NCBI GenBank assembly: GCA_963770835.1
Contig: CAVYRH010000002.1
Coordinates: 128,001 to 192,000, forward strand
DNA: 64,000 nt
From: an uncultured Pseudomonadota bacterium
GTDB lineage: Bacteria > Oederibacteriota > Muellerivitia > Muellerivitales > Muellerivitaceae
Reading direction: 5' to 3'
The position numbers were made by a program, and so were the translations under genes. Each line of letters opens with the position of its first letter. Position 1 is the first letter of the stretch. This document shows, in pieces, positions 1-64,000 of this stretch. Below the pieces are notes generated by a model, which was not told the origin of the DNA, searched no databases, and saw nothing but the letters and a program-made list of their open reading frames with translations.

Positions 1-783
1 GTTTCTTCTCGATCAGTCCGACCTTGACGAATTCCTGGGTTCCCTTCCAAATCTTGGTCAAAAGCGACCCGGAGGCCACCGGTACCACCACCTGGTCCGG
101 CGCTTTCCAACCCAATTGTTCGGCCACCTCAAAGGCCAGGGTCTTGGAACCTTCGGCGTAATAAGGCCGCATGTTGATGTTCACGAAAGCCCATTTGTAT
201 TTTCCGGCGATCTCGCTGCAAAGCCGGTTCACATCGTCGTAATTGCCGTTCACCCCGATCAGGTTGGGGTCATAGATGAGCGAAGCCGGTCACCTTGCTG
301 GGTTCCAGGTTGGAGGGGATGAAAACAAAGCGTTTCATGCCGCCCCTGGCGCCATAGGCCGAAACGGCGTTGGCCAGATTGCCCGTCGAGGCGCAGGCCA
401 GGGTGTCAAAACCCAGTTCCAGGGCCCGGGTGGAGGCCACCGCCACCACCCGATCCTTGAAGGAATGGGTGGGGTTGGCGCAGTCATTTTTGATGTAGAG
501 GTTGGAAAGCCCCAGCTCTTCGCCCAAGCCGTTCGGCCCGGATGAGGGGGGTATAGCCTTCCTCCAGGGTGTTGTACGTGTCCCCTTCCACCGGCAGGAA
601 CTCGCGGTAACGCCAAATGTTCAGGGGCCGGGAGGCGATCTTCTCCCGGGAAATGTCCTTCTTGATCTTGTCGTAATCGTAGGCCGCTTCCAGGGGCCCA
701 AAGCAAAACTCGCAGACGTATTTGGCGGCTTTTTCGTATTCCTGGCCGCATTCACGGCATTTCAAGGCTTTCACATAACTCAT
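1..783 (-). CDS. Threonine synthase-like PLP enzyme (paralogue with N-terminal Cys4 motif); frameshifted, runs off the left edge
   Basis: ORF pieces 484-783 (CRECG..CEFCFGPLE, IWRYREFLP, EGYTPL) and 270-527 (NPTHSFKDR, CASTGNLANA) join into one ThrC-family protein; lies downstream of a SAM riboswitch. Confidence 0.85.
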
Positions 784-816
784 CTTTCTCTCCTGGCCGC
801 TCCCGAATGAGCCCTC

Positions 817-853
817 AAAACAAAAAGGCCTCCATCTCGAGATGGAAGCCTTT
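817..853 (-). terminator. Intrinsic terminator, expression platform of the SAM riboswitch
   Basis: Minus strand AAAGGCTTCCATCTCGAGATGGAGGCCTTTTTGTTTT: hairpin plus U-tract between aptamer and start codon. Confidence 0.8.
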
Positions 854-871
854 GGTCATTGGGTTTTCCAT

Positions 872-987
872 CTCTCATCTCACCCCGGTTTTAAAGACCG
901 AAGCAGGAATTGGCACCTAACAGTTCCTGATGGAACCTGGTTGCCGTGGCATCGCAGGGCCTGTCCCTCCGCCACTCTGGATAAGAG
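872..987 (-). ncRNA. SAM-I (S-box) riboswitch
   Basis: Minus strand CTCTTATCCAGAG-TGGCGGAGGGACAGGCCC..GGCAACC..GGTGCCAATTCC..AGATGAGAG matches the S-box consensus, including P1 pairing. Confidence 0.93.
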
Positions 988-1005
988 CGTTAAATTGTTC
1001 TTTGA

Positions 1006-1035
1006 TAGTTACCGGGTGCCGCCACCCGGTGTCAA
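1006..1035 (-). promoter_or_regulatory. Putative sigma70 promoter for the riboswitch; its spacer is a hairpin that may also terminate greA
   Basis: TTGACA-ccgggtggcggcacccgg-TAACTA on the minus strand. Confidence 0.4.
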
Positions 1036-1042
1036 GGCCGCT

Positions 1043-1523
1043 TTAGTCTGCGGCCACCTCGATCTTGAGGATCTGGTACTGTAAAAGCCCCGCGGGGATT
1101 TGGATGTCGACTTTGTCTCCGATCTTTTTACCCATCATTCCGCGGGCAATGGGCGTGCGCAAGAGAAATCTTGTTCTGGGCGAAATCCGCTTCCTCCTCC
1201 CCCACAATCCGGTAGATCTCCTCCTGTTTGGTCTTAAGGTCCTTCACCGTCACCACACAGCCGATGGAAACATGCTCGCCGGTGATGTTCTCGTCCTCCA
1301 GAATGCGGACGCGGGCCAGTTTGTCCTCCAACTCGCGGATGCGGGCTTCCAAAAGTCCCTGTTCCTGCTTGGCGGCGTCATATTCGGCGTTTTCCTTCAA
1401 GTCGCCATGGGCCCGCGCCTCCTCAAGGGCCTTGGCCACTTGGGGCCGCCGGACCGTTTTAAGTTTATTCAGCTCCTCCTGAAGTTTGTCCCGGGTGGCC
1501 CGGGAGACGAGAAAGTCCGACAT
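1043..1523 (-). CDS. greA: Transcription elongation factor GreA (frameshift near 1160)
   Basis: ARAHGDLKENAEYDAAK motif; C-terminus PIARGMMGKKIGDKVDIQIPAG continues in another frame to TAA at 1043. Confidence 0.92.
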
Positions 1524-1549
1524 TTTATTCTCCTGATACTATTAGAATG

Positions 1550-2016
1550 TTACTTCCCGCTTTTCTGGCACTTTTGGCACAAGCCCATAAAGCTGCATCC
1601 GGTGGGAAGTGATCTTAAAACCATGCTTGCGACTGACTTGCTCCTGTAGTTCCTCGATTTGGGGGTTCAGAAACTCGATGTAAGCTCCCGCAGTTGGTGC
1701 AAATCATGTGGTCATGGTGCTGGCGGTTGAATTCCGGTTCGTATTTGATCCGCCCGTCCCCGAAATCCAGTTCGCGCGCCAAACCGCATTGGGTCAGATG
1801 TTTCAAGGTGCGGTAAACGGTGGCGAACCCCACATGGGACTGCTTTTCCCGGGCCCTTTGGAACAGCTCCTCCGCCGAAATATGGCCCCGGTGGTCCAGA
1901 AAAGCTTCTAAAATCAACTCGCGCTGGGCCGTCAGCTTGAGGTCTCTTTCCTTTAAGTACTGGCTGAATACCTCGTATTCCCTTGTCCGGCTTTTGTCTT
2001 TGACCACGCTTTTCAT
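1550..2016 (-). CDS. fur: Fur-family transcriptional regulator (frameshifts near the C-terminus)
   Basis: LTAQRELIL, HISAEEL, ATVYRTL, HHDHMICTNCG; terminal CQKC in a shifted frame. Confidence 0.88.
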
Positions 2017-2029
2017 AAAAAGGCATCTC

Positions 2030-2510
2030 CGCAATAGGCCATGTCCGGCGAAGGGCTGAGTAGATTTTAGAGGATTTTTTAGTTAACATGACCGGCATCA
2101 AAACATTGGAACGGACCACGTGTTGGAAAGCCCCCGCGATATTATCCGTCACATCGCTTAGGGTTTGCAGGTAATCTTCCTCCACTTCCCGGCTGTCCAC
2201 CAAGAAAGAGGTTTTCAAAAGACCGAAATTGGCCCTTGATCACCTTGGAGACGCGGAGCATCTCGTTCCGGAAATAATCCGGATGGTCCTTCCGGACCCT
2301 TTTCACCGTGCGCGGCTTGGTATACTTCTTTTGGCTGACGGCAATCGAGGCGATCATTTGGGCCAAGTGATTTTCCAACATGGCCCGCTCCACATGCTGG
2401 CCATGTACCAGACGTTCAATGACCACTTCCAGATAGGAAACGTGGGAAAAAAGCTCCCGGTAAAGCTCAAGGAAACCCTCCCGCACATCGGAGTCCTGTG
2501 ATGGACCCAT
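2030..2510 (-). CDS. Hypothetical helical protein (frameshifted; 3' end uncertain)
   Basis: ORF pieces 2142-2510 and 1712-2218 appear to be one gene split near 2220. Confidence 0.45.
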
Positions 2511-2594
2511 GGCATCCCCCGAACGGCTTGTTTTCGAAATTATACCCCTTTTCGCACCCCAAAAAAAGCGCTGCAAAGGATACGCGGCTCAATG

Positions 2595-3113
2595 TTATTC
2601 CGCCAAAAGTTTTTCAATGGCGTCGGCAAAATCCTCTTCCGGATGAACGCCGACAAAGGACAAGGCGATTCTTCCCGATTTGTCGATGAAGAATGTGGTC
2701 GGGATCGGATTAATGCCATAGGACTTCAACGTATTCATGTTGGCAAGCCCGACCGGATACGGAATGTTGAAATCGGAGATGAATTTATTGAAATAGTCTT
2801 TCGATTGGCCATCCTTGGCCTCCACCGAAAGTCCCCAAAGTTCCAAACCCCTGGGGTGATAAGTAGCGTACATCTTCACAAGGATCGGAATCTCCATGCG
2901 GCAAGGACCGCACCAAGTGGCCCAGAAATCCACCACCAGCACCTTCCCTTTCACTTGCGACAAACTTAGTTTGTTGGAAATATTTAAATAATCGGCTTCC
3001 ACTTCAGTGGCTGGCGGCCGCTTGTCGACCGGAATAAGGTCAACGTTGTTTCCTTTCCCACACCCGGCGAGACACAGCATCAAAAGCGTGATAGGAATTA
3101 CTTTTGGATTCAT
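2595..3113 (-). CDS. TlpA/ResA-family thiol-disulfide oxidoreductase lipoprotein
   Basis: Lipobox LAGC; VDFWATWCGPC; IPTTFFID. Confidence 0.9.
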   Translation of the reverse strand: MNPKVIPITLLMLCLAGCGKGNNVDLIPVDKRPPATEVEADYLNISNKLSLSQVKGKVLVVDFWATWCGPCRMEIPILVKMYATYHPRGLELWGLSVEAKDGQSKDYFNKFISDFNIPYPVGLANMNTLKSYGINPIPTTFFIDKSGRIALSFVGVHPEEDFADAIEKLLAE

Positions 3114-3184
3114 CTTAAATTTCCCGGAGAAATGCTTTGTAGGAGTTCTTCGTGCAAAAGATATGATTTGATTCCGACTATTTC

Positions 3185-3931
3185 TTAAAAGAATCCCATG
3201 TACTGGACGCGAACAATCCTGGAGAACAAATCGCCCCGGTTGATATCCCGGAAGTCGACCCCCACCCGCAAGGGGTTATCCACGTTGAACATCACATTGG
3301 CGTTAAATTGCCAGTAACTGCTTAAAAGCTTATCCATCTCGAGGTTGAACATCAAGGGTTGGGCGACGGCGAAGGAGGTACCGAAGAAAGCCCCCAAATC
3401 CTCATTGGAATCGAAATTGTCGAATGTCACCGCGTTGACACCCGCATGGACCTGTAAATAACCTGCTTCCTTAAACTCATGGCTTACGACTGAATAAAAC
3501 CCTTTTTGGGTTCCGGGGAAAAATCTTCCATCAACCTGGGTTCCATAACCCCGGTTGTCCCAACCGACCGCCACCGCCACCGGCGCCACCTTCTCGTCCA
3601 AAACCTTAAATTTGAGGCCAATCCCCGGTGTTTGGATTTGAATGGTTCCCTGGCCCACGACATTAGTGGCGTTGGCAGAGAAGCCGAACATGAAAAAATC
3701 CTTGAAACCGACGTTTCCCCGGACAAATAAGCCGCCATTTTCATACATCCTCGTGACGAGGTCATAACCGCCGTGCATGAGGATATAAGCGGTCGGGGCT
3801 TCCACCATTTCATAGTTGGTCGGGGAAGAGGCTATCTCGTCTTTGGCCCAAACCAAAGGGACTGGAAGCAGGAGAAGAAAGATAACGGAGAATCGAAAAT
3901 GTTTAACGGAAGGCCTCCAAATTTTCATCAT
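3185..3931 (-). CDS. Exported, probable outer-membrane beta-barrel protein
   Basis: Signal peptide, alternating aromatic/Gly beta strands, C-terminal Phe. Confidence 0.6.
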   Translation of the reverse strand: MMKIWRPSVKHFRFSVIFLLLLPVPLVWAKDEIASSPTNYEMVEAPTAYILMHGGYDLVTRMYENGGLFVRGNVGFKDFFMFGFSANATNVVGQGTIQIQTPGIGLKFKVLDEKVAPVAVAVGWDNRGYGTQVDGRFFPGTQKGFYSVVSHEFKEAGYLQVHAGVNAVTFDNFDSNEDLGAFFGTSFAVAQPLMFNLEMDKLLSSYWQFNANVMFNVDNPLRVGVDFRDINRGDLFSRIVRVQYMGFF

Positions 3932-3990
3932 TTTAGGATGAAAGCACCAATGTCAACCAAGCCCGATGCGAGCCACGAACGGCAAACCGA

Positions 3991-4818
3991 TTAATATTTT
4001 TCGATGAATATCTTCTCAACCTTTGCGATATGGCGGCCCAGGAAACGTTGGGCCTGTTCCTTGAACTTCCGCGAAAGGTCGCTGACGTAATATTGGCTCG
4101 CCCCCCTTCCGTTCATGGGAACGCCATGGGTTTCAAGGTTACGGTGAAGGCTCCGGGCCGTTTCCTCGGCCGAATCCACGATCTTGACTCTTTTCCCTGT
4201 CACTTTGGCGAGTACGCTCTTCAAGAGAGGGTAATGGGTGCAGCCCAGGAGCAAAGTATCGATTCCCGCTTTCAGCAGCGGCCTCAAGTATTCCCGGGCC
4301 ACTGCCTCGGTCAGCGGGCCCGGAGAGCTTCCCTTCTTCGACCAATGGAACGAAAAGAGGGCAGGCCTTCGTGAAGACCTTGAAATGGGAATTCAATTCA
4401 TGGATAGCTTCCGGATAGGCTCCAGAATAAATGGTTCCTTCCGTGCCGATGACCCCAATTTGTCCATTACGCGTGACGTTCACGGCCGCATAAGCGCCCG
4501 GCTCGATGACCCCCAGAATAGGAATGTCGAATTCCTTCCGGAGGTCTTTCAAAGCCCAGGCCGAGGAGGTATTGCAGGCCACCACGACCGCCTTGACCTT
4601 TTCCCGTTTCAGGAGGAACCGGACGATCTGCGGGCGTAATGGAGGATGGTTTCCGGGCTCTTGGTTCCATAGGGAATCCGGGCCGTATCCCCGAAGTAAA
4701 CGAGTTTTTCGTTCGGAAGTTCCTTTTGGATGGCCTTGACGACGGTCAAACCGCCCAATCCGGAATCAAAGATGCCGATGGGCCCAATGTTCGCCTTGGA
4801 AATGGAACGACGCTTCAA
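3991..4818 (-). CDS. murI: Glutamate racemase (two frameshifts)
   Basis: [20 protein letters not shown] and LLLGCTHYP found across three ORF pieces. Confidence 0.92.
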
Positions 4819-6416
4819 TGGCTCGCTCTTTTGGAGGCTTTCTTTGTGCCGCTGTCCTTCAGGAGCTTGTAATCAATTGAATCCACCAATGCGTCCCACG
4901 AGGCTTCGATGATGTTTTCCGACACTCCCACCGTTCCCCAGCTATCCTTCTTGTCGCGGCTTTCGATTAAAACGCGCACCTTGGCGGCCGTGCCTTCCTT
5001 GGCGTCCAGCACACGCACCTTGAAATCGGTCAGGTGGACTTCGCTCAAGGAGGGATAAAACTTGGTCAGGGCTTTGCGCAGGGCCTGGTCCAGGGCGTTG
5101 ACGGGGCCGTCCCCTTCCCCCACGGTGTTTTCCAGAACCCCGTTCACCTTGACCTTGATAGTGGCTTCGGAAACCAGTTTGCCGTCACCACGGTTTTCCA
5201 CGATCACGCGGAAGCTGATGAGGTCGAAAAAATTGCGGTGCTTGCCCAGGGCCTTCTTCAGCAGGATTTCAAAGGAAGCCTCCGCCCCTTCGAATTGGTA
5301 GCCTTCGCTTTCCATTTTTTTGACTTGTTCGATGATTGCCTTGGCTTCGGGAGTGTCCTTGCCCAGCTTGATTCGCCGCTCACCCGCTTGATGCAAAACG
5401 GCTGACACGCCCGCCTGGTCGGACAAGACCAGCTTGCGCTGGTTGCCCACCTGGTCCGGTTCCACGTGCTCATAGGCCTTGCGTGGACTTTTGCATGGCG
5501 GAGATATGCATCCCGCCCTTATGGGTAAAGGCATTCTTGCCGACATAGGGCGCGTTGGCCCGGGGAGGCAGGTTGAGGATTTCATCCACCCGATGGGAGA
5601 CTTCCGTGAGTTTTTCAAGCTTTACGGGCCGCAGGAAGGAATAACCCGTTTTCAGGGCAAGGTTGGCGATCAGGGAAGTGAGATTGGTGTTCCCTACCCG
5701 TTCGCCATAGCCATTCATGCAGCCTTGCACCTGGGTGGCACCCGCCTGCGAGGGCGGCCAAGGTGTTGGCCACCGCCAGGTCGCCGTCATTGTGGCAATG
5801 GATGCCGATGGCCGCTTCGGGAAACCGTTGGCCCACCCGGGTGACCACCGCCTCGATATCATCAGGCATGGAACCCCCGTTGGTGTCGCAAAGCACCAGG
5901 CAATCTGCCCCGCCTTCCAGGGCCGCTTCCAGACACTTCAGGGAAAATTCGGGATTGTTATTGTAACCGTCGAAAAAATGCTCGGCGTCGAAGAACACCT
6001 CCTCGGTCTTCGACTTGAGGAATTTGAGCGAGTCATAAGATGATCTCGAGGTTTTGCTCAAGGGTGATTCCCAAGGCCTTGGTAACATGGAAATCCCATG
6101 TTTTACCCACGACCGTGATGGTGGAAACCCCGGAGCGGACGAGGTTCACGAGGTTGGTATCCTCATGGGCTTTATGCCGGGCGCGCCGGGTCATGCCGAA
6201 TGCGGACAAGCGGGCCTTGAGCTTGAGCTTCTTCACCCTTTGGAAGAAAACGGTGTCTTTGGGGTTGGCGCCGGGCCAGCCACCCTCCAGGTAATGAAGG
6301 CCCAGGTCATCCAGGGCTTGGGCGAGCGCAAGCTTATCCTCGACCGATAGGTTGATTCCTTGGGTCTGGGGACCTTCTCTCAATAAGGCGTCATAAAGAA
6401 CGATCTTTTTATCCAC
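4815..6416 (-). CDS. cimA: Citramalate synthase (LeuA family; several frameshifts)
   Basis: [60 protein letters not shown]. Confidence 0.88.
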
Positions 6417-7647
6417 GGACTCCCGCTACTTTCTTGCCCAAATTGAATTTCTTATGGATGGCCGCCACCGCCTTGGCCACATCTTTCTCGTCGATCACGA
6501 CCGAAATCTTGATCTCCGAAGTGGAGATCATCTCGATGTTCACTCCCTCTTCCGCCAGGGCTTTGAACATATTGGCCGCGACCCCCGAATGGGAACGCAT
6601 CCCCACCCCGACCACCGAAACTTTGGCGATATCCTCGTCCGACAGGATGCCCGCTGGCTTGAGCGTTTTGGAAGCGTCCCCGACCACTTTCATGGCCTTC
6701 TTGAGCTCGGATTGTATCCACGGTGAAGGAAACGTCCGAATGGCCCTTTTCCCCGATGTTCTGGATGATCATATCCACGTTGACCCCGGCCTTGCCCAGT
6801 TTCGAGAAGAGAATGGAGGCGATACCGGGCCGGTCTGGGACCCCCCGCACCGTGATCTTGGCCTCGTTTTTGTTGTAGGTCACCCCGCTGATGACCACCT
6901 TTTCCATGGCTTTGGTTTCCTGCATGACGATCGTCCCTTCTTTTTCGTTGAATGTCGGCCTCACATGGATCTTGATGCCGAAGTTTTTCGCGAACTCCAC
7001 CGAACGGGCGTTCAACACCTGGGCGCCCGCGCTGGCCATTTCCAGCATTTCATCATAACTGATGAAGCGAAAGCTTCCGGGCGTCCTTTACCAATGCCCG
7101 GATTGGCCGTGAAAACACCGTCCACATCCTTGTAAAACTCGCAAACGTCGGCCTTCAAGGCCGCCGCGATGGCCACGGCCGTCAGGTCGCTTCCCCCGCG
7201 CCCAAGGGTCGTGATTTCGTGTTCCTTGTTCTCGCCCTGGAACCCCGCCACGATCACCACCTTGCCTAGGTTCAAGGCGGACCGGATCTTCGAATCCCCC
7301 ACCTTGACGATCCGGGCCTTGGTATGGACGTCGTCGGTCACAATCCCCACCTGGGGGCCGGTAAAGGAAATGGCGTCGCAGCCCAGGCTCTTGAGGGCGA
7401 TGGAAAGGAGCGCGATGGATTGCTGTTCGCCGGTGGCCAGGAGAACATCCATTTCCCGCTCATCGGGCGTGTCGGTGATTTGGTGGGCCTTGGCGATGAG
7501 TTCGTCCGTGGTATCCCCCGGCGCCGAAACGACGACCACCACTTCGTTTTTCTCGCGGCGGGTCTTGGCGATGCGCCCCGCCACTTCCAGCATTTTGGCG
7601 GCGTCCGCCACCGATGACCCACCGAATTTTTGGACGATCAAAGCCAC
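6409..7647 (-). CDS. lysC: Aspartate kinase (frameshifted)
   Basis: [28 protein letters not shown] and two ACT domains (ISTSEIKIS); GTG start at 7647. Confidence 0.93.
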
Positions 7648-7660
7648 AGTAACCTCTATT

Positions 7661-7695
7661 TTACCGCCAAGACACATGCCTGCCCTTGGCGGTAA
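7661..7695. repeat. Short REP-like palindrome
   Basis: TTACCGCCAAG..CTTGGCGGTAA; same arms as the element at 10176-10266. Confidence 0.6.
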
Positions 7696-7701
7696 TGGTC
7701 T

Positions 7702-8763
7702 TTAAAGTTTTAGGACCTTCAGGATTTCATTCATTTCGGGCTTAATCACGATCGGCTTGTGGCTCAAGGAAACCGCCCGGTCGGGGTCCTTCAACCCGTG
7801 GCCGGTCAAGGTGCAGACGATGCGCCTTTTGCCCTCGGTGAAGTAGTTCTGCTTGTTCTTTTTAATAACCCCCGCCAAAGACGCCGCCGAGGCCGGTTCG
7901 CAAAAGATGCCCTCCATCGCGGCCATCATCTGATAGGCCTCCAGGATTTCGTCGTCCGTCACCGCCTCGATCAAGCCGCCGGACTCGTCCCGCGCAGCCT
8001 CCGCGTTTTTCCAGGAAAAAGGGTTGCCGATCTTGATAGCCGTGGCAATGGTATGGGGATCCTCAATGATCCGGCCCTCCACGATAGGGGCCGAACCCGC
8101 GGCCTGGAACCCGCACATGCGGGGCAGTTTCTGGAACTTTCCCTTTTGGTGGTATTCCTTATAGCCCTTCCAATAGGCCGTGATATTGCCGGCGTTGCCC
8201 ACGGGAATGGCGTGGTACTCGGGAGCGTTCCCAATCGTATCCACGATCTCGAAAGCCGCGGTTTTTTGACCCTCGATACGATAAGGATTGTTGGAGTTCA
8301 CCATGGTCACCGGCTGCGTGTCCGCCAGTTCCCTTGTTAGTTTCAGGGCCTTGTCGAAACTCCCCTCAATGGCAATCACCTTGGCACCATAAATCAGGGA
8401 TTGGGCCATCTTGCCCAGGGCGATGGACCCGTGCGGCAGGAAAACAGCGCAGGAAACGCCGGCATGGGCCGCGTAAGCCGCCGCGGCCGCCGAGGTGTTG
8501 CCGGTGGAGGCGCAAACCACGACTTTGGCCCCATCCTCCACGGCCTTGGACATGGCCATGGTCATTCCCCGGTCCTTGAAGGAACCCGTCGGGTTCAACC
8601 CTTCGAACTTCAGGTGGATGTCCAAACCATTGCCGAGCTTCTTGGAGAGGTTTTTGGCGTGGATCAGCGGTGTATCGCCCTCTTTAAGGGTAATAACGGG
8701 GGTCTTTTCCGTGACCGGCAAATAAGCCCGGTACTCCTCGATGACGCCTTTCCAATAAGCCAT
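7702..8763 (-). CDS. thrC: Threonine synthase
   Basis: EGLNPTGSFKDRG, CASTGNTS, PVGNAGN; lies between hom and lysC. Confidence 0.95.
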   Translation of the reverse strand: MAYWKGVIEEYRAYLPVTEKTPVITLKEGDTPLIHAKNLSKKLGNGLDIHLKFEGLNPTGSFKDRGMTMAMSKAVEDGAKVVVCASTGNTSAAAAAYAAHAGVSCAVFLPHGSIALGKMAQSLIYGAKVIAIEGSFDKALKLTRELADTQPVTMVNSNNPYRIEGQKTAAFEIVDTIGNAPEYHAIPVGNAGNITAYWKGYKEYHQKGKFQKLPRMCGFQAAGSAPIVEGRIIEDPHTIATAIKIGNPFSWKNAEAARDESGGLIEAVTDDEILEAYQMMAAMEGIFCEPASAASLAGVIKKNKQNYFTEGKRRIVCTLTGHGLKDPDRAVSLSHKPIVIKPEMNEILKVLKL

Positions 8764-8822
8764 GGTTTTTCGCTTTCGTTGTTTATTCTGTCAACTGCCG
8801 AGTGAGGACTGATTGCCTGTTT

Positions 8823-10145
8823 TTATTCCCCACGGTCCATACGAATCAGGAGTGTTTCTTCCTGGATGAAGGGCAAGCCGTTGATCTTCTTGAGCGCATC
8901 CTGCACGTTCTTTTCAACCGCCTCATAAGTCACAATGACCACCGGAACCTTATCGCCCTTCTTTTGCTCCTTCTGGATGACCGAAGCGATGGAAATCTGG
9001 TGCTCGCCCAGGATACGGGAAATGGCCGAAAGCACGCCCACCTGGTCCAGCACCGAGAACTTCAGGTAATAACGAGATTTGATGTCGCCCATTTTTTTGA
9101 TGCGTTTGATTTGGGGGTTGTCCGACAGGAACCAGCAGTTGGAAATCTCGCCCGCCACGTTGTCGTGCACGCTCCGGCAGACGTAAATGAGGTCGCTCAT
9201 GACTGCCGAGGCTGTGGGTTTGTTGCCTGCCCCTAGCCCGTAGTACATGGTGGTTCCCACGAAATCGCCCGTTACGAGCACACCATTGTACTCGCCGTCA
9301 ACCTTAGCCAAAAGATGCTCCTGCGGGATGAGCGTGGGATTAACCCTAACCTCCAACTCGTCCCCTTCCACTTCGGCGATGGCGAAAAGCTTCACTACCC
9401 GGCCGAATTCCTCCCGGGCGAATTCGATATCCTGCAGGGAGATACGCTCGATGCCTTCCACGTAAATGTCCTCCACCTTGACCCGCTTGGAAAAGGCCAG
9501 GGAGGCCAGGATGGCCAGTTTGTGGGCCGAATCCATGCCGTTGATGTCCAGGGTCGGATCGGCCTCGGCCAAGCCCTTTTTCTGGGCCATTTGGAGGGCT
9601 TCCTTAAAACTCTTCTTTTCCTCGGTCATCTTTTGCAGGATAAAGTTGGTGGTGCCGTTGACGATTCCATAAATGGACGTGATGTTGTTGGGAGCAAGGC
9701 CGTCGTTGATAGCCTGGATAACCGGGATGCCGCCGCAAACCGCCGCCTCGAAATAAATGTCCACCTTGTGTTGGCGGGCCGTCTGGATGATTTCGTCCCA
9801 ATGAACCGAAAGGACCGCCTTGTTGGCCGTCACGATGTGCTTACCCCGGCGCATGGCGTCCAAAAGATAGGTGCGGGCGGGTTCCAGGCCTCCCATCAGT
9901 TCCAGGACGACATCGATATCCGGGTCCGTCACCAAGTCGTCGTAATTGGTAGTCAACATTCCCTCAGGCACGGTCACGTCGCGCGGTTTGGCCAAGTCCC
10001 TGACGACGATCTTCTTAAGGCGCAATTGCGCCCCGACTTTGGCTTCGATGAGGGCGCGGTTTTTCTCCAGCAGGCGGTAAACCCCCTGCCCCACGTTGCC
10101 GAAACCGATCATTCCGATCTGGATTACCGACTTGCCTTCATCCAT
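8823..10145 (-). CDS. hom: Homoserine dehydrogenase with ACT domain
   Basis: GFGNVG, TANKA, FEAAVCGGIP, NGTTNFIL, AEADPTLD. Confidence 0.96.
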   Translation of the reverse strand: MDEGKSVIQIGMIGFGNVGQGVYRLLEKNRALIEAKVGAQLRLKKIVVRDLAKPRDVTVPEGMLTTNYDDLVTDPDIDVVLELMGGLEPARTYLLDAMRRGKHIVTANKAVLSVHWDEIIQTARQHKVDIYFEAAVCGGIPVIQAINDGLAPNNITSIYGIVNGTTNFILQKMTEEKKSFKEALQMAQKKGLAEADPTLDINGMDSAHKLAILASLAFSKRVKVEDIYVEGIERISLQDIEFAREEFGRVVKLFAIAEVEGDELEVRVNPTLIPQEHLLAKVDGEYNGVLVTGDFVGTTMYYGLGAGNKPTASAVMSDLIYVCRSVHDNVAGEISNCWFLSDNPQIKRIKKMGDIKSRYYLKFSVLDQVGVLSAISRILGEHQISIASVIQKEQKKGDKVPVVIVTYEAVEKNVQDALKKINGLPFIQEETLLIRMDRGE

Positions 10146-10175
10146 GACTTTCTCCGTTTTATTAAAACCTATTCA

Positions 10176-10266
10176 ACCGCCAAGACGCCAAGAAAGGCAA
10201 AAATAGAGGGCCAAGCCAAAACATTTAAATGCTTGTGTCTTTCGCTTTTCTTGGCGTCTTGGCGGT
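10176..10266. repeat. REP-like long inverted repeat
   Basis: ACCGCCAAGACGCCAAGAAA ... TTTCTTGGCGTCTTGGCGGT, perfect 20-bp arms. Confidence 0.75.
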
Positions 10267-10400
10267 AAAAATCGCCTTTGTTTTGGGTTCTAAATAGCAA
10301 AACGCCCCGCGCTTGCCTAAAAGCCGGGGCGTTTGCTTGAAAAGTGGCTATAGATTATAGGAAAGGGGGGGTGCTTTCAAGGAAAAGGCGGGTAAAAACC

Positions 10401-11579
10401 CTATTGGACCGCCGCCTTGATGCGGCTTAATCCCTCAAGAATGACCTTCTCACCGGTGGCGTAGGACATCCGCATGAAGCCTTCCGCGCCGAAGGCGATG
10501 CCGGATGTCAGGGCGACCTTGGCCTTGTCCAGCAGGAAGTCGGAAAGCTCCATAGAGTTGGAACGACCCGGCTTGAAGATCCCCTTGACGTTGGGAAACA
10601 CATAAAAGGCCCCCGCCGGCTTCAGGCATTTGACGCCGGGGATGGCGTTCAAGCCGTCTACGATCATATCCCGCCGTTTTTGGAATACCGAAACTATCTT
10701 CTGGATTTCCGAATCAGGCAGGGCCAAAGCGGCGACCCCGGCTTTCTGGGAAATGGAAGAAGCATGGGAAGTCGTGCTGCTTTGGAAATCGGTGATGACT
10801 TTCATAATGTTCGAGGGTCCAGCCGCATACCCCAGCCGCCAACCCGTCATGGCATAGGTCTTGGACATGCCGTTGACGAGGACAGTCTGGGCCGCCACTT
10901 CCTTGGAGAGAGCCGGGAAGCAAACGTGTTCTTCCCCATAAATCAGTTTGCTGTAAATTTCGTCCGAAACCACCCAAAGCTTGTGTTTTAAGACCAGCTC
11001 GGCGATACCTTCCATGGCCTTTCGTCCCACTACCGCGCCGGTGGGATTGCTGGGGGAATTCAGGATTAGCCCCTTTGTCTTGGATGTGATCTTGGCCTTC
11101 AAGGCTGAGGGCGTCAGCTTGAACTCATCGGCTTCGGAGCATTCCACTGCGACCGGAATCCCTCCCGCGAACTTCACTTGTTCCGGATAACTGACCCAAT
11201 AGGGGGCCGGGACCAAAACCTCGTCTCCTGGGTTGATCAAGGCCAAAAAAGCGTTATAAAGGGAATGCTTGGCCCCGCTGGAAACCACGATGTCGGTCGG
11301 TTGATACTGGACCTTGTATTGCTTTTCAAGGTACTGACTAATGGCCTTGCGCAATTCGAGGGTCCCGGCTACAGCTGTGTATTTATGATGGCCTTCGTCA
11401 ATGGCCTTCTTGGCTGCCTCGCAGATGGGCGCGGGTGTGTTAAAATCGGGCTCCCCAGCACCGAAGTTGAGGACGTCCACTCCCTCGGTTTGAAGCTTCT
11501 TGGCCTTCGCATCGATAGCCAGTGTCATCGACGGGGCGATTTGTTTCATGCGTTCAGAGATGTCCATTTTCCACTCCAA
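10401..11579 (-). CDS. aspC: Class I PLP aminotransferase (aspartate aminotransferase type)
   Basis: GAGEPDF, NSPSNPTG, SDEIY, SKTYAMTGWRLG. Confidence 0.88.
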   Translation of the reverse strand: MEWKMDISERMKQIAPSMTLAIDAKAKKLQTEGVDVLNFGAGEPDFNTPAPICEAAKKAIDEGHHKYTAVAGTLELRKAISQYLEKQYKVQYQPTDIVVSSGAKHSLYNAFLALINPGDEVLVPAPYWVSYPEQVKFAGGIPVAVECSEADEFKLTPSALKAKITSKTKGLILNSPSNPTGAVVGRKAMEGIAELVLKHKLWVVSDEIYSKLIYGEEHVCFPALSKEVAAQTVLVNGMSKTYAMTGWRLGYAAGPSNIMKVITDFQSSTTSHASSISQKAGVAALALPDSEIQKIVSVFQKRRDMIVDGLNAIPGVKCLKPAGAFYVFPNVKGIFKPGRSNSMELSDFLLDKAKVALTSGIAFGAEGFMRMSYATGEKVILEGLSRIKAAVQ

Positions 11580-11622
11580 TTTTCAGCTTTTGGCCTTCAG
11601 TCAAGATTCCGGCAACCCCAAT

Positions 11623-11814
11623 CTAATCAATTGCCCGAAAAACGGATGATTTCAACAGAACAATAATAGCCGGTTTCCCATTAGGCGCAACGAACTCAAC
11701 CTCGTATCCAGCGCTTTTCGTATGAACCGTCACAATCGTACCAACAGCACCACGATTCAAATGATGCTGGGGTAATGCTTTTTTTAAGATAACCATATCC
11801 AATTCCCTAAACAT
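11623..11814 (-). CDS. DUF4926-like small protein
   Basis: ELDMVIL...GAVGTIV...YEVEF pattern; locally AT-rich. Confidence 0.7.
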   Translation of the reverse strand: MFRELDMVILKKALPQHHLNRGAVGTIVTVHTKSAGYEVEFVAPNGKPAIIVLLKSSVFRAID

Positions 11815-11843
11815 TCAACCTCCCAAATTTAAGAATCACTGTC

Positions 11844-13034
11844 TTAGGAAAACAACTTCTTTATATTCCTCAAGGCCTGGCGGATACGATCCTTGTTCTC
11901 GACAAGGGCTATGCGCACATAACCCTCGCCCATGCTTCCGAAGCCGGAACCGGGCGAAATCGACACCGCCGCTTCCTTCAACAACATCATCGAAAAATCC
12001 AGCGAGTTCATCTTGGCGTAGCGCTGGGGTGTCTTCGCCCAAAGGTACATGGCGGCCTTGGGTTTATCGACGGGCCAGCCCATCTTGTTCATTCCATCCG
12101 CCATGATGTCCCGGCGTTCCTGGTAAACCGCCGCCAGCTTCCGCAAATTTTCCTCGGGACTGTCCAGGGCGGTGATGGCCGCCACCTGGATGGGTGTGAA
12201 AATTCCATAATCCATATAGCTTTTGATCTTCGCCAAGGAGGCGATGACTTTCGGGTTCCCCGCGAGGAATCCTACCCTCCATCCCGCCATGTTATAAGAT
12301 TTGGAAAGGGTGAAGGATTCCACGCCAATGTCTTTGGCGCCGGGAGTCGCCAAAAAACTCGGGGATTTATAGCCGTCGAAAACGATGTCGGCATAGGCCA
12401 GGTCGTGCACCACCAACACGTTGTTTTTCTTGGCCCACTTGACGATTTCCTTGAAAAACTCCGCTTCGACGCAAACCGTCGTGGGGTTGTGAGGGAAATT
12501 GATGATCAGTATTTTGGGTTTGGGACGGGCTTTCGAATAGGCCTTGCCCAGGTTTCTCAGGAAAGCCTCGGGCCCATCCAGGATGGAAATGGGAACCAGG
12601 GTTCCACCGGCGATGATGACGCTGTAATGATGGATGGGATAGGTGGGCGTGGGGGTGAGAACCTTGTCTCCCCGGTTGATGACCGCCAGCCCCAAATGGG
12701 CCAAGCCCTCTTTGGAGCCGATGGCCGATACGGCCTCGGTGTAGGGGTTGATCGAGACGCCGTACTTGCGGTCGTACCAGCGCGAAACAGCCTTCAGGAA
12801 GGCCGGGATTCCCTTGGAGGTGGAATAGCGGTGGGATTTCTTGTCCCTTACCACTTCGATCAGCTTATCCACGATAGGCTGCGGCGTGGGGTTGTCGGGG
12901 TTACCCATGCTGAAGTCGATGACGTCTTCCCCTTTATGGCGCGCGGCCAGTTTTTCCGCGTTCAGGCGCGCGAATAGATAGGGTGGGAATTTTTTAATAA
13001 GATTCGCTTCTGTTTGTAACGGCACTTTGAACAC
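11844..13034 (-). CDS. alaC: Class I aminotransferase, AlaC/LL-DAP aminotransferase-like
   Basis: PPYLFA..GEDVIDFSMGNPD, HDLAYAD, SKSYNMAGWR, IKSYMDYG. Confidence 0.7.
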   Translation of the reverse strand: MFKVPLQTEANLIKKFPPYLFARLNAEKLAARHKGEDVIDFSMGNPDNPTPQPIVDKLIEVVRDKKSHRYSTSKGIPAFLKAVSRWYDRKYGVSINPYTEAVSAIGSKEGLAHLGLAVINRGDKVLTPTPTYPIHHYSVIIAGGTLVPISILDGPEAFLRNLGKAYSKARPKPKILIINFPHNPTTVCVEAEFFKEIVKWAKKNNVLVVHDLAYADIVFDGYKSPSFLATPGAKDIGVESFTLSKSYNMAGWRVGFLAGNPKVIASLAKIKSYMDYGIFTPIQVAAITALDSPEENLRKLAAVYQERRDIMADGMNKMGWPVDKPKAAMYLWAKTPQRYAKMNSLDFSMMLLKEAAVSISPGSGFGSMGEGYVRIALVENKDRIRQALRNIKKLFS

Positions 13035-13111
13035 CTTAATTTTAAATTTTTAATTTTGAATTCTAAATTAAAAATCTCAACAATTTAAAATTCAAAATTC
13101 ATAACTAAGAA

Positions 13112-14029
13112 TTAGATCCTCACCTTCGGGATGCTCGCGAAACGGTGGTATTCGGCCGCCCGTTTTTTGAGTTTAGCTTTGTTCAGGGCCGCGATGGTCT
13201 TGGTACCGAACCCCTGGACCGTAAAAGAAGCCACCAGGTTACCCGCAATGACAGCCTGTTTCAGTATCTCCGGCGTCAGCTTGCCGTATCTAGCCACGTA
13301 GCCGATAAAGGCCCCCGCGAAAGTATCCCCTGCTCCTGTGGGGTCCACCACGTAATCCAGCGGCACCGCGGGCGAAAGGAAGGTCCAACCCTGGCCAAAG
13401 AGCATGGCACCATGCTCCCCCTTCTTTACAATAACGGTTTTGGGCCCCATTTTCTGCAGGGCGCGGGCGCCCTTCATCAAGTGCATTTCACCCGTCAAAA
13501 GGCGAATTTCCTGGTCGTTCACCACCACCAAATCGGTCTTTTTCAATACCTTTAAAAGGGCCGGCTTGGTGATGTTGATCCAAAGGTCCCGGGTATCCAA
13601 AACCACGAATTTGGGTTTCACCATCTGATTCAAGACGTTCATCTGCAAATCGGGGTGGATGGCCGCCAAAAAAACGAAGGGAATATTGCGGGAACGGCCC
13701 GTTATGCGGGGGTCAAACCGCTCAAAAACGCCAAGGTCGATCTTGACCGTATGGGCCACCGCCATATCGTTTTCGTAATAGCCCTTCCAATAGAAGGTTT
13801 TTCCCTTTTCCTGGGTGACCAGGTCCGTATTGATGCAATGGCGTTTGATCATCGCCATGTCCACATCCTTGAAGTCGTTCCCCACCACGCCCACCATTTT
13901 GACGGACGCGAAAAGCGAGGCGGCCAGGCTGGAATAAGTGGCGGCGCCCCCCAAAATCCGTTCAACGGAACCATAGGGAGTTTTCAGGCCGTCATAGGCC
14001 ACGGAACCAACGATTAAAACTTCGGACAT
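13112..14029 (-). CDS. PfkB-family carbohydrate/nucleoside kinase
   Basis: GGAATY, VKKGEHGA, DPTGAGDTFAG. Confidence 0.9.
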   Translation of the reverse strand: MSEVLIVGSVAYDGLKTPYGSVERILGGAATYSSLAASLFASVKMVGVVGNDFKDVDMAMIKRHCINTDLVTQEKGKTFYWKGYYENDMAVAHTVKIDLGVFERFDPRITGRSRNIPFVFLAAIHPDLQMNVLNQMVKPKFVVLDTRDLWINITKPALLKVLKKTDLVVVNDQEIRLLTGEMHLMKGARALQKMGPKTVIVKKGEHGAMLFGQGWTFLSPAVPLDYVVDPTGAGDTFAGAFIGYVARYGKLTPEILKQAVIAGNLVASFTVQGFGTKTIAALNKAKLKKRAAEYHRFASIPKVRI

Positions 14030-14114
14030 TTTTTACCTCTTGAAATTTAATTGCGGCCATTGCGAGGAATGCTCCCTGAATAGGGGCGATTATGACGAAA
14101 CAGCCTAAATCTAA

Positions 14115-14552
14115 TTAAGAATTTCCATCAAACAAAACGTACTTCCGGTTCGCGCAAAAGACGATAAACACCAAAACCGCCAGGAGAGTGTCCCCTGTGA
14201 GCCTCAGGATCAAGGGATTGTCCTCGTGCTTGTTGCACTTCACCCTCAATCCATGGGCCGTTTCGCCCACGAAGTAATAGTGTTTTTCCGGGTCGTAGGA
14301 AAGAGGCTTTAAAAAGCCAGCTTGAACCAACGCATTCTCGTCGATATCTTCCGTAACGGGCTTGGAAGGGTTGGCCGCATCCCATTCGTCCACGGCCTTC
14401 TGGAGGGTGATCACGCGGGCATAGCAATCCAACTCATCACGGGGGATCAAAACCTGGCGCAAGATGTAGACCGCCGCGAAGGTGGCCACCCAGCAAACCG
14501 CGTAAATCGGCAAGGCGCTTTTCCAGGTCAGTTTTTTGGGTTTGGAATCCAT
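14115..14552 (-). CDS. Hypothetical membrane protein
   Basis: Two hydrophobic segments flanking a soluble loop. Confidence 0.6.
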   Translation of the reverse strand: MDSKPKKLTWKSALPIYAVCWVATFAAVYILRQVLIPRDELDCYARVITLQKAVDEWDAANPSKPVTEDIDENALVQAGFLKPLSYDPEKHYYFVGETAHGLRVKCNKHEDNPLILRLTGDTLLAVLVFIVFCANRKYVLFDGNS

Positions 14553-14611
14553 TTTTTCCTCGAAAATTTGAAAAAGTATAGCAAGGAAAATGTGGTTTAG
14601 CTGAAAAACCT

Positions 14612-15739
14612 TTACCCCCTTCCCGTCACCAAGACCGGCCGGCGGTTGGCGTAGGAAATGTTCAACAGGATGCCCACAGCCGCGTAGCTAAAGACGAGGG
14701 AGGAACCGCCGTAGCTGATGAAAGGAAGGGTGAGGCCGGTGACGGGCAGGAGACCCACCGTCATGCCGACGTTGATGATGATCTGCACCGCGAACATGGA
14801 GGCAATCCCCAAGGCCAACAACGATCCCTCCCTGTCCCTCGCCTTCCGGGAAATTTCAAAGGACCTTTGGATCATAAAGTAATAAAGCACCAGGATGATG
14901 ACGCAACCCACGAAACCCCATTCCTCTCCCACAACCGAGAAAATAAAATCCGTATGGTGTTCCGGGATGAAAGAGAGCTGGGTCTGGGTTCCCTGCATGT
15001 AACCCTTGCCCGAAATGCCGCCCGACCCGATGGCAATCACGGACTGAATGATGTTGTACCCCGCGCCTAAAGGGTCGTCCTGGGGATTCACGAAAACTTC
15101 CAGTCTTTCCCGTTGGTAATCCTTCAGAAAATGCCAAACCAAAGGGCAGGAAGCCAGCCCTATGACCAACAGCCAGGTCAGCCATTTGAAAGGGATTCCA
15201 CCCACGTACATGAGGATGATGGAAACCGGCACCAAAAGAAGCGCCGAACCCAAGTCGGGTTGTTTCAGGATCAGGATCAAGGGAATTCCCAACAAGGCCA
15301 TCAGTTGCAAAAACCTTCCCAGGAAAAAGAGCTCAATAGTTTTACTTCCGATGTAACGGGCAAGGATCAAAAGAACCGACAATTTTGCCAATTCGGATGG
15401 TTGATAGGAAAGAATCCCCAGTTTGATCCATCGCCTGGCGCCGTTGGTTTCGTCCCCGATCACTAAAACCGCCAGGAGGGAAAGAATGGAAACCCAATAA
15501 AAAATATAGGAAGCCTCGATCCAAAACCGGTAATCAATCTTGGAAAAGAGCCACATTCCGAAGAGGGAGATAAAAAACCAGAACAACTGTTTCTTCCAAA
15601 GCTGGGAAATATCGGCGTTATGCGAAGTGGCGGAAAAAACCACGAAAATGCCGATGGCTGACAGGGCCAGGACCTCTGTCACCAGGGCCCAGTCCATGCC
15701 TTTCAAGTAGGTTTTAATTGCTCCGGGCATAGCAGACAC
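14612..15739 (-). CDS. rodA: Rod shape-determining protein RodA
   Basis: GARRWI, QPSELAK, QPDLGS, PEHHTDFIFS, LPFISYGGSS. Confidence 0.95.
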   Translation of the reverse strand: MSAMPGAIKTYLKGMDWALVTEVLALSAIGIFVVFSATSHNADISQLWKKQLFWFFISLFGMWLFSKIDYRFWIEASYIFYWVSILSLLAVLVIGDETNGARRWIKLGILSYQPSELAKLSVLLILARYIGSKTIELFFLGRFLQLMALLGIPLILILKQPDLGSALLLVPVSIILMYVGGIPFKWLTWLLVIGLASCPLVWHFLKDYQRERLEVFVNPQDDPLGAGYNIIQSVIAIGSGGISGKGYMQGTQTQLSFIPEHHTDFIFSVVGEEWGFVGCVIILVLYYFMIQRSFEISRKARDREGSLLALGIASMFAVQIIINVGMTVGLLPVTGLTLPFISYGGSSLVFSYAAVGILLNISYANRRPVLVTGRG

Positions 15740-15794
15740 CTCTCAAGACTTTCAAAAATTCGCCTTTACAATAATAGCGCAAACAAGTTTTTCA

Positions 15795-17660
15795 TTAGGG
15801 AGCGACCCCCGTAACAACCGTGGGTGCGGGAACCGGAGTTCCGGAAAACGTTCCAGGCGTGGGGGTTTCCCAGGGTGTGACTTCCTGGCCCAATTCCAGC
15901 TCCATCAGCCTCTTGGCGATGGGCGCCGCCACGATACCGCCTTCCCCGCCGTTTTCCACCATCACCAAGGCCGCCACCTTGGGTTCTTCTGCGGGGGCAT
16001 AACACATGAACCACCCGTGATCGTCTCCAAAGGGATTCTCGGCGCTCCCGGTCTTACCGGCAACCCGGACCCCCGGTATCCGGGCCTTTTTTCCCGTTCC
16101 GTGGGGTGAACTGACCACCTTTTCCAGGGTGGACTTGAGAAAAGCCAGGTCCTTGGGGACAAATTCCGCCTCCCGCAGTACCTCGGGCGGGTTCTCGTAA
16201 ACGGTCCTCTCCGTGTTTCGGTCCACGACCCGGTACATGAGATGGGGTCGGAAAATCTTTCCGTCCATAGCGATACAACTGATGACATCCAGCATCTGGA
16301 TGGGGGTCGTCAAAAGATAGCCCTGCCCAAAGCTCATCTGCATTGTATTGCCGGGGAACCAAGGCATATGTTGGGTGCTCTCCTTCCAACGGGGATTAGG
16401 GACAAGTCCCGATAATTCCGAATCCAAATCAATTTGCGTGCGACTCCCCAGGCCGAACCGCCGGGCCACACGGTATATCTTATCCACCTTGACCAGAAGC
16501 CCGACCTGGCAGAAAAAGATGTCGCAGGATTCAATGATAGCCCTCTCGAGGTTGACCCAGCCGTGTCCCGCGTGGTTGTGGCAGCGGTAGGGTGTGGTCT
16601 TGTACCAGAAAATCCCGGTGCAAAGGAAAACCTTGCTCAAGTCGATCACGTTGTCCTCCAGGGCCGCCAGGGCCGTAATCGGCTTGAAGATGGAACCCGG
16701 CGGATACTGGCCCTGGATGGCCCGGTCCTGCAGCGGATGGAGCTTATCCTTCATTAAGGCGTTCCAGTCCTTGTAGGAAATGCCGCTCACGAAGTCGTTG
16801 GGGTCGAAGTTGGGGCGGCTGACCAGGGCCAGGATTTCCCCATTTTGGGGGTTGGTGACGATAATGGACCCGACTTGGTCTCCCATGAGGTCCTCCGCCA
16901 GTTTTTGGAGCTTCCAGTCGATGGAAAGTTTGACGGTCTGGCCCTGGAGAGGTTTCCGGTAGGCCAAAGTTCGGCGCTGGACGCCCGATGCGTCCACCTC
17001 CACTTCCACTCCCCCGTTTTCCCCCCGGAGAATTTGGTCATAAGTCTTCTCCACGCCCATTTTCCCAATTAAGTCGCCCTCCGAATAACCATTGTCCTTA
17101 AGTCGGGTGAGTTCGTCCTCGTTGATTTCTCCGATATAACCGAGAACATGGGAAGCCAAATCACCCTTGGGGTAATACCGTTCAGGCTCCATTTGAATAT
17201 AGACCCCGGGCAGGTGGACACGGTTTTCCTCGATCTGGGCGACCAGATCCGGGTCCAAGTGGGATTGAAGGCGAATGGGTTCAAACTTCCGGCGCTGGCG
17301 CCGACTTTCAACAAGGCTCTCCAACGACGATAAAGGCTCCCCCAGGATTTGGCTTAACCGCACCAGGGAAGAGCCATAGGCCTTCATATCTGCCGGGACT
17401 AGAAATAATGAATAAGTGGGCACATTCGTTGCCAAAACTTCGTTGTTGCGGTCAGTGATAATGCCACGGGGAGCCCTTTGAGGGATCAAGCGGAGACTGT
17501 TGGTGTCCGAAAGGCTTCGATAAAAAGGGTAATTCAGGATTTGAAGGTAAAAAAGTTTCAAGAAAATACCGGCAAAGGCGAGCGTCACCAGGCCTAAGAG
17601 AAATCCCATCTTTTTTTCGGGGGAACCGCCGAACCTGCCCCGTGGAAACTTTAAAGCCAC
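15795..17660 (-). CDS. mrdA: Penicillin-binding protein 2
   Basis: APRGIITDRN, SIFK (SxxK), SCD, KTGSAE. Confidence 0.95.
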   Translation of the reverse strand: MALKFPRGRFGGSPEKKMGFLLGLVTLAFAGIFLKLFYLQILNYPFYRSLSDTNSLRLIPQRAPRGIITDRNNEVLATNVPTYSLFLVPADMKAYGSSLVRLSQILGEPLSSLESLVESRRQRRKFEPIRLQSHLDPDLVAQIEENRVHLPGVYIQMEPERYYPKGDLASHVLGYIGEINEDELTRLKDNGYSEGDLIGKMGVEKTYDQILRGENGGVEVEVDASGVQRRTLAYRKPLQGQTVKLSIDWKLQKLAEDLMGDQVGSIIVTNPQNGEILALVSRPNFDPNDFVSGISYKDWNALMKDKLHPLQDRAIQGQYPPGSIFKPITALAALEDNVIDLSKVFLCTGIFWYKTTPYRCHNHAGHGWVNLERAIIESCDIFFCQVGLLVKVDKIYRVARRFGLGSRTQIDLDSELSGLVPNPRWKESTQHMPWFPGNTMQMSFGQGYLLTTPIQMLDVISCIAMDGKIFRPHLMYRVVDRNTERTVYENPPEVLREAEFVPKDLAFLKSTLEKVVSSPHGTGKKARIPGVRVAGKTGSAENPFGDDHGWFMCYAPAEEPKVAALVMVENGGEGGIVAAPIAKRLMELELGQEVTPWETPTPGTFSGTPVPAPTVVTGVAP

Positions 17661-17763
17661 TGACCACTCCTAAAAAACAGTCGTGAATTTTCAATTATGA
17701 ATGTTGAATTATAAATGTCGAAATTTTCACTTCGTGAAAATAACCTGAATTCAAAATTGCCTT

Positions 17764-18246
17764 TCAAGCCGTTGCCGGGTCAAACCGCCGTTTCCGGAAT
17801 CGCACCACGAAGAAACAAACGACAGACCCCATGACGGTTGTCGTCAAAAGGGTTTTTAAGACAATCCCAAAAGCATCCACGAAAGACGGGGAGGTTCCAT
17901 CCCATTTCAGCAAAATCCAGATAAAAACTTGATGAAACATCGTGGCGAAAAAAATCAGGAACGTTTGCGTTAGAACCCTCTCACGGTAAATATGTTTCTT
18001 TAATAATGAGGCCAGAATTCCCGTAAGGGTTTTGGCGATAGTGTTGGGGCCAATCCAACTAGACGACAAAAGGTCCTGAAGAAGGCCCAATATAAACCCC
18101 CATCCGGCGGCTTTCGGAGTGTCGGTTCTCAAACCCACGAGGACGACAAAAAGGAGGGGCAAATCAATTCCCCAGGAGGCTACGCCCGGAAGCTGCTGGA
18201 TAAAAAAAAGGGCTAAAATCCAAATAATTTCTCTCGGAATTCTCAT
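17764..18246 (-). CDS. mreD: Rod shape-determining protein MreD
   Basis: Polytopic, GFILGLLQD; lies between mreC and mrdA. Confidence 0.88.
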   Translation of the reverse strand: MRIPREIIWILALFFIQQLPGVASWGIDLPLLFVVLVGLRTDTPKAAGWGFILGLLQDLLSSSWIGPNTIAKTLTGILASLLKKHIYRERVLTQTFLIFFATMFHQVFIWILLKWDGTSPSFVDAFGIVLKTLLTTTVMGSVVCFFVVRFRKRRFDPATA

Positions 18247-18352
18247 TGCTTTGGGTTCTCTGCTTCTTTAAAACCGCGGGGGACCATGGGAAAAAGGTCG
18301 CGCTTCACCGGATCAAGGCTGCTCGCGGGACCAATGGCTTCTCCCGATGTCC

Positions 18353-19183
18353 TCATTGGTAAATATCCACAGGCGGAAGAATGAAAACATAGTCCAATGC
18401 TGCGAAGTCCACGACCGGAGCCACCTCAATTTCAATGGTCAGCCCGTTTTCCGACTCTGTTTTCTTGACTACCGTTCCAAGGGGATACCCCTTTGGAAAT
18501 ATTCCCCCGAGACCCGAGGAAACCAAGACGTCGTTCTTTTGCACGTCCTCGCTCGAGTTGACATAGGCATATCTAAGCTGGTTACGACCCGTTCCCTGGA
18601 CGATGCCAGTCACTTGGGATCTCTCGTCAATGCCCGCCACGCTGGATCCGCTGTCCGTCGCCAAGAGCACCTTTGAATTTTTGGGGGTAACCTCCAAAAC
18701 ACGGCCCACCAAACCTTGCTCAGAGATAACCGGTGAATCCTCCTGGATGCCATCGTTCGACCCCAAATCCACGACGAAGCTGCTGTTCCAAGTGCTGGGA
18801 TCGTGCGCGACGATACGGGCGATCTTGGCGGTGTGGGGCAACCGGGCCTTCAATTGTAAAACCTCCTGCAGATGGGACAACTCGGACTCGACCGATTTAT
18901 GGTTGGCCAGCTCCAGGCGCAAAGATTGGTTTTCCAACTGGAGCCGTTCCACCTCCTGCCGCAAGGTTCTTAATTCGCGGATAGCATTCAGGGTATTCTC
19001 CGGGAATGTGATAAGCCAAGTAACGGATTTTTGGAACGGAAGCCAAACAGAAAGAGACATATCTTTTAATACGGTACCCGACTCGCTGCGGTGACCGTTC
19101 CTCTGTACCAGAAGCCATACGCAAAGCAAGAGGACGAAAGCGAGGAAAAATTTGGAGAGATTTTTGAGGAAAAATTTCAGCAT
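18353..19183 (-). CDS. mreC: Rod shape-determining protein MreC
   Basis: TM plus coiled coil, GLVGRV, SGLGGIFPKGYPLG. Confidence 0.94.
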   Translation of the reverse strand: MLKFFLKNLSKFFLAFVLLLCVWLLVQRNGHRSESGTVLKDMSLSVWLPFQKSVTWLITFPENTLNAIRELRTLRQEVERLQLENQSLRLELANHKSVESELSHLQEVLQLKARLPHTAKIARIVAHDPSTWNSSFVVDLGSNDGIQEDSPVISEQGLVGRVLEVTPKNSKVLLATDSGSSVAGIDERSQVTGIVQGTGRNQLRYAYVNSSEDVQKNDVLVSSGLGGIFPKGYPLGTVVKKTESENGLTIEIEVAPVVDFAALDYVFILPPVDIYQ

Positions 19184-19261
19184 GAAACCCCAAGACCATC
19201 TGTCAGCTTTCAGTCCTCAGTCGTTAGCTGAGACCTGACAACCGAGGACTGACGACAGTAT

Positions 19262-20302
19262 TTAAATGTATTCTTTCTCGAGGACGGAAATGCGTTTGAG
19301 AAAATCCATGGAACGGTCCAATAAATGCCCCGCGCCCATGGCGACCGCCGTGGTGGGATCGTCCGCCAAGTTCACCGGCACGCCTGTTTCATCCCTCAGG
19401 CGTTCATCTAAATTCTTCAAAAGGGAGGAACCGCCGGCGAGAATAATGCCCCGGTCCACGATATCCGCCGCCAGCTCGGGAGGCGTGCGCTCCAGTGTCA
19501 TCTTGATGCACTCGATGATGGGAATCAAAGGTTCTTCCAGGGCGCCGCGCACTTCCTCGCTTGTCAACTCAATGGTCTTCGGCAGTCCGGTCACCAGGTC
19601 GCGACCCTTGATTTGCATGCGCAATTCCTGCTCCAGGGGGAAAGCCGATCCAATCTGAATTTTGATGTCCTCGGCGGTTCTTTCCCCAACCAGGATGTTA
19701 TAGGTACGTTTGATGTAGTTGATAATGGCCTCGTCCAGTTCATCCCCGGCCACGCGAATGGACTTCCCGTAAACGATATCGCCTAAGGAAATGACCGCCA
19801 CCTCGGTTGTTCCCCCGCCGATATCCACGATCATATTGCCCTGGGGTTCGGCGATGGGCATACCCGCCCCAATGGCCGCCGCCATGGGCTCCTCCACAAG
19901 GTAGACTTCCCGGGCGCCCGCTTGTTCCGCTGAATCGCGCACGGCGCGTTTTTCAACCTCGGTGCAACCGGACGGTATGGCCACGACGATGCGGGGGCGG
20001 ATCAAGGACCGGCGGTTGTGCACCTTGGAAATGAAGTACCGAAGCATTCGCTCCGTCACCTCGAAGTCGGCAATGACGCCGTCCTTCATTGGTCGGATGG
20101 AGACAATGGAGCCGGGGGTTCTGCCCAGCATCAACTTGGCGTCATTTCCAACCGCCAAGATTTGGTTGGTGCTCTTATGCACGACGACAAGGGACGGTTC
20201 TTGAAGGACAATACCGCGTCCCTTGACATAAACCAGCGTGGTGGCTGTCCCCAAGTCAATGGCCACGTCACTGGAGAATAATCCTAAAAGAAAGTTTAAC
20301 AA
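19262..20302 (-). CDS. mreB: Actin-like MreB
   Basis: [28 protein letters not shown]. Confidence 0.97.
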
Positions 20303-20601
20303 TCTCAGCTCCTTGGTGTCCCTACACTCAACTCAATCCAGGTTCGAAATAAAATTAAAAGACACACAACATACGTTGTTGCGTCCCCGTTTTCCTAATG
20401 TTTGCAGGGCAAAAAAGAACCCCAGTTGAAAAACCGGGGAATTTTGAAAAAAAAAGGAAAGCCTTGAAATCAGAGGTTGTAATATAACATAGTGGCTAAG
20501 GTAGTCCAATCCTTTTCACCAATCCCCTTCTTGCCACCGTTGAAAAGACAGTGGAATTGGAAATTAAAGTGTTGAGGGTCCTCAGGCTCGCGTTTAAACC
20601 A

Positions 20602-21075
20602 CTACTTCTTTTCAATATTGGTAGGCAGGGGAGCGGAATCGGCCTTCTTGGATTTTTCCTTTAAGATACGCTCAAACAACTTGAGGTATTCTTTTTTGAG
20701 GTCGGCAGTGCTGAAGTTCCGGTATTGTCCTTCATTGTATTTCTCCCCCAAATATTCCTTGCTCTGGCGGATAAAAGTAAGGACCGCACCGATATTTTCA
20801 TCCATCTCGCCAGTACCAGCCGAGGGAGTCTCAATGACAACCCGTTGAAGAATGCCTTCGCGATATCGGCCGATCTGGTCTTCGGTGGGATTGACGATAC
20901 CGGTAACCTTGCCCGAGAAGTTCTCGATGAAGAAAAGTACTTCCACTTCCTTTCCATATAACTCGGAAATAGCCAATACAGAAGGAGACTTGGGCTTAGC
21001 TTGTAAGTCAGCCCCGCATTGACTGCAAAACTTGCTTTGGGGGTCGTTTTTAGTACCGCACTGGCTGCATTTCAT
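20602..21075 (-). CDS. Zinc-ribbon domain protein
   Basis: N-terminal CSQCG..FCSQCG. Confidence 0.75.
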   Translation of the reverse strand: MKCSQCGTKNDPQSKFCSQCGADLQAKPKSPSVLAISELYGKEVEVLFFIENFSGKVTGIVNPTEDQIGRYREGILQRVVIETPSAGTGEMDENIGAVLTFIRQSKEYLGEKYNEGQYRNFSTADLKKEYLKLFERILKEKSKKADSAPLPTNIEKK

Positions 21076-21434
21076 GAAAGGTGCTCTCCATTTAATAAAC
21101 GGGGCTAACTATACCACGACCTTTTCCCGTTGCAAGGCCTTTTACCCTGGTTTTCACGTTTTTCTTTCCTAGCCCTAACGGTTTTTTGCGTCGTTACTTG
21201 AACTTTTTCATGCAACTTTAAATTTTCACGATTCCTCCCCGTTGTTAAGGTTCCGTAAAAACCAAGAAGGTGCTTTTGGGAGTCTTCGTTAAAAATCGTT
21301 TGCAGAAATTAAGTTTCTCTAAAGCGAGAGATAGAACTTCAAAATATTTTTTGTTCATTTTCAAGCTCAACCTAAACTGACAAAAATTCAAATTTGTTAT
21401 TGAACCCCTTTACAATCCGATATAGCTTTAAACC

Positions 21435-21608
21435 ATGTTCTTTTATCAACGCCGAAGCAAAATAGATGCTTCGGGACAAGCGGCAGTGGAATATCTTCTG
21501 ACATTAACGGTGGTTTTCATCGCTTTCGCCGGAGTGTCGGTTTTATTTTCGAACCAGGTGAACCATTATCTTTCCCTGCTGTTCGACATGATTGTTCTGC
21601 CGTTTTAA
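21435..21608 (+). CDS. Small Flp/TadE-type prepilin (57 aa; not in ORF track)
   Basis: MFFYQRRSKIDASG|QAAVEYLLTLTVVFIAF...: class III signal peptide. Confidence 0.7.
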   Translation: MFFYQRRSKIDASGQAAVEYLLTLTVVFIAFAGVSVLFSNQVNHYLSLLFDMIVLPF

Positions 21609-21626
21609 TTTGAAAGGAGAAGTCAG

Positions 21627-21794
21627 ATGAAGAAGCTAAATCAAAAAGGCCAAGGCATGACTGAGTATATTTTGATTGTTGCCCTGATTGCAGTGGCAGT
21701 AATAGGCGCTGTTAAAATCTTTGGCGGAAAAGTACATGAAGGTTTTGACAATGCTACCACCCAGGTGGGAAAAGCCATTCCAACCCCGAATTAA
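21627..21794 (+). CDS. flp: Flp major pilin (55 aa; not in ORF track)
   Basis: Strong RBS AAAGGAG; MKKLNQKG|QGMTEYILIVALIAVAVIGAVKIFG. Confidence 0.9.
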   Translation: MKKLNQKGQGMTEYILIVALIAVAVIGAVKIFGGKVHEGFDNATTQVGKAIPTPN

Positions 21795-21798
21795 TCGA

Positions 21799-22338
21799 GT
21801 GATTTCTTTCCGGAAGAAGGTACCAAAGGGACAATCAGCCGTTGAATTCGTCTTGATTGCCCCTTTGCTTTTTCTTATCTTTTTTGGCATTATTCAACTC
21901 TCTTATATGGCCTATGTGTCTTTAGCCGTGCAACGCGCTGCTTTAGCCGTGGCTCGCAATGCATCCCTATCTGGCCGAGATAATTCCTTAGCCTTCAAAA
22001 CCCAATTGGTTATTTCTCTTTTTCCGATTACCAATTTGAGCTCCAAAACACTTTCGACTATTCTAGCCAGTGATTACAAAATCACCTTTTCTTCTGATTA
22101 CCAAGAAATTACCGCACAAGTCCGTTATCCCATGCCCATTTGGGTACCCCTCGTCCAAAACTTTTTGGGGGAGGACTTGGCATCTCCCGGTGACACCGAC
22201 CAAACGTCGGAGGGCGAGGCGATTATTGCCGTTTATCGATTTTTAGGCAAAACCCCGCCTGATTTGTCATTTCAAGGACTTCACCAGCCCGTCGTCTGGC
22301 TCAACTACCAAGTAACAACCTTCAACGAGGGTTACTAG
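21799..22338 (+). CDS. tadE: TadE-like minor pilin
   Basis: KG|QSAVEFVLIAPLLFLIFFGIIQ...AAL.VAR; GTG start inferred. Confidence 0.8.
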   Translation: MISFRKKVPKGQSAVEFVLIAPLLFLIFFGIIQLSYMAYVSLAVQRAALAVARNASLSGRDNSLAFKTQLVISLFPITNLSSKTLSTILASDYKITFSSDYQEITAQVRYPMPIWVPLVQNFLGEDLASPGDTDQTSEGEAIIAVYRFLGKTPPDLSFQGLHQPVVWLNYQVTTFNEGY

Positions 22339-22343
22339 TTCAA

Positions 22344-23435
22344 ATGAAAGAATTGCGCACCCTCAGCCAAAAGCCCCTCGGTCAAGTCCTGCTTGCAACC
22401 CTTCTTTTTTGTTTCATATTTTTGGCCCTTTTCGTTGGGCTTTACAAAAGCGGGATCGCCTATATCGGCAAGGAGCGCGCCAGGCGATCCACCAATCTTA
22501 CTGCGTTAACTGCGGGAGCGGTTTATGCCAACGGCCTTCAGATGGTCCGCGAAAGCAACTTTCTCCTAATGTTTTTAGTGAGCGCTGATCTTTATAAGGA
22601 CGGACTAGCAGCGGCCGCAGCAGCGGAAGGTGGCCCCCCCGCCATGGTTGCGGCGGCTTTAGCGGCTGATAAAGTCAACTCCCGGACCCCTTTCCAAAAA
22701 TTTCAGAGTATTTTTTTCGGTATTGACACTCCTCCGGGCGCATATCCCTTGCTTATTGAAGGCCAAGCATTAGCCACCGCCAACGAAAACCAACTTTCTT
22801 TCCTCCCAGCCTATGCTTACAACTACGAAACCGCGACCGCAGAGAACGTGTTAATTCCCAATATGGCCCTTCGATTTAGAACCGCTGCGGAACTTCTTCC
22901 GGAACCTCAAAAGGGGACATATTCCTTGCTTCACAATGGAGAAAGGCAGTATTTTTCATCGGAGGAGGTCGAATCGGCCCACAATCCAAGGCATCCGAAC
23001 CAAATGCGGGTCAAGAAAAACTCTAATTCGGACTTTGCGGGTTGGTGGGTTCGAAAGGAAAAAAACGGATCTGATACGGGAAAAGAATCCGGTTCTTTAT
23101 CAGGTTCAGCGGATTTTCTCAACAGCCTGAAAGATTTCTTTAAACAATTCAAGCTGGACGTGACGGATAGGGATGACCCACCCTGCCACACCTTCTCGCT
23201 ATTTAGCTCAATGAAATCAAAATTGGGGGATGAAGAAAAGAATTTTTACCAAGCCGGCGAAATTCGCGTGGATACCTACGGCCTAGCGGCTTGGGACACC
23301 CTTCCCTTGCAGGTTTATATGGAGAAGGTGGACATAAGTAGCTTGCCTGTCATTCGAGACACCCTTGAAAAGTTCAACGGTTTTCCCTTAACAGACCAAA
23401 TATTAAAAAAGTCGGATATATTAAACGGCCTATGA
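22344..23435 (+). CDS. TadG-like pseudopilin
   Basis: GQVL plus hydrophobic helix, then ALTAGA; Tad context. Confidence 0.55.
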   Translation: MKELRTLSQKPLGQVLLATLLFCFIFLALFVGLYKSGIAYIGKERARRSTNLTALTAGAVYANGLQMVRESNFLLMFLVSADLYKDGLAAAAAAEGGPPAMVAAALAADKVNSRTPFQKFQSIFFGIDTPPGAYPLLIEGQALATANENQLSFLPAYAYNYETATAENVLIPNMALRFRTAAELLPEPQKGTYSLLHNGERQYFSSEEVESAHNPRHPNQMRVKKNSNSDFAGWWVRKEKNGSDTGKESGSLSGSADFLNSLKDFFKQFKLDVTDRDDPPCHTFSLFSSMKSKLGDEEKNFYQAGEIRVDTYGLAAWDTLPLQVYMEKVDISSLPVIRDTLEKFNGFPLTDQILKKSDILNGL

Positions 23436-23899
23436 AAAACCAGCCAAAAACCAAGGGGCAATGCGGCCAAGCAATGGTTGAAATGCTGATTTGCATTCCC
23501 ATCCTATTTTTGTTCCTGGCCTGGATCGTTCAATTTTTCATTCTTTTCGAATCTCGTGTTCAATTCGAACATTCCTGCGGTGAAGCTGCCAGGCAATACT
23601 GTCGGGGCCTCATTGACAAAGACTCCCTCGGGCCCAAGATTTACGAAAACTTGGGTTCTGTTCAAAAATATTTCGACCCCCAAACCATAACCGTCACCAT
23701 TCAACAACCCAGCTCCACGGCGGATTCGGCGATTGATAAGGTAAGAAACGCCGTTCGTTTTATTCCCTTTACATTAAATTACGATGGTTACGAGTGGGCT
23801 GTGGACGCCAATTGCGCTCCACCTTTTTTTCTAAAGATCATCTTCCCATCCGGAATCACTTTTCATTCCATCATGCAGGTTTACAGGTATCCGGGGTGA
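23432..23899 (+). CDS. TadE/TadF-like minor pilin
   Basis: G|QAMVEMLICIPILFLF...EAAR. Confidence 0.8.
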   Translation: MKNQPKTKGQCGQAMVEMLICIPILFLFLAWIVQFFILFESRVQFEHSCGEAARQYCRGLIDKDSLGPKIYENLGSVQKYFDPQTITVTIQQPSSTADSAIDKVRNAVRFIPFTLNYDGYEWAVDANCAPPFFLKIIFPSGITFHSIMQVYRYPG

Positions 23900-23902
23900 G
23901 AC

Positions 23903-24625
23903 ATGGTTAAATTCAAATGGTTTTGGATTACATTTATTGTCTGGTGTCTCCTTGGCGGTGTAGGGGCTTGGGCATTGATTTTTTCCCCTTTTTCCTTCAC
24001 GTCAACAAAAGTCACAGAATTCAAAGCGGAAATCAACGGCGGTACTGCCGAAAGTCAAATCCTGGTCAGTTCCGCATCGCTAGGTTCATCCCTTGATTCC
24101 TTAACCAAGGAATGGCAAGCCGAAGGGTGGAATCGCGTTTCCGGAAACTTAAACTTGGCCTCTATCCTTCTCGATATGCCCAAGGGATATGCAAGGGTTT
24201 TGGATTCCATTGTTCAAGTACAAATGTTCCAAAGCAAAGACTCTTTCCGTCTCTTAGGCCTCTGGAGCGATTTTAATGATCACCAAACTTATGAATGGGT
24301 TACCGATGTGCCTCAAAAAATCATGAAATCTCAGAAACCCGCTGACGTGGATTTTCCATTAAAACCGCCTGCGAAGGCCGCTAACGTCTTAACTATCAAA
24401 TCAGGGAAAATAGAGGTTTGTTCTTGGTCTCTTGCTTCCCAAACAGAATCCCCCGCCCAATTCACGAGCATCTTCGCTTTGGAGGGTTTTAATAGCTACC
24501 TTTGGTCAAAACAGCCTGGGGAATGGTTTTACATCCTTAATCGAGGTTCCATTAAATTGTTGGCTGTGGTACAGACGAAAGGCGAAGAAAATTTAATATC
24601 TTTGGTGAAACTCGACAAAAATTAG
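23903..24625 (+). CDS. Hypothetical membrane-anchored protein in the Tad operon
   Basis: N-terminal TM segment; closely spaced within the operon. Confidence 0.6.
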   Translation: MVKFKWFWITFIVWCLLGGVGAWALIFSPFSFTSTKVTEFKAEINGGTAESQILVSSASLGSSLDSLTKEWQAEGWNRVSGNLNLASILLDMPKGYARVLDSIVQVQMFQSKDSFRLLGLWSDFNDHQTYEWVTDVPQKIMKSQKPADVDFPLKPPAKAANVLTIKSGKIEVCSWSLASQTESPAQFTSIFALEGFNSYLWSKQPGEWFYILNRGSIKLLAVVQTKGEENLISLVKLDKN

Positions 24626-24714
24626 TTTAATATTTCGTACATTTCTTGCTGGGGATGCTTTTAGTTATTTGCCTTTCAAACGTCACTATTTATTGCTGAT
24701 ACGGAAAATAATTC

Positions 24715-25497
24715 ATGAACAATCGAAACTCAATAATCGCATTGGTTATCGGGGTCTTGTTCGGGAGCTTAGCTTTCTTCTTGTTATACCAGCAGGCCTC
24801 GGAAGTTGAGAAAAAAACTACGCCCGTGCAAATCCTAGTCGCCACGCAGTACATTCCGGCTGGTGTTTTTTTGAAGCCCGACATAGTCGAAAGAAAGGCC
24901 ATTCCCGATTCCTATGTCAGCCCCAGCGCCATCCGGGACTTGAAGGAAGTGGATGGCTTGATGACTTTGGTTCCTGTCTCAGCCGGCGAGCAGATACTTT
25001 CTAACAAATTCGGCGAAGGGGAGGCCACACTTGCCTTGGCCCTCAACCCTGGTTATCGCGCATACACCCTTGCTATTGACGAAACCACGGGAGTTGGTAA
25101 CCTTCTAAAGCCCGGCAATCATGTGGACATTCTCACGAAGCTTGAGTCTGAAAAACGAATCGTAACCTCCTTTGTTTTTCAAAACATCCAAATCTTAGCT
25201 GTAGGCCAAAAGCTTAATTGGCGTCATATTTCTCAAAAGTCATCGGATTCAAAACAGAGTGATGGCGACTCTGGTTATGGAACAGTCACTCTAGCTGTAA
25301 CACCGGAGCAAGCGGAAACCTTGATGTACCTTGAAGGCCGCCCTTTACGTTTGATCCTGAGAGGGCCCAACGACGAAGAAATCGTTTCCATCCCTTCCCA
25401 AAGCGAATCGGAAGTGCTGTCCAAACTGGGGCACTTCACCCCTTCGGCCAAGCGCGGAATACAAATCATTCACGGAGCTTCAAAAACAGGAGAATAA
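24715..25497 (+). CDS. cpaB: Flp pilus assembly protein CpaB/RcpC
   Basis: SAF domain (VATQYIPAG), GYRA, LKPGNHVDIL, QNIQILAVGQ, VTLAVTPEQAE. Confidence 0.92.
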   Translation: MNNRNSIIALVIGVLFGSLAFFLLYQQASEVEKKTTPVQILVATQYIPAGVFLKPDIVERKAIPDSYVSPSAIRDLKEVDGLMTLVPVSAGEQILSNKFGEGEATLALALNPGYRAYTLAIDETTGVGNLLKPGNHVDILTKLESEKRIVTSFVFQNIQILAVGQKLNWRHISQKSSDSKQSDGDSGYGTVTLAVTPEQAETLMYLEGRPLRLILRGPNDEEIVSIPSQSESEVLSKLGHFTPSAKRGIQIIHGASKTGE

Positions 25498-25500
25498 AAC

Positions 25501-26511
25501 TTGAAAAAATTTCTAGTCGGATTTTTGATCCTAGGCTTTATGGGCCCCCTTCAAGCTTTTGCCGACTCAGGTCCTATTTATTTGACGATCGGCGAATCCA
25601 AACTCATTCACGTGGAATCCGCCAAGAAAGTCGCAATTGGCAACCCGGAAATCGCTGACGTTACCGGGGTTAGCGACCAGGAAATTCTCCTATCCGCCAA
25701 ATCTGCGGGGAATACCAATTTGATTTTCATTTCCCCGGACGGTGAAAAGGAAACACGCATGGTCACCGTATCCGCACACAATTTGAAGAAATCAATGGTC
25801 GAAGTGGATGTGGAAGTCATGGAGATAGATTCTCAAAGTGCGCTTAAAGCGGGATTAAGTTGGGGCTCGGTAACCTCTTCTAATTCGGGATCTTCGAGCG
25901 GGACGGTAACCCCGAACAACCTTACGATCGGGGAAAATAGTCCCCCGCCCCTCGTGGCATTTGGTTCGTTTTCTCGTCAGAGTTTGACGGCTAGCATCCA
26001 GCTTTTAATCGACCGCGGCAAAGCTAAAATCCTTTCCAAACCAAAGCTGTTGGCGGTTAGTGGATCAGAGGCCAGCTTTCTTTCGGGTGGCGAGATTCCC
26101 TATGTTTCCGAAAGCAATCTGGGCTCCACCAACGTCCAATGGAAGCCCTATGGCGTTAAATTGAAGATCAAGCCGAGCATTGATGGGGAGGACAATATTT
26201 CCGCCGACCTGCGCGTGGAGGTAAGCGGCATCGACAATGCCAATGGAGTTTCTACCGGCAACGGCATCATCATTCCCGCATTGAGCACCCGGTGGGCCGA
26301 AACCTCGGTCTATATGAAAAGCGGAAGCACGCTCGTCATTGCCGGACTCATCAATGAGAACGACCAAAAACTAACGTCCGGCGTACCCCTTTTGAGCGAC
26401 ATCCCGATCCTCGGGGAACTTTTCCGATTCACGAATGATTCAAAAACTCAAACCGAATTGGTTATTTTCGTAACACCTTCGTTGGTGGGTCAGTCAGAAA
26501 ATGAAAGCTAA
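25501..26511 (+). CDS. cpaC: Tad secretin CpaC/RcpA (short form)
   Basis: IGNPEIADV, ASFLSGGEIP, VPLLSDIPILGELF, ELVIFVTP. Confidence 0.9.
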   Translation: MKKFLVGFLILGFMGPLQAFADSGPIYLTIGESKLIHVESAKKVAIGNPEIADVTGVSDQEILLSAKSAGNTNLIFISPDGEKETRMVTVSAHNLKKSMVEVDVEVMEIDSQSALKAGLSWGSVTSSNSGSSSGTVTPNNLTIGENSPPPLVAFGSFSRQSLTASIQLLIDRGKAKILSKPKLLAVSGSEASFLSGGEIPYVSESNLGSTNVQWKPYGVKLKIKPSIDGEDNISADLRVEVSGIDNANGVSTGNGIIIPALSTRWAETSVYMKSGSTLVIAGLINENDQKLTSGVPLLSDIPILGELFRFTNDSKTQTELVIFVTPSLVGQSENES

Positions 26512-26549
26512 AAACTAAGCGGCTTTATAAAAGCCGATACTCCTTCTCC

Positions 26550-27020
26550 TTATTCGGCTGGGGGGGCGTTTAAAGCGCCTTCTACCGTATCCCCTGGTTT
26601 TAACCCCTCTTTTGTGAACCAACCCGCGTTCATTTCCAAGGCATATTTAGCCGGGCCCTTGGACCAAATACTTTCCTCGTTTTGGGGTTGCATTTCGGCT
26701 ATGTTTTCAATAATCCCCTTTTCGTCCATGAAAGCGATACTCAGTGGGATCACTGTGTTTTTCATCCAAAAAGCTCGTGTCGCCGAATCAGGAAAAACAA
26801 ATAACATTCCGCTGTTCCAATCCATGGCCTGCCGAAACATCAACCCCAAATCTCGAGTAGCTTCCTTATTGGCCACCTCCACCCAAATTTCTTGTCCGCC
26901 CAATTTCAAAGAAACGATCGGGAGGTCGCTCTTGGGTTTGGGGTGGCGGGATGAGCAGCCCAAAAGGAGTGCTATGCCCAAGAGAAGAAATATAAATAAA
27001 GAACGGTGTAGTTTTATCAT
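26550..27020 (-). CDS. DUF192 family lipoprotein
   Basis: Lipobox LLGC; GLMFR, GMLFVF, FWMKNT.IPLSIAF, YALEMNAG. Confidence 0.9.
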   Translation of the reverse strand: MIKLHRSLFIFLLLGIALLLGCSSRHPKPKSDLPIVSLKLGGQEIWVEVANKEATRDLGLMFRQAMDWNSGMLFVFPDSATRAFWMKNTVIPLSIAFMDEKGIIENIAEMQPQNEESIWSKGPAKYALEMNAGWFTKEGLKPGDTVEGALNAPPAE

Positions 27021-27118
27021 GAGGTTCGAACCTTTACCCCTAAAATTGATCCGCTACTTCTAGTCCTAAAAGTGAAATAAATTGACGCTTTTCGAGGGGT
27101 TGTCTTAATATATCTTAT

Positions 27119-28255
27119 ATGAAAAGGCTTTGCTTAACTTTTGCTTTTCTTTTCCTCCTTGCGCCATTTTTATCTTCAGCCGCTTATTCCGCCACATCGA
27201 AGAAAAAGAAGTCTTCCAAGAAAAAAACACATTCTCATTCTGTAGTAGCCAAGAAGAAAACCACTTCCGAAGCCCAAACCACTGAAGTCGCCCCAACAGT
27301 TGAGCGAAACCACGGAATACCCCGCACCAAATTGACAGATGCTTATAATTACGCCAAAGGCCTATATGAGGCCCAGCAGTTCGATAAGGCGAAAGAAATC
27401 TTTAAAAAGCTGGTGTTGGCCGCCACTGATTCCGATCTCAACGCCAATTCCCTTTACCTTTATTCCCAGTGCTCTTTTCATACCGAGGATTTCTTAGGAT
27501 GCGTAAAAGCCTTGAACATCCTGGTCAAGCGGTGGCCTGATTGCCCCATCGTCAAAACGGGCTATGTGGCCCGCTTTTGTTCCCACCTAATTAACGATGA
27601 AGCCAATCTTCAAACAAGCTGGGACTACATGCGCTTTGAATCACGGTTCGATGATAAAGGCAATCCAGTTTGGAAGGAAAGCATCCCCCCCGGATTCAAA
27701 CTGAAGCGAATCAATTTCAAATTGGCTTTTGGACTTTACGGGGTTTTGAAAACGCTCCAACCCGACTCAACCCAATCCACAACCGCCAAGCAAGAATTGG
27801 AAACCATGCTCAATGCGCCTATTACTATGGTCTGGGTGGATGAAAAGGCACCTCCAACTCGTTTTGGCCATCCCGCTGATTTCTTTTCAATCTTCTCGAT
27901 AAATGAAAAAAAGGATTTTTCCAAGCTTATTTGCCAGAGAATGTTCTTTGATTGGCAAAGCGAAAAGCTTTACCAGTTTTTGGACATGTACGACGACGTG
28001 CGCAATTTAAAACCCCGCTTCGTTGCGCGAAGCAAACCCCCTGAAGAAGCGGTAACCCAATCGGGCCCCATCACCACATCTGGGAATCAAGTTTTAGTCC
28101 CCATTGCAGCTGGACCTTCCGCCTCGACGCCCATCCAGCAAGATCCATTGGCCGTTTTGACCCTGTCCAAGCTTTTTCAATTATCCGGCTATAATCCTTA
28201 CACCGACAGCTTCACCAACGTGATTGAAACTTCACCCACCGAATTGAACCTTTGA
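27119..28255 (+). CDS. Exported TPR-repeat protein with Lys-rich N-terminus
   Basis: Signal peptide, KKKKSSKKK, TPR-like helices (YNYAKGLYEAQQFDKA). Confidence 0.65.
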   Translation: MKRLCLTFAFLFLLAPFLSSAAYSATSKKKKSSKKKTHSHSVVAKKKTTSEAQTTEVAPTVERNHGIPRTKLTDAYNYAKGLYEAQQFDKAKEIFKKLVLAATDSDLNANSLYLYSQCSFHTEDFLGCVKALNILVKRWPDCPIVKTGYVARFCSHLINDEANLQTSWDYMRFESRFDDKGNPVWKESIPPGFKLKRINFKLAFGLYGVLKTLQPDSTQSTTAKQELETMLNAPITMVWVDEKAPPTRFGHPADFFSIFSINEKKDFSKLICQRMFFDWQSEKLYQFLDMYDDVRNLKPRFVARSKPPEEAVTQSGPITTSGNQVLVPIAAGPSASTPIQQDPLAVLTLSKLFQLSGYNPYTDSFTNVIETSPTELNL

Positions 28256-28261
28256 CCGTAA

Positions 28262-28660
28262 ATGAAACTTAACTCTTCATCCTTTCTAGTCTTGCTCCTT
28301 TTCCCTCTTTTCGTGTGTAGCACTGCCCGCGCCGACAGTAATCAACCCGCTTCTGATGATAAAACTGTAACGGCCGCCCCATCTCCCACTGAGGATGCTA
28401 GCTCCGTCCAGGCTAGCAACATCAACCACTCCTCCAGCGCCATCAAAGCTTTGATTGTGCACAAACCCATGCCATCCCCTTCCTGGGGCCGGGTTATCCA
28501 ATACCACCGCCAGGAAAATTTCGTGCTTTCAGATAAAAATCGGGAAACTTTGCACGAGTTCCTTTTTCAGGACGAAGCCGGCATCGTTAGGACCGCCGTG
28601 TTCCACGAAAACGCCTCGGGTGACGGCTATTGGGAGGTGTGGGTGTGGGACCAACCATAG
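28262..28660 (+). CDS. Exported hypothetical protein
   Basis: Signal peptide; lies between the TPR gene and the ATPase. Confidence 0.6.
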   Translation: MKLNSSSFLVLLLFPLFVCSTARADSNQPASDDKTVTAAPSPTEDASSVQASNINHSSSAIKALIVHKPMPSPSWGRVIQYHRQENFVLSDKNRETLHEFLFQDEAGIVRTAVFHENASGDGYWEVWVWDQP

Positions 28661-30705
28661 ACAACGGGGGCCAATTAACTTCCTTTTTGGGGGTCAAGGG
28701 TGGTGTAGGTTGTTCCATCCTTTCCTCACTTCTGGCCCGCGCCTGGGCTAAAAAAAGCCAAAAGAAGATCGCCCTCGTTGATGCTATTCCTTCCGCTTAT
28801 TCCCTGCTTCCCTCTTACTTAAGCATTTCCTCCGTTACCCGCCAGCTAGGGCAGTTGCGGCCTTACCAAGACCGGTTGACGCCGAAGATGGTGGAAACTT
28901 TTTTTTCCTTGTCGCCGGAAGGAGTCGCTTTCGTGCCGGTCAGGGCCAACGATGAAACACCTGCCTCGTTCCCGGAAATCTTTCCCCTGCTCCAAAAATT
29001 GGGGCAATGGTTCGACGATACGTTTATCGACCTTTCGGGTTTTCCCAACAACGATTATTTTTCATTCCTTGAACGAAGTCATCGGGTTTTCTTCATCTCC
29101 TCCACCGATCCAACTTCCCTGGCCGCCCTCAAACAGTGGGAAAAACGACTTTTGCCCTTTCACTTCCAGCTTCAAAATTTTGGGATTATTTTCAATCAGG
29201 AAGATCCATCCCAGTCCCTTCCCAGGGACATTTCCGCTTGGGTGAAACACTTTCAACACACAGGAAACATCCCCTTTTTAGGAGAAAGCCTCTCCATCGA
29301 CCTGTTGGAAAACCGTTCCGTTATGCCCTCACTGGAAAAATTCCTGATACCTGTCTTGGCGAAACTCTCGTCAAGCGATGGGATTCTCCCGTCTAGCAAT
29401 TCTCCAAATTCGCTATCCTCCGTTTCGGAAAATGTCCAAACAGCTCCAATTCCAATCTCCTTAGAGCAGATTCACCAACTTCACCAGAAATTATTGGAAC
29501 AGCTGAGAAAAACCGGGGCTCTCAAGGACCAAAAAAACACCGAGATGCTGCAACGGCAGGCATTGGAACCCAATGCCCGGGAGATATTGGAGCAACTCAT
29601 CCAAGGAATGGAAATTCAAAGCCGGGAAATGCGTCAACAATTGGTGAACGAAACCTTAAATCTTGCTTTCGGCTTGGGCCCCTTGGAGCCCCTTCTGCAA
29701 AACGCGGACATCACCGAAATTATGGTGAACGGCCCCGGCCGGATTTACGTGGAAAAACGGGGGCGATTGGAAAAAACCGACGTCCGGTTCCTCAATGACC
29801 TTCAATTGCGCACCGTCATCGAGAGAATATTGGCGCCCATTGGCCGCCGCATCGATGAAAGCCAGCCATATGTGGATGGGCGGCTCTTGGACGGGTCCCG
29901 CGTAAACGCCGTCATTCCCCCGTTGAGCCTGAATGGACCGATTTTGACAATCCGCAAGTTTTCGAAGCGGAAACTGGGGGTTGACGACCTTGTCCAATTC
30001 GGATCCTTGACTCGGGAGGCGGCCGATTTCTTGGGTGCTTGCGTGCGAGCCAAGAAAAACATTGTTGTTTCAGGGGGCACCGGGTCCGGGAAAACCACCC
30101 TCCTGAATATTCTCTCGAACTTTATTCCATCCCATGAACGAATCGTCACCATTGAGGATTCGGCTGAATTACAGTTGTCCCAAGACCATGTCGTCCGCCT
30201 GGAAAGCCGTCCAGCCAACCTCGAAGGCAAAGGGCAGGTCGCCATCCGCGATTTGGTTATCAACGCCCTTCGGATGCGTCCCGACCGCATCGTGGTGGGA
30301 GAATGCCGTGGAGGAGAAGCGCTCGATATGCTGCAAGCCATGAACACGGGCCATGACGGTTCCCTCACGACCGCCCATGCCAATTCGCCACGAGACGTGC
30401 TTTCCAGGCTGGAAACCATGTGCCTATTCACGGGTTTGGACCTTCCCCTAAAGGCGATTCGGGAACAGATTGCGAGGGCCGTGCACCTGGTCGTCCAGCA
30501 AAGCCGCCTTCCCGACGGGAAGCGGTCCGTGACTCAGGTATCTGAAATCCAGGGTATGGAAGGGGACGTCATCATCACTCAGGATATTTTCACTTATGAG
30601 GAAGGAAAGGGGCTGGGGCGCCGCCCCTTCGCGCCTTCCTTTATTGCGGACTTAAACGCGGTGGGTTATCAGTGGCCGGGATATTCGGAGAAAGTAAAGG
30701 CCTGA
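28630..30705 (+). CDS. cpaF: TadZ/CpaE-TadA/CpaF fusion ATPase
   Basis: N-terminal GVKGGVGCS ParA/MinD-like domain; C-terminal GLGPLEPLL, GGTGSGKTT, TIEDSAEL, LRMRPDRIVVGECRG. Confidence 0.9.
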   Translation: MGGVGVGPTIDNGGQLTSFLGVKGGVGCSILSSLLARAWAKKSQKKIALVDAIPSAYSLLPSYLSISSVTRQLGQLRPYQDRLTPKMVETFFSLSPEGVAFVPVRANDETPASFPEIFPLLQKLGQWFDDTFIDLSGFPNNDYFSFLERSHRVFFISSTDPTSLAALKQWEKRLLPFHFQLQNFGIIFNQEDPSQSLPRDISAWVKHFQHTGNIPFLGESLSIDLLENRSVMPSLEKFLIPVLAKLSSSDGILPSSNSPNSLSSVSENVQTAPIPISLEQIHQLHQKLLEQLRKTGALKDQKNTEMLQRQALEPNAREILEQLIQGMEIQSREMRQQLVNETLNLAFGLGPLEPLLQNADITEIMVNGPGRIYVEKRGRLEKTDVRFLNDLQLRTVIERILAPIGRRIDESQPYVDGRLLDGSRVNAVIPPLSLNGPILTIRKFSKRKLGVDDLVQFGSLTREAADFLGACVRAKKNIVVSGGTGSGKTTLLNILSNFIPSHERIVTIEDSAELQLSQDHVVRLESRPANLEGKGQVAIRDLVINALRMRPDRIVVGECRGGEALDMLQAMNTGHDGSLTTAHANSPRDVLSRLETMCLFTGLDLPLKAIREQIARAVHLVVQQSRLPDGKRSVTQVSEIQGMEGDVIITQDIFTYEEGKGLGRRPFAPSFIADLNAVGYQWPGYSEKVKA

Positions 30706-30706
30706 C

Positions 30707-31165
30707 TTACTTTTTACTCTTTTTCAACATTCCTTGTTCGGTGGCCGTCAAGGGGGCCGGCTGGTAGGTGGTATCTCCGACCGGGGTGATCTGGGCAACC
30801 TCGGCCTGGTATTTCCCGTATTCCGCCGCGCGGGTCTGTCGCACGTCCGCGTCCAAGGGACCTTCAGGCGGGACCCAATCGCCTAGATAGGCCCGGCAGA
30901 TGAATTCCTTTTCCGCGGCCAAATTCACCCAGTGGGTATGGGGCGGAGTATAAAACTCCTGGACCTCCTGGTAATCCCACATTGCTTCCTTATATTTCTT
31001 ATCCTGGAAATGGGCCTCTCCCCGTTCGTAGGCGTTATAGGCCCTTCGGATGACCTCCAGGTAGGCCATTCCAATAGCGATGGCAAAAGTCGCCACAATG
31101 AGCATGGCGGTTCTGAACCCTTTCTTCTGGAAAAAGGATGGTTGTTCATCGTTGATAACGGCCAC
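30707..31165 (-). CDS. Membrane-anchored TPR-like hypothetical protein
   Basis: TM segment followed by AYERGEAHFQDKKYKEA. Confidence 0.6.
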   Translation of the reverse strand: MAVINDEQPSFFQKKGFRTAMLIVATFAIAIGMAYLEVIRRAYNAYERGEAHFQDKKYKEAMWDYQEVQEFYTPPHTHWVNLAAEKEFICRAYLGDWVPPEGPLDADVRQTRAAEYGKYQAEVAQITPVGDTTYQPAPLTATEQGMLKKSKK

Positions 31166-31177
31166 GCGGAACCTCCG

Positions 31178-32209
31178 TTAAAATTGCCTTAAAAACCTCA
31201 AATCATTCTGGTAAAACAGGCGAATATCGTCGATATCATACTTGAACATGGCCACCCGTTCCACGCCCATGCCGAAGGCGAACCCGGACCACTTTTCGGG
31301 GTCTACCTTACAGTTCTCCAAAACTGCGGGGTGGATCATCCCACAGCCCATGATTTCCACCCAGCCCGATTGCTTGCAGATCCGGCAGCCCTTACCTTGG
31401 CAAAAGACACAGGAAATATCCACTTCGGCGCTGGGTTCGGTGAAGGGGAAGAAACTGGGCCTAAACCGTGTCTCTACCTTGGAGCCGAAGAACTTCTTGA
31501 CCCAATTGTCCAGGATCCCCTTCAAATGCCCGAAATGGACCCCTTCCGCCACTAAAAAACCGTCGACTTGGTGGAAAATGTGGTGGTGGGTGGCGTCCAC
31601 GGCCTCATTGCGGTAGACCTTTCCGGGCGCCACGATCTTTAAGGGTGGGGGGTGATTCTCCATCACATGAACTTGGAGGGTGGTGGTATGGGTTCTCAAC
31701 AGAAGCTCATCCGACAGGTAAAAAGTGTCATGGGCGTCCCGGGCAGGGTGGTCCAAGGGGAAATTGAGCCCCCGGAAATTGTAATAGTCCGTTTCAACGT
31801 CCGGGCCTTCCACCTGGTCAAACCCGAAACTCTTGAAGATGTCGCAAATTTCATGCTGGACCCGGGTGAGGGGATGCATTTTCCCCATGGGGGTTTGCCG
31901 TCCCGGCAGGGTGGGGTCCCATCCCTGGGGTAGTTCGGACCCGCCCTTACTTTCAAACTCCTCTTTTTTGTTCTCAAGAAGTTCGGCGATGCGGTTTTTA
32001 ACGTCATTAGAGGCTTTGCCGACCTGCGGCCTCATTTCCGGCGCGACTTGGTTCAAACCCTTGAGGATGTCGGTCACGAGGCCGTTTTTACCGAGGTATT
32101 TGACCCGGGTTTCCTCTAAGGCTTTGGAATCCCCAGCGTTTTGGATGGCTTGTTCGGCTTCTTTTAAGAGAAGTTCAAGACGTTCAATCAAATGATTCCC
32201 CAATGGCAA
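31178..32209 (-). CDS. pheS: Phenylalanine-tRNA ligase alpha subunit
   Basis: HPARDAHDTFY, FRPSFFPFTEPSAE, GFAFGMGVER. Confidence 0.97.
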   Translation of the reverse strand: MPLGNHLIERLELLLKEAEQAIQNAGDSKALEETRVKYLGKNGLVTDILKGLNQVAPEMRPQVGKASNDVKNRIAELLENKKEEFESKGGSELPQGWDPTLPGRQTPMGKMHPLTRVQHEICDIFKSFGFDQVEGPDVETDYYNFRGLNFPLDHPARDAHDTFYLSDELLLRTHTTTLQVHVMENHPPPLKIVAPGKVYRNEAVDATHHHIFHQVDGFLVAEGVHFGHLKGILDNWVKKFFGSKVETRFRPSFFPFTEPSAEVDISCVFCQGKGCRICKQSGWVEIMGCGMIHPAVLENCKVDPEKWSGFAFGMGVERVAMFKYDIDDIRLFYQNDLRFLRQF

Positions 32210-32278
32210 ATATGTTACGGACGCGCGAGGGTGTATTATTTAGATTTCAGGCGGAAATTTCACTAAGAAAACGCTGGA

Positions 32279-32443
32279 TTAGGAAAGGAAGGGCAGGCCG
32301 GATGGTTCTAATTCTTCGGACTTTTGGACTTTTTGAAGGTAGCGTAGATAAGCTTTGACCGAACCCGTTCTTTCAAAATCCTCCCACAAGGTTTCGGCGC
32401 TCTTATCGACCGTCAGTTCGAATTCGGTTGGAATGATTTTCAT
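32279..32443 (-). CDS. Small YqzL-like protein (54 aa; not in ORF track)
   Basis: MKIIPTEFELTVDKSAETLWEDFERTGSVKAYLRYLQK...; W-x2-F-x2-TG-x4-YL pattern. Confidence 0.55.
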   Translation of the reverse strand: MKIIPTEFELTVDKSAETLWEDFERTGSVKAYLRYLQKVQKSEELEPSGLPFLS

Positions 32444-32501
32444 GTTCAATTCTTCAGCTTTTTACTTGATTTTTGAAGTCTATCACCGCCCCACCACAGC
32501 G

Positions 32502-33338
32502 TCAAGAAAGGGGGGCCTGAAAATGCGCCCAAAACATGGCGATACTTGTCGCAACTCCCACATTGAGGGACTCCACTTGCCCGGCCATGGGGATACGGAT
32601 GGGCTCGCAAACTTTCAATAGTTCTTCCGGTAACCCTGCGCCTTCCGACCCCACCCAAAATGCCATGGGTGTTGAAAACTGCACTTCCTGCAATGGCCGC
32701 GCGGCTTGGGCCGCCAGGGCGTAAGAGTGGAAGCTTTTTTCGCCAAGCCAATCCTGGCAGTCTTCCCATTTCTCATTTTGGATAAATGGTATGCGGAACA
32801 AGGAACCCATGGAAGCCCGGACGACTTTCGGGTTGAAAGGATCACAGCACCCCCCAGTTAAAAACACCGACTGGATCCCAAAAGCCTCAGCGGACCGGAA
32901 AAGCGTGCCCATGTTGCCGGCGTCCTGCACTTGATAAACGGCCAAAATTCGGGAGAAAGGTTCCATGGGCCACTGTGCCGCCATTTTCCCGACCACCGCC
33001 AGGATGCCTTGGGGCGTGACCGTGTCGGAAACGTAGGAAATGATCTTGGAGGTTACTTCAAAACAGCGGACCTTTTCACGGTGGGCGGAGGCCAGGATTT
33101 CCTTCCCTTCCAGGTGATTCCAAGCTTCTTTTGTTGCGAAGATGAACCGGCACTTCAAACCGCTTTTCAAAGCCTCCTTTACTAAATGAAACCCCTCGCA
33201 GAGAAAATCCTCCAAATCCTTGGATTTCTTGGGGATTTTCAAGGAATAGGCGTGCTTGACCATGGAGTTCTGCACGCTTTCGATTTTGGTTAACTGTGTC
33301 ATGTCATTCTCATTTTTATGCCCACGGTGATTCAACAC
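32502..33338 (-). CDS. TrmH/SpoU-family RNA methyltransferase
   Basis: TPQGILAV, QDAGNMGTLFRSA, GSEGAGL, IPMAGQVESLNV. Confidence 0.92.
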   Translation of the reverse strand: MLNHRGHKNENDMTQLTKIESVQNSMVKHAYSLKIPKKSKDLEDFLCEGFHLVKEALKSGLKCRFIFATKEAWNHLEGKEILASAHREKVRCFEVTSKIISYVSDTVTPQGILAVVGKMAAQWPMEPFSRILAVYQVQDAGNMGTLFRSAEAFGIQSVFLTGGCCDPFNPKVVRASMGSLFRIPFIQNEKWEDCQDWLGEKSFHSYALAAQAARPLQEVQFSTPMAFWVGSEGAGLPEELLKVCEPIRIPMAGQVESLNVGVATSIAMFWAHFQAPLS

Positions 33339-33378
33339 CCTGGATAATTATGACCTCAAATAAACAACTTCTGAAAAC

Positions 33379-33422
33379 AAAAAAGCACCCCTCACATTCG
33401 CAGCGATGAAGGGTGCTTTTTT
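33379..33422. terminator. Intrinsic terminator after rplT (possibly bidirectional)
   Basis: AAAAAAGCACCC..GGGTGCTTTTTT. Confidence 0.75.
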
Positions 33423-33441
33423 GCTGAATCTATTGACTAGC

Positions 33442-33801
33442 TTAAGAAACCTTGGCTTTTTTTGCTTCTTCCACCAACTGGCGGAAAGCCTTGGGATCGG
33501 TAATGGCCAAATCGGCCAGGACCTTGCGGTCCAGGTCCACCGAGGCCAGTTTCAGCCCCCGGATGAACTGGCTGTACGACATCCCGTGCTCGCGGGTGGC
33601 CGCGTTGATGCGGGTGATCCAAAGGCGGCGGAAATCCCTTTTGCGGGCCTTGCGGTCGCGGAAAGCGTAATTCCCGGACCTTTTGGTTGCTTCCCGTACC
33701 GTGCGGTATTGGCGGCTCTTGGCCCCGAAATACCCTTTGGTGAGCTTGAAAAATTTCTTTTTTCTTTTTCTTTTCGCGACGGCGCGTTTGATTCTTGCCA
33801 T
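33442..33801 (-). CDS. rplT: 50S ribosomal protein L20
   Basis: MARIKR, KGYFG, RDFRRLWITRINAA, LDRKVLADLA. Confidence 0.98.
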   Translation of the reverse strand: MARIKRAVAKRKRKKKFFKLTKGYFGAKSRQYRTVREATKRSGNYAFRDRKARKRDFRRLWITRINAATREHGMSYSQFIRGLKLASVDLDRKVLADLAITDPKAFRQLVEEAKKAKVS

Positions 33802-33814
33802 GGTCTCTCTCCCC

Positions 33815-34014
33815 TTAAATCATCATCATTTTTTTCATACTGCGGGTGGCAGTGGGCCCAAGACGGGCTGCCGCTTCAATTGCCGCTTACGCTTGGACGA
33901 CTTGTGGGCCAATAGATGGCTCCGCCCGGATGTTTTTTTCACCATCAGTTTCCCGGTACCCGTCACTTTGAACCTTTTCAGCATGCTGTTTCTTGTCTTA
34001 GAACCTTTAGCCAT
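33815..34014 (-). CDS. rpmI: 50S ribosomal protein L35 (1-nt indel near 3' end; not in ORF track)
   Basis: [37 protein letters not shown] between infC and rplT. Confidence 0.9.
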
Positions 34015-34580
34015 TTTCCTCTTCCTTTTCTGTTAGCTGCTTCTTTCGACGGAGCCTTTGGGGCTTCGGCCTTGGCGGTGAAAACTGCCACGATCTGCAT
34101 CCCTTCATCCTTCGGCGGGGCTTCCAAATCGGCGATTTCGCCCAAATCCAAAATCACCCGGTCCATCAGCTGGCGCCCCAATTCCTTGTGGCTCATTTCC
34201 CTTCCGCGGAACAGCAAGCTCACTTTTACCTTGTCCCCATGGTCGAAAAACTTCCAGGCCATGTGGAGCTTGGTCTGGTAGTCGTGTTCGTCGATCTTCG
34301 GGCGGATTTTGAGTTCTTTGACCCTGATGATCCGTTGCTTCTTGGACGCTTCCTTTTCTTTTTTCCGTTGGGCGTACCTGAATTTGCCGTAATTCAAGAT
34401 ACGGCAAACCGGCGGAACCCCTTCTGGGGCCACTTCCACCAGGTCGAGGTTCCTTTCACGGGCGATTGTGAGAGCCTTGCTTAAATCAACGATTCCGAGT
34501 TGTTCACCGGCGTCACCAACCAGGCGGACCTGCCGGGCACGAATTTGATGATTGATCCTTAATTCCTTTGACGAAGAAAT
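33978..34580 (-). CDS. infC: Translation initiation factor IF-3 with ATT start
   Basis: RBS AGGAGGT, then in-frame ATT-TCT-TCG.. giving [38 protein letters not shown]. Confidence 0.93.
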
Positions 34581-34609
34581 GTGGGTTACCTCCTGTAATT
34601 AGGGTTAAA

Positions 34610-34740
34610 ACAAAAAAACGGACCTCGCAAAGCAAGGTCCGTCCTTTAAATGAAAATATCCAAAACAAAAATTGTGGATACCATCAAAACCCGTTTGCAC
34701 CTAAAAGGGCTGCGGGTGAGGGACGGAGGCCCCTGCTTAC
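34610..34740 (-). promoter_or_regulatory. L20 leader-like attenuator upstream of infC-rpmI-rplT
   Basis: TAAGCAGGGGCCTCCGTCCCTCACCCG resembles the L20 leader 5' motif; terminator GGACGGACCTTGC-TTT-GCGAGGTCCGTTTTTTT whose 5' arm can alternatively pair with TCCGTCC. Confidence 0.6.
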
Positions 34741-34900
34741 CCTCATTTTCCTTGTCATTTCGGGCAAAGCCCGAACAGGGTAAATGAGGGTGACACAGTC
34801 TCCATTCGGGGCCAAAGGCCCCACCTGCCAAGGAAGAACTGTGTAGAGGGGAGAATATTAGCGGTTGGGACTTTTTTTGTAAAGCCCTTTGAAGGGTTGG

Positions 34901-36726
34901 TTAAAGCGGCAATTCCACATCTTCGAAATTATCCATGGTTCGCAACTGAATCATTTGGGCAAGTATCCCTTTGGCTTTTTCGGACGGAACTTGGACTTGT
35001 TTTTCAACGGCATAGCGGCGCCAGGTGACCGTCTGGTCCTTCACCTCATTGGCCCCGACGATCCAAATATTGGGGATCTTCTTGGTGACGGCGTTCCGGA
35101 CCTTTTTACCGAAGGAATCATTGGTCGGGTCCACTTCGGAGCGGATCATTTGATCCCGCAACTCGGCGGAAAGTTTCTCGGCATAGGGCAAAAATTCCTC
35201 CGCCACGGGGACAATTCTCACCTGGACAGGCGAAAGCCATGTTGGAAAAGCTCCCCCAAACCTTTCAATCAGGAACGAAATAAACCGTTCATGGGTCCCC
35301 AGGGGGGCGCGATGGATTACCAAGGGCCTTTGCTTGGATCCATCGGCCGCGGTGAACTCTAATTTAAACCGTTCCGGCGCGGTAAAATCCAGCTGGATCG
35401 TCGAAAGCGTCTCTTCCCTTCCAATCACGTTTTCCGTTTGGTAGTCCAATTTGGGCCCGTAAAAGGCGGCTTCGCCGGTGGCCTCTTCATAATCCACCTT
35501 CAATTCTTTCAACACCTCACGTAAGGTGTTCTCCGTTTTGACCCATAGTTCTTCATTATCAACGAATTTTTCCTTGTCCTGGTCATGCAGGGACAGGCGG
35601 ACCCAAACCTTTCCATGCGGAATTTCTTATAATAAAACTCCTGCATGGCGACGATCTTCTTGATCTCTTCCTTGACTTGATCCACGGTGCAATAAATGTG
35701 GGCGTCATTCATGGCGAGGGACCGCACCCGCAAAAGTCCCGCCAATTGCCCCGATTTCTCGAAACGGTAACAAGTGCCGTATTCGGCCAACCTCAATGGC
35801 AATTCCCTGTAGCTGCGCGGCCGGTTCAGGTAAATCATGTGGTGGTGGGGACAGTTCATGGGTTTCAAATAAAACTCTTCCGCGGGGGAATCCGCGTCCT
35901 TTTCCACAGTGCGCATTGGCGGAAACATGATGTCCTTGTAAAGCTGGAGATGGCCGGAAAGTTTATAAAGCTCCCCGTTGGCGATATTGGGCGTTGCGAC
36001 CCGGACATAGCCGTCCTTGAATTCCAACTCCTTGGCCAATTTTTCCAGTTCTTCGCGGATAACCGTTCCGTTGGGAAGCCATAAGGGGAGGCCTTTCCCC
36101 ACATGTTCATCAATGGTGAAGAGTTCCAGTTCCTGGCCTAGTTTTCGGTGGTCGCGCTTCAGCGCCAGTTCCCGGTTTTTGATAAATTCCTTGAGTTCAT
36201 TTTCCGAGGGAAAAGCCAAGCCGTAAATGCGGGTCAGCATGGGGCGTTTGGAATCGCCCCGCCAATAGCTCCCGGCAACCGAATCCAGTTTGAAGGACAT
36301 GACCGGAATTTTTGAAGTGTCGGGAACATGGGGTCCCTCGCACATGTCCACGAAGGGCCCACTGCTGTAGAAGCTCAACGATTCACCGGCATTTAAAAGT
36401 TCCTGGGCGTATTCCACTTTCAATTCCTGGCCCATACCTTCCAATTTCTTGAGGGCCTGTTCCTTGGGAAGGTCTTCCCTTTTGAATTCCTGCTTTTCCT
36501 GGATAATCTTGCGCATGCGTTTTTCGATGTCAGGCAGGTCGGTCTCGGTCAGAGGTTCGTCGAGCTTGAAATCGTAGTAAAAACCCGTGCGGATGGGGGG
36601 GCCGAATCCCAATTGGGCCTTGGGGCGCACTTGGAGAACCGCCTCCGCTAGGATATGGGCCAGGGAATGCCGCATCCGGAAAAGCGATTCGTCCATTTTA
36701 TGTTTTGGTTCGTATTTTTCGGACAT
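34901..36726 (-). CDS. thrS: Threonine-tRNA ligase (frameshift near 35600)
   Basis: RHSLAHILA, DMCEGPH, RDHRKLG, LKPMNCPHH, AAFYGPKLD, IHRAPLGTHERF. Confidence 0.96.
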
Positions 36727-36789
36727 GGGATTCGCCTATCGAGGATAAAAGATGACCTGCCATACGATGCCGCAATATTCAGGCCTAGC

Positions 36790-36856
36790 CCCCCCTACGC
36801 TGAAGCTCCGGAGGGCATACTTCGCAACAGATTGACTGTTGAAGGAAGCGAAGTAT
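36790..36856. repeat. REP-like palindromes downstream of tRNA-Val
   Basis: CCCTACGCTGAAGCTCCGGAGGG and ATACTTCGC..GCGAAGTAT hairpins. Confidence 0.45.
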
Positions 36857-36932
36857 GGTGGGCGTAACTGGACTCGAACCAGTGACCCCTTCCATGTCAA
36901 GGAAGTACTCTAACCAGCTGAGCTATACGCCC
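36856..36932 (-). tRNA. tRNA-Val(GAC)
   Basis: GGGCGTATAGCTCAGCTGGTTAGAG..CTTCC-TTGACAT-GGAAG..GGTTCGAGTCC..ACCA. Confidence 0.96.
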
Positions 36933-37022
36933 ACGTACCTAAAAACGGCTTTTCAAACATCTTCCCGAAAAGGGACTATTCTTATAAGGCTTTCACCGGC
37001 ATGTTTCAACAGTTTTGAGGCC

Positions 37023-37697
37023 TTATTGTGCCAGGATGCCCTTGATCCCTTCCGAAATGTCCAGGAACTTGTCGTTGTAATCCGCCTGGCTTAAGCGGAT
37101 CACCTCGAAAGCCTCGTCCCGGCCGTAGGTGTGGGTGATTTCCGTCCTGCCCAGGCTCACGGAGGGAAAATCCTTGTAGGTCAAAAAATAATGGCGCAAG
37201 CGGTCAATGAGGTTGTGGGGACAGTCATTGATGTCGGTCATATTCCCATAGACCAAGTCCCCCCGTAACACTGCGATGATTTTGTCATCCGCTTCGCCAT
37301 TGTCGATCATTCGCAAGCCGCCAATGGGCTTGGCCTCCACCATGATGTCGCTTTTGAAAATGGGCCTTTCGGACAAAATACAGATGTCCAGGGGATCCAA
37401 ATCGCCGCTGATGCGGTCCAATTTCATTTTTTTGGCGAAGAATTCGGCCACTTTGGGCCCGCAATAGGTCCGTGGAATGAAGCCATAAAGAGAAGGGCAT
37501 TGGCTGGAAAAAGCCTGCGGACGGTCCAGTTTCAGGAAGCCTGTCGCCTTGTCCACCTCATATTTGACCGTGTCCGTGGGAGTAATCTCAACATAGGCGT
37601 TAACAACCGTGGGGGCATTCTTCCCAAGGTCCATTCCATGCCATGGATGATGCCGAAAAAGGAACTTTGCGTATTTGGAAAAAACCTCATCCGCCAT
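37023..37697 (-). CDS. ppa: Family I inorganic pyrophosphatase
   Basis: HPWHG, VKYEVDK..LDRP, YGFIPRT, DLDPLDI, DDKIIAV. Confidence 0.93.
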   Translation of the reverse strand: MADEVFSKYAKFLFRHHPWHGMDLGKNAPTVVNAYVEITPTDTVKYEVDKATGFLKLDRPQAFSSQCPSLYGFIPRTYCGPKVAEFFAKKMKLDRISGDLDPLDICILSERPIFKSDIMVEAKPIGGLRMIDNGEADDKIIAVLRGDLVYGNMTDINDCPHNLIDRLRHYFLTYKDFPSVSLGRTEITHTYGRDEAFEVIRLSQADYNDKFLDISEGIKGILAQ

Positions 37698-38286
37698 TTA
37701 TGTCTCCTCCGTGATGCCCCTCAAGTCGTTCCATCCGGTAAAGCTCCAGAGATTCCTTGATGTCCTTAAAAAAGGGAAGATTTTTGTCTTTTTCCGACAA
37801 AGTGGGATTGGAGACAGGCCATTGGATTTTCAAGTCCGGATCATCCCAACGGACTCCGATCTCGTCCGAGGCGTCGTAATGATCCGTGCACTTATATTCC
37901 ACTTCAGCTGAAGGGCTGATTACGCAAAACCCATGAAAAAAACGAGGAGGCACGAAAAGCTGGAGGAAATTCTCGTGGGACAACAGCTCTCCCACCCACT
38001 GACCGAAAGTCGGTGAATCGGGCCGGGCATCCACGGCCACATCGAAAATCTCACCTTGGACCACCCGGATGAGTTTGCCTTGGGGCTTTCGAAGCTGGGC
38101 ATGCAGGCCCCGCAAAGTTCCCTTCATGGAATGGGAATGGTTGTCTTGGACAAAACGAACTTTTATGCCCGCTTCCTCGTATTTTTGGGAATCATAGGAC
38201 TCTAGAAAAAAACCGCGTTTGTCCCTATAAACATCCGGTTGAACTAAAATGACATCCTTGATTTGGGTCGGTGTGAAACGCATCAA
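37687..38286 (-). CDS. rfbC: dTDP-4-dehydrorhamnose 3,5-epimerase
   Basis: DKRGFF, FVQDNHS, TLRGLH, DVAVDAR, HGF. Confidence 0.95.
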
Positions 38287-39170
38287 TCGTCCTGTTTCAA
38301 GATGGTTTCGAGATACTGGGCGTAGCCGCTGGGACTGATCTTGCGGATCAGCGCTTCGAGTTCCCCCCGGGTGATAAAACCCTGTTTATAGGCGATTTCT
38401 TCCACGCAAGCCACTTTCAATCCTTGCCGGTCCTCGATGGTTTGGATGAATTGGGAAGCTTGCATCAAGGATTCGGGAGTCCCCGTGTCCAGCCACGCCA
38501 CACCCCGGCCCAGTTTTTCAACTTTCAAATGCCCAAGCCTCAGGTAAGCCCGGTTCACGTCCGTGATCTCCAACTCCCCCCGGGCCGATGGCTTCAAGGA
38601 AGCGGCGATGGAAACTACTTGGTTGTCGTAAAAGTAAAGACCCGTGACGGCAAAGGGTGATTTTGGTTTGATGGGTTTTTCCCGGATGTCCAAGGCTTTC
38701 CCATTACGGTCAAACTCTACTACCCCATAGCGTTCGGGGTCCCTGACCCAATAGGCGAAGATGGTGGCGCCCGACTTCTGCCGCGCGGCTTGTTGGAGCT
38801 GTCCCGTCAAACCATAGCCGTAGAAAATGTTATCGCCGAGCACAAGGGCCACTGGGTCCTTGCCGATGAACTTTTTCCCGATGCGGAAAGCCTGGGCGAT
38901 CCCTCCGGGGCGCTTTTGCGCCGCATATTGAAGCCGAAGTCCCAGGGAACGCCCGTCCCCCAGGAGTTTCCGGAAATGGGGCAAGTCGTGGGGCGTTGAA
39001 ATCACAAGAATTTCACGGATCCCCGCGAGCATCAAAACCGAAAGGGGATAATAAATCATGGGTTTGTTGTAGACCGGGAGGAGCTGTTTACTGACCGCCT
39101 TCGTTATCGGATAAAGGCGCGTGCCCGTGCCCCCGGCCAAAAGAATGCCCTTCATTTTTACCTTTCCCAC
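38283..39170 (-). CDS. rfbA: Glucose-1-phosphate thymidylyltransferase
   Basis: [46 protein letters not shown]. Confidence 0.97.
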
Positions 39171-39210
39171 GGCGTAGGTTTAAAAACCGTGGCTTTTCAA
39201 ATACCTATCG

Positions 39211-40296
39211 TTAGGCCAATAGTCCCAGTCTTTGCCGCCGATAATTTCCTTCTTGGACCTTCCGGCACCAATCCAAGTGGCCCAAGTACCACCGCACGGT
39301 CGCTTCCATACCCGTCTCAAAGGAATGGCGCGGTTTCCACCCCAATTCCAGGCGTATCTTGGTGGCATCGATAGCATACCGCCTGTCATGCCCCGGACGG
39401 TCCTTCACAAACGACACGAGATTACTATAGTCCGATAGCCCTTTTTTCAAAAGTGCCGGGTTGCCGGACGCAGGAAAAATCTTCTGTAATTGCCGGCAGA
39501 GGGTTTGCACGACCTCCAGGTTTGTTTTTTCACTGTTCCCCCCAACGTTGTACTTTTCCCCCGGCCGCCCGTGGCTCATAACCCGCCAAAGAGCCTCGCA
39601 ATGGTCTTCCACGTAAAGCCAGTCCCGGACGTTTTTACCATCACCGTAAACCGGCAAAGGCTTACCCTCCAGTGCGTTCAAGATCATTAAGGGAATCAGC
39701 TTTTCAGGGAATTGGAAGGGCCCATAATTATTCGAGCAGTTAGTCAACACGGCCGGCAGCCCATAGGTTTCGTGGTATGCCCTTACCAAGTGGTCGGCTC
39801 CCGCCTTTGTTGCGGCGTAAGGCGAATTGGGGGCATATGGGGTGTTTTCCGAGAAAAACCCCTTCGGTCCCAGGCTTCCGTAGACCTCGTCGGTGGAAAC
39901 GTGTAAAAACCGGAACCTCCTTCGGGCCGGTCCTTGAAGCCCCGCCCAATAAAACCGGGCCGCCTCCAAGAGCTGGAAAGTTCCCTCGACATTGGTGCGG
40001 ACAAAAGCGTCGGGGTCCTCGATAGACCGGTCGACGTGGCTTTCGGCGGCGAAATTAAAAATCAACCGCGGCTGGAATCGCCGGTAAAGGGCCCGGACTT
40101 GGCTCGGAAGGGCCACATCCCCCTTTACAAAAAAAAGCTTCCCGCTTTTAAGGGCTTTTTGAAGGTTGAGTTTGTTTCCCGCATAGGTCAGTTTGTCGAA
40201 GACAACAATACGGTAAGCGGGTGCATGGGAAAGAAGGTAATAAACGAAGTTGGAGCCGATGAACCCCGCCCCGCCCGTCACGATGATGGTTTGCAT
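39211..40296 (-). CDS. rfbB: dTDP-glucose 4,6-dehydratase
   Basis: TGGAGFIGS, AAESHVDRS, HVSTDEVYG, YAATK, DRPGHDRRYAID. Confidence 0.97.
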   Translation of the reverse strand: MQTIIVTGGAGFIGSNFVYYLLSHAPAYRIVVFDKLTYAGNKLNLQKALKSGKLFFVKGDVALPSQVRALYRRFQPRLIFNFAAESHVDRSIEDPDAFVRTNVEGTFQLLEAARFYWAGLQGPARRRFRFLHVSTDEVYGSLGPKGFFSENTPYAPNSPYAATKAGADHLVRAYHETYGLPAVLTNCSNNYGPFQFPEKLIPLMILNALEGKPLPVYGDGKNVRDWLYVEDHCEALWRVMSHGRPGEKYNVGGNSEKTNLEVVQTLCRQLQKIFPASGNPALLKKGLSDYSNLVSFVKDRPGHDRRYAIDATKIRLELGWKPRHSFETGMEATVRWYLGHLDWCRKVQEGNYRRQRLGLLA

Positions 40297-40360
40297 AGAG
40301 TACCTGTCGGCTGAAATGGCGGCGTTTAATTATAACGAAACGGACCTGGAGACGGCCAGA

Positions 40361-41926
40361 TTACTGGTGGGCCGGTTTTAAAAGATCGAATACGCTCTTG
40401 ACGGGGTTGAAGGTTTCCAAGGGGACCTCCACAAACAGGGTGATCCAATGGGCCATGGCCCCATTCCAAAGGCCCGGCAACTCAAGGGCCTTCAGTTCCC
40501 GTCCACCCAGTGACTTTGTGCTGATAAAGATGGCGCTGGGGTCGGTGTATTTCTTCAAATTGAAGGGTTTTCCCTTCCAATCCCGGACCCCGCAAACCAA
40601 GTCCACGGGATTGAAATGGGTGGATCTTTCGAAGATTTCCCTTTGGTCCTTGCGCTCCAGGTCGATTTGGGGTTTTTCCACGATCTGAAGCGAAATTCCC
40701 CCCCCCGAATCCCTCAACCAGTAAGGCCCGCCACCAGGTTCCCCCTGGGCCGGTACGGCGCCGCAAACCCGCAAAGGACGGTTTAAAAGCTCCTTCAGGC
40801 GGCGGACTTGGACTTTCTCCGGAAGGTTTTTAAAATCCTCTCCCAAATCCAGACCCAGTTCCCCTTGGGCGAATAGGATGGCCTGTCGGAGGGTCCGGGG
40901 AGGAACCTTTTTGGCATGGAGTCTTTTCAGTGTCTTGAAGATTCCTTCCTGGACCTTGACCAAGTACCCCCCCAAGGCCTTTTTCCAGTGGACCGTCGTT
41001 TCCAATCGGTGCTCCAGGGTTACGTTGTCGATGTTTTTGATATAGACCAGGTCGGCCTTGAGCCGGTTGAGGTTTTCCAAAAGGGCGCCATGGCCCGCGG
41101 GACGGAACACCAGTTTCCCTCTCTCGTCGCGGAAGGGCTGATTTCCCTTATCCACCGCCAGGGTGTTAGTACCCGAGCCTTGGACGGAAAAATCCAGGTC
41201 AAATTCTACCTTGTATTTTTTCTCGTAATTCTCCCTCACTGTCATGAAATGGCCGCGGCAAGCCTCCTCATGCTCCTCAGAGACCGTGAAGTGGATACGG
41301 CACCGCTTTGAGCGGTCTTTCACATATTGGACTCCTTCCACAAGTTGTTCCTCCAAGGGAGTCCTTTCCCCGGAGGGGTAGCCGTGGAACTGGACCAGCC
41401 CTTTGGGCTTTTGTGCGTAATTAAGTCCCTCGGGTAGGAGAAGGATGCGGAGGATATCCTGGAACCGGCCCTCCCGGCGAAGAGTCTCCAAATTCTGGTC
41501 GTGCTTGGAAAGGACCCGGCCCAATTCGTTGAAGAAGGCGAACCGGGAAAGGGCATCCATGAACCCCAGGAATTGCCTGCTTTCTTCCTCACCTGCCAGC
41601 ACTTCCCTTTTCAAATCTTCGGCCGAAAAGGGTTCCCGTTGGAAAAACTTCATCAACAAGTGGAACATGCGGCTGGCGGCCCCCGATGCGGGGACGAATT
41701 TGCTGAACCGCCCCTGTAGCGCGGCTTTTCTATACTTTTTAAGGGATTGCTTTTGACGGGCGGGATTCAACCGCCGGATACCGTCGCCTAGCGTGGCGGG
41801 CCGGACCAACTCGGCAAAGGGAGGAGGATTCCGGAAAAGCTCTATTTGCCGGGAGGCTTCGGCCGGATCAACCCCCAGCGCCTTCATTTGGTTTAAGTCG
41901 TCGGTGGTCCAAGAAATGGAAGCCAT
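40361..41926 (-). CDS. DUF4301 family protein
   Basis: KFVPASGAASRMF, FRPAGHGAL, KNIDNV, GEPGGGP, THFNPVDLVCG, ALELPGLWNGAMA. Confidence 0.88.
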   Translation of the reverse strand: MASISWTTDDLNQMKALGVDPAEASRQIELFRNPPPFAELVRPATLGDGIRRLNPARQKQSLKKYRKAALQGRFSKFVPASGAASRMFHLLMKFFQREPFSAEDLKREVLAGEEESRQFLGFMDALSRFAFFNELGRVLSKHDQNLETLRREGRFQDILRILLLPEGLNYAQKPKGLVQFHGYPSGERTPLEEQLVEGVQYVKDRSKRCRIHFTVSEEHEEACRGHFMTVRENYEKKYKVEFDLDFSVQGSGTNTLAVDKGNQPFRDERGKLVFRPAGHGALLENLNRLKADLVYIKNIDNVTLEHRLETTVHWKKALGGYLVKVQEGIFKTLKRLHAKKVPPRTLRQAILFAQGELGLDLGEDFKNLPEKVQVRRLKELLNRPLRVCGAVPAQGEPGGGPYWLRDSGGGISLQIVEKPQIDLERKDQREIFERSTHFNPVDLVCGVRDWKGKPFNLKKYTDPSAIFISTKSLGGRELKALELPGLWNGAMAHWITLFVEVPLETFNPVKSVFDLLKPAHQ

Positions 41927-42013
41927 GAAAAGTCCATGAGAAGGATGCGTTTTTCAGAGTTAGTGCCTTGAGTTTAAGGGAAGATCGTGAACTTAAACCC
42001 GTATTTAAAAAAG

Positions 42014-42089
42014 TGGAGGCGGCAGGCGGATTTGAACCGCCGAATCGCGGTTTTGCAGACCGCTCCCTTAACCACTTGGGTATGCCGCC
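42014..42089 (-). tRNA. tRNA-Cys(GCA)
   Basis: GGCGGCATACCCAAGTGGTTAAGGG..GCGGT-CTGCAAA-ACCGC..GGTTCAAATCC..TCCA. Confidence 0.96.
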
Positions 42090-42190
42090 CCGTCCCCACG
42101 AAATAAGGGCCTAAAAGCAACAAGCCCAGGCTAAACCTGGGCATGTCGGACAGCCAATGCGTATTTTCAGCCTCCCGCCGGAGGAACAAA

Positions 42191-42265
<75 letters not shown>

Positions 42266-42288
42266 ATTTCAGGCTTTTCTGCGCTTTT

Positions 42289-43575
42289 TTAGTTCGCCAA
42301 GACCTGTGGCAAAGCTGTGGCAAACTCATTTTCGGTCTTTCCGTAGGACTTCTCCACCAGCTCCACCGCTTCCACCAGGTCGTTCTCCACCAAACCCACA
42401 TAATAATCTGTGGAGCGCCTGTCCCGGTGGCCGGCAAAGCGGCCAAGTATCCTATCCCCCACCCTTTGTAGGGCCAATCTGGTCAAGCAAAGGTGGCGGA
42501 GATCGTAAAAGCGGAGGCCTTTTTCCTTCAAATTCGGCATTGTCTGGGAAGTCAGGGCGATAGTTTTACCAAATAATCGCCTCATATTGCAAGTTTTTAA
42601 ACGCTTCCCGTCGACGGTAAACAAAAAATCCCCGGGCCCTTTACCCGTAACATTCCGTCTGACAATATCCTCAACCATCTTCAGAAGGGGGATAGTCCTT
42701 CCTTCCCCCGTCTTTCCAGGTTTAATGAAGACAAAGTACCTGTATCCCACGTACCGGTTATCCCGATCCTTAACTTCCTTCCTGGAAAAATCGCTGATTT
42801 GGATATCAAGGGCTTCCTGGACCCTCGTCCCCTGGTACAAGCGGAACAAGAACACATCCCGGAACAATGCCACCGGTATCCTATCCGGACGGGCTCCGTG
42901 TTGGTTTTGCTGTTCTTCCAGTTTGTCCATCGCGTCCAGCATCGCGGTTATTTCCTCATCCCTTACCGTTATCACGGGGCGCTTTGGAGGGGTCGGAAAA
43001 AATTTCGGGTTTGAATCAAGGATTTCACGGACGGGGTTTTCCCGGCCGATCTTTTTTCGAATCGCCCAACGGAACAACCGATCCAAATAGCCCTTGTATT
43101 CCAAAAGGTTCCACGCGTTCGTACAAACCTCGCGGTCCCTCTCGTCCCGCAACAGCTTCCGCCTGGCATTGAACCATTCCGAGACCCTTTTCACCGACAT
43201 CCGGCGGATTTCCAAATTCCCGAACTCCGCCTTCAGGAGATCAAGCTTCGGCTTGATATTCCTGGGGAAAGAAGGTTTCTCCCGGATATTCAACACGGGA
43301 TCGTCAAGATATTGTTCAACGACCTCCGAAAACTTCATGTTTCCGACTGGGACCCTGGTTGGGTCAAACCCGTCATTGAGCCGGGTTTGTAACTCGGCCC
43401 GCGCCCGCTCAAGCACGGCAGCTTTCTTGGCGGACAAATCCGGGTAGTCAACGACCGGAAAGCGGGTCGATTTGAAGCGAGCCCTGCCTTCCGGATCCAA
43501 CCAGTAGAAATACCAGTGGGGCCGCGGTTGTTTATCGCGGCCAATTCTTGTTTTAAGCTGGACGTTGATTGGCAT
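42289..43575 (-). CDS. Tyrosine recombinase/integrase
   Basis: N-terminal arm-binding-like WYFYW..GR; catalytic GTRVQE (R), KTG (K), YDLRH (YxxR), AGH, DYY (Y). Confidence 0.92.
   Translation of the reverse strand: MPINVQLKTRIGRDKQPRPHWYFYWLDPEGRARFKSTRFPVVDYPDLSAKKAAVLERARAELQTRLNDGFDPTRVPVGNMKFSEVVEQYLDDPVLNIREKPSFPRNIKPKLDLLKAEFGNLEIRRMSVKRVSEWFNARRKLLRDERDREVCTNAWNLLEYKGYLDRLFRWAIRKKIGRENPVREILDSNPKFFPTPPKRPVITVRDEEITAMLDAMDKLEEQQNQHGARPDRIPVALFRDVFLFRLYQGTRVQEALDIQISDFSRKEVKDRDNRYVGYRYFVFIKPGKTGEGRTIPLLKMVEDIVRRNVTGKGPGDFLFTVDGKRLKTCNMRRLFGKTIALTSQTMPNLKEKGLRFYDLRHLCLTRLALQRVGDRILGRFAGHRDRRSTDYYVGLVENDLVEAVELVEKSYGKTENEFATALPQVLAN
42304..42324. repeat. Tandem 10-bp direct repeat, candidate integrase arm-binding sites
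   Basis: CTGTGGCAAA-G-CTGTGGCAAA (11-bp period) about 40 bp from tRNA-Gly. Confidence 0.55.
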
Positions 43576-43858
43576 TTCTGCCTCCCTTCGCCCCAGCCTC
43601 CTGACCCCCTGATAATATCAAATCGATGGAATGTTGGGAACTTGGAACAGCCGGCATCCGTTGGATCGACCATTTAAGGGACCCGAAACTGATCCGTGGA
43701 TTCTTCCCAAAAAGATAACGCGCTTTCAACTTCCCGGATTTGACCCACCGGATGATGGTACGACGGGAAACACCGGCATACCCCGCCGCTTCCCCATAGG
43801 TCAGCATTCTTTCTTCCGAGTCCCTCCTGCGGTCCCCACCTTTTCTACGTTCTTCCAT
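43553..43858 (-). CDS. Excisionase-like HTH protein with N-terminal ERRKGGDRRRD motif
   Basis: MLTYGEAAGYAGVSRRTIIRWVKSGKLKA (HTH_17-like); overlaps the integrase start; RBS GAGGAGG. Confidence 0.8.
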   Translation of the reverse strand: MEERRKGGDRRRDSEERMLTYGEAAGYAGVSRRTIIRWVKSGKLKARYLFGKNPRISFGSLKWSIQRMPAVPSSQHSIDLILSGGQEAGAKGGRNANQRPA

Positions 43859-43868
43859 GGGGTCCTCC

Positions 43869-44090
43869 TCATCTCTTCGAATCAATTGAAGGATTTTGAA
43901 AAACCTTCAGGAATAAAGAATGCCAAACACGGGGGTGTCTCCCCACTTTCACAAAGGGGAGAACGCCGGCCTGCCGCCAATACCTGACCGTATTTGGGGA
44001 GACTTTCGCCAATTGGGCTACATCTCTATCAGTCATGAGGTAATCCCGGTCTTTGCTCCGGCGGCCCGGAGAATTCCTGCGGTTTTTCAT
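43869..44090 (-). CDS. Second excisionase/MerR-like HTH protein with N-terminal NRRNSPGRRSKD motif
   Basis: LMTDRDVAQLAKVSPNTVRYWRQAGVLPFVKVGRHPR; RBS GGAGG. Confidence 0.8.
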   Translation of the reverse strand: MKNRRNSPGRRSKDRDYLMTDRDVAQLAKVSPNTVRYWRQAGVLPFVKVGRHPRVWHSLFLKVFQNPSIDSKR

Positions 44091-44115
44091 AAAAACCTCC
44101 AGCCACAAGGGCCAA

Positions 44116-45123
44116 TCAGAATCCAATAAGCCTGTGAATCCCATCATGGGCAATATCGTTGGCCATGCTATTCAACATCCCGTCCAAGACCTTATTGAGA
44201 TCCACGTTGAAGTTGGTCAGGGATTTCTCCATTGAGCAGTTCAAATAAGCCAAGACATAGGTGGAAAGGGGCCCCTCAACATAAGCCTGGGCAATGGGCT
44301 GGCCGGTTTTCCTTTGGAACTCCAGACGGTCCTTGGTCAATATGTCGTAATCCGCCTTCAGGCAGGCCTTCTTGAATTCGCCCATGTGATAGTCGTTCTT
44401 GTCATCCCCTGACCCCCATTGGTTGATCCATCCTTGGCAGAGTTTCTTGACGTGGGTCACATAAGCATCGTCCTGATCCCCAGGGGTTTTAACCGGGTTA
44501 GGCCCAAGGTCCTTTCCCTTGCTTGCCTCCCAATCTTTTTGAATATCGTCCATCACGGAATGACGCACTTTATCGGCCATGCCGGAATTGGCACCGTCCA
44601 GAACTCCCTTGGGGTCCTTCAGTTCCTCATCCGTCAGGTGGACCATGAAAGGGGTATTCTTGTTTTCATCCGCGAAATTAGCCCGCCAATTGGCTAATTT
44701 GAGGGCTCCGGCGTAAGTCTCTACAGCATCCTTGTTGAGTTTGCCTTTGAACACCTCATCGCTAACTCGGTTGAAATCCTTTTGGAAAAATTCATCCTTG
44801 GCCTCGTCAAACAGACTATCCGGTACCCGGCCTCCGTAGGCTTTCCTCAACTTCTTTTCGAATCCTTCCAATCGGAAGTAGATTTCATTGGCCGACATCC
44901 TTTTGGCGGCCAGGTTCTCGTCCTGGTCCACACCCTTCTTTTTCCCCTCTTCCAAGCCCTCCGTAATTTGTTTCCGGATAACCCCAATGGCGTCTTTTTT
45001 TTCAAGGATTGTGGGTTCGTAAATTGAGGTTGGTTGGGTGTCGGTTTGAGCCCACCCCCTTAATACCCCCAAACTGAACACCGCCACAAATAATCCAATA
45101 GTAAAAACAGAAAAGTTACGCAT
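44116..45123 (-). CDS. Exported helical hypothetical protein
   Basis: Signal peptide (..GWA|QT), charged helical body. Confidence 0.7.
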   Translation of the reverse strand: MRNFSVFTIGLFVAVFSLGVLRGWAQTDTQPTSIYEPTILEKKDAIGVIRKQITEGLEEGKKKGVDQDENLAAKRMSANEIYFRLEGFEKKLRKAYGGRVPDSLFDEAKDEFFQKDFNRVSDEVFKGKLNKDAVETYAGALKLANWRANFADENKNTPFMVHLTDEELKDPKGVLDGANSGMADKVRHSVMDDIQKDWEASKGKDLGPNPVKTPGDQDDAYVTHVKKLCQGWINQWGSGDDKNDYHMGEFKKACLKADYDILTKDRLEFQRKTGQPIAQAYVEGPLSTYVLAYLNCSMEKSLTNFNVDLNKVLDGMLNSMANDIAHDGIHRLIGF

Positions 45124-45161
45124 ATCGCCTCCTAAAATATTGAGCTGGTTATAAAAATCAG

Positions 45162-45197
45162 GTTGGCGGCTTTCGACAATTCCTAAAAGCCGCCAAC
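45162..45197 (-). terminator. Hairpin after the spoVG-like gene (possible terminator)
   Basis: GTTGGCGGCTTT..AAAGCCGCCAAC. Confidence 0.5.
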
Positions 45198-45231
45198 GAA
45201 ATTGACCTACATATCTTGAAACCGACCGTCC

Positions 45232-45537
45232 TTATGAACCGGTCTGCACCTCCGCTTCCATGAGCTTCATCTTCTTGTTGAAGGAAGCGATTGCCGCCTT
45301 CTGGATTTCCTTCTTGGTTTGGGAGTCGGTGTAGGAATAATCGAAGTAGGCCCCTTCCTCCGTTCCCGGCTTGCTGGGATTGGCGCTGAATAACTCGCCG
45401 GTTTCCTTGTTCCTCACGAGCCTCATATCGTTGAACCCGAAAACCCTTTTCCCCAAGGTCACCTTGACGTCGAAAAAGGCCTTCACGTTGCCTTCTCCCT
45501 CATAGGGGTACATCCTTTTGATAATGATTCGAAACAT
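45232..45537 (-). CDS. SpoVG-like nucleic-acid-binding protein
   Basis: KAFFDV, DMRLV..GELFSANPSK..G.YFDY..TKKEIQKA matches the SpoVG pattern. Confidence 0.7.
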   Translation of the reverse strand: MFRIIIKRMYPYEGEGNVKAFFDVKVTLGKRVFGFNDMRLVRNKETGELFSANPSKPGTEEGAYFDYSYTDSQTKKEIQKAAIASFNKKMKLMEAEVQTGS

Positions 45538-45577
45538 GACTTTCCTCCTTGAAATAAATTCAGCTAAATAAACAGCG

Positions 45578-47030
45578 TTACATTCCTTGTGGTTTCACCC
45601 CCTTTTCGGTGTTCCTCGCGTATTCCAAAACCTCTTCCCGCGCTTTTTCGGACAAGCCAGCGGAATACTCCCACCAGTCTTTGGCCCCTTTTGGGGCCGC
45701 GTACTGGTGGAGCACTTCAAGCAGTTCCTTGGTGTAATGGACAGGCTTTTTCCCCTGAAAATGGACAATTCCCCGGAAAACAATCGCGTTTCGGCCAGTC
45801 GCTTTTGCGCCATACAAGCCGTCGTCAGCTGCCGTGACAAGAGTCTCCAGGTTCACCCCATCCTCCCCCCACTCCACAATGGCCTGGGAAATAGTGACGG
45901 GGTAATGGATCACGTAAAGGTCATCCTTTTTGTGGCCCGTTCCATCCGTAAAATGCCGGATGTTCTCGGCCTTGATGATCTCATTGGCCTCCGCCACCAC
46001 CTTCTCCTCGACGTATTTGCGGAATTCCCCCGCTTTCTCCAGGGCTTCTTTTTCATCCCCGTCCAGGATCCAAATGACCTCCTCGCCCCCATACCGCCAA
46101 ATTCGTTCCTTGGAAAAGATCCCCTGGCCCGCCTTGGCTAATGTTCTCAAGACGGCGTTCCCCACTTGGTGGTTGGAATGCACATCATTGAAACTTTTGA
46201 AATAGTCGATATCGGCCATGCAAAGGTAAATCTTGGCTTTCTTCTTGGCGGCATAGGCGGGAATCTGGTTTCTCGCCGCGCGGAAGTTCAAAAGGCCCGT
46301 GAGGTCATCCATCACAGTTTGCTTGACGAGGTTTTCCTTTGTGGTTTTGTCCTGGCAATCCGCCGCTGTATCCAGGATGAAAGGGAACATTTGGGCCAAG
46401 AGCCATTTGCCAGGCTTTGTTTTCCTCAATTTCCCCAAGGTTGCTCTCTTTTCCAGTTTTTGGGCCTTCTCCAGCAAGGCCTTGATCCTCGGGTCTTTCA
46501 TCCCCGCATCCCTCAAAACGGAACAAACGTGGACCGTCCAGTGGAATTTCCCCAGTGAGAAATAAGCCGAAGCCAAAAGAACCAGGTACTCGGGTTCCTT
46601 GGGGAACCTCATATTCAGGCTTTGGAGCATCTCAACCGCCGTCTCGGCCCTGCCGGTCAGGGTGAAAAGTTCCGCTTGCAGGGCCACCGCTTCGGGGAAA
46701 TCCCGCACAGCCTCGAAAATTTCCTTGAGCGTGGTTTCGCATTCGGCGTATTGGGCCTTCAAAAGATAGGCTTTCGCCAGCAGAACCCGGCTTTCGGATG
46801 ACGGGTGGGAAAAGTTATGTAGCCTTTCGATGACCTTGAGGATGGAATTAGGTTTATTTAATTTGGCGTAGATCTTCCCGGCTTCCAGATAGGCTTCCAC
46901 GTTGTGGGGCTGGTAGGAGTGGATCACCTCGTCAAAAAATGGAAAGGGCCTTCCGGTACGATTTGGCCTTCATGTAGAGATGCGCGGCCTGGAGGCTTTG
47001 GCGGGCCAATTCGGGATTGAGAGTTTCCAT
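45578..47030 (-). CDS. TPR-repeat diguanylate cyclase (GGEEV); homopolymer frameshift near 46935
   Basis: TPR helices, then DDLTGLLN, DIDYFKSFND..HQVGN, RYGGEEV, ADDGLY.AK..GRN; true start probably METLNPELAR at 47030. Confidence 0.88.
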
Positions 47031-47031
47031 G

Positions 47032-47619
47032 TCAAAACTCCTGGAAGTTTGATATTTGCAGGGTTCCGTTGTCGTCTTTCACCACGACCAAAAGGTTCAT
47101 GGGCAGCTCCAATTGGGAGGGAGGATTGGTGTTGTCGGAGTTGTAGATGCTTTTCCCGATGACCTTGACCCAATAATGGGTTCCATCGGAATTGACGACA
47201 CTGGAGCGGTCGATCCTCTGGTAGATGACGTAGGCCTTGGACTGCCTAATGAATTCCACCCATTTGGGGTCCAGGAACGCCTCGCTATATTGGGACATGA
47301 GGTTGTCCACCATGAGGCCGGATACTTTGTCCGTCTGGCGGTCGATGTCCGTGTAGCTCAGGTTGAAGGCCATGATGGAGAACTTCTCGGCAAAATCGAT
47401 GACCCCGGTGTCTTGGGTCGCCGTTTCAACCGCCTGAAAGTCCTTGTTCTCCTGGGGGTGGGTTACAACAGCGCCAATCCTCGCCTTACCCCACCAAAGG
47501 GTGAAAAGGATCCCGGATAGGGTGATGGCCACAACCAATAGGATCATCGGCCATGCCTTATTGCCCTTGCGTTCTTCCTCCACCTCATCCAAAAAATTCA
47601 TTTCCTTTTTCTCATTCAT
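47032..47619 (-). CDS. Bitopic VirB8-like conjugation protein
   Basis: Single TM, then FAEKF..FNLSY and an NTF2-like beta C-terminus; follows VirB4. Confidence 0.5.
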   Translation of the reverse strand: MNEKKEMNFLDEVEEERKGNKAWPMILLVVAITLSGILFTLWWGKARIGAVVTHPQENKDFQAVETATQDTGVIDFAEKFSIMAFNLSYTDIDRQTDKVSGLMVDNLMSQYSEAFLDPKWVEFIRQSKAYVIYQRIDRSSVVNSDGTHYWVKVIGKSIYNSDNTNPPSQLELPMNLLVVVKDDNGTLQISNFQEF

Positions 47620-47646
47620 ATATCACCTCGAATATTTCCCGTCATA

Positions 47647-50139
47647 TCAGCCGGCTTTCATTACCTTGTTGTTTTCCTTGTCGTCGATCCATTGGCAGAT
47701 GGCGGATAGGACTTTTTCAGGGTCCTCATCCTTGGCGTAGGCCTCCAAATACCGGTCCCTGACCGCCGCCTCGGGGCCATAGGTGGTGGCGATGTGGTAG
47801 GAGAGTTCATCGGGATAAATGTTGACGATCCCCTGGCGGTGGGTCTGGTGGATCATGGCCTGGGAATAGACCCCTTTGACCTGGTGGAGGCCCGAAACCA
47901 TGTCCATCTGGGTTGGATTGAGTTGAAGGAGGTTTTTGGCGTGGCGGACATCGTCCCCGACGAGTTTCAACAGAATCTTAGTGGCGGTATTCTTGAGGAT
48001 GGCTTCCACCCCCTTAACCCCATTGAATTCCCCGATTTCCTGGGTAGCGAAGATGGGTTGGAGCCTCAGGTGCCGGGCCGTTTTCGCGATCCTCAAAAGG
48101 AAGGAAAGACCAGTGGGGAATTGGGCCAAATGCCAAGCTTCGTCAAGGACCAGTTGGGAGAGACGGTTCAAACCCATATTTTCCTTGGCTTTTCTCAAGC
48201 AGTAGTTGGAGATGACGAAAACGGCTAGGCCAATGGCCTTCTTGTCGTTGTCACTAATGCCGGAGGTATCGAATACAGTGAAATTGTCGTCCCCCTCAAC
48301 GGTGGATTCCCGGTCAGTCAGGTTGGCGTAGATTCCTTTTCCCGTATAGAGCTTCAGGATTTCAGCCTGCTTGCGGCATATATATTGGAACTGGACAGGC
48401 GTCTTTTTCTCTTCCGACATCCTTATCAATGTTTCCTTGAGGTCCGAGAGAAGGGGAACCCGGTTTTGGGATATGACGTTCCGGTAAGTCGTCTTTATCG
48501 CTTCCTGAAGCAAGGCCTTGTCCAGTTCCTCCGCTTCCTCGATTGAGTTGCCCTTGACGTTGGCAAGCACGACCCCCAAGAACATGATGATGCTGGAGAT
48601 TTGGTCGGGGTCGATTTCGCCGTCCAATTCCTTTATTTCATCCAAGGGATAATCAAAGATGTTCAGGTGGTGGCGGCTGTCCAGGTCGTAATTGAGGTAC
48701 TTGCCCCCGGACAAAAGGCAGAGAGTTTTGTACGATTTCGATTTGTCGATGACCATCACGTAGGGGTTCAGGTGCCTGTTTCGGATCAAGAGCTGGTTGA
48801 TGGTGAAGGATTTGCCGGTACCCGAACTTCCCACCACCAGGAAGTTCCAGTTTTCCGCCTCCTTTCCCCACAAGTCCAAATGGACCATCTGGTTGGAAAG
48901 GGTTTTCCCGATGGGCACACCGTCCGTTTCGGCGATGGGCTCGTATAAAACAGGAATCGCGTTGGCGATAACGGCCGTGGCTTGCAGGTGCTCGTGGGAA
49001 GCGTAATCGGTGGCCTGGGGCGTGGTGGAAAGGAAAAGCCTCTTTTGTTCCGCGTAACCAGACAAGGGGTGGACGTTCTTGAACTTCCGGGCCAGGTTCT
49101 CGTAAATCGTCAGGAGGGATTCTTTTGTGTCCGCGAACAAGGTCACGTAAAGGGAAAACTTGGCAAGGGAGGTCTTCTTCTCCGAGACCATGGACAACAC
49201 TTCCTGGCGGTAATCCAGGTTGGCCTGGGCCTCGAAATTGACCACGTTTTTGCGCTTCCAAAGGGCCCCCTGGTCGGCCTGGATTTGGCGCTCAACCACC
49301 CCCTGGGCCCGGAACAAATCCACCCCTTTCACGAACAAGGAAACCTTGAAATCATCCGTTTCCCCGTAAAGTTCCTGGAAGAAAAGGCTTTGTTCGTTGA
49401 AAGACGGGAATTCGGTCACGTAGAGGGTCTTGGCCAACTTGTCCCCAATCTTGAAAAAATGGGGGTTGGTGAAATCCCAGGGGACCGTGGAGAGCATTTC
49501 CCGGAGTGTCTGGAACCCGAATTCCCCACCCGACATGGAAATACCCCGTTTGAAAAGGGACGGATTCCCGTGGAATTTCCTAAGCGAGAATTCCTCATAT
49601 AAGAGGGTGTAAATCTCCTCCTCACTAGCCTCTTCCAGTTCCATCCCCAAGAGTGATAGCTGGGAAGCCCAGGATTTGGCCCTCCTCAATACCTCCTCAA
49701 GGGGTCCAAAGGACCCCTTTTCATCTTTTGCGGGATTTGAAGGAATTACGGTGAACAGGACATACGAAAGAAAGCGGCAAATACGGTGGTCCTTGTAAAA
49801 CAGCCGCAAGGAGTTTTCCAGGAACCGGGGATACTGGTTTTTGAAGATCGTCGGCGCGTTTTCGTGGATATGGCCCTTGAACTTATCGATTCCCACCTCA
49901 ACATCCGCAGGGACCCTTTTGGTGAGGAACTGGACTTGCTCGTCTTTCCGCAAGTCCCCCAAAGCTGAGTTCAATTTCATCACTTTCTCGCCCAATACCT
50001 CCGGGTCTTCCATCCAGGGATTGAGCCCGCCTTCAACCTTGAATACGGCCACGAACTGGCGGGGGTTCCTCAAAACAAGGAATCCCGGGCCAACCGATGA
50101 AATCCTCAAGAGTTCGGGAATGACGTTTTTCATGTTCAA
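47647..50139 (-). CDS. virB4: VirB4/TraC-family T4SS ATPase
   Basis: 830 aa; NWNFLVVGSSGTGKS, IDKSKSY, LVLDEAWH, ARH..IFATQ. Confidence 0.9.
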   Translation of the reverse strand: MNMKNVIPELLRISSVGPGFLVLRNPRQFVAVFKVEGGLNPWMEDPEVLGEKVMKLNSALGDLRKDEQVQFLTKRVPADVEVGIDKFKGHIHENAPTIFKNQYPRFLENSLRLFYKDHRICRFLSYVLFTVIPSNPAKDEKGSFGPLEEVLRRAKSWASQLSLLGMELEEASEEEIYTLLYEEFSLRKFHGNPSLFKRGISMSGGEFGFQTLREMLSTVPWDFTNPHFFKIGDKLAKTLYVTEFPSFNEQSLFFQELYGETDDFKVSLFVKGVDLFRAQGVVERQIQADQGALWKRKNVVNFEAQANLDYRQEVLSMVSEKKTSLAKFSLYVTLFADTKESLLTIYENLARKFKNVHPLSGYAEQKRLFLSTTPQATDYASHEHLQATAVIANAIPVLYEPIAETDGVPIGKTLSNQMVHLDLWGKEAENWNFLVVGSSGTGKSFTINQLLIRNRHLNPYVMVIDKSKSYKTLCLLSGGKYLNYDLDSRHHLNIFDYPLDEIKELDGEIDPDQISSIIMFLGVVLANVKGNSIEEAEELDKALLQEAIKTTYRNVISQNRVPLLSDLKETLIRMSEEKKTPVQFQYICRKQAEILKLYTGKGIYANLTDRESTVEGDDNFTVFDTSGISDNDKKAIGLAVFVISNYCLRKAKENMGLNRLSQLVLDEAWHLAQFPTGLSFLLRIAKTARHLRLQPIFATQEIGEFNGVKGVEAILKNTATKILLKLVGDDVRHAKNLLQLNPTQMDMVSGLHQVKGVYSQAMIHQTHRQGIVNIYPDELSYHIATTYGPEAAVRDRYLEAYAKDEDPEKVLSAICQWIDDKENNKVMKAG

Positions 50140-50420
50140 ACCTCGCTTTCTTCCCCGCCACTGTTGTAATACCGTGGTTCCCGGTGGAACCGGACGATGT
50201 TCTCGAAATGTTTCTCAGGCCAGAAACTCTTCAAAACGTAAAAAACGGTGGCCACAACTAAAGCCGAGAAGAATAGAACCAGGCTCCCTTCTAGGCCCCA
50301 AACACTGAAAAGCAATATGAACCCGAAGGCGTCGGCGATGAAGATGAACATCAAGCGAGTGAAGTCCGAGGCATAGAACAAGCCCCACATCCTGGATTCC
50401 TTCTCAAGTGGGATTGCCAT
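50136..50420 (-). CDS. VirB3/PrgI-like small membrane protein
   Basis: Two TM segments, basic C-terminus (..PRYY); overlaps the virB4 start. Confidence 0.6.
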   Translation of the reverse strand: MAIPLEKESRMWGLFYASDFTRLMFIFIADAFGFILLFSVWGLEGSLVLFFSALVVATVFYVLKSFWPEKHFENIVRFHREPRYYNSGGEESEV

Positions 50421-52326
50421 CGCCGCCCCTCCTTTCCTTGCCCATGCCCCTGACCGTGGGCGGAGGCCCGCCCCTTTGAAGGCGTTTGGCGTAGGAGCCG
50501 ATCAAGCGCCGCTTCTCCATTTCCTCCTTGGAGAAATCCCCCTTGCTCCTGGTGAATTCCTTGTCCATTCCCTTGGAGATGCTGTCCCCGGCGAATTTCC
50601 GCACCAAACCTGAGACGGGGTTGTCCGTTCCTTCCCCGCCCCGGTCGCGGCCTCCGATTCCCCCAACGTTTCCGATCATGTTGAGGCCCTTGACGAATCG
50701 CCCCCCGGCCACGGCTCCGGCTGTGGTTCCGACAAAAGGGATGATGGAACCCACCGCCGCCCCCGCCGCCGTCCCCACCGCCTGCCCTGTTTCACCCGTC
50801 GCGGCCTTGATGCCCCCGGCGGTCTTGAGCCTAGCCGCGTTCATGGCCCCCATCGCGGCCAGGTTGTCCCTTGCGAAATCCTTGATTCCGTCCCCCCGTA
50901 AGTTCCCTCCTTGGAAGGTGGTGAAAAGGGAGGCGAACTCCTGGACATTGGCGATCATCTGGAGCCCCGCGATAACCGCGCAGGCGGTTAAGAGGCTGTT
51001 CACCCCGATGGTTTCGATCCCCCAATCGATGTTGGGAATGAGGTAAAGCCCTACCAGGGTGATGGCCCAAAAGACGGAATATAGGAGTTGTTTTACGAAG
51101 TACCGGAGAGCCCCCCAGAAAATGGGGGCGGTCGCTGGGTGCCCCAGGCAACCGATAAAAGCGGGCCCCAGGAGGAACAGGACCCAGAGATTCAAGACTT
51201 GGAAAAACTTCGCAAAAATGACAGAAAAACAGACGATTAAACCCCAGAGAGCGGCCCCGCATTTGAGTAAGCCCCCTCCAAACTTGGCGATGCGGCTCTC
51301 ATCCTGCGGCTGGTTGCCTGCCGTTGCGAGATTGGGGCCTGATGATGCCTGTTGGGGCGGGTATTGGACGCCGTTGTTACCCATCAACCCTTGGACCGAA
51401 TAAGGAACCAGTGTTTCCCCGGATATGGCCGGGGTGCTTCCCACCGTGTCGGCCCCTCTCGCCAAAAGGACGTGGACAAGGGTGGGGACGCTCAAAATCA
51501 GGATGATCCCGGAAACCGCCTGGATGAATTTGTAATTGCCGCTTTTGGAGTCCCCTGCCGCCACCGCCGAGTAACAGTTGTAAAAACCCAGGATGACCAG
51601 GGAAAGGGAAACGAGGAAGAAAAAGTCCCAGATAATCCCCTGGGTTTTGATGAAGTTCCCCCGAAAGTCGATCTGGTTCACCTGAACCGCACTCAAGCCT
51701 GAAGGCCCGCCCAAGTTGATGTCGGCGAACCCTTCCAGGACCCCGCTGGTTTTGAGGGTATTTTGGTTGTAGAGGTAGTACCCCAAAGCTGTCACACCGT
51801 TGGTCAAAAGGGAATGGATGAAAGGCCAGGCGAAGATGGCGGTGAAAGCGCCCACAAAGACAAGGACCATCGAGGGCTCAACCGGCCTCCCCCAAAACCC
51901 TGAGGAGCGCTGGCCCACGTCCACCAGGAAAAAAACAAGGAGAAGATAGAGCCCGAAGCCGCTGGTTATCTTGAGCAGGTTCAAAACCTCGGCCACGGCT
52001 AGGGAGGCCTCACCGGCCATCCCCGGTTGTTTGGACATGGCGGTGTAGGTGATAGGCGAGGCCAAATCCGGAATCTTGATGAGGAATGTCCCAATGTACT
52101 TGTCGTATACGTCGAAGAGGGTTTGAAGGGCCCAATTGCCTAGGCTGTCCATTCCGTTGGCGACCCAATCCGCCGCGTTCTTGGCGACGGTTTCCACGAT
52201 TCCTTGGGATACCCCCTGCTGGATGGCGCCTTCCGAAGGGCCGCTATCGGTCGAGAGGACCGTAACGGCGCCCGCGCCCGGCGCCACCATCAGGGTCAAA
52301 CCCGCTATATATAAAAGCTTCTTCAT
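50404..52326 (-). CDS. VirB6/TrbL-like polytopic membrane protein
   Basis: Many TMs, LFLLGPAFIGCLGHPAT..FWG motif, Gly/Ala-rich C-tail. Confidence 0.65.
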   Translation of the reverse strand: MKKLLYIAGLTLMVAPGAGAVTVLSTDSGPSEGAIQQGVSQGIVETVAKNAADWVANGMDSLGNWALQTLFDVYDKYIGTFLIKIPDLASPITYTAMSKQPGMAGEASLAVAEVLNLLKITSGFGLYLLLVFFLVDVGQRSSGFWGRPVEPSMVLVFVGAFTAIFAWPFIHSLLTNGVTALGYYLYNQNTLKTSGVLEGFADINLGGPSGLSAVQVNQIDFRGNFIKTQGIIWDFFFLVSLSLVILGFYNCYSAVAAGDSKSGNYKFIQAVSGIILILSVPTLVHVLLARGADTVGSTPAISGETLVPYSVQGLMGNNGVQYPPQQASSGPNLATAGNQPQDESRIAKFGGGLLKCGAALWGLIVCFSVIFAKFFQVLNLWVLFLLGPAFIGCLGHPATAPIFWGALRYFVKQLLYSVFWAITLVGLYLIPNIDWGIETIGVNSLLTACAVIAGLQMIANVQEFASLFTTFQGGNLRGDGIKDFARDNLAAMGAMNAARLKTAGGIKAATGETGQAVGTAAGAAVGSIIPFVGTTAGAVAGGRFVKGLNMIGNVGGIGGRDRGGEGTDNPVSGLVRKFAGDSISKGMDKEFTRSKGDFSKEEMEKRRLIGSYAKRLQRGGPPPTVRGMGKERRGGDGNPT

Positions 52327-52389
52327 ATGAAACCTTCCAAATATCAAACTGCTTTAAGGGGGATATGCCCCCGTTCACTTCATAAACCG

Positions 52390-52749
52390 TCAATTACCCG
52401 CCAACACCGAGGAAACCGGACGAGCCCCGAATTCCCCGGCTTTCAGGATGAGGACGTTCACCACCACCCCCACCATGAGAATCCCCACGAAAGCCAGGAC
52501 CGAGTTCCATACCCTGTCCTTGGCCGTCGTGTCCCCCTTGCTGGAATCCGCCAGGTGGTCGAAAACGTTCTTGATGCAGCCGAACAATTTCCAGAGCCCG
52601 TAGGCGTCCAGGACGAAAAGGATCAGCGTCTTGACCGGCGAAAGCTCCGGGATGCTGACCACGGCTTGGGCGAAGGCTGCCTCGGCCTCCAAAAAGATCC
52701 AAAGCGCCAAAACCACCCTTTTCTTCCCCTTAAATATTTCTTTCTTCAT
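52390..52749 (-). CDS. VirB2/TrbC-like pilin
   Basis: Signal ending AAFA|Q, then two hydrophobic helices separated by KGD..AK. Confidence 0.6.
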   Translation of the reverse strand: MKKEIFKGKKRVVLALWIFLEAEAAFAQAVVSIPELSPVKTLILFVLDAYGLWKLFGCIKNVFDHLADSSKGDTTAKDRVWNSVLAFVGILMVGVVVNVLILKAGEFGARPVSSVLAGN

Positions 52750-52785
52750 ATCGAACCTCCGAAATAAAACATCAATACACATTCC

Positions 52786-53643
52786 TCATTGGGCCGGCGG
52801 TGCGCCTCCGGCATTTGCCGAGTTCTGGGGCTCTCGGGGTTGGACATTGACGGTCCCCAATTGCTGGATGGCGACCGAACCCCCGGTTTGAACGGCAACT
52901 GCCCCCGCAGTGTTCAACCCTTGGACCCCATTGCCGCTTGTGGCGATGTTGGAACCCGTTGACTGCCCCAAGCCGACCAGGGATCCCAGGTTCGTGATGC
53001 CAAGGGAGGAGAGGATCTGGGACACCACCAGGGACCCGATGACGCCTCCTAGGGCCGCAATCGCGGTCCCAATGACCTGGTTGAAGGCCGAAACCAAGGC
53101 GCTTTCCTGGCTGGTTGGTTGGTATCCAGGGGCGACGGTGGGCCCAGGAAGGGCCGATATCTGCCCTGAAATCGTATTGGCCTGGGCAACGTTCCCTGTC
53201 TGGATGGCCTGTGCTTCCTGCTGGTAAAGGCCCCCGATCTGTTGGAAATCCGGGTCGCTACTCCCCTGAAGCTGGACGGAATAACCCTGGAGTTCCGTGA
53301 CAGACTGGGGCGCGAAAGCCGTTCCCACCGTTTGGGAAAGTTGGGCGCTCAAGGTGGCAAGGCCGCTCATGACCTGGCTCTTCACCCAATCGGACTTCGC
53401 CGCCTGGTTGTATTGGGTGGACGTGAAGGGACAGGGTTTCCTCGTGCCCCGCGAAACAACCCCCGTTGGGACGTAACGCCTTGCCGATTCCTTGGGAAAC
53501 ACCAATTCCTTCATGAGAAAATCCCTGAACCCAACCACGTTTTGCCTTATCTCATCGTTGGTCTTGGAGTCGTCCGAAAAGGTATCGGCCGATAGGGGCT
53601 GTACGCAAAACAAGAAGATAATTGAAATCCATATACCTTTCAT
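52786..53643 (-). CDS. Exported Gln/Gly-rich protein with hydrophobic glycine-zipper hairpin
   Basis: Signal peptide; VIGTAIAALGGVIGSLVVSQILSSLG. Confidence 0.65.
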   Translation of the reverse strand: MKGIWISIIFLFCVQPLSADTFSDDSKTNDEIRQNVVGFRDFLMKELVFPKESARRYVPTGVVSRGTRKPCPFTSTQYNQAAKSDWVKSQVMSGLATLSAQLSQTVGTAFAPQSVTELQGYSVQLQGSSDPDFQQIGGLYQQEAQAIQTGNVAQANTISGQISALPGPTVAPGYQPTSQESALVSAFNQVIGTAIAALGGVIGSLVVSQILSSLGITNLGSLVGLGQSTGSNIATSGNGVQGLNTAGAVAVQTGGSVAIQQLGTVNVQPREPQNSANAGGAPPAQ

Positions 53644-54107
53644 TCAGCCCCTCCCTTCTTGAGGGCCAGGATGAACTGGGCAACCTCAAACGGGTTTTCC
53701 ACTCCCTGGAAGGCCATCTCGAATTGCCCCCGCCTGTCGGATGCCCCGGCGGTCTTGATGAAGATGTTCCCGATTCCAAAGGGCTTCTGGAGAAGGGTTT
53801 GTTCGACTGTGACATCCACTATTTTTTCAATCGGGATGCTCCTGACCTCCCTCACCAGGATTCCCTCCCTCTGCTCGACCAAGTCCTTCTTGACGACGTA
53901 AATTGTGTTGGAGAGGGCCGCCCAAGAGAAAACAGCCAACAAGGATTCCAAGAGAATAAACAACGAGAGAACCAGCAAGGGGTCTACCCCAAGCGGTATG
54001 AGGCAAAGGAAAACCAAAGGGGCGGCAAGGACATCCAGGTAATGCGGGAAGGAAGGGTGAAGAACCTTCAGGACTTCAAATTTGATTTCGTTCAAGTTCT
54101 TTTCCAT
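53640..54107 (-). CDS. Membrane protein with bacterial PH domain (bPH_2-like)
   Basis: Two TMs, then GILVREVRSIPIEKIVDVTVEQTLLQKPFGIGNIFIKTAG. Confidence 0.85.
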   Translation of the reverse strand: MEKNLNEIKFEVLKVLHPSFPHYLDVLAAPLVFLCLIPLGVDPLLVLSLFILLESLLAVFSWAALSNTIYVVKKDLVEQREGILVREVRSIPIEKIVDVTVEQTLLQKPFGIGNIFIKTAGASDRRGQFEMAFQGVENPFEVAQFILALKKGGAE

Positions 54108-54116
54108 GTCAGCACC

Positions 54117-54587
54117 TCAAAAAAGCCGGACGTAGGCCGGATCGCTGTCTTCCGTCACGAAAACCGTGATTCCAAAATCGGGAAAATAGGGCCGGTTGAC
54201 CCGGATTCGAAGCTTGCGGGCTCCCGACGCCACGCCTTTCCCAAAAACCTGCCGTGTGGACTGCCGCCTCAAAATCCACCCCTGGATGGCTTGGTCGCTC
54301 GATAAGTCGAGGATGAATCCACCATCGAGTGAGGTCAGGGTGACTTCGATTTTTGCCTTGTCCGTCTCCGTCCCGAATTCAAGGGTCTGGGTTTTGAAAG
54401 GAACCGCTACCTGGGCCGTTCTTTTCCTTGTTGGCCCCGCAAACTTTGGCGGCTGGTGGTACTGGCCCAATTCCTCGATGGCCCATTGGTACCGGTCCCT
54501 GACCACGTCGAAGGGGTTATCAGTGGCCAGGACCAGCCCTGGAACAAAAAGGACTAAAGATGATATAAAGGCAGCTTTGCTGCTCAA
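54117..54587 (-). CDS. Exported hypothetical protein
   Basis: Signal peptide, beta-rich C-terminus. Confidence 0.6.
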   Translation of the reverse strand: MSSKAAFISSLVLFVPGLVLATDNPFDVVRDRYQWAIEELGQYHQPPKFAGPTRKRTAQVAVPFKTQTLEFGTETDKAKIEVTLTSLDGGFILDLSSDQAIQGWILRRQSTRQVFGKGVASGARKLRIRVNRPYFPDFGITVFVTEDSDPAYVRLF

Positions 54588-55771
54588 AATGACACCCCCA
54601 TATCGACGGCAACAGCGGGATTGACGTAGCTGGTTGAGGAAAGCGGCAATTCCAATCCATCAGTTTCGTTTCCCTTCCCCACCGGCAGGGGTAAGGGGAA
54701 ATTTGTGTTCGAAGTATTCAAGCGGGCCAAGGTGAAGTCGTTCATCGAATTGGTTATTTGCAGATCAATGAAGATGGAACGGATTCGAATCCGAGCTTTC
54801 CCATACCAGGCCATTTGGGGTAAGCCCGCCAGGGAGGGATTGATGCCGTTCCCGCCCGTAAAGGGGTTGTTTAAGTTGGAACACAAGGGAACCTGGCTCT
54901 CAAACGTCACCTCATCCAGTGACAGGAACTCCCAGGAAAAGAGGTGTCCTATTCTTGCCCCAAAGGTGAAGGCGTTCGTGTCGAAGCTGCGGGCTGAATC
55001 CTCAACGCCATATTCGAAATAAAGCTCGTAATTCCCGGAGAGATCCGCTTTCCCGCAGATGGAATAAGACGGGTTCCCGCTTAACGATCCGTAGGTGAAG
55101 TAGTCGGAAGTACTTTCCGCCATATTGAAAAGAAGGACGGTTGTGAGGTCTTTCCCGAAATCGAGCTTCATCCGGGCCTGGCCCATGAAAAAACCCTGGG
55201 AGCCGTCCAAAACCGCGTTATCCTCAGCCAACAGGGTCGGGAAGTAAAAGAAGCTCAAGGAAGTCGGCGGGCTTGAGAGGCCCTTGTCGTCCTCCAAGCC
55301 GAAGGAGAACTTGAACGGGATATAGACCTTTATCCCGTCCAGCCTCCTTTCCCCCATCAAGGGATACCGCCCGAAAAAGCTCGTTGGGGAGACGATGCCG
55401 GACAAATCCATGCGGCCGGCCCGGGCCTCGAACCAGGGCTCGGACAGGGAGATATTCGCCTCCCTCACTTCAACCGTTTCCACCCCATCGGAAGACGAAA
55501 GGCTTTTCCCGAAACGGATGCGGCCTTCCGCCGACACGTCGTTTTCATCGATGGGGCGTACAACCGACAAATCCACCAGGGAACCGGCTTCGCCGTTTGA
55601 GTAGGCGAGGGCCACGGTCGAGCTGACTGCTCCACTCTGCGTCTCAGGGGTCAACGCCGCCGTTGGCGTGGGCATAACCATTGGAGCCGGTGTGGGTGTG
55701 GTTTTACCCATGGCGGCTGGGACGGATACCGCGACTATCAAACACAAAATAAAGAGCGTCTTCATTTTCAT
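54584..55771 (-). CDS. Probable outer-membrane beta-barrel (porin-like)
   Basis: Signal peptide, PT linker, VREANI..FEARAGR porin-like strands, terminal VDMGVSF. Confidence 0.6.
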   Translation of the reverse strand: MKMKTLFILCLIVAVSVPAAMGKTTPTPAPMVMPTPTAALTPETQSGAVSSTVALAYSNGEAGSLVDLSVVRPIDENDVSAEGRIRFGKSLSSSDGVETVEVREANISLSEPWFEARAGRMDLSGIVSPTSFFGRYPLMGERRLDGIKVYIPFKFSFGLEDDKGLSSPPTSLSFFYFPTLLAEDNAVLDGSQGFFMGQARMKLDFGKDLTTVLLFNMAESTSDYFTYGSLSGNPSYSICGKADLSGNYELYFEYGVEDSARSFDTNAFTFGARIGHLFSWEFLSLDEVTFESQVPLCSNLNNPFTGGNGINPSLAGLPQMAWYGKARIRIRSIFIDLQITNSMNDFTLARLNTSNTNFPLPLPVGKGNETDGLELPLSSTSYVNPAVAVDMGVSF

Positions 55772-55777
55772 ATCCTC

Positions 55778-56854
55778 TCAATAACTGGTGTTCAATACGG
55801 TGAAGGACCCGTTCCCAACCGAGGCGCTGCCCGTTGCCCCGTTGGAACCGCATGACGCGTGGAAGGCCGGGAATCCCCCGTCGCTGTAATAGCTGCAAGA
55901 GTAGTTGCCGGGGGAAAAGGTGATGACCCCGCCCTCGGCGTTGGTGTTCCCATTCGGGGTGTCAAAATAACCGGAGGTGCAGTTGGTGGAAGGTTCGTTG
56001 ATCCACACCCTTACGGTGGCGCAGGAATTACTGCTTGAGACCGTCAAGGTTCCGTTGGCCTGTTTGACGAGGTTGCAAGAGTCATAATTGTTGAAATTAG
56101 GCTGGCTCCAGGTGACGGTCACGGTACTCGTGAAGTTTTTGGCGATGGTCTGAGGGGAACTTTCCGCTCTTGGGTAGGGAGTGGGCTCCAAGTCCAGTGC
56201 CGTCACCGAGAAGTATGCCGGCTCGTCCACGCAACCGCTCCCCGTTACCGTCACCGCCGCCGTGTCGTCCTCAAGGTAGCCAATAGTCGTTGGCCCATAT
56301 CTCGTATTCCAACCCGAGGGTAGTTGGGAAAGCTTGAGCGTCACGGGAACCAGCAGGCTTCCCTGGTTGTAGGAGAGGCCGTAAAGGAAGATTCCGCCGT
56401 TGGTGCCGCTGATGCCGCTTGGAACCGGCGGCGTCAACTGAAGGGTCGCCCCCGACGTGGTGAACTGGACTTCCTCAAACGACTGGGTAACCCCCATCGT
56501 CACCGTGGAGGGTGCATAGGGAAAAGGCGTCTGGGCCGGAATTACGAAGGTCCAGGTTCCAACTTCCAAATAAGGCGGGTTGAAGGTCGCAATTCCGGTT
56601 GTTGTGGTGGGAGCCGAAAAAGTCGTGGAGCCGGAGGGAGGTATTGCCTCAACCGTCAAACCCGCCACGCCCGCCCCCTTATCCACCACCGCGACCTGGA
56701 CAGAGCCGGTGATCCTGGCAATAGGCGTGGGCGTCGGAGAAAAGGCCGTGTCTAGGGGTGAGGAAGGACTATTGGAGTGGCACCCCACCATGATTCCAAC
56801 AATTCCAACCGGAAAGAGCATCAAAAGCACCAAGTAAACAAACGCGTTCCTCAT
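55778..56854 (-). CDS. Surface lipoprotein with Ser/Thr-rich beta domains (adhesin-like)
   Basis: RBS GGAGG; lipobox MVGC, PTPTP linker, Cys-containing C-domain. Confidence 0.7.
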   Translation of the reverse strand: MRNAFVYLVLLMLFPVGIVGIMVGCHSNSPSSPLDTAFSPTPTPIARITGSVQVAVVDKGAGVAGLTVEAIPPSGSTTFSAPTTTTGIATFNPPYLEVGTWTFVIPAQTPFPYAPSTVTMGVTQSFEEVQFTTSGATLQLTPPVPSGISGTNGGIFLYGLSYNQGSLLVPVTLKLSQLPSGWNTRYGPTTIGYLEDDTAAVTVTGSGCVDEPAYFSVTALDLEPTPYPRAESSPQTIAKNFTSTVTVTWSQPNFNNYDSCNLVKQANGTLTVSSSNSCATVRVWINEPSTNCTSGYFDTPNGNTNAEGGVITFSPGNYSCSYYSDGGFPAFHASCGSNGATGSASVGNGSFTVLNTSY

Positions 56855-56859
56855 ATCGA

Positions 56860-57367
56860 ACCTCCTATACCTTTTCTTTGAACCCGTGATTCCCCGGCGG
56901 ATTCCGCTTGAGGAACGGGGATTCAATTGTTCAAATACGCTTCCTTGCGGGCCAAGGCATCCAATATCCAGCTAGGTTCCTTTTCCTGGCCGGCTTCTCC
57001 CACGGACGGATCGGCTTTTCCAATAACGCTTGGCGAGGCAGATTGGGTTTTACGCAAGACGAAAACCAAGGTGTGTTTCTTTTTGTGCGGGGTGGCGCAA
57101 GATGAAGCGCCCTGTTTCGAGGGAGTTCCTTTTTTCTCCAGGAAGGCAATGAGGAAGACGGTGGGGGAATTCAGCCGGAGGGCGGCCGAAAGCAACCCGG
57201 ACGCCCCACGGCCGGTGAATCCCAATGCCGTAAGAACGGACCCCACCTTGAAATATACGACTCCGGCTAATACCGGCTTTTCCTGGTTCATATGGTTCAC
57301 CCAATATTCCCGTTTCACTTTTTATGGCATCGACGGGAGGCCGCAAGAAAGAATACCTTTGTATACT
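56860..57367 (-). ncRNA. Putative long structured 5' leader of the transfer gene run
   Basis: Nested helices (56941-56953/57339-57349; 57160-57166/57241-57247) between a promoter and the first convincing gene. Confidence 0.4.
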
Positions 57368-57373
57368 TCCTTG

Positions 57374-57402
57374 AACATAGAAAGCCTTTCCCTCTTAGTC
57401 AA
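57374..57402 (-). promoter_or_regulatory. Putative sigma70 promoter of the transfer gene run
   Basis: TTGACT-17 nt-TATGTT on the minus strand. Confidence 0.5.
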
Positions 57403-57786
57403 TGCTCGCTGAAAAATATTTCCGGGATTTGTCAAAAACCTGGAAAGGAATGGGAAGACGCGGTGTTGTTCCGGTTTTTCTTGGGCCCCAAGGTTTCGCT
57501 TCTTGAAAGCCGAAGGGATTAAGACGGACGGCCCTAGGAAAAGTTCCAAGATTTCAAAAATATTTTTTCCGGCAGTTATGCCGCTTTTTGTGCGGCCTCT
57601 AAGTTATCCACCGTTGTTCGTCCCTAAATTCACGGGTCCACCGTTAAACGGACGGGTTATCCACAATCATCAGTTACCAGCGTTAACCGTCATTTATACG
57701 GGCCGATATTCCACGGTTTAGTGGCGCAATTTGAATTTGTTGATACAAGGAAATGAAAATTTGGGTGGGTGGGAATTCACGGAAAA

Positions 57787-58245
57787 CTAATCGTCCAGGC
57801 TTCCCTCGTACTCAAAGGAACTTTCGATCTTCTTCTCGTGCCCGCAGGAGGAACAAGCCCAGACTTCCTTGAGGGAAGTTTCAACATACGGCATATCCAC
57901 CGGGTGGATGAACTCAATATCCTGGTTGGGCGAAAAAAGCCGGTTGGAATAAAGAACCCCTCTTTCCGTTCGGGGGATGGCCCTGACCACTTCCCTCTCT
58001 TGGGTCACCTCGGTCTTGACCCGGTGAAGGGCGAAAAACTGGCCGCAGTTGGGACAGCGGGATTTGATAACTTTTTTGATACCGTAGACGATGGGGCCCA
58101 AGGTCAGGACATAAAGCGGGTTCAAGATATAAAAAACCGCCGTCCCGGCGTCAAAAACGAATTTGAGGATGTAGCCCATGATCCCTAGGGCCACAAAGGC
58201 ACCGATTGAGAGGAAAAAAGAAAAGATAAAAAAATGATGAGTCAT
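57787..58245 (-). CDS. Membrane protein with split zinc-ribbon
   Basis: Two TMs, CPNCG ... CSSCG. Confidence 0.65.
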   Translation of the reverse strand: MTHHFFIFSFFLSIGAFVALGIMGYILKFVFDAGTAVFYILNPLYVLTLGPIVYGIKKVIKSRCPNCGQFFALHRVKTEVTQEREVVRAIPRTERGVLYSNRLFSPNQDIEFIHPVDMPYVETSLKEVWACSSCGHEKKIESSFEYEGSLDD

Positions 58246-58419
58246 CAGTCACCGCCCAGCGCCACTCATTTCTTGATTCAATGCTATTACCCGAAGTAAC
58301 CAGGGTCAAGAGAGGGAATAAACGGGCAAACGATTTTATTTTTAACCGCCTCTTTTTTGACCCAACCGTCTAAGAACTATCTTTCAATCCAATTCCCGGC
58401 GGTGAGTGACGCTCATGAG

Positions 58420-59097
58420 TTACCTCACTGGTACCGGATGCGCATCAAAGGATATATTCTTTTTTGGCCGTCCTGGCTTCTTGTACGGACGCCAATCCAA
58501 GGCCGTTGGGTTGAAGGGCGCAAACCAGTAATAGGTAATAGAGCCGGGGGCCTTTAATGTCCTTGTGTATTGCAAGTAATGGTTCCGGTGCCTGAACTTT
58601 AATACTTCCATGATCCACTTGCGCCCCTTGCCCTTTCGATGGGCCCATAAAAGGAAGCTGGCTTTAATCATCTTATAAGGGAATCCGGTTTTCCAGAGAT
58701 CGTTCAGGGCCTTGCTTTGCATTAATGTTATTTTTGGTCCGAATCCCCTTTTGTTCCAGAAGCGAAAAAACCTGTGGCCGAAAGGTTCCTGGGGGTGCCT
58801 TTCCTTGATTTTTTGCCAGGTGTACCTCCAACCTATTGATTTCCCTTTCCCGAACAACTTGCAAAAGTACCAATAAACGTTGTTCCTGTGGGCATTCATT
58901 GCCTTGGCGCTTCGGGCTAGGTTTCCTTCGTGGAGGGCAAACCATGTCATGTGATGGTGGAAGCGGAATACCTCGGGAGGGTTGCCGGCTTCCCATAGGG
59001 TGTTTAGGGTTTCTAAACCCTTTCTCAAATCCTTAAGAGAGTAGACGGGTTCAAAGACTGCATCCTTTAGTTTAAAAGGTCTTTTACGGGTGGTCAT
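58420..59097 (-). CDS. Basic DNA-binding-like protein with two internal Fis-like HTH repeats (paralogue A)
   Basis: EGNLARSAKAMNAHRNNV; LW.TGFPYK; C-terminal KKPGRPKK. Confidence 0.6.
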   Translation of the reverse strand: MTTRKRPFKLKDAVFEPVYSLKDLRKGLETLNTLWEAGNPPEVFRFHHHMTWFALHEGNLARSAKAMNAHRNNVYWYFCKLFGKGKSIGWRYTWQKIKERHPQEPFGHRFFRFWNKRGFGPKITLMQSKALNDLWKTGFPYKMIKASFLLWAHRKGKGRKWIMEVLKFRHRNHYLQYTRTLKAPGSITYYWFAPFNPTALDWRPYKKPGRPKKNISFDAHPVPVR

Positions 59098-59237
59098 GAT
59101 GGGGCCTAGTTTTTTTACACTCTCGGCCCTTAAAGCGGGCTAGGCATGACGAAAATTTCATAAGGCCGGAGAAACTACCCAAGAACTCAAAAAAAGAATA
59201 CCGCTCGTAACTCTCGGGCTTTGGGTGAAATATTTTT

Positions 59238-59882
59238 TCATTTTTCAATCCTCGGCCTTCCCTTCATTCCCTTAGGATACCAATCCCCTATCGAAGGATT
59301 AAGCGGTTGGAGCCATTTCCAGGCCGGGGAACCCCTTTTGACAGCGGCAAAACGAATACGGTGGAGTGTCCGCAAATTGAATCTCAGCCGTTTTATAACC
59401 TCATCCCAACCCATTCCCCTCCTGAAAGACCAAAGAACATAATGCGACCTCAAAAGTTTGTAAGGAAACCCAGTCAGCCAAAAATCCACCAGGACCCGGT
59501 TTTCGGGAATGTTCAATCGCGGGCGTCCACCAGCGAATTTATATAATTCCAAAACCATTAAAGGGAAGGGCCAGACCGGCTTCTTTTTGCATAAGGAATT
59601 CCATTTGGCCCTGAACCGGTAGGTCTTGGGCGTTCCCACCAAAGCCTTGAAGACATATAAAATTTTGTTACGGTGGAATCCAGTGATCCGGGCCATAGCA
59701 GTCACGTAGCCATTAGTCTGGGCGAACCATGTGAAGTAAAAATGGAATTTTAAATCCTTGGGGGTGAGTCCCTTCGACCAAAGCCGGTCTAAAACCTTAA
59801 AGCCGTTTCTTAAAGCCCCGCCCTTCCCTTTGCGGTTATCCATTTCGACAAAAGGGATATTGTTCCACATCCTCTTACTCAA
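59238..59882 (-). CDS. Paralogue B of 58420-59097
   Basis: Shares TWFA, HRN, TGFPYK, P.NP...DW.P and GRP motifs. Confidence 0.6.
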   Translation of the reverse strand: MSKRMWNNIPFVEMDNRKGKGGALRNGFKVLDRLWSKGLTPKDLKFHFYFTWFAQTNGYVTAMARITGFHRNKILYVFKALVGTPKTYRFRAKWNSLCKKKPVWPFPLMVLELYKFAGGRPRLNIPENRVLVDFWLTGFPYKLLRSHYVLWSFRRGMGWDEVIKRLRFNLRTLHRIRFAAVKRGSPAWKWLQPLNPSIGDWYPKGMKGRPRIEK

Positions 59883-59885
59883 AAC

Positions 59886-60212
59886 TTATTCCCCCTTATA
59901 CTCGATTCCGATATTTTTAAAATAATTGACGATCCGGCGCTTCATCAGATTCAACTCAAGGGGGTTCGGCCCCCTTCCCAAAACGCCGTAAACTTCCAAA
60001 CTGGCCATCCGGAAAAGTTCACAGAAGGTGTATTCCACCCATTGCCGTTTTCCATCCCCGTCCAGGTCGTCGTAATCGCGTTGAAGGCTTTCCGGGCAAG
60101 GAATCTCCTCGAGGATTTCCAATGATAAATAACCATTCATGAACCTGGCTACCCGCTCGATATCGGATGTTTTCTTGTCCTTCGGGTTGTAGGGGGCTGG
60201 GACTTCCGACAT
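59886..60212 (-). CDS. Hypothetical protein
   Basis: RBS GGAGG; 108-aa ORF abutting the next gene. Confidence 0.6.
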   Translation of the reverse strand: MSEVPAPYNPKDKKTSDIERVARFMNGYLSLEILEEIPCPESLQRDYDDLDGDGKRQWVEYTFCELFRMASLEVYGVLGRGPNPLELNLMKRRIVNYFKNIGIEYKGE

Positions 60213-60258
60213 TAAACCTCCACCAAGTAAGTATTTTGATATTTTAACCTATCCAAAT

Positions 60259-60289
60259 AAAAAAAGGGTTAGCCCTCGGAGCTAACCCC
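60259..60289 (-). terminator. Intrinsic terminator of the leading-gene cluster
   Basis: GGGTTAGC-TCCGAGG-GCTAACCC-TTTTTTT on the minus strand. Confidence 0.75.
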
Positions 60290-60367
60290 AATTCCCAACA
60301 GTTTCAATTTCCAATCCCTCAACGCCGCCACCTTTGGTCACAAAGGACACACCGGCAAAGGTGGCGG

Positions 60368-60916
60368 TTAACTCCCTTGTTTACACCGGCAAGGCATGAT
60401 GACCCCATAATTCCTCTGGTTGCCCTCGCCCTTGTTATTGGTGACTCGGATTGCCTCAAAAGTTATCAAGTTTCCCTTCCCGTCAAGGGGAAGGTGAAGC
60501 TTGACGCTCCCCTCATACCCTATGGCCCGGGCCAGACGGAATAGGAGCCCTGGGTCCAGGGCCAGGACTGACTCCCGGCGCTCCCCCGGTACGACGTTCT
60601 GCCATTTGGGGAACTCGCAATCCTTCAAGGGTCGCTCCGCCTTTAGAAGGCCTTCCTTCCGGTGTTGCCCTTCCAAGTCCCCGTTGGCCGACAGGTATAC
60701 CGCATTTCCACATGAGGTGGTCCCTGCCCTCAACCGTTTCAAAAAGGAACCCGAAATATACCCTGGCGTGTCGTTCTGACCCCCATCCACAGGTATCACC
60801 GCCAGAATGTTTCCATCGGTCGCGACAACCTCCTTTCCCGTGAAATAAGGCTCCGATAAGGCCTCTTTATCCGGCGAGGCCGCAAATTCGATTTTGCAGT
60901 CGTTTTGAATGATCAT
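60368..60916 (-). CDS. Truncated beta-sliding-clamp-like protein
   Basis: VVATDGNILA, FPKWQNVVP, LDPGLL and terminal VIMPCR echo the DnaN motifs ATDGHRL, FPDY..VIP and IMP.R. Confidence 0.5.
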   Translation of the reverse strand: MIIQNDCKIEFAASPDKEALSEPYFTGKEVVATDGNILAVIPVDGGQNDTPGYISGSFLKRLRAGTTSCGNAVYLSANGDLEGQHRKEGLLKAERPLKDCEFPKWQNVVPGERRESVLALDPGLLFRLARAIGYEGSVKLHLPLDGKGNLITFEAIRVTNNKGEGNQRNYGVIMPCRCKQGS

Positions 60917-61236
60917 TTTTCCGTTCCTTTCCGTTCCATTTCGAATTCCTTAATTTTTGAATCCAGGCATTCCAACAAAGCCCCGCAAACATCCCAGCCC
61001 CTGGCCTCACTCAAACCCGTGAAGCTGAAATCCCCCCTGTCCAGATCGACCTCCCCGAAAGCTTCCTCGGTTTTATCCCAAAAGTAGTTTTTCAACTGTT
61101 CTAATAAGACCCCTATCCCCCGCTTGCGGATGAGGTAAGCCAACACGCCGTAAACGTCGGCTTCCTTGAGCCTTAACGGCTTCAACCTCCTTTCCATGCG
61201 TTTTTCCAGTTCCCGGAGTTTCTTCTGCGTTTCCAT
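60913..61236 (-). CDS. Hypothetical protein
   Basis: Purine-rich RBS, METQKKLRELEK..; coupled to the downstream gene. Confidence 0.55.
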   Translation of the reverse strand: METQKKLRELEKRMERRLKPLRLKEADVYGVLAYLIRKRGIGVLLEQLKNYFWDKTEEAFGEVDLDRGDFSFTGLSEARGWDVCGALLECLDSKIKEFEMERKGTEK

Positions 61237-61723
61237 GGTTCCCTCCCCTTTTCGATTGAACAACATTCCTGAAAATCCGCCTGGTGTTCTTCGGGGAAAA
61301 TTCAGCTTCCCCCCAAATGCCGACATAAGCAGGTTCGTAATTCTTCTTCCCTTCGCCGTTATCTTGTAAAACCCGCTTGATCTCCCCCCGCTTACCCCCC
61401 TCGGTGTCGTAGTCCACCAGTGCCACCCGGATGCAGGGTTTATTGGCAAGGATGGACTGAACGTTGCCGCCTTCCAGCACAAGGACGATCCGGGTGGGTT
61501 CCTGGTTCACGCTCACCAGGGAAAACAGGAGAAAGGCCAACCTCTCAGCCTCCACCTTTGAAATCCTCAAGGAAATAGGTTCAGTCTTTCCCGGCTTTTT
61601 GGACAAAACCGAAAGGTTGATCTCTCCTCTCACGTTCTTGAAAAGCTCCACCTTGCGGGGTACGAAGTAACCGTTCCTCCCCCGCGCCCACCCAATTCCG
61701 TTTAAATTTATTTCCTTTACCAT
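61073..61723 (-). CDS. Hypothetical protein (3' end uncertain)
   Basis: RBS AAGGAG; IVLVLEGGNVQ..VALVDYD; the ORF overlaps the next gene. Confidence 0.5.
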   Translation of the reverse strand: MVKEINLNGIGWARGRNGYFVPRKVELFKNVRGEINLSVLSKKPGKTEPISLRISKVEAERLAFLLFSLVSVNQEPTRIVLVLEGGNVQSILANKPCIRVALVDYDTEGGKRGEIKRVLQDNGEGKKNYEPAYVGIWGEAEFSPKNTRRIFRNVVQSKRGGNHGNAEETPGTGKTHGKEVEAVKAQGSRRLRRVGLPHPQAGDRGLIRTVEKLLLG

Positions 61724-61768
61724 TTTCTTACTCCTTCCAGAGGCGCCCGCTTTACAAGCGTCCCTTAT

Positions 61769-62005
61769 TTAGTCCGGCTTACAACCCGCGCCGGGCATAA
61801 GCCCGACAACTTCGATCACCTGGGCCACACGTGGGAAAATCTCGTTGAAACGAACCGGGCTCGCCCAATGAACCGGCTGGTTTGAGTCCGTTGGGTCCCA
61901 CACCACGAACATGGCCGCCCTCATGCCAACCGCCGCCGTCCTTGCCTCCTCCCGGACGGCCTCGTAAACCTCCGGCCAAAGCTCCCTTGCGATTTCCTTA
62001 GTCAT
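61769..62005 (-). CDS. Small hypothetical protein
   Basis: RBS AAGGAGG; 78 aa. Confidence 0.5.
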   Translation of the reverse strand: MTKEIARELWPEVYEAVREEARTAAVGMRAAMFVVWDPTDSNQPVHWASPVRFNEIFPRVAQVIEVVGLMPGAGCKPD

Positions 62006-62044
62006 GCTCTTTCCTCCTTTCCTAAAGAATCCGGCCCATGCTGT

Positions 62045-62466
62045 TCAGGCCGCCGCCTTCTCCAATTTGGTTTTAAAAATAAAGTCCATCGCGGCCTGGG
62101 CCTTTGCCGCCGCTGACAAAATGGCCCGCTTGTCATCCTTCAAGACCCGAATCCAATCCCCGATGTAATCAGAGTGCTGGGTGGCATAGGGGATTCCGAC
62201 CGAGGCGCAAAGGAAAGCCGCCCCCATTTCCGCCACCAGTTCCTCGAAAGCGTAGGCCCTGTCCCCGAAACGCTTCCCGTTTTCCCGGTCCAGGCGGCTC
62301 CCGTGGCCGGTCCAATGATGTTGATTCCCCGGTAGGGTTTCCTCGTGCTGGCGTTGACGGGAAGGGGAAGCCCCCTTCCCTCCCCCCAGGGCTTCTCCCA
62401 AGGGGCGACACCCCGCCCCAAATCCCCCAAAACCCTGCTGGTGATTTCCTCCGCAATGTTCCTCAT
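62045..62466 (-). pseudogene. ardC: ArdC-family antirestriction/ssDNA-binding gene with internal deletion
   Basis: N-terminal PWEKPW..P.NASTRKPYRGIN joined out of frame to C-terminal HWTGH..RLDR..YAFEELVAEMGAAFL..YI..W...L. Confidence 0.8.
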
Positions 62467-62555
62467 TTCTTTTCCTCCCATCTGTGCCCCGGCTACTAGC
62501 TGGGGCAAACGGTTTGATTGTGCCGGGCCTCAAACAAAGGCCCGGCTTAAGTTCC

Positions 62556-62944
62556 TTAAAGTGACTCAACAAGCCTTTGGAACTCCAAAAGCTCCAAGGG
62601 GTCCAGGGCGCATCCCACCGCCCCCAGAAACTCCGCCTCGGTCAGGCCGTCTTTCGAGTCCACCAGGGCGCGGTTCTCCATGGTCCTCCATCTCGTAAAA
62701 GAAGAAGCCTCCGGCCCTCCTTCCCAAAGTGGATTTCGTACCGGCCCCAAACCTTGAAGCTCCCAGACCCGAAACGATGGATGCGCCATAACCCCTCCTC
62801 AAAAACTCCAACCTTCCTCAAGCTTCCGGATGACCCGGTCGATCTCCTCATCCGAAACCTTCCAGTCCCCTTTGGGCCTTCGGCTCCTCGGCCTGACCCC
62901 CCTTCCGGTTTTCTTTCCTGCTTCTTTTCCTCTTCCATTCCCAT
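62556..62944 (-). CDS. Degraded or frameshifted hypothetical gene
   Basis: RBS GGGGGTG-ATG; overlapping fragments in three frames. Confidence 0.3.
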
Positions 62945-62985
62945 CACCCCCTTTCTTTTTGGTTTTTTTTGATGGCTTCGCATTC

Positions 62986-63640
62986 AAAAAACCGCCTTCC
63001 CCCTCCCCCCTCAAAAACCAGAGGGGGGAGGGGAAGGCAAAGCGGGAGTTTTGGGAGATCGTGAGTGGAAAGCGCGAAACTGCCGGAGGGAGAAAAAGGA
63101 AGGCCACCCTTTACTTTTGTGCGCCGCGCCTTTTGCTGGCGCAAAAGTTGCCGTGCAAGGGTGGCCGTGTAAGTAAACAAAGCCCTATGGGGCCTCGGGA
63201 CGGGCTCCCGAAACTATCCGTCGTCCAAAGACCTCAAGTCCCGGACTTCACTGTCTGCTTTGGAGTTTGCTTTTAAACAGCCAAGGAAGGAACGAGCCAG
63301 ATCTACCGGGAAGGTTTGAAAGGAATCCCCGCTACCCGAAGGCCCTTTCCCCGGCGGCAAACCGAGGCGGTTTTTTCATGTCACGCCGAAATTTGCCGCT
63401 GGGGAAAGGGCTTACTGAGGCCTCAAACGCCCCATCCATTTATCGGCGGCGTGCCAGGGCCGCATTTGGCGGTGGCCCAGGCGTGCCGCCGCCTTTGCGG
63501 GGGGACCAATCCGAAATCCCCCTCACCGGATTGTCGACTCCAAAACACCTTCCCCCGGAGGGCTAACTTACTTTGGCTGGCGGGCAAACCGGTGAGGGGG
63601 ATTTCGGCTTGGTGGGGACCCCAAAGGAAAATGGATGGGA
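62986..63640. promoter_or_regulatory. Long fold-back region, candidate single-strand (Frpo/ssi-type) promoter or origin
   Basis: Perfect inverted repeats 62986-62997/63365-63376, 63102-63111/63157-63166, 63431-63441/63629-63639 and 63511-63529/63589-63607. Confidence 0.5.
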
Positions 63641-64000
63641 GGTGTGTCCGTGAACACCAAACCCCCAAGCGCGGTTTTGGGAGTCAAAGAGGGGCTTTAC
63701 CCCTCTTTTAGGGGTTTGGGGGCGACGCCCCCCAAGGAAAGGGGTGGGCCAAGATCATCCCACAGTCTTTGTGGGATAGCTTGGCCCAGGGGGAAGGCCC
63801 ACGTTCCAAGGCGCTTTCCCTTGGAACGTTCCCCCAAACAAACAAAACACTGAATCGCCTATGACCGGCCCCCCAAGTTTGTGCCACCAATTAAGTCACT
63901 CCCGGAGTAGGAGTTCCTGAGGTCGTCATGGGCAAGGTGTTGCCTTTGGGCCCCATGACGACCGCCTCCGGGGCAGGCGGTTTATACCCCAGAGAGCTGT

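Follow-up and report, generated by a model that had tools for sequence, protein, structure and literature searches.

Arginine-pair arms on the excisionases of two complementary kinds of transfer-linked element, whose excision a second messenger may time

We analysed an element of about 32 kb that has two copies of a tRNA-Gly half at its bounds. One att copy lies in the window, that is, in the whole stretch of 64,000 nucleotides; the second, with one mismatch, lies outside it (G000:C2:202171-202212; blastn against its own genome). The locus carries the following features.

42191..42265, minus strand: tRNA-Gly(GCC), the integration target (ARAGORN)
42229..42270, no strand: att core of 42 bp over the tRNA 5' half (blastn against its own genome)
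42289..43575, minus strand: tyrosine integrase, type B, 428 aa (Pfam Phage_integrase, E 5e-11)
43553..43858, minus strand: XisB, HTH_17 excisionase-like protein of 101 aa, partner of integrase B (HTH_17 and TIGR01764 above cut-off)
43826..43852, minus strand: Arg-pair arm of XisB, E-RR-KGG-D-RR (sequence; AGGAGG 5 nt before the ATG)
43869..44090, minus strand: XisA, HTH_17 protein of 73 aa (HTH_17 above cut-off)
44049..44084, minus strand: Arg-pair arm of XisA, N-RR-NSP-G-RR-SKD (sequence; alignment)
44116..45123, minus strand: protein of 335 aa without known family, variable cargo (no Pfam match)
45232..45537, minus strand: SpoVG-like nucleic-acid-binding protein (Pfam SpoVG, E 6e-4, below cut-off; synteny)
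45578..47030, minus strand: TPR-GGEEV protein (GGDEF, E 4e-17; TPR_19, E 3e-11)
47032..47619, minus strand: VirB8-like transfer protein (NCBIfam, E 0.05; synteny)
47647..50139, minus strand: VirB4 transfer ATPase (Pfam P-loop_TraG, E 7e-23; NCBIfam TraC/VirB4)
50136..52782, minus strand: VirB3-like, VirB6/TrbL and pilin-like genes (Pfam TrbL, E 3e-7; synteny)

Of the features by which an ICE is recognised, the element has an integrase, an att duplication and a VirB4-type channel, but no relaxase or coupling protein of its own was found. Tblastn with two relaxase-like and two coupling-protein queries, which families unlike them could escape, found none on the contig (C2) and several elsewhere in the genome. 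The start of integrase B overlaps the stop of xisB, and close relatives of this integrase occur in two further genomes of the 99 searched. The VirB3 and pilin labels were inferred from size and position, and the VirB8-like label from these together with a membrane anchor and a weak match to IcmL/DotI. The 335-aa protein has no counterpart in the loci of related elements, where one or two copies of the SpoVG-like gene always lie between cyclase and xis. No excision or empty-site joint was seen in the contigs of four soil runs, contigs that cannot prove absence, and a scan for promoters and terminators gave no signal above chance.

Two HTH reading frames with arms had been placed before the integrase by the earlier note, and we found both there on the minus strand. 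XisB runs from the ATG at 43858 to the stop at 43553 (N-terminus MEERRKGGDRRRD) and XisA from the ATG at 44090 to the stop at 43869 (N-terminus MKNRRNSPGRRSKD). The two proteins score 30.4 and 33.4 bits against HTH_17 (Pfam cut-off 27); with TIGR01764, XisB scores 33.1, above the cut-off of 28.8, and XisA 23.4, below it. Both are probably excisers of mobile elements from the chromosome. Like RdfS of the Mesorhizobium ICEMlSymR7A, mycobacteriophage Xis and BldC, they are small MerR-like HTH proteins, and as with other HTH_17 or winged-helix recombination directionality factors a tyrosine integrase adjoins and the att site lies in a tRNA gene. BldC is the closest solved relative of XisA (E 6e-4). 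With an E-value limit of 0.001 Foldseek gave no match to the XisA model, the clusters obtained from the ESM Atlas were all generic HTH_17 or GGDEF ones, and a plasmid collection held no XisA match and VirB4 matches of only ~25%.

The arms are probably translated because AGGAGG or GGAGG stands 5 nt upstream of each outer ATG, and no site of this type lies at a normal distance from an in-frame ATG behind the arm in either gene. The extensions probably lie within the true starts. A purine-rich site was present at 64 of 64 starts, a count that is partly circular since starts were picked by the same score. The presence of two excisionases appears to be the product of a module exchange. A single xis precedes the integrase in every related cyclase element examined. 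The window XisA is related to the XisA of 91-97 aa that usually precedes integrase A, but is shorter at the C-terminus (68% identity with the nearest relative across residues 1-69, divergent beyond); XisB has four relatives, each before integrase B and each with an Arg-pair arm. We therefore rejected the idea of two purpose-built excisionases.

The arm is conserved, and its family consensus is [DE]RRxx[DE]RR. It was found in 111 of the best 120 of 305 homologues, a figure biased towards armed proteins, as is the set of 68 matches used below, because the arm was included in the search profiles, and one drawn from kin that are not independent. Among the same best 120 of 305, the spacer is two residues long in 105, RxxxR lies inside the first 22 residues in 114, and D or E precedes the anchored second repeat in 106 of 117. 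Close metagenome cyclase loci numbered 21; the xis position was reached in 17, all of them armed (13 distinct sequences). Of what the earlier note had read from the two window proteins, the Arg-pair arm itself held up but the pattern RRxxx[DG]RR did not: of 54 distinct arms just 3 match it, against 38 for RRxx[DE]RR. The RxxD that it had seen in both is present in 35 of the 54 and absent in the remainder (RRxxD in 33, RRxx[DE] in 45). The window XisA has N and G where the consensus has acidic residues, and the window XisB arm has no strict RxxxR. The RR pairs are separated by 2-4 residues, often including Gly or Pro, with almost no aromatics, and the distance from arm to HTH is 2, 4, 6 or 14 residues; such variable spacing would fit an autonomous linear motif. 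In the AlphaFold model residues 1-10 are coil of low confidence (mean pLDDT 49). In most arms each RR follows D or E, and acidic residues would be unexpected in a tail that simply binds DNA.

The arm pattern was present in 50 of 54 arms versus a mean of 0.5 in shuffled arms, all preselected for two RR pairs. It was absent from 60 other HTH rows of the phylum and from 43 viral HTH rows, and [DEN]RRx2-4[DE]RR occurred in the first 30 residues of none of 3,844 host ORFs of at least 100 aa. A six-frame scan did not find the motif in host signalling proteins; apart from the Xis proteins, its only credible carriers were an IstB-like ATPase and two very small basic ORFs. Viral contigs held no relative of the cyclase, and their HTH proteins are distant and armless. 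A PDB sequence search with the arm peptide gave zero matches. The arm is retained in two HTH lineages ~25% identical to each other and across HTH cores down to 44% identity. Armless and armed cores are 70-76% identical, and so the fold does not require the arm. An HTH-core tree of 62 columns resolved too poorly to count gains and losses of the arm. All six Arg codons are spread over the four Arg positions, with CGN predominant at three; start sites and codon usage led us to reject the view that the arm is a ribosome-binding site read as protein. On these comparisons the arm is conserved, probably translated and restricted to the excisionases of transfer-linked elements.

Of the 99 genomes, 23 gave a total of 68 XisA matches (a set biased as described above), which we sorted by the genes before them. 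Sixteen armed genes and one frameshifted gene lie behind a cyclase. A relaxase-like gene precedes 29 armed genes, none of which has a cyclase within 3.5 kb, as well as two genes with degenerate arms and one with a broken start. Where neither gene was present we found nine armed, one degenerate and, in islands, nine intact armless genes. Excisionases that follow a cyclase or a relaxase-like gene thus have arms in 45 of 49 cases, versus 9 of 19 for those elsewhere. Eight genomes with armed excisionases gave no match to the TPR-GGEE gene (one query; the assemblies are incomplete), and the armed excisionase was missing from the fetched DNA of 13 of 14 distant transfer loci that have TPR-GGDEF. The co-occurrence of arm and GGDEF gene expected by the earlier note therefore fails both ways, with 29 armed genes lacking a cyclase versus 16 having one, and 13 of 14 distant cyclase loci armless; we rejected a strict association.

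Instead, armed excisionases occupy two complementary kinds of element. Channel-type elements encode a mating channel and TPR-GGDEF, usually without relaxase or coupling protein; relaxase-type elements encode a coupling protein and a relaxase-like gene, without the channel. No transfer protein is common to both. The arrangement is like that of ICE/IME helper-satellite pairs, in which the satellite has its own Int/Xis and relaxase and borrows the channel from another element (PMC5812530). Here, unlike in those pairs, the channel element usually lacks relaxase and coupling protein, and the armed excisionase is common to both kinds.

A TPR-GGEEV gene does stand in the same gene run, as the earlier note had said. 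Its domain matches bear out a TPR-GGDEF protein. In this assembly the gene is split near 46934, where six consecutive Ts shift the frame: the ATG at 47030 opens 32 codons before a stop and the remainder lies in another frame. At this place the contigs of two soil runs are one base shorter, so that the cause is an error of assembly or else a break in the window copy. TPR-GGDEF keeps its place beside virB4/virB8 across the phylum, including in 13 of 14 distant transfer loci. Within the clade the genes always follow one another as virB4, virB8-like, cyclase, spoVG, armed xis and int; the cyclase directly follows the VirB4 region in 20 of 24 close places, the other four being three contig edges and one fragment that was left out. 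Judged by gene order, the neighbouring cyclase is part of the transfer machinery, not the excisionase's own. GGDEF genes on integrative elements are known from SXT/R391 ICEs and genomic islands (DgcK, DgcL and Dgc137), where PMC10672970 describes them as cargo altering biofilm and motility; unlike that cargo, TPR-GGDEF is fixed in a transfer operon across the phylum.

The clade enzymes have an unusual active site. At the PleD D344 site, the guanine-reading Asp, all 44 members have Asn, and at the cross-dimer Arg site 43 have Asp and one has Phe; the window copy combines Asn with Phe. This Arg is present in 94% of predicted cyclases, according to PMC6456294. D239, K244, N247 and GGEE are invariant (44/44), residue five of the GGEE motif is I, L, M or V and not F, and neither the window copy nor any of the 44 has the RxxD inhibitory site. 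With PleD and the Hypr enzymes GacA and Bd0367 the clade enzymes share the GGDEF fold, the metal ligands, the sugar-edge Asn and the general-base Glu; like most Hypr enzymes, they have another residue in place of the cross-dimer Arg. The base-reading site differs from both, however, with Asn paired with GGEE rather than the Asp of PleD or the Ser/Thr and GGDE[FY] of the Hypr cGAMP synthase. Because both guanine-selecting residues are replaced, the clade enzyme may not make c-di-GMP. The host has 13 GGDEF proteins by pattern match, 12 of them with the canonical Asp. A literature search, whose coverage left out most subscription journals, found no paper on the combination of Asn with GGEE.

The arm recalls several sites that bind c-di-GMP. 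The RxxxR within its five-residue repeat is like that of the PilZ switch, but the arm has neither (D/N)xSxxG nor a beta-barrel, and the Xis domain is an HTH. The BldD-type site is RxD-x8-RxxD, two motifs eight residues apart, unlike the 2-4 residues of the arm. The arm also resembles the peptide of CleD, which binds c-di-GMP through DRR and (R/K)RxxD half-sites 11 residues apart, with tyrosine stacking, and is unstructured until bound (PMC7382256 and PMC5677366). The arm is like the arginine-rich region of Caulobacter CleA-E and the CSP peptide, short, unstructured and graftable terminal peptides, in its terminal position, in its predicted lack of structure and in a tandem [DE][RK]R. The DRR and RRxxD half-sites are matched in part, with D or E before both RR pairs in most arms and RRxxD in 33 of 54. 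The arm differs in that the half-sites are 2-4 residues apart and in reversed order, in the lack of [YF]xGP or tyrosine stacking, and in its place, N-terminal on a DNA-binding domain and not C-terminal on a receiver domain. Our literature searches, again with most subscription journals outside their coverage, found no ligand-binding excisionase and no description of the arm motif.

We tentatively prefer, at a little below an even chance, the explanation that the N-terminal arm binds a cyclic dinucleotide and gates the joint excision of channel- and relaxase-encoding elements. The arm would be an unstructured putative binding peptide fused to a BldC/Xis-type excisionase; its ligand would most likely be c-di-GMP, sensed from the cell-wide pool and not as a private signal. 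The five-residue repeat would hold RRxx[DE] and [DE]RR with a common acidic residue, equivalent to the CleD half-sites for an intercalated c-di-GMP dimer. We infer that one ligand dimer would be clamped by the arms of two Xis molecules, favouring head-to-tail Xis assembly on att DNA. A high cyclic-dinucleotide level, upon surface contact or when the transfer operon is on, would then lead to more excision, and both kinds of element would exit the chromosome together. We prefer activation over inhibition by the ligand because the overlap and co-expression of xis and int call for a brake on Xis, an argument weakened by the armless xis genes, which likewise overlap their integrase. In favour of the explanation are the conservation of the arm in two HTH lineages, its acidic residues, variable spacing and coil model, its likeness to the CleD peptide and the 12 host GGDEF proteins with the canonical Asp. 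Against it are the departures from CleD in spacing, order and aromatics, RxxD in only 35 of 54 distinct arms, the absence of the motif from host signalling proteins in the six-frame scan and the replaced guanine-selecting residues of the adjacent enzyme. TPR-GGDEF would be first of all a component of the transfer operon. A more elaborate version is unlikely as a whole: armed excisionases bind a cyclic dinucleotide, the two-part conjugation system excises in step, and the operon GGDEF protein, with altered base specificity (Asn/GGEE, possibly cGAMP or c-di-AMP), supplies or tunes the signal.

The main rival does without a ligand: the arm would join Xis oligomers through Arg-Asp/Glu salt bridges, or grip att DNA or an RNA hairpin, and so strengthen excision or transcriptional control in transfer-linked elements. 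We regard it as possible, though rather doubtful. Arginine-rich RNA-binding arms are found in phage antiterminators, BldC oligomerises on DNA, and the arm does not track the cyclase. RdfS (PMC11963761) has an essential N-terminal extension, an extra helix that promotes oligomerisation and is needed for excision and transfer, as well as a dispensable C-terminal tail; by analogy, this extension, essential for excision without a ligand, would also speak against the preferred explanation. However, the Xis extension is an Arg/Asp repeat modelled as coil, often with Gly or Pro in the spacer, its distance to the HTH ranges from 2 to 14 residues, nine intact close relatives do without it, and its conserved acidic residues would be unfavourable near DNA. 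That the arm is a neutral by-product, for instance of purine-rich translation signals, is highly improbable: AGG AGG does encode Arg-Arg and is present once in xisB, but the use of all six Arg codons with CGN dominant at three of four positions, the persistence of the arm across cores as low as 44% identical and the 50 of 54 versus 0.5 in shuffled arms (preselected for two RR pairs) all stand against it.

The arm could also serve docking or degradation, recognised by a protein partner that both kinds of element share: the coupling protein, the relaxase, a TPR domain acting in trans or a protease adaptor. The activity of Xis would then depend on a transfer apparatus that is ready. Short peptides are common ligands of TPR domains, the terminal unstructured position would be suitable, and arms are commoner beside transfer modules (45 of 49 versus 9 of 19); yet no single transfer protein is encoded by both kinds, and armed excisionases occur in the eight genomes without a TPR-GGEE match (one query, incomplete assemblies), and we think such a partner quite unlikely. 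More improbable still is the circuit proposed by the earlier note, in which the two excisionases respond to c-di-GMP from the element's own enzyme. The fixed gene order, the cyclase directly behind in 20 of 24 close VirB4 places and the invariant GGEE and metal ligands (44/44) without an inhibitory site would suit it. Against it stand the 29 arms without a cyclase and the 13 of 14 distant cyclase loci without an arm, Asn and Asp/Phe at the guanine-selecting sites, the single xis of each related cyclase element examined and the frameshift in the window copy.

The hosts appear to be uncultured. Independently of the arm, the fixation of TPR-GGDEF behind virB8 across the phylum is a lead on the control of conjugation, and the invariant Asn/GGEE active site is a lead on GGDEF specificity. 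Taken together, the comparisons suggest that a second messenger may time the excision of these elements through its putative binding by the arm. Should c-di-GMP or a similar molecule prove to bind the arm, a second messenger would control site-specific excision directly through the directionality factor, which we did not find described in the literature searched. A very short motif would then be added to those that bind such ligands, and helper and satellite elements could be synchronised without a common transcription activator.

Both HTH_17 excisionase-like proteins that precede the integrase begin with an arginine-pair segment before the HTH (the arm), as the earlier note had seen. AGGAGG or GGAGG lies 5 nt before each ATG, and the next in-frame ATG of either gene lacks such a ribosome-binding site at normal distance. 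The genes concerned are the following:

44090-43869, minus strand: xisA, excisionase-like
43858-43553, minus strand: xisB, excisionase-like
47030-45578, minus strand: TPR-GGDEF gene (GGEEV; the cyclase), between virB8-like and spoVG-like genes

Using the cyclase family as bait, we obtained 21 close metagenome loci. Of these, 17 extend as far as the xis position and every one has an armed xis (13 distinct sequences); the other 4 end earlier. An Xis profile search returned 305 homologues, and among the 120 listed, [DEN]RRx2-4[DE]RR occurred in 111 (with a spacer of two in 105), a fraction biased upward because the profile contained the arm. The remaining 9 retain a degenerate arm. From these homologue counts, the family consensus reads [DE]RRxx[DE]RR. 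The RRxxx[DG]RR proposed earlier matched only 3 of 54 distinct arms, while RxxD held for 35 and failed for the remainder; both window arms are atypical for the family. At the arm's arginine positions, all six Arg codons occur. The pattern was absent from the first 30 residues of all 3,844 host ORFs, and two RR pairs before an HTH were found in 0/60 other HTH rows of the phylum (70 loci fetched, out of 352 HTH_17 matches) and 0/43 viral ones. Six of the best 150 representatives of 50% clusters carried the pattern, XisA-type every time. The arm is a real, conserved feature on a known kind of protein, and we did not find it described in the literature searched. That literature, with most subscription journals outside its coverage, yielded no ligand-binding excisionase, including in the accessible portions of PMC10672970 and PMC5812530, which describe cyclases on ICEs as cargo.

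Two tiny basic host ORFs of 60 and 51 aa (G000:C10:145298-145480, plus strand; G000:C8:172144-172299, minus strand) carry several [DEN]RR repeats and purine-rich upstream sites; they are possibly free-standing versions of the arm. Separately, the first of two SpoVG-like paralogues (L002:8956-9327, and in loci L012, L014 and L045) ends in an ERRxxxR tail with PilZ-switch-like spacing.

Across 99 genomes of the phylum, we found 68 XisA profile matches (23 genomes), 25 cyclase matches (12 genomes) and, among the matches listed, at least 80 to a relaxase-like family (22 genomes). All 68 XisA matches were classed by neighbour. With a cyclase within 3.5 kb upstream, 16 were armed and 1 frameshifted; with a relaxase-like gene within 3 kb, 29 were armed, 2 degenerate and 1 broken at the start; with neither, 9 were armed (mostly at contig ends or apparent remnants), 1 degenerate and 9 armless, related copies being non-independent and a 62-column tree unable to count gains and losses of the arm. 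The armless copies are intact and sit in islands, with no transfer genes seen in the 6–12 kb fetched around them (one contig is just 4.3 kb). The arm had been tied to the element's cyclase, but it does not follow that gene: more armed XisA lie by a relaxase-like gene. Judged from these neighbour classes, the arm goes with two complementary types of transfer-linked element. We use the relaxase label tentatively: of three queries, one hit a MobC model (E 2.5e-4, far below cut-off), but the gene adjoins a clear coupling protein. We read the flanks of 11 cyclase elements: in 3, the integrase is immediately followed by a coupling-protein/relaxase cassette; none was found in the DNA seen for the other 8, nor in the window's own element. 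The host carries several such cassettes (contigs C1, C5, C9, C12 and C19). In locus L025 (14210-15013), two armless or degenerate XisA paralogues sit in an island adjoining an armed cyclase element.

By gene order, the TPR-GGDEF gene goes with the transfer channel and not with the arm. It comes straight after virB8-like in 20 of 24 close VirB4 places; of the remaining four, three run into a contig edge and one is a fragment. We fetched 14 of 21 distant VirB4 places (23–34% identity), and 13 had the gene in the same position, one of them in the host itself:

G000:C12:261-14460 (L244) and L245-L259: distant transfer loci, with TPR-GGDEF behind a virB8-like gene in 13 of the 14

A small SpoVG-like ORF is often next. 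In 25 stretches by distant VirB4 (partial coverage), in-house HTH profiles, the motif and queries for both integrases gave no hit, which speaks against tying the cyclase to the arm. The active sites of the 13 distant proteins vary (degenerate signature in 5, fully canonical in 3), and none has the inhibitory site. TPR-GGDEF appears to belong to the core of this transfer system.

In the window lies the right-hand end of an integrated element, with ~32 kb between its two att copies.

42229-42270: att copy of 42 bp, matching the 5' half of tRNA-Gly(GCC)
~32 kb away, same contig, outside the window: second copy, 1 mismatch

The target is the 5' half of the tRNA gene, whereas the 3' end is more usual; in L045 and L046, integrase B is followed by the same Gly-Cys site. 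The minus-strand order is pilin-like, virB6, virB3-like, virB4, virB8-like, TPR-GGDEF, spoVG-like, a 335-aa orphan, xisA, xisB, integrase and tRNA, the pilin, virB3 and virB8 labels being based mainly on size and position. Among named organisms, the integrase has its closest relatives in metagenome-assembled genomes of candidate division FCPU426, and similar integrases occur within the host's own family, which suggests FCPU426 as the host lineage. The left part contains what we take to be IS-like transposases and two reverse-transcriptase ORFs, presumably also toxin-antitoxin-like pairs, and a split ArdC-like gene:

L001:1891-11786 (beyond the window) and window 62045-62508: left arm of the element, with all of these

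Because of the IS and reverse-transcriptase ORFs and the split gene, this copy looks partly decayed. A tandem pair of paralogous ORFs (225 and 214 aa), neither assigned to a Pfam family, occupies 58420-59882; at other places in the host, ORFs like these come after relaxase-like genes.

Related cyclase elements have one xis each, usually an XisA of about 91 aa coupled to a type A integrase, unlike the window's; in four places XisB is coupled to the window's type B. XisA and XisB are ~25% identical and share the arm. The window's XisA tracks its nearest relative through residue 69 and ends at 73 versus 97, exactly where the xisB-intB block starts. A module swap, which would have left xisA clipped, is the best reading of the pair. 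We rejected the idea of two purpose-built excisionases, as relatives have a single xis and the clipped gene fits a swap. RdfS can do without its C-terminal tail (available text of PMC11963761), so the clipped protein may still function. Two further armed XisA-integrase A pairs occur in the host (G000:C1:7057-7335 and G000:C10:70000-70287), one behind a relaxase-like gene.

An alignment against PleD shows the metal Asp, Lys, sugar-edge Asn and GGEE conserved in the 44-member cyclase family. The D344 position is Asn in 44/44, the cross-dimer Arg position is Asp in 43 and Phe in the window copy, and no member has RxxD. The model has a confident TPR and GGDEF fold (mean pLDDT 84). A pattern search matched 13 GGDEF proteins of the host, and the Asn/Phe signature recurs in one of them, a chromosomal protein with an intact RxxD site (G000:C7:119926-121212); its neighbour is presumably a glycosyltransferase resembling glycogen synthase. 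In the accessible part of PMC6456294 these two positions are the guanine determinants, and Ser/Thr at the base-reading site is described only with GGDE[FY]; the portions available of PMC9140294 and PMC12943098 also support the role of D344. Asn matches Asp in size and might pair with either guanine or adenine; the product is therefore doubtful and may be c-di-GMP, cGAMP or c-di-AMP, or the enzyme may be inactive. In this assembly the gene is split in a six-T run near 46934 (window 46927-47030), ATG 47030 opening only 32 codons. Of 34 full-length relatives, 33 have 482–491 aa versus 449 for the window's open frame, and contigs from two soil runs are one base shorter at the split, which may be an assembly error, a slippage switch or decay.

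What, then, might the arm do? In the Xis model it is a low-confidence coil on a BldC/Xis-like core. Its best precedent is the CleD peptide, which has no fixed structure before its DRR and (R/K)RxxD close around an intercalated c-di-GMP dimer (PMC7382256 and PMC5677366, as far as available). The five-residue repeat of the arm contains both half-sites, overlapping. However, it lacks CleD's spacer and tyrosines and so is not a CleD family member. The main rival reading, that the arm serves oligomerisation or nucleic-acid binding without a ligand, as in RdfS, is somewhat unlikely; a protein-docking or degradation signal is improbable. The private circuit of the earlier note, the element's own cyclase acting on its two excisionases, is quite improbable: the window does hold all three genes, but armed XisA and cyclase each occur apart. 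That the arm is neutral is very hard to credit beside its retention across homologues.

We tentatively favour the arm as a cyclic-dinucleotide sensor, by analogy with CleD. Two Xis chains might supply the half-sites in trans, and the arm would read the cell-wide pool and activate excision. A second-messenger role of the arm is a plausible hypothesis.
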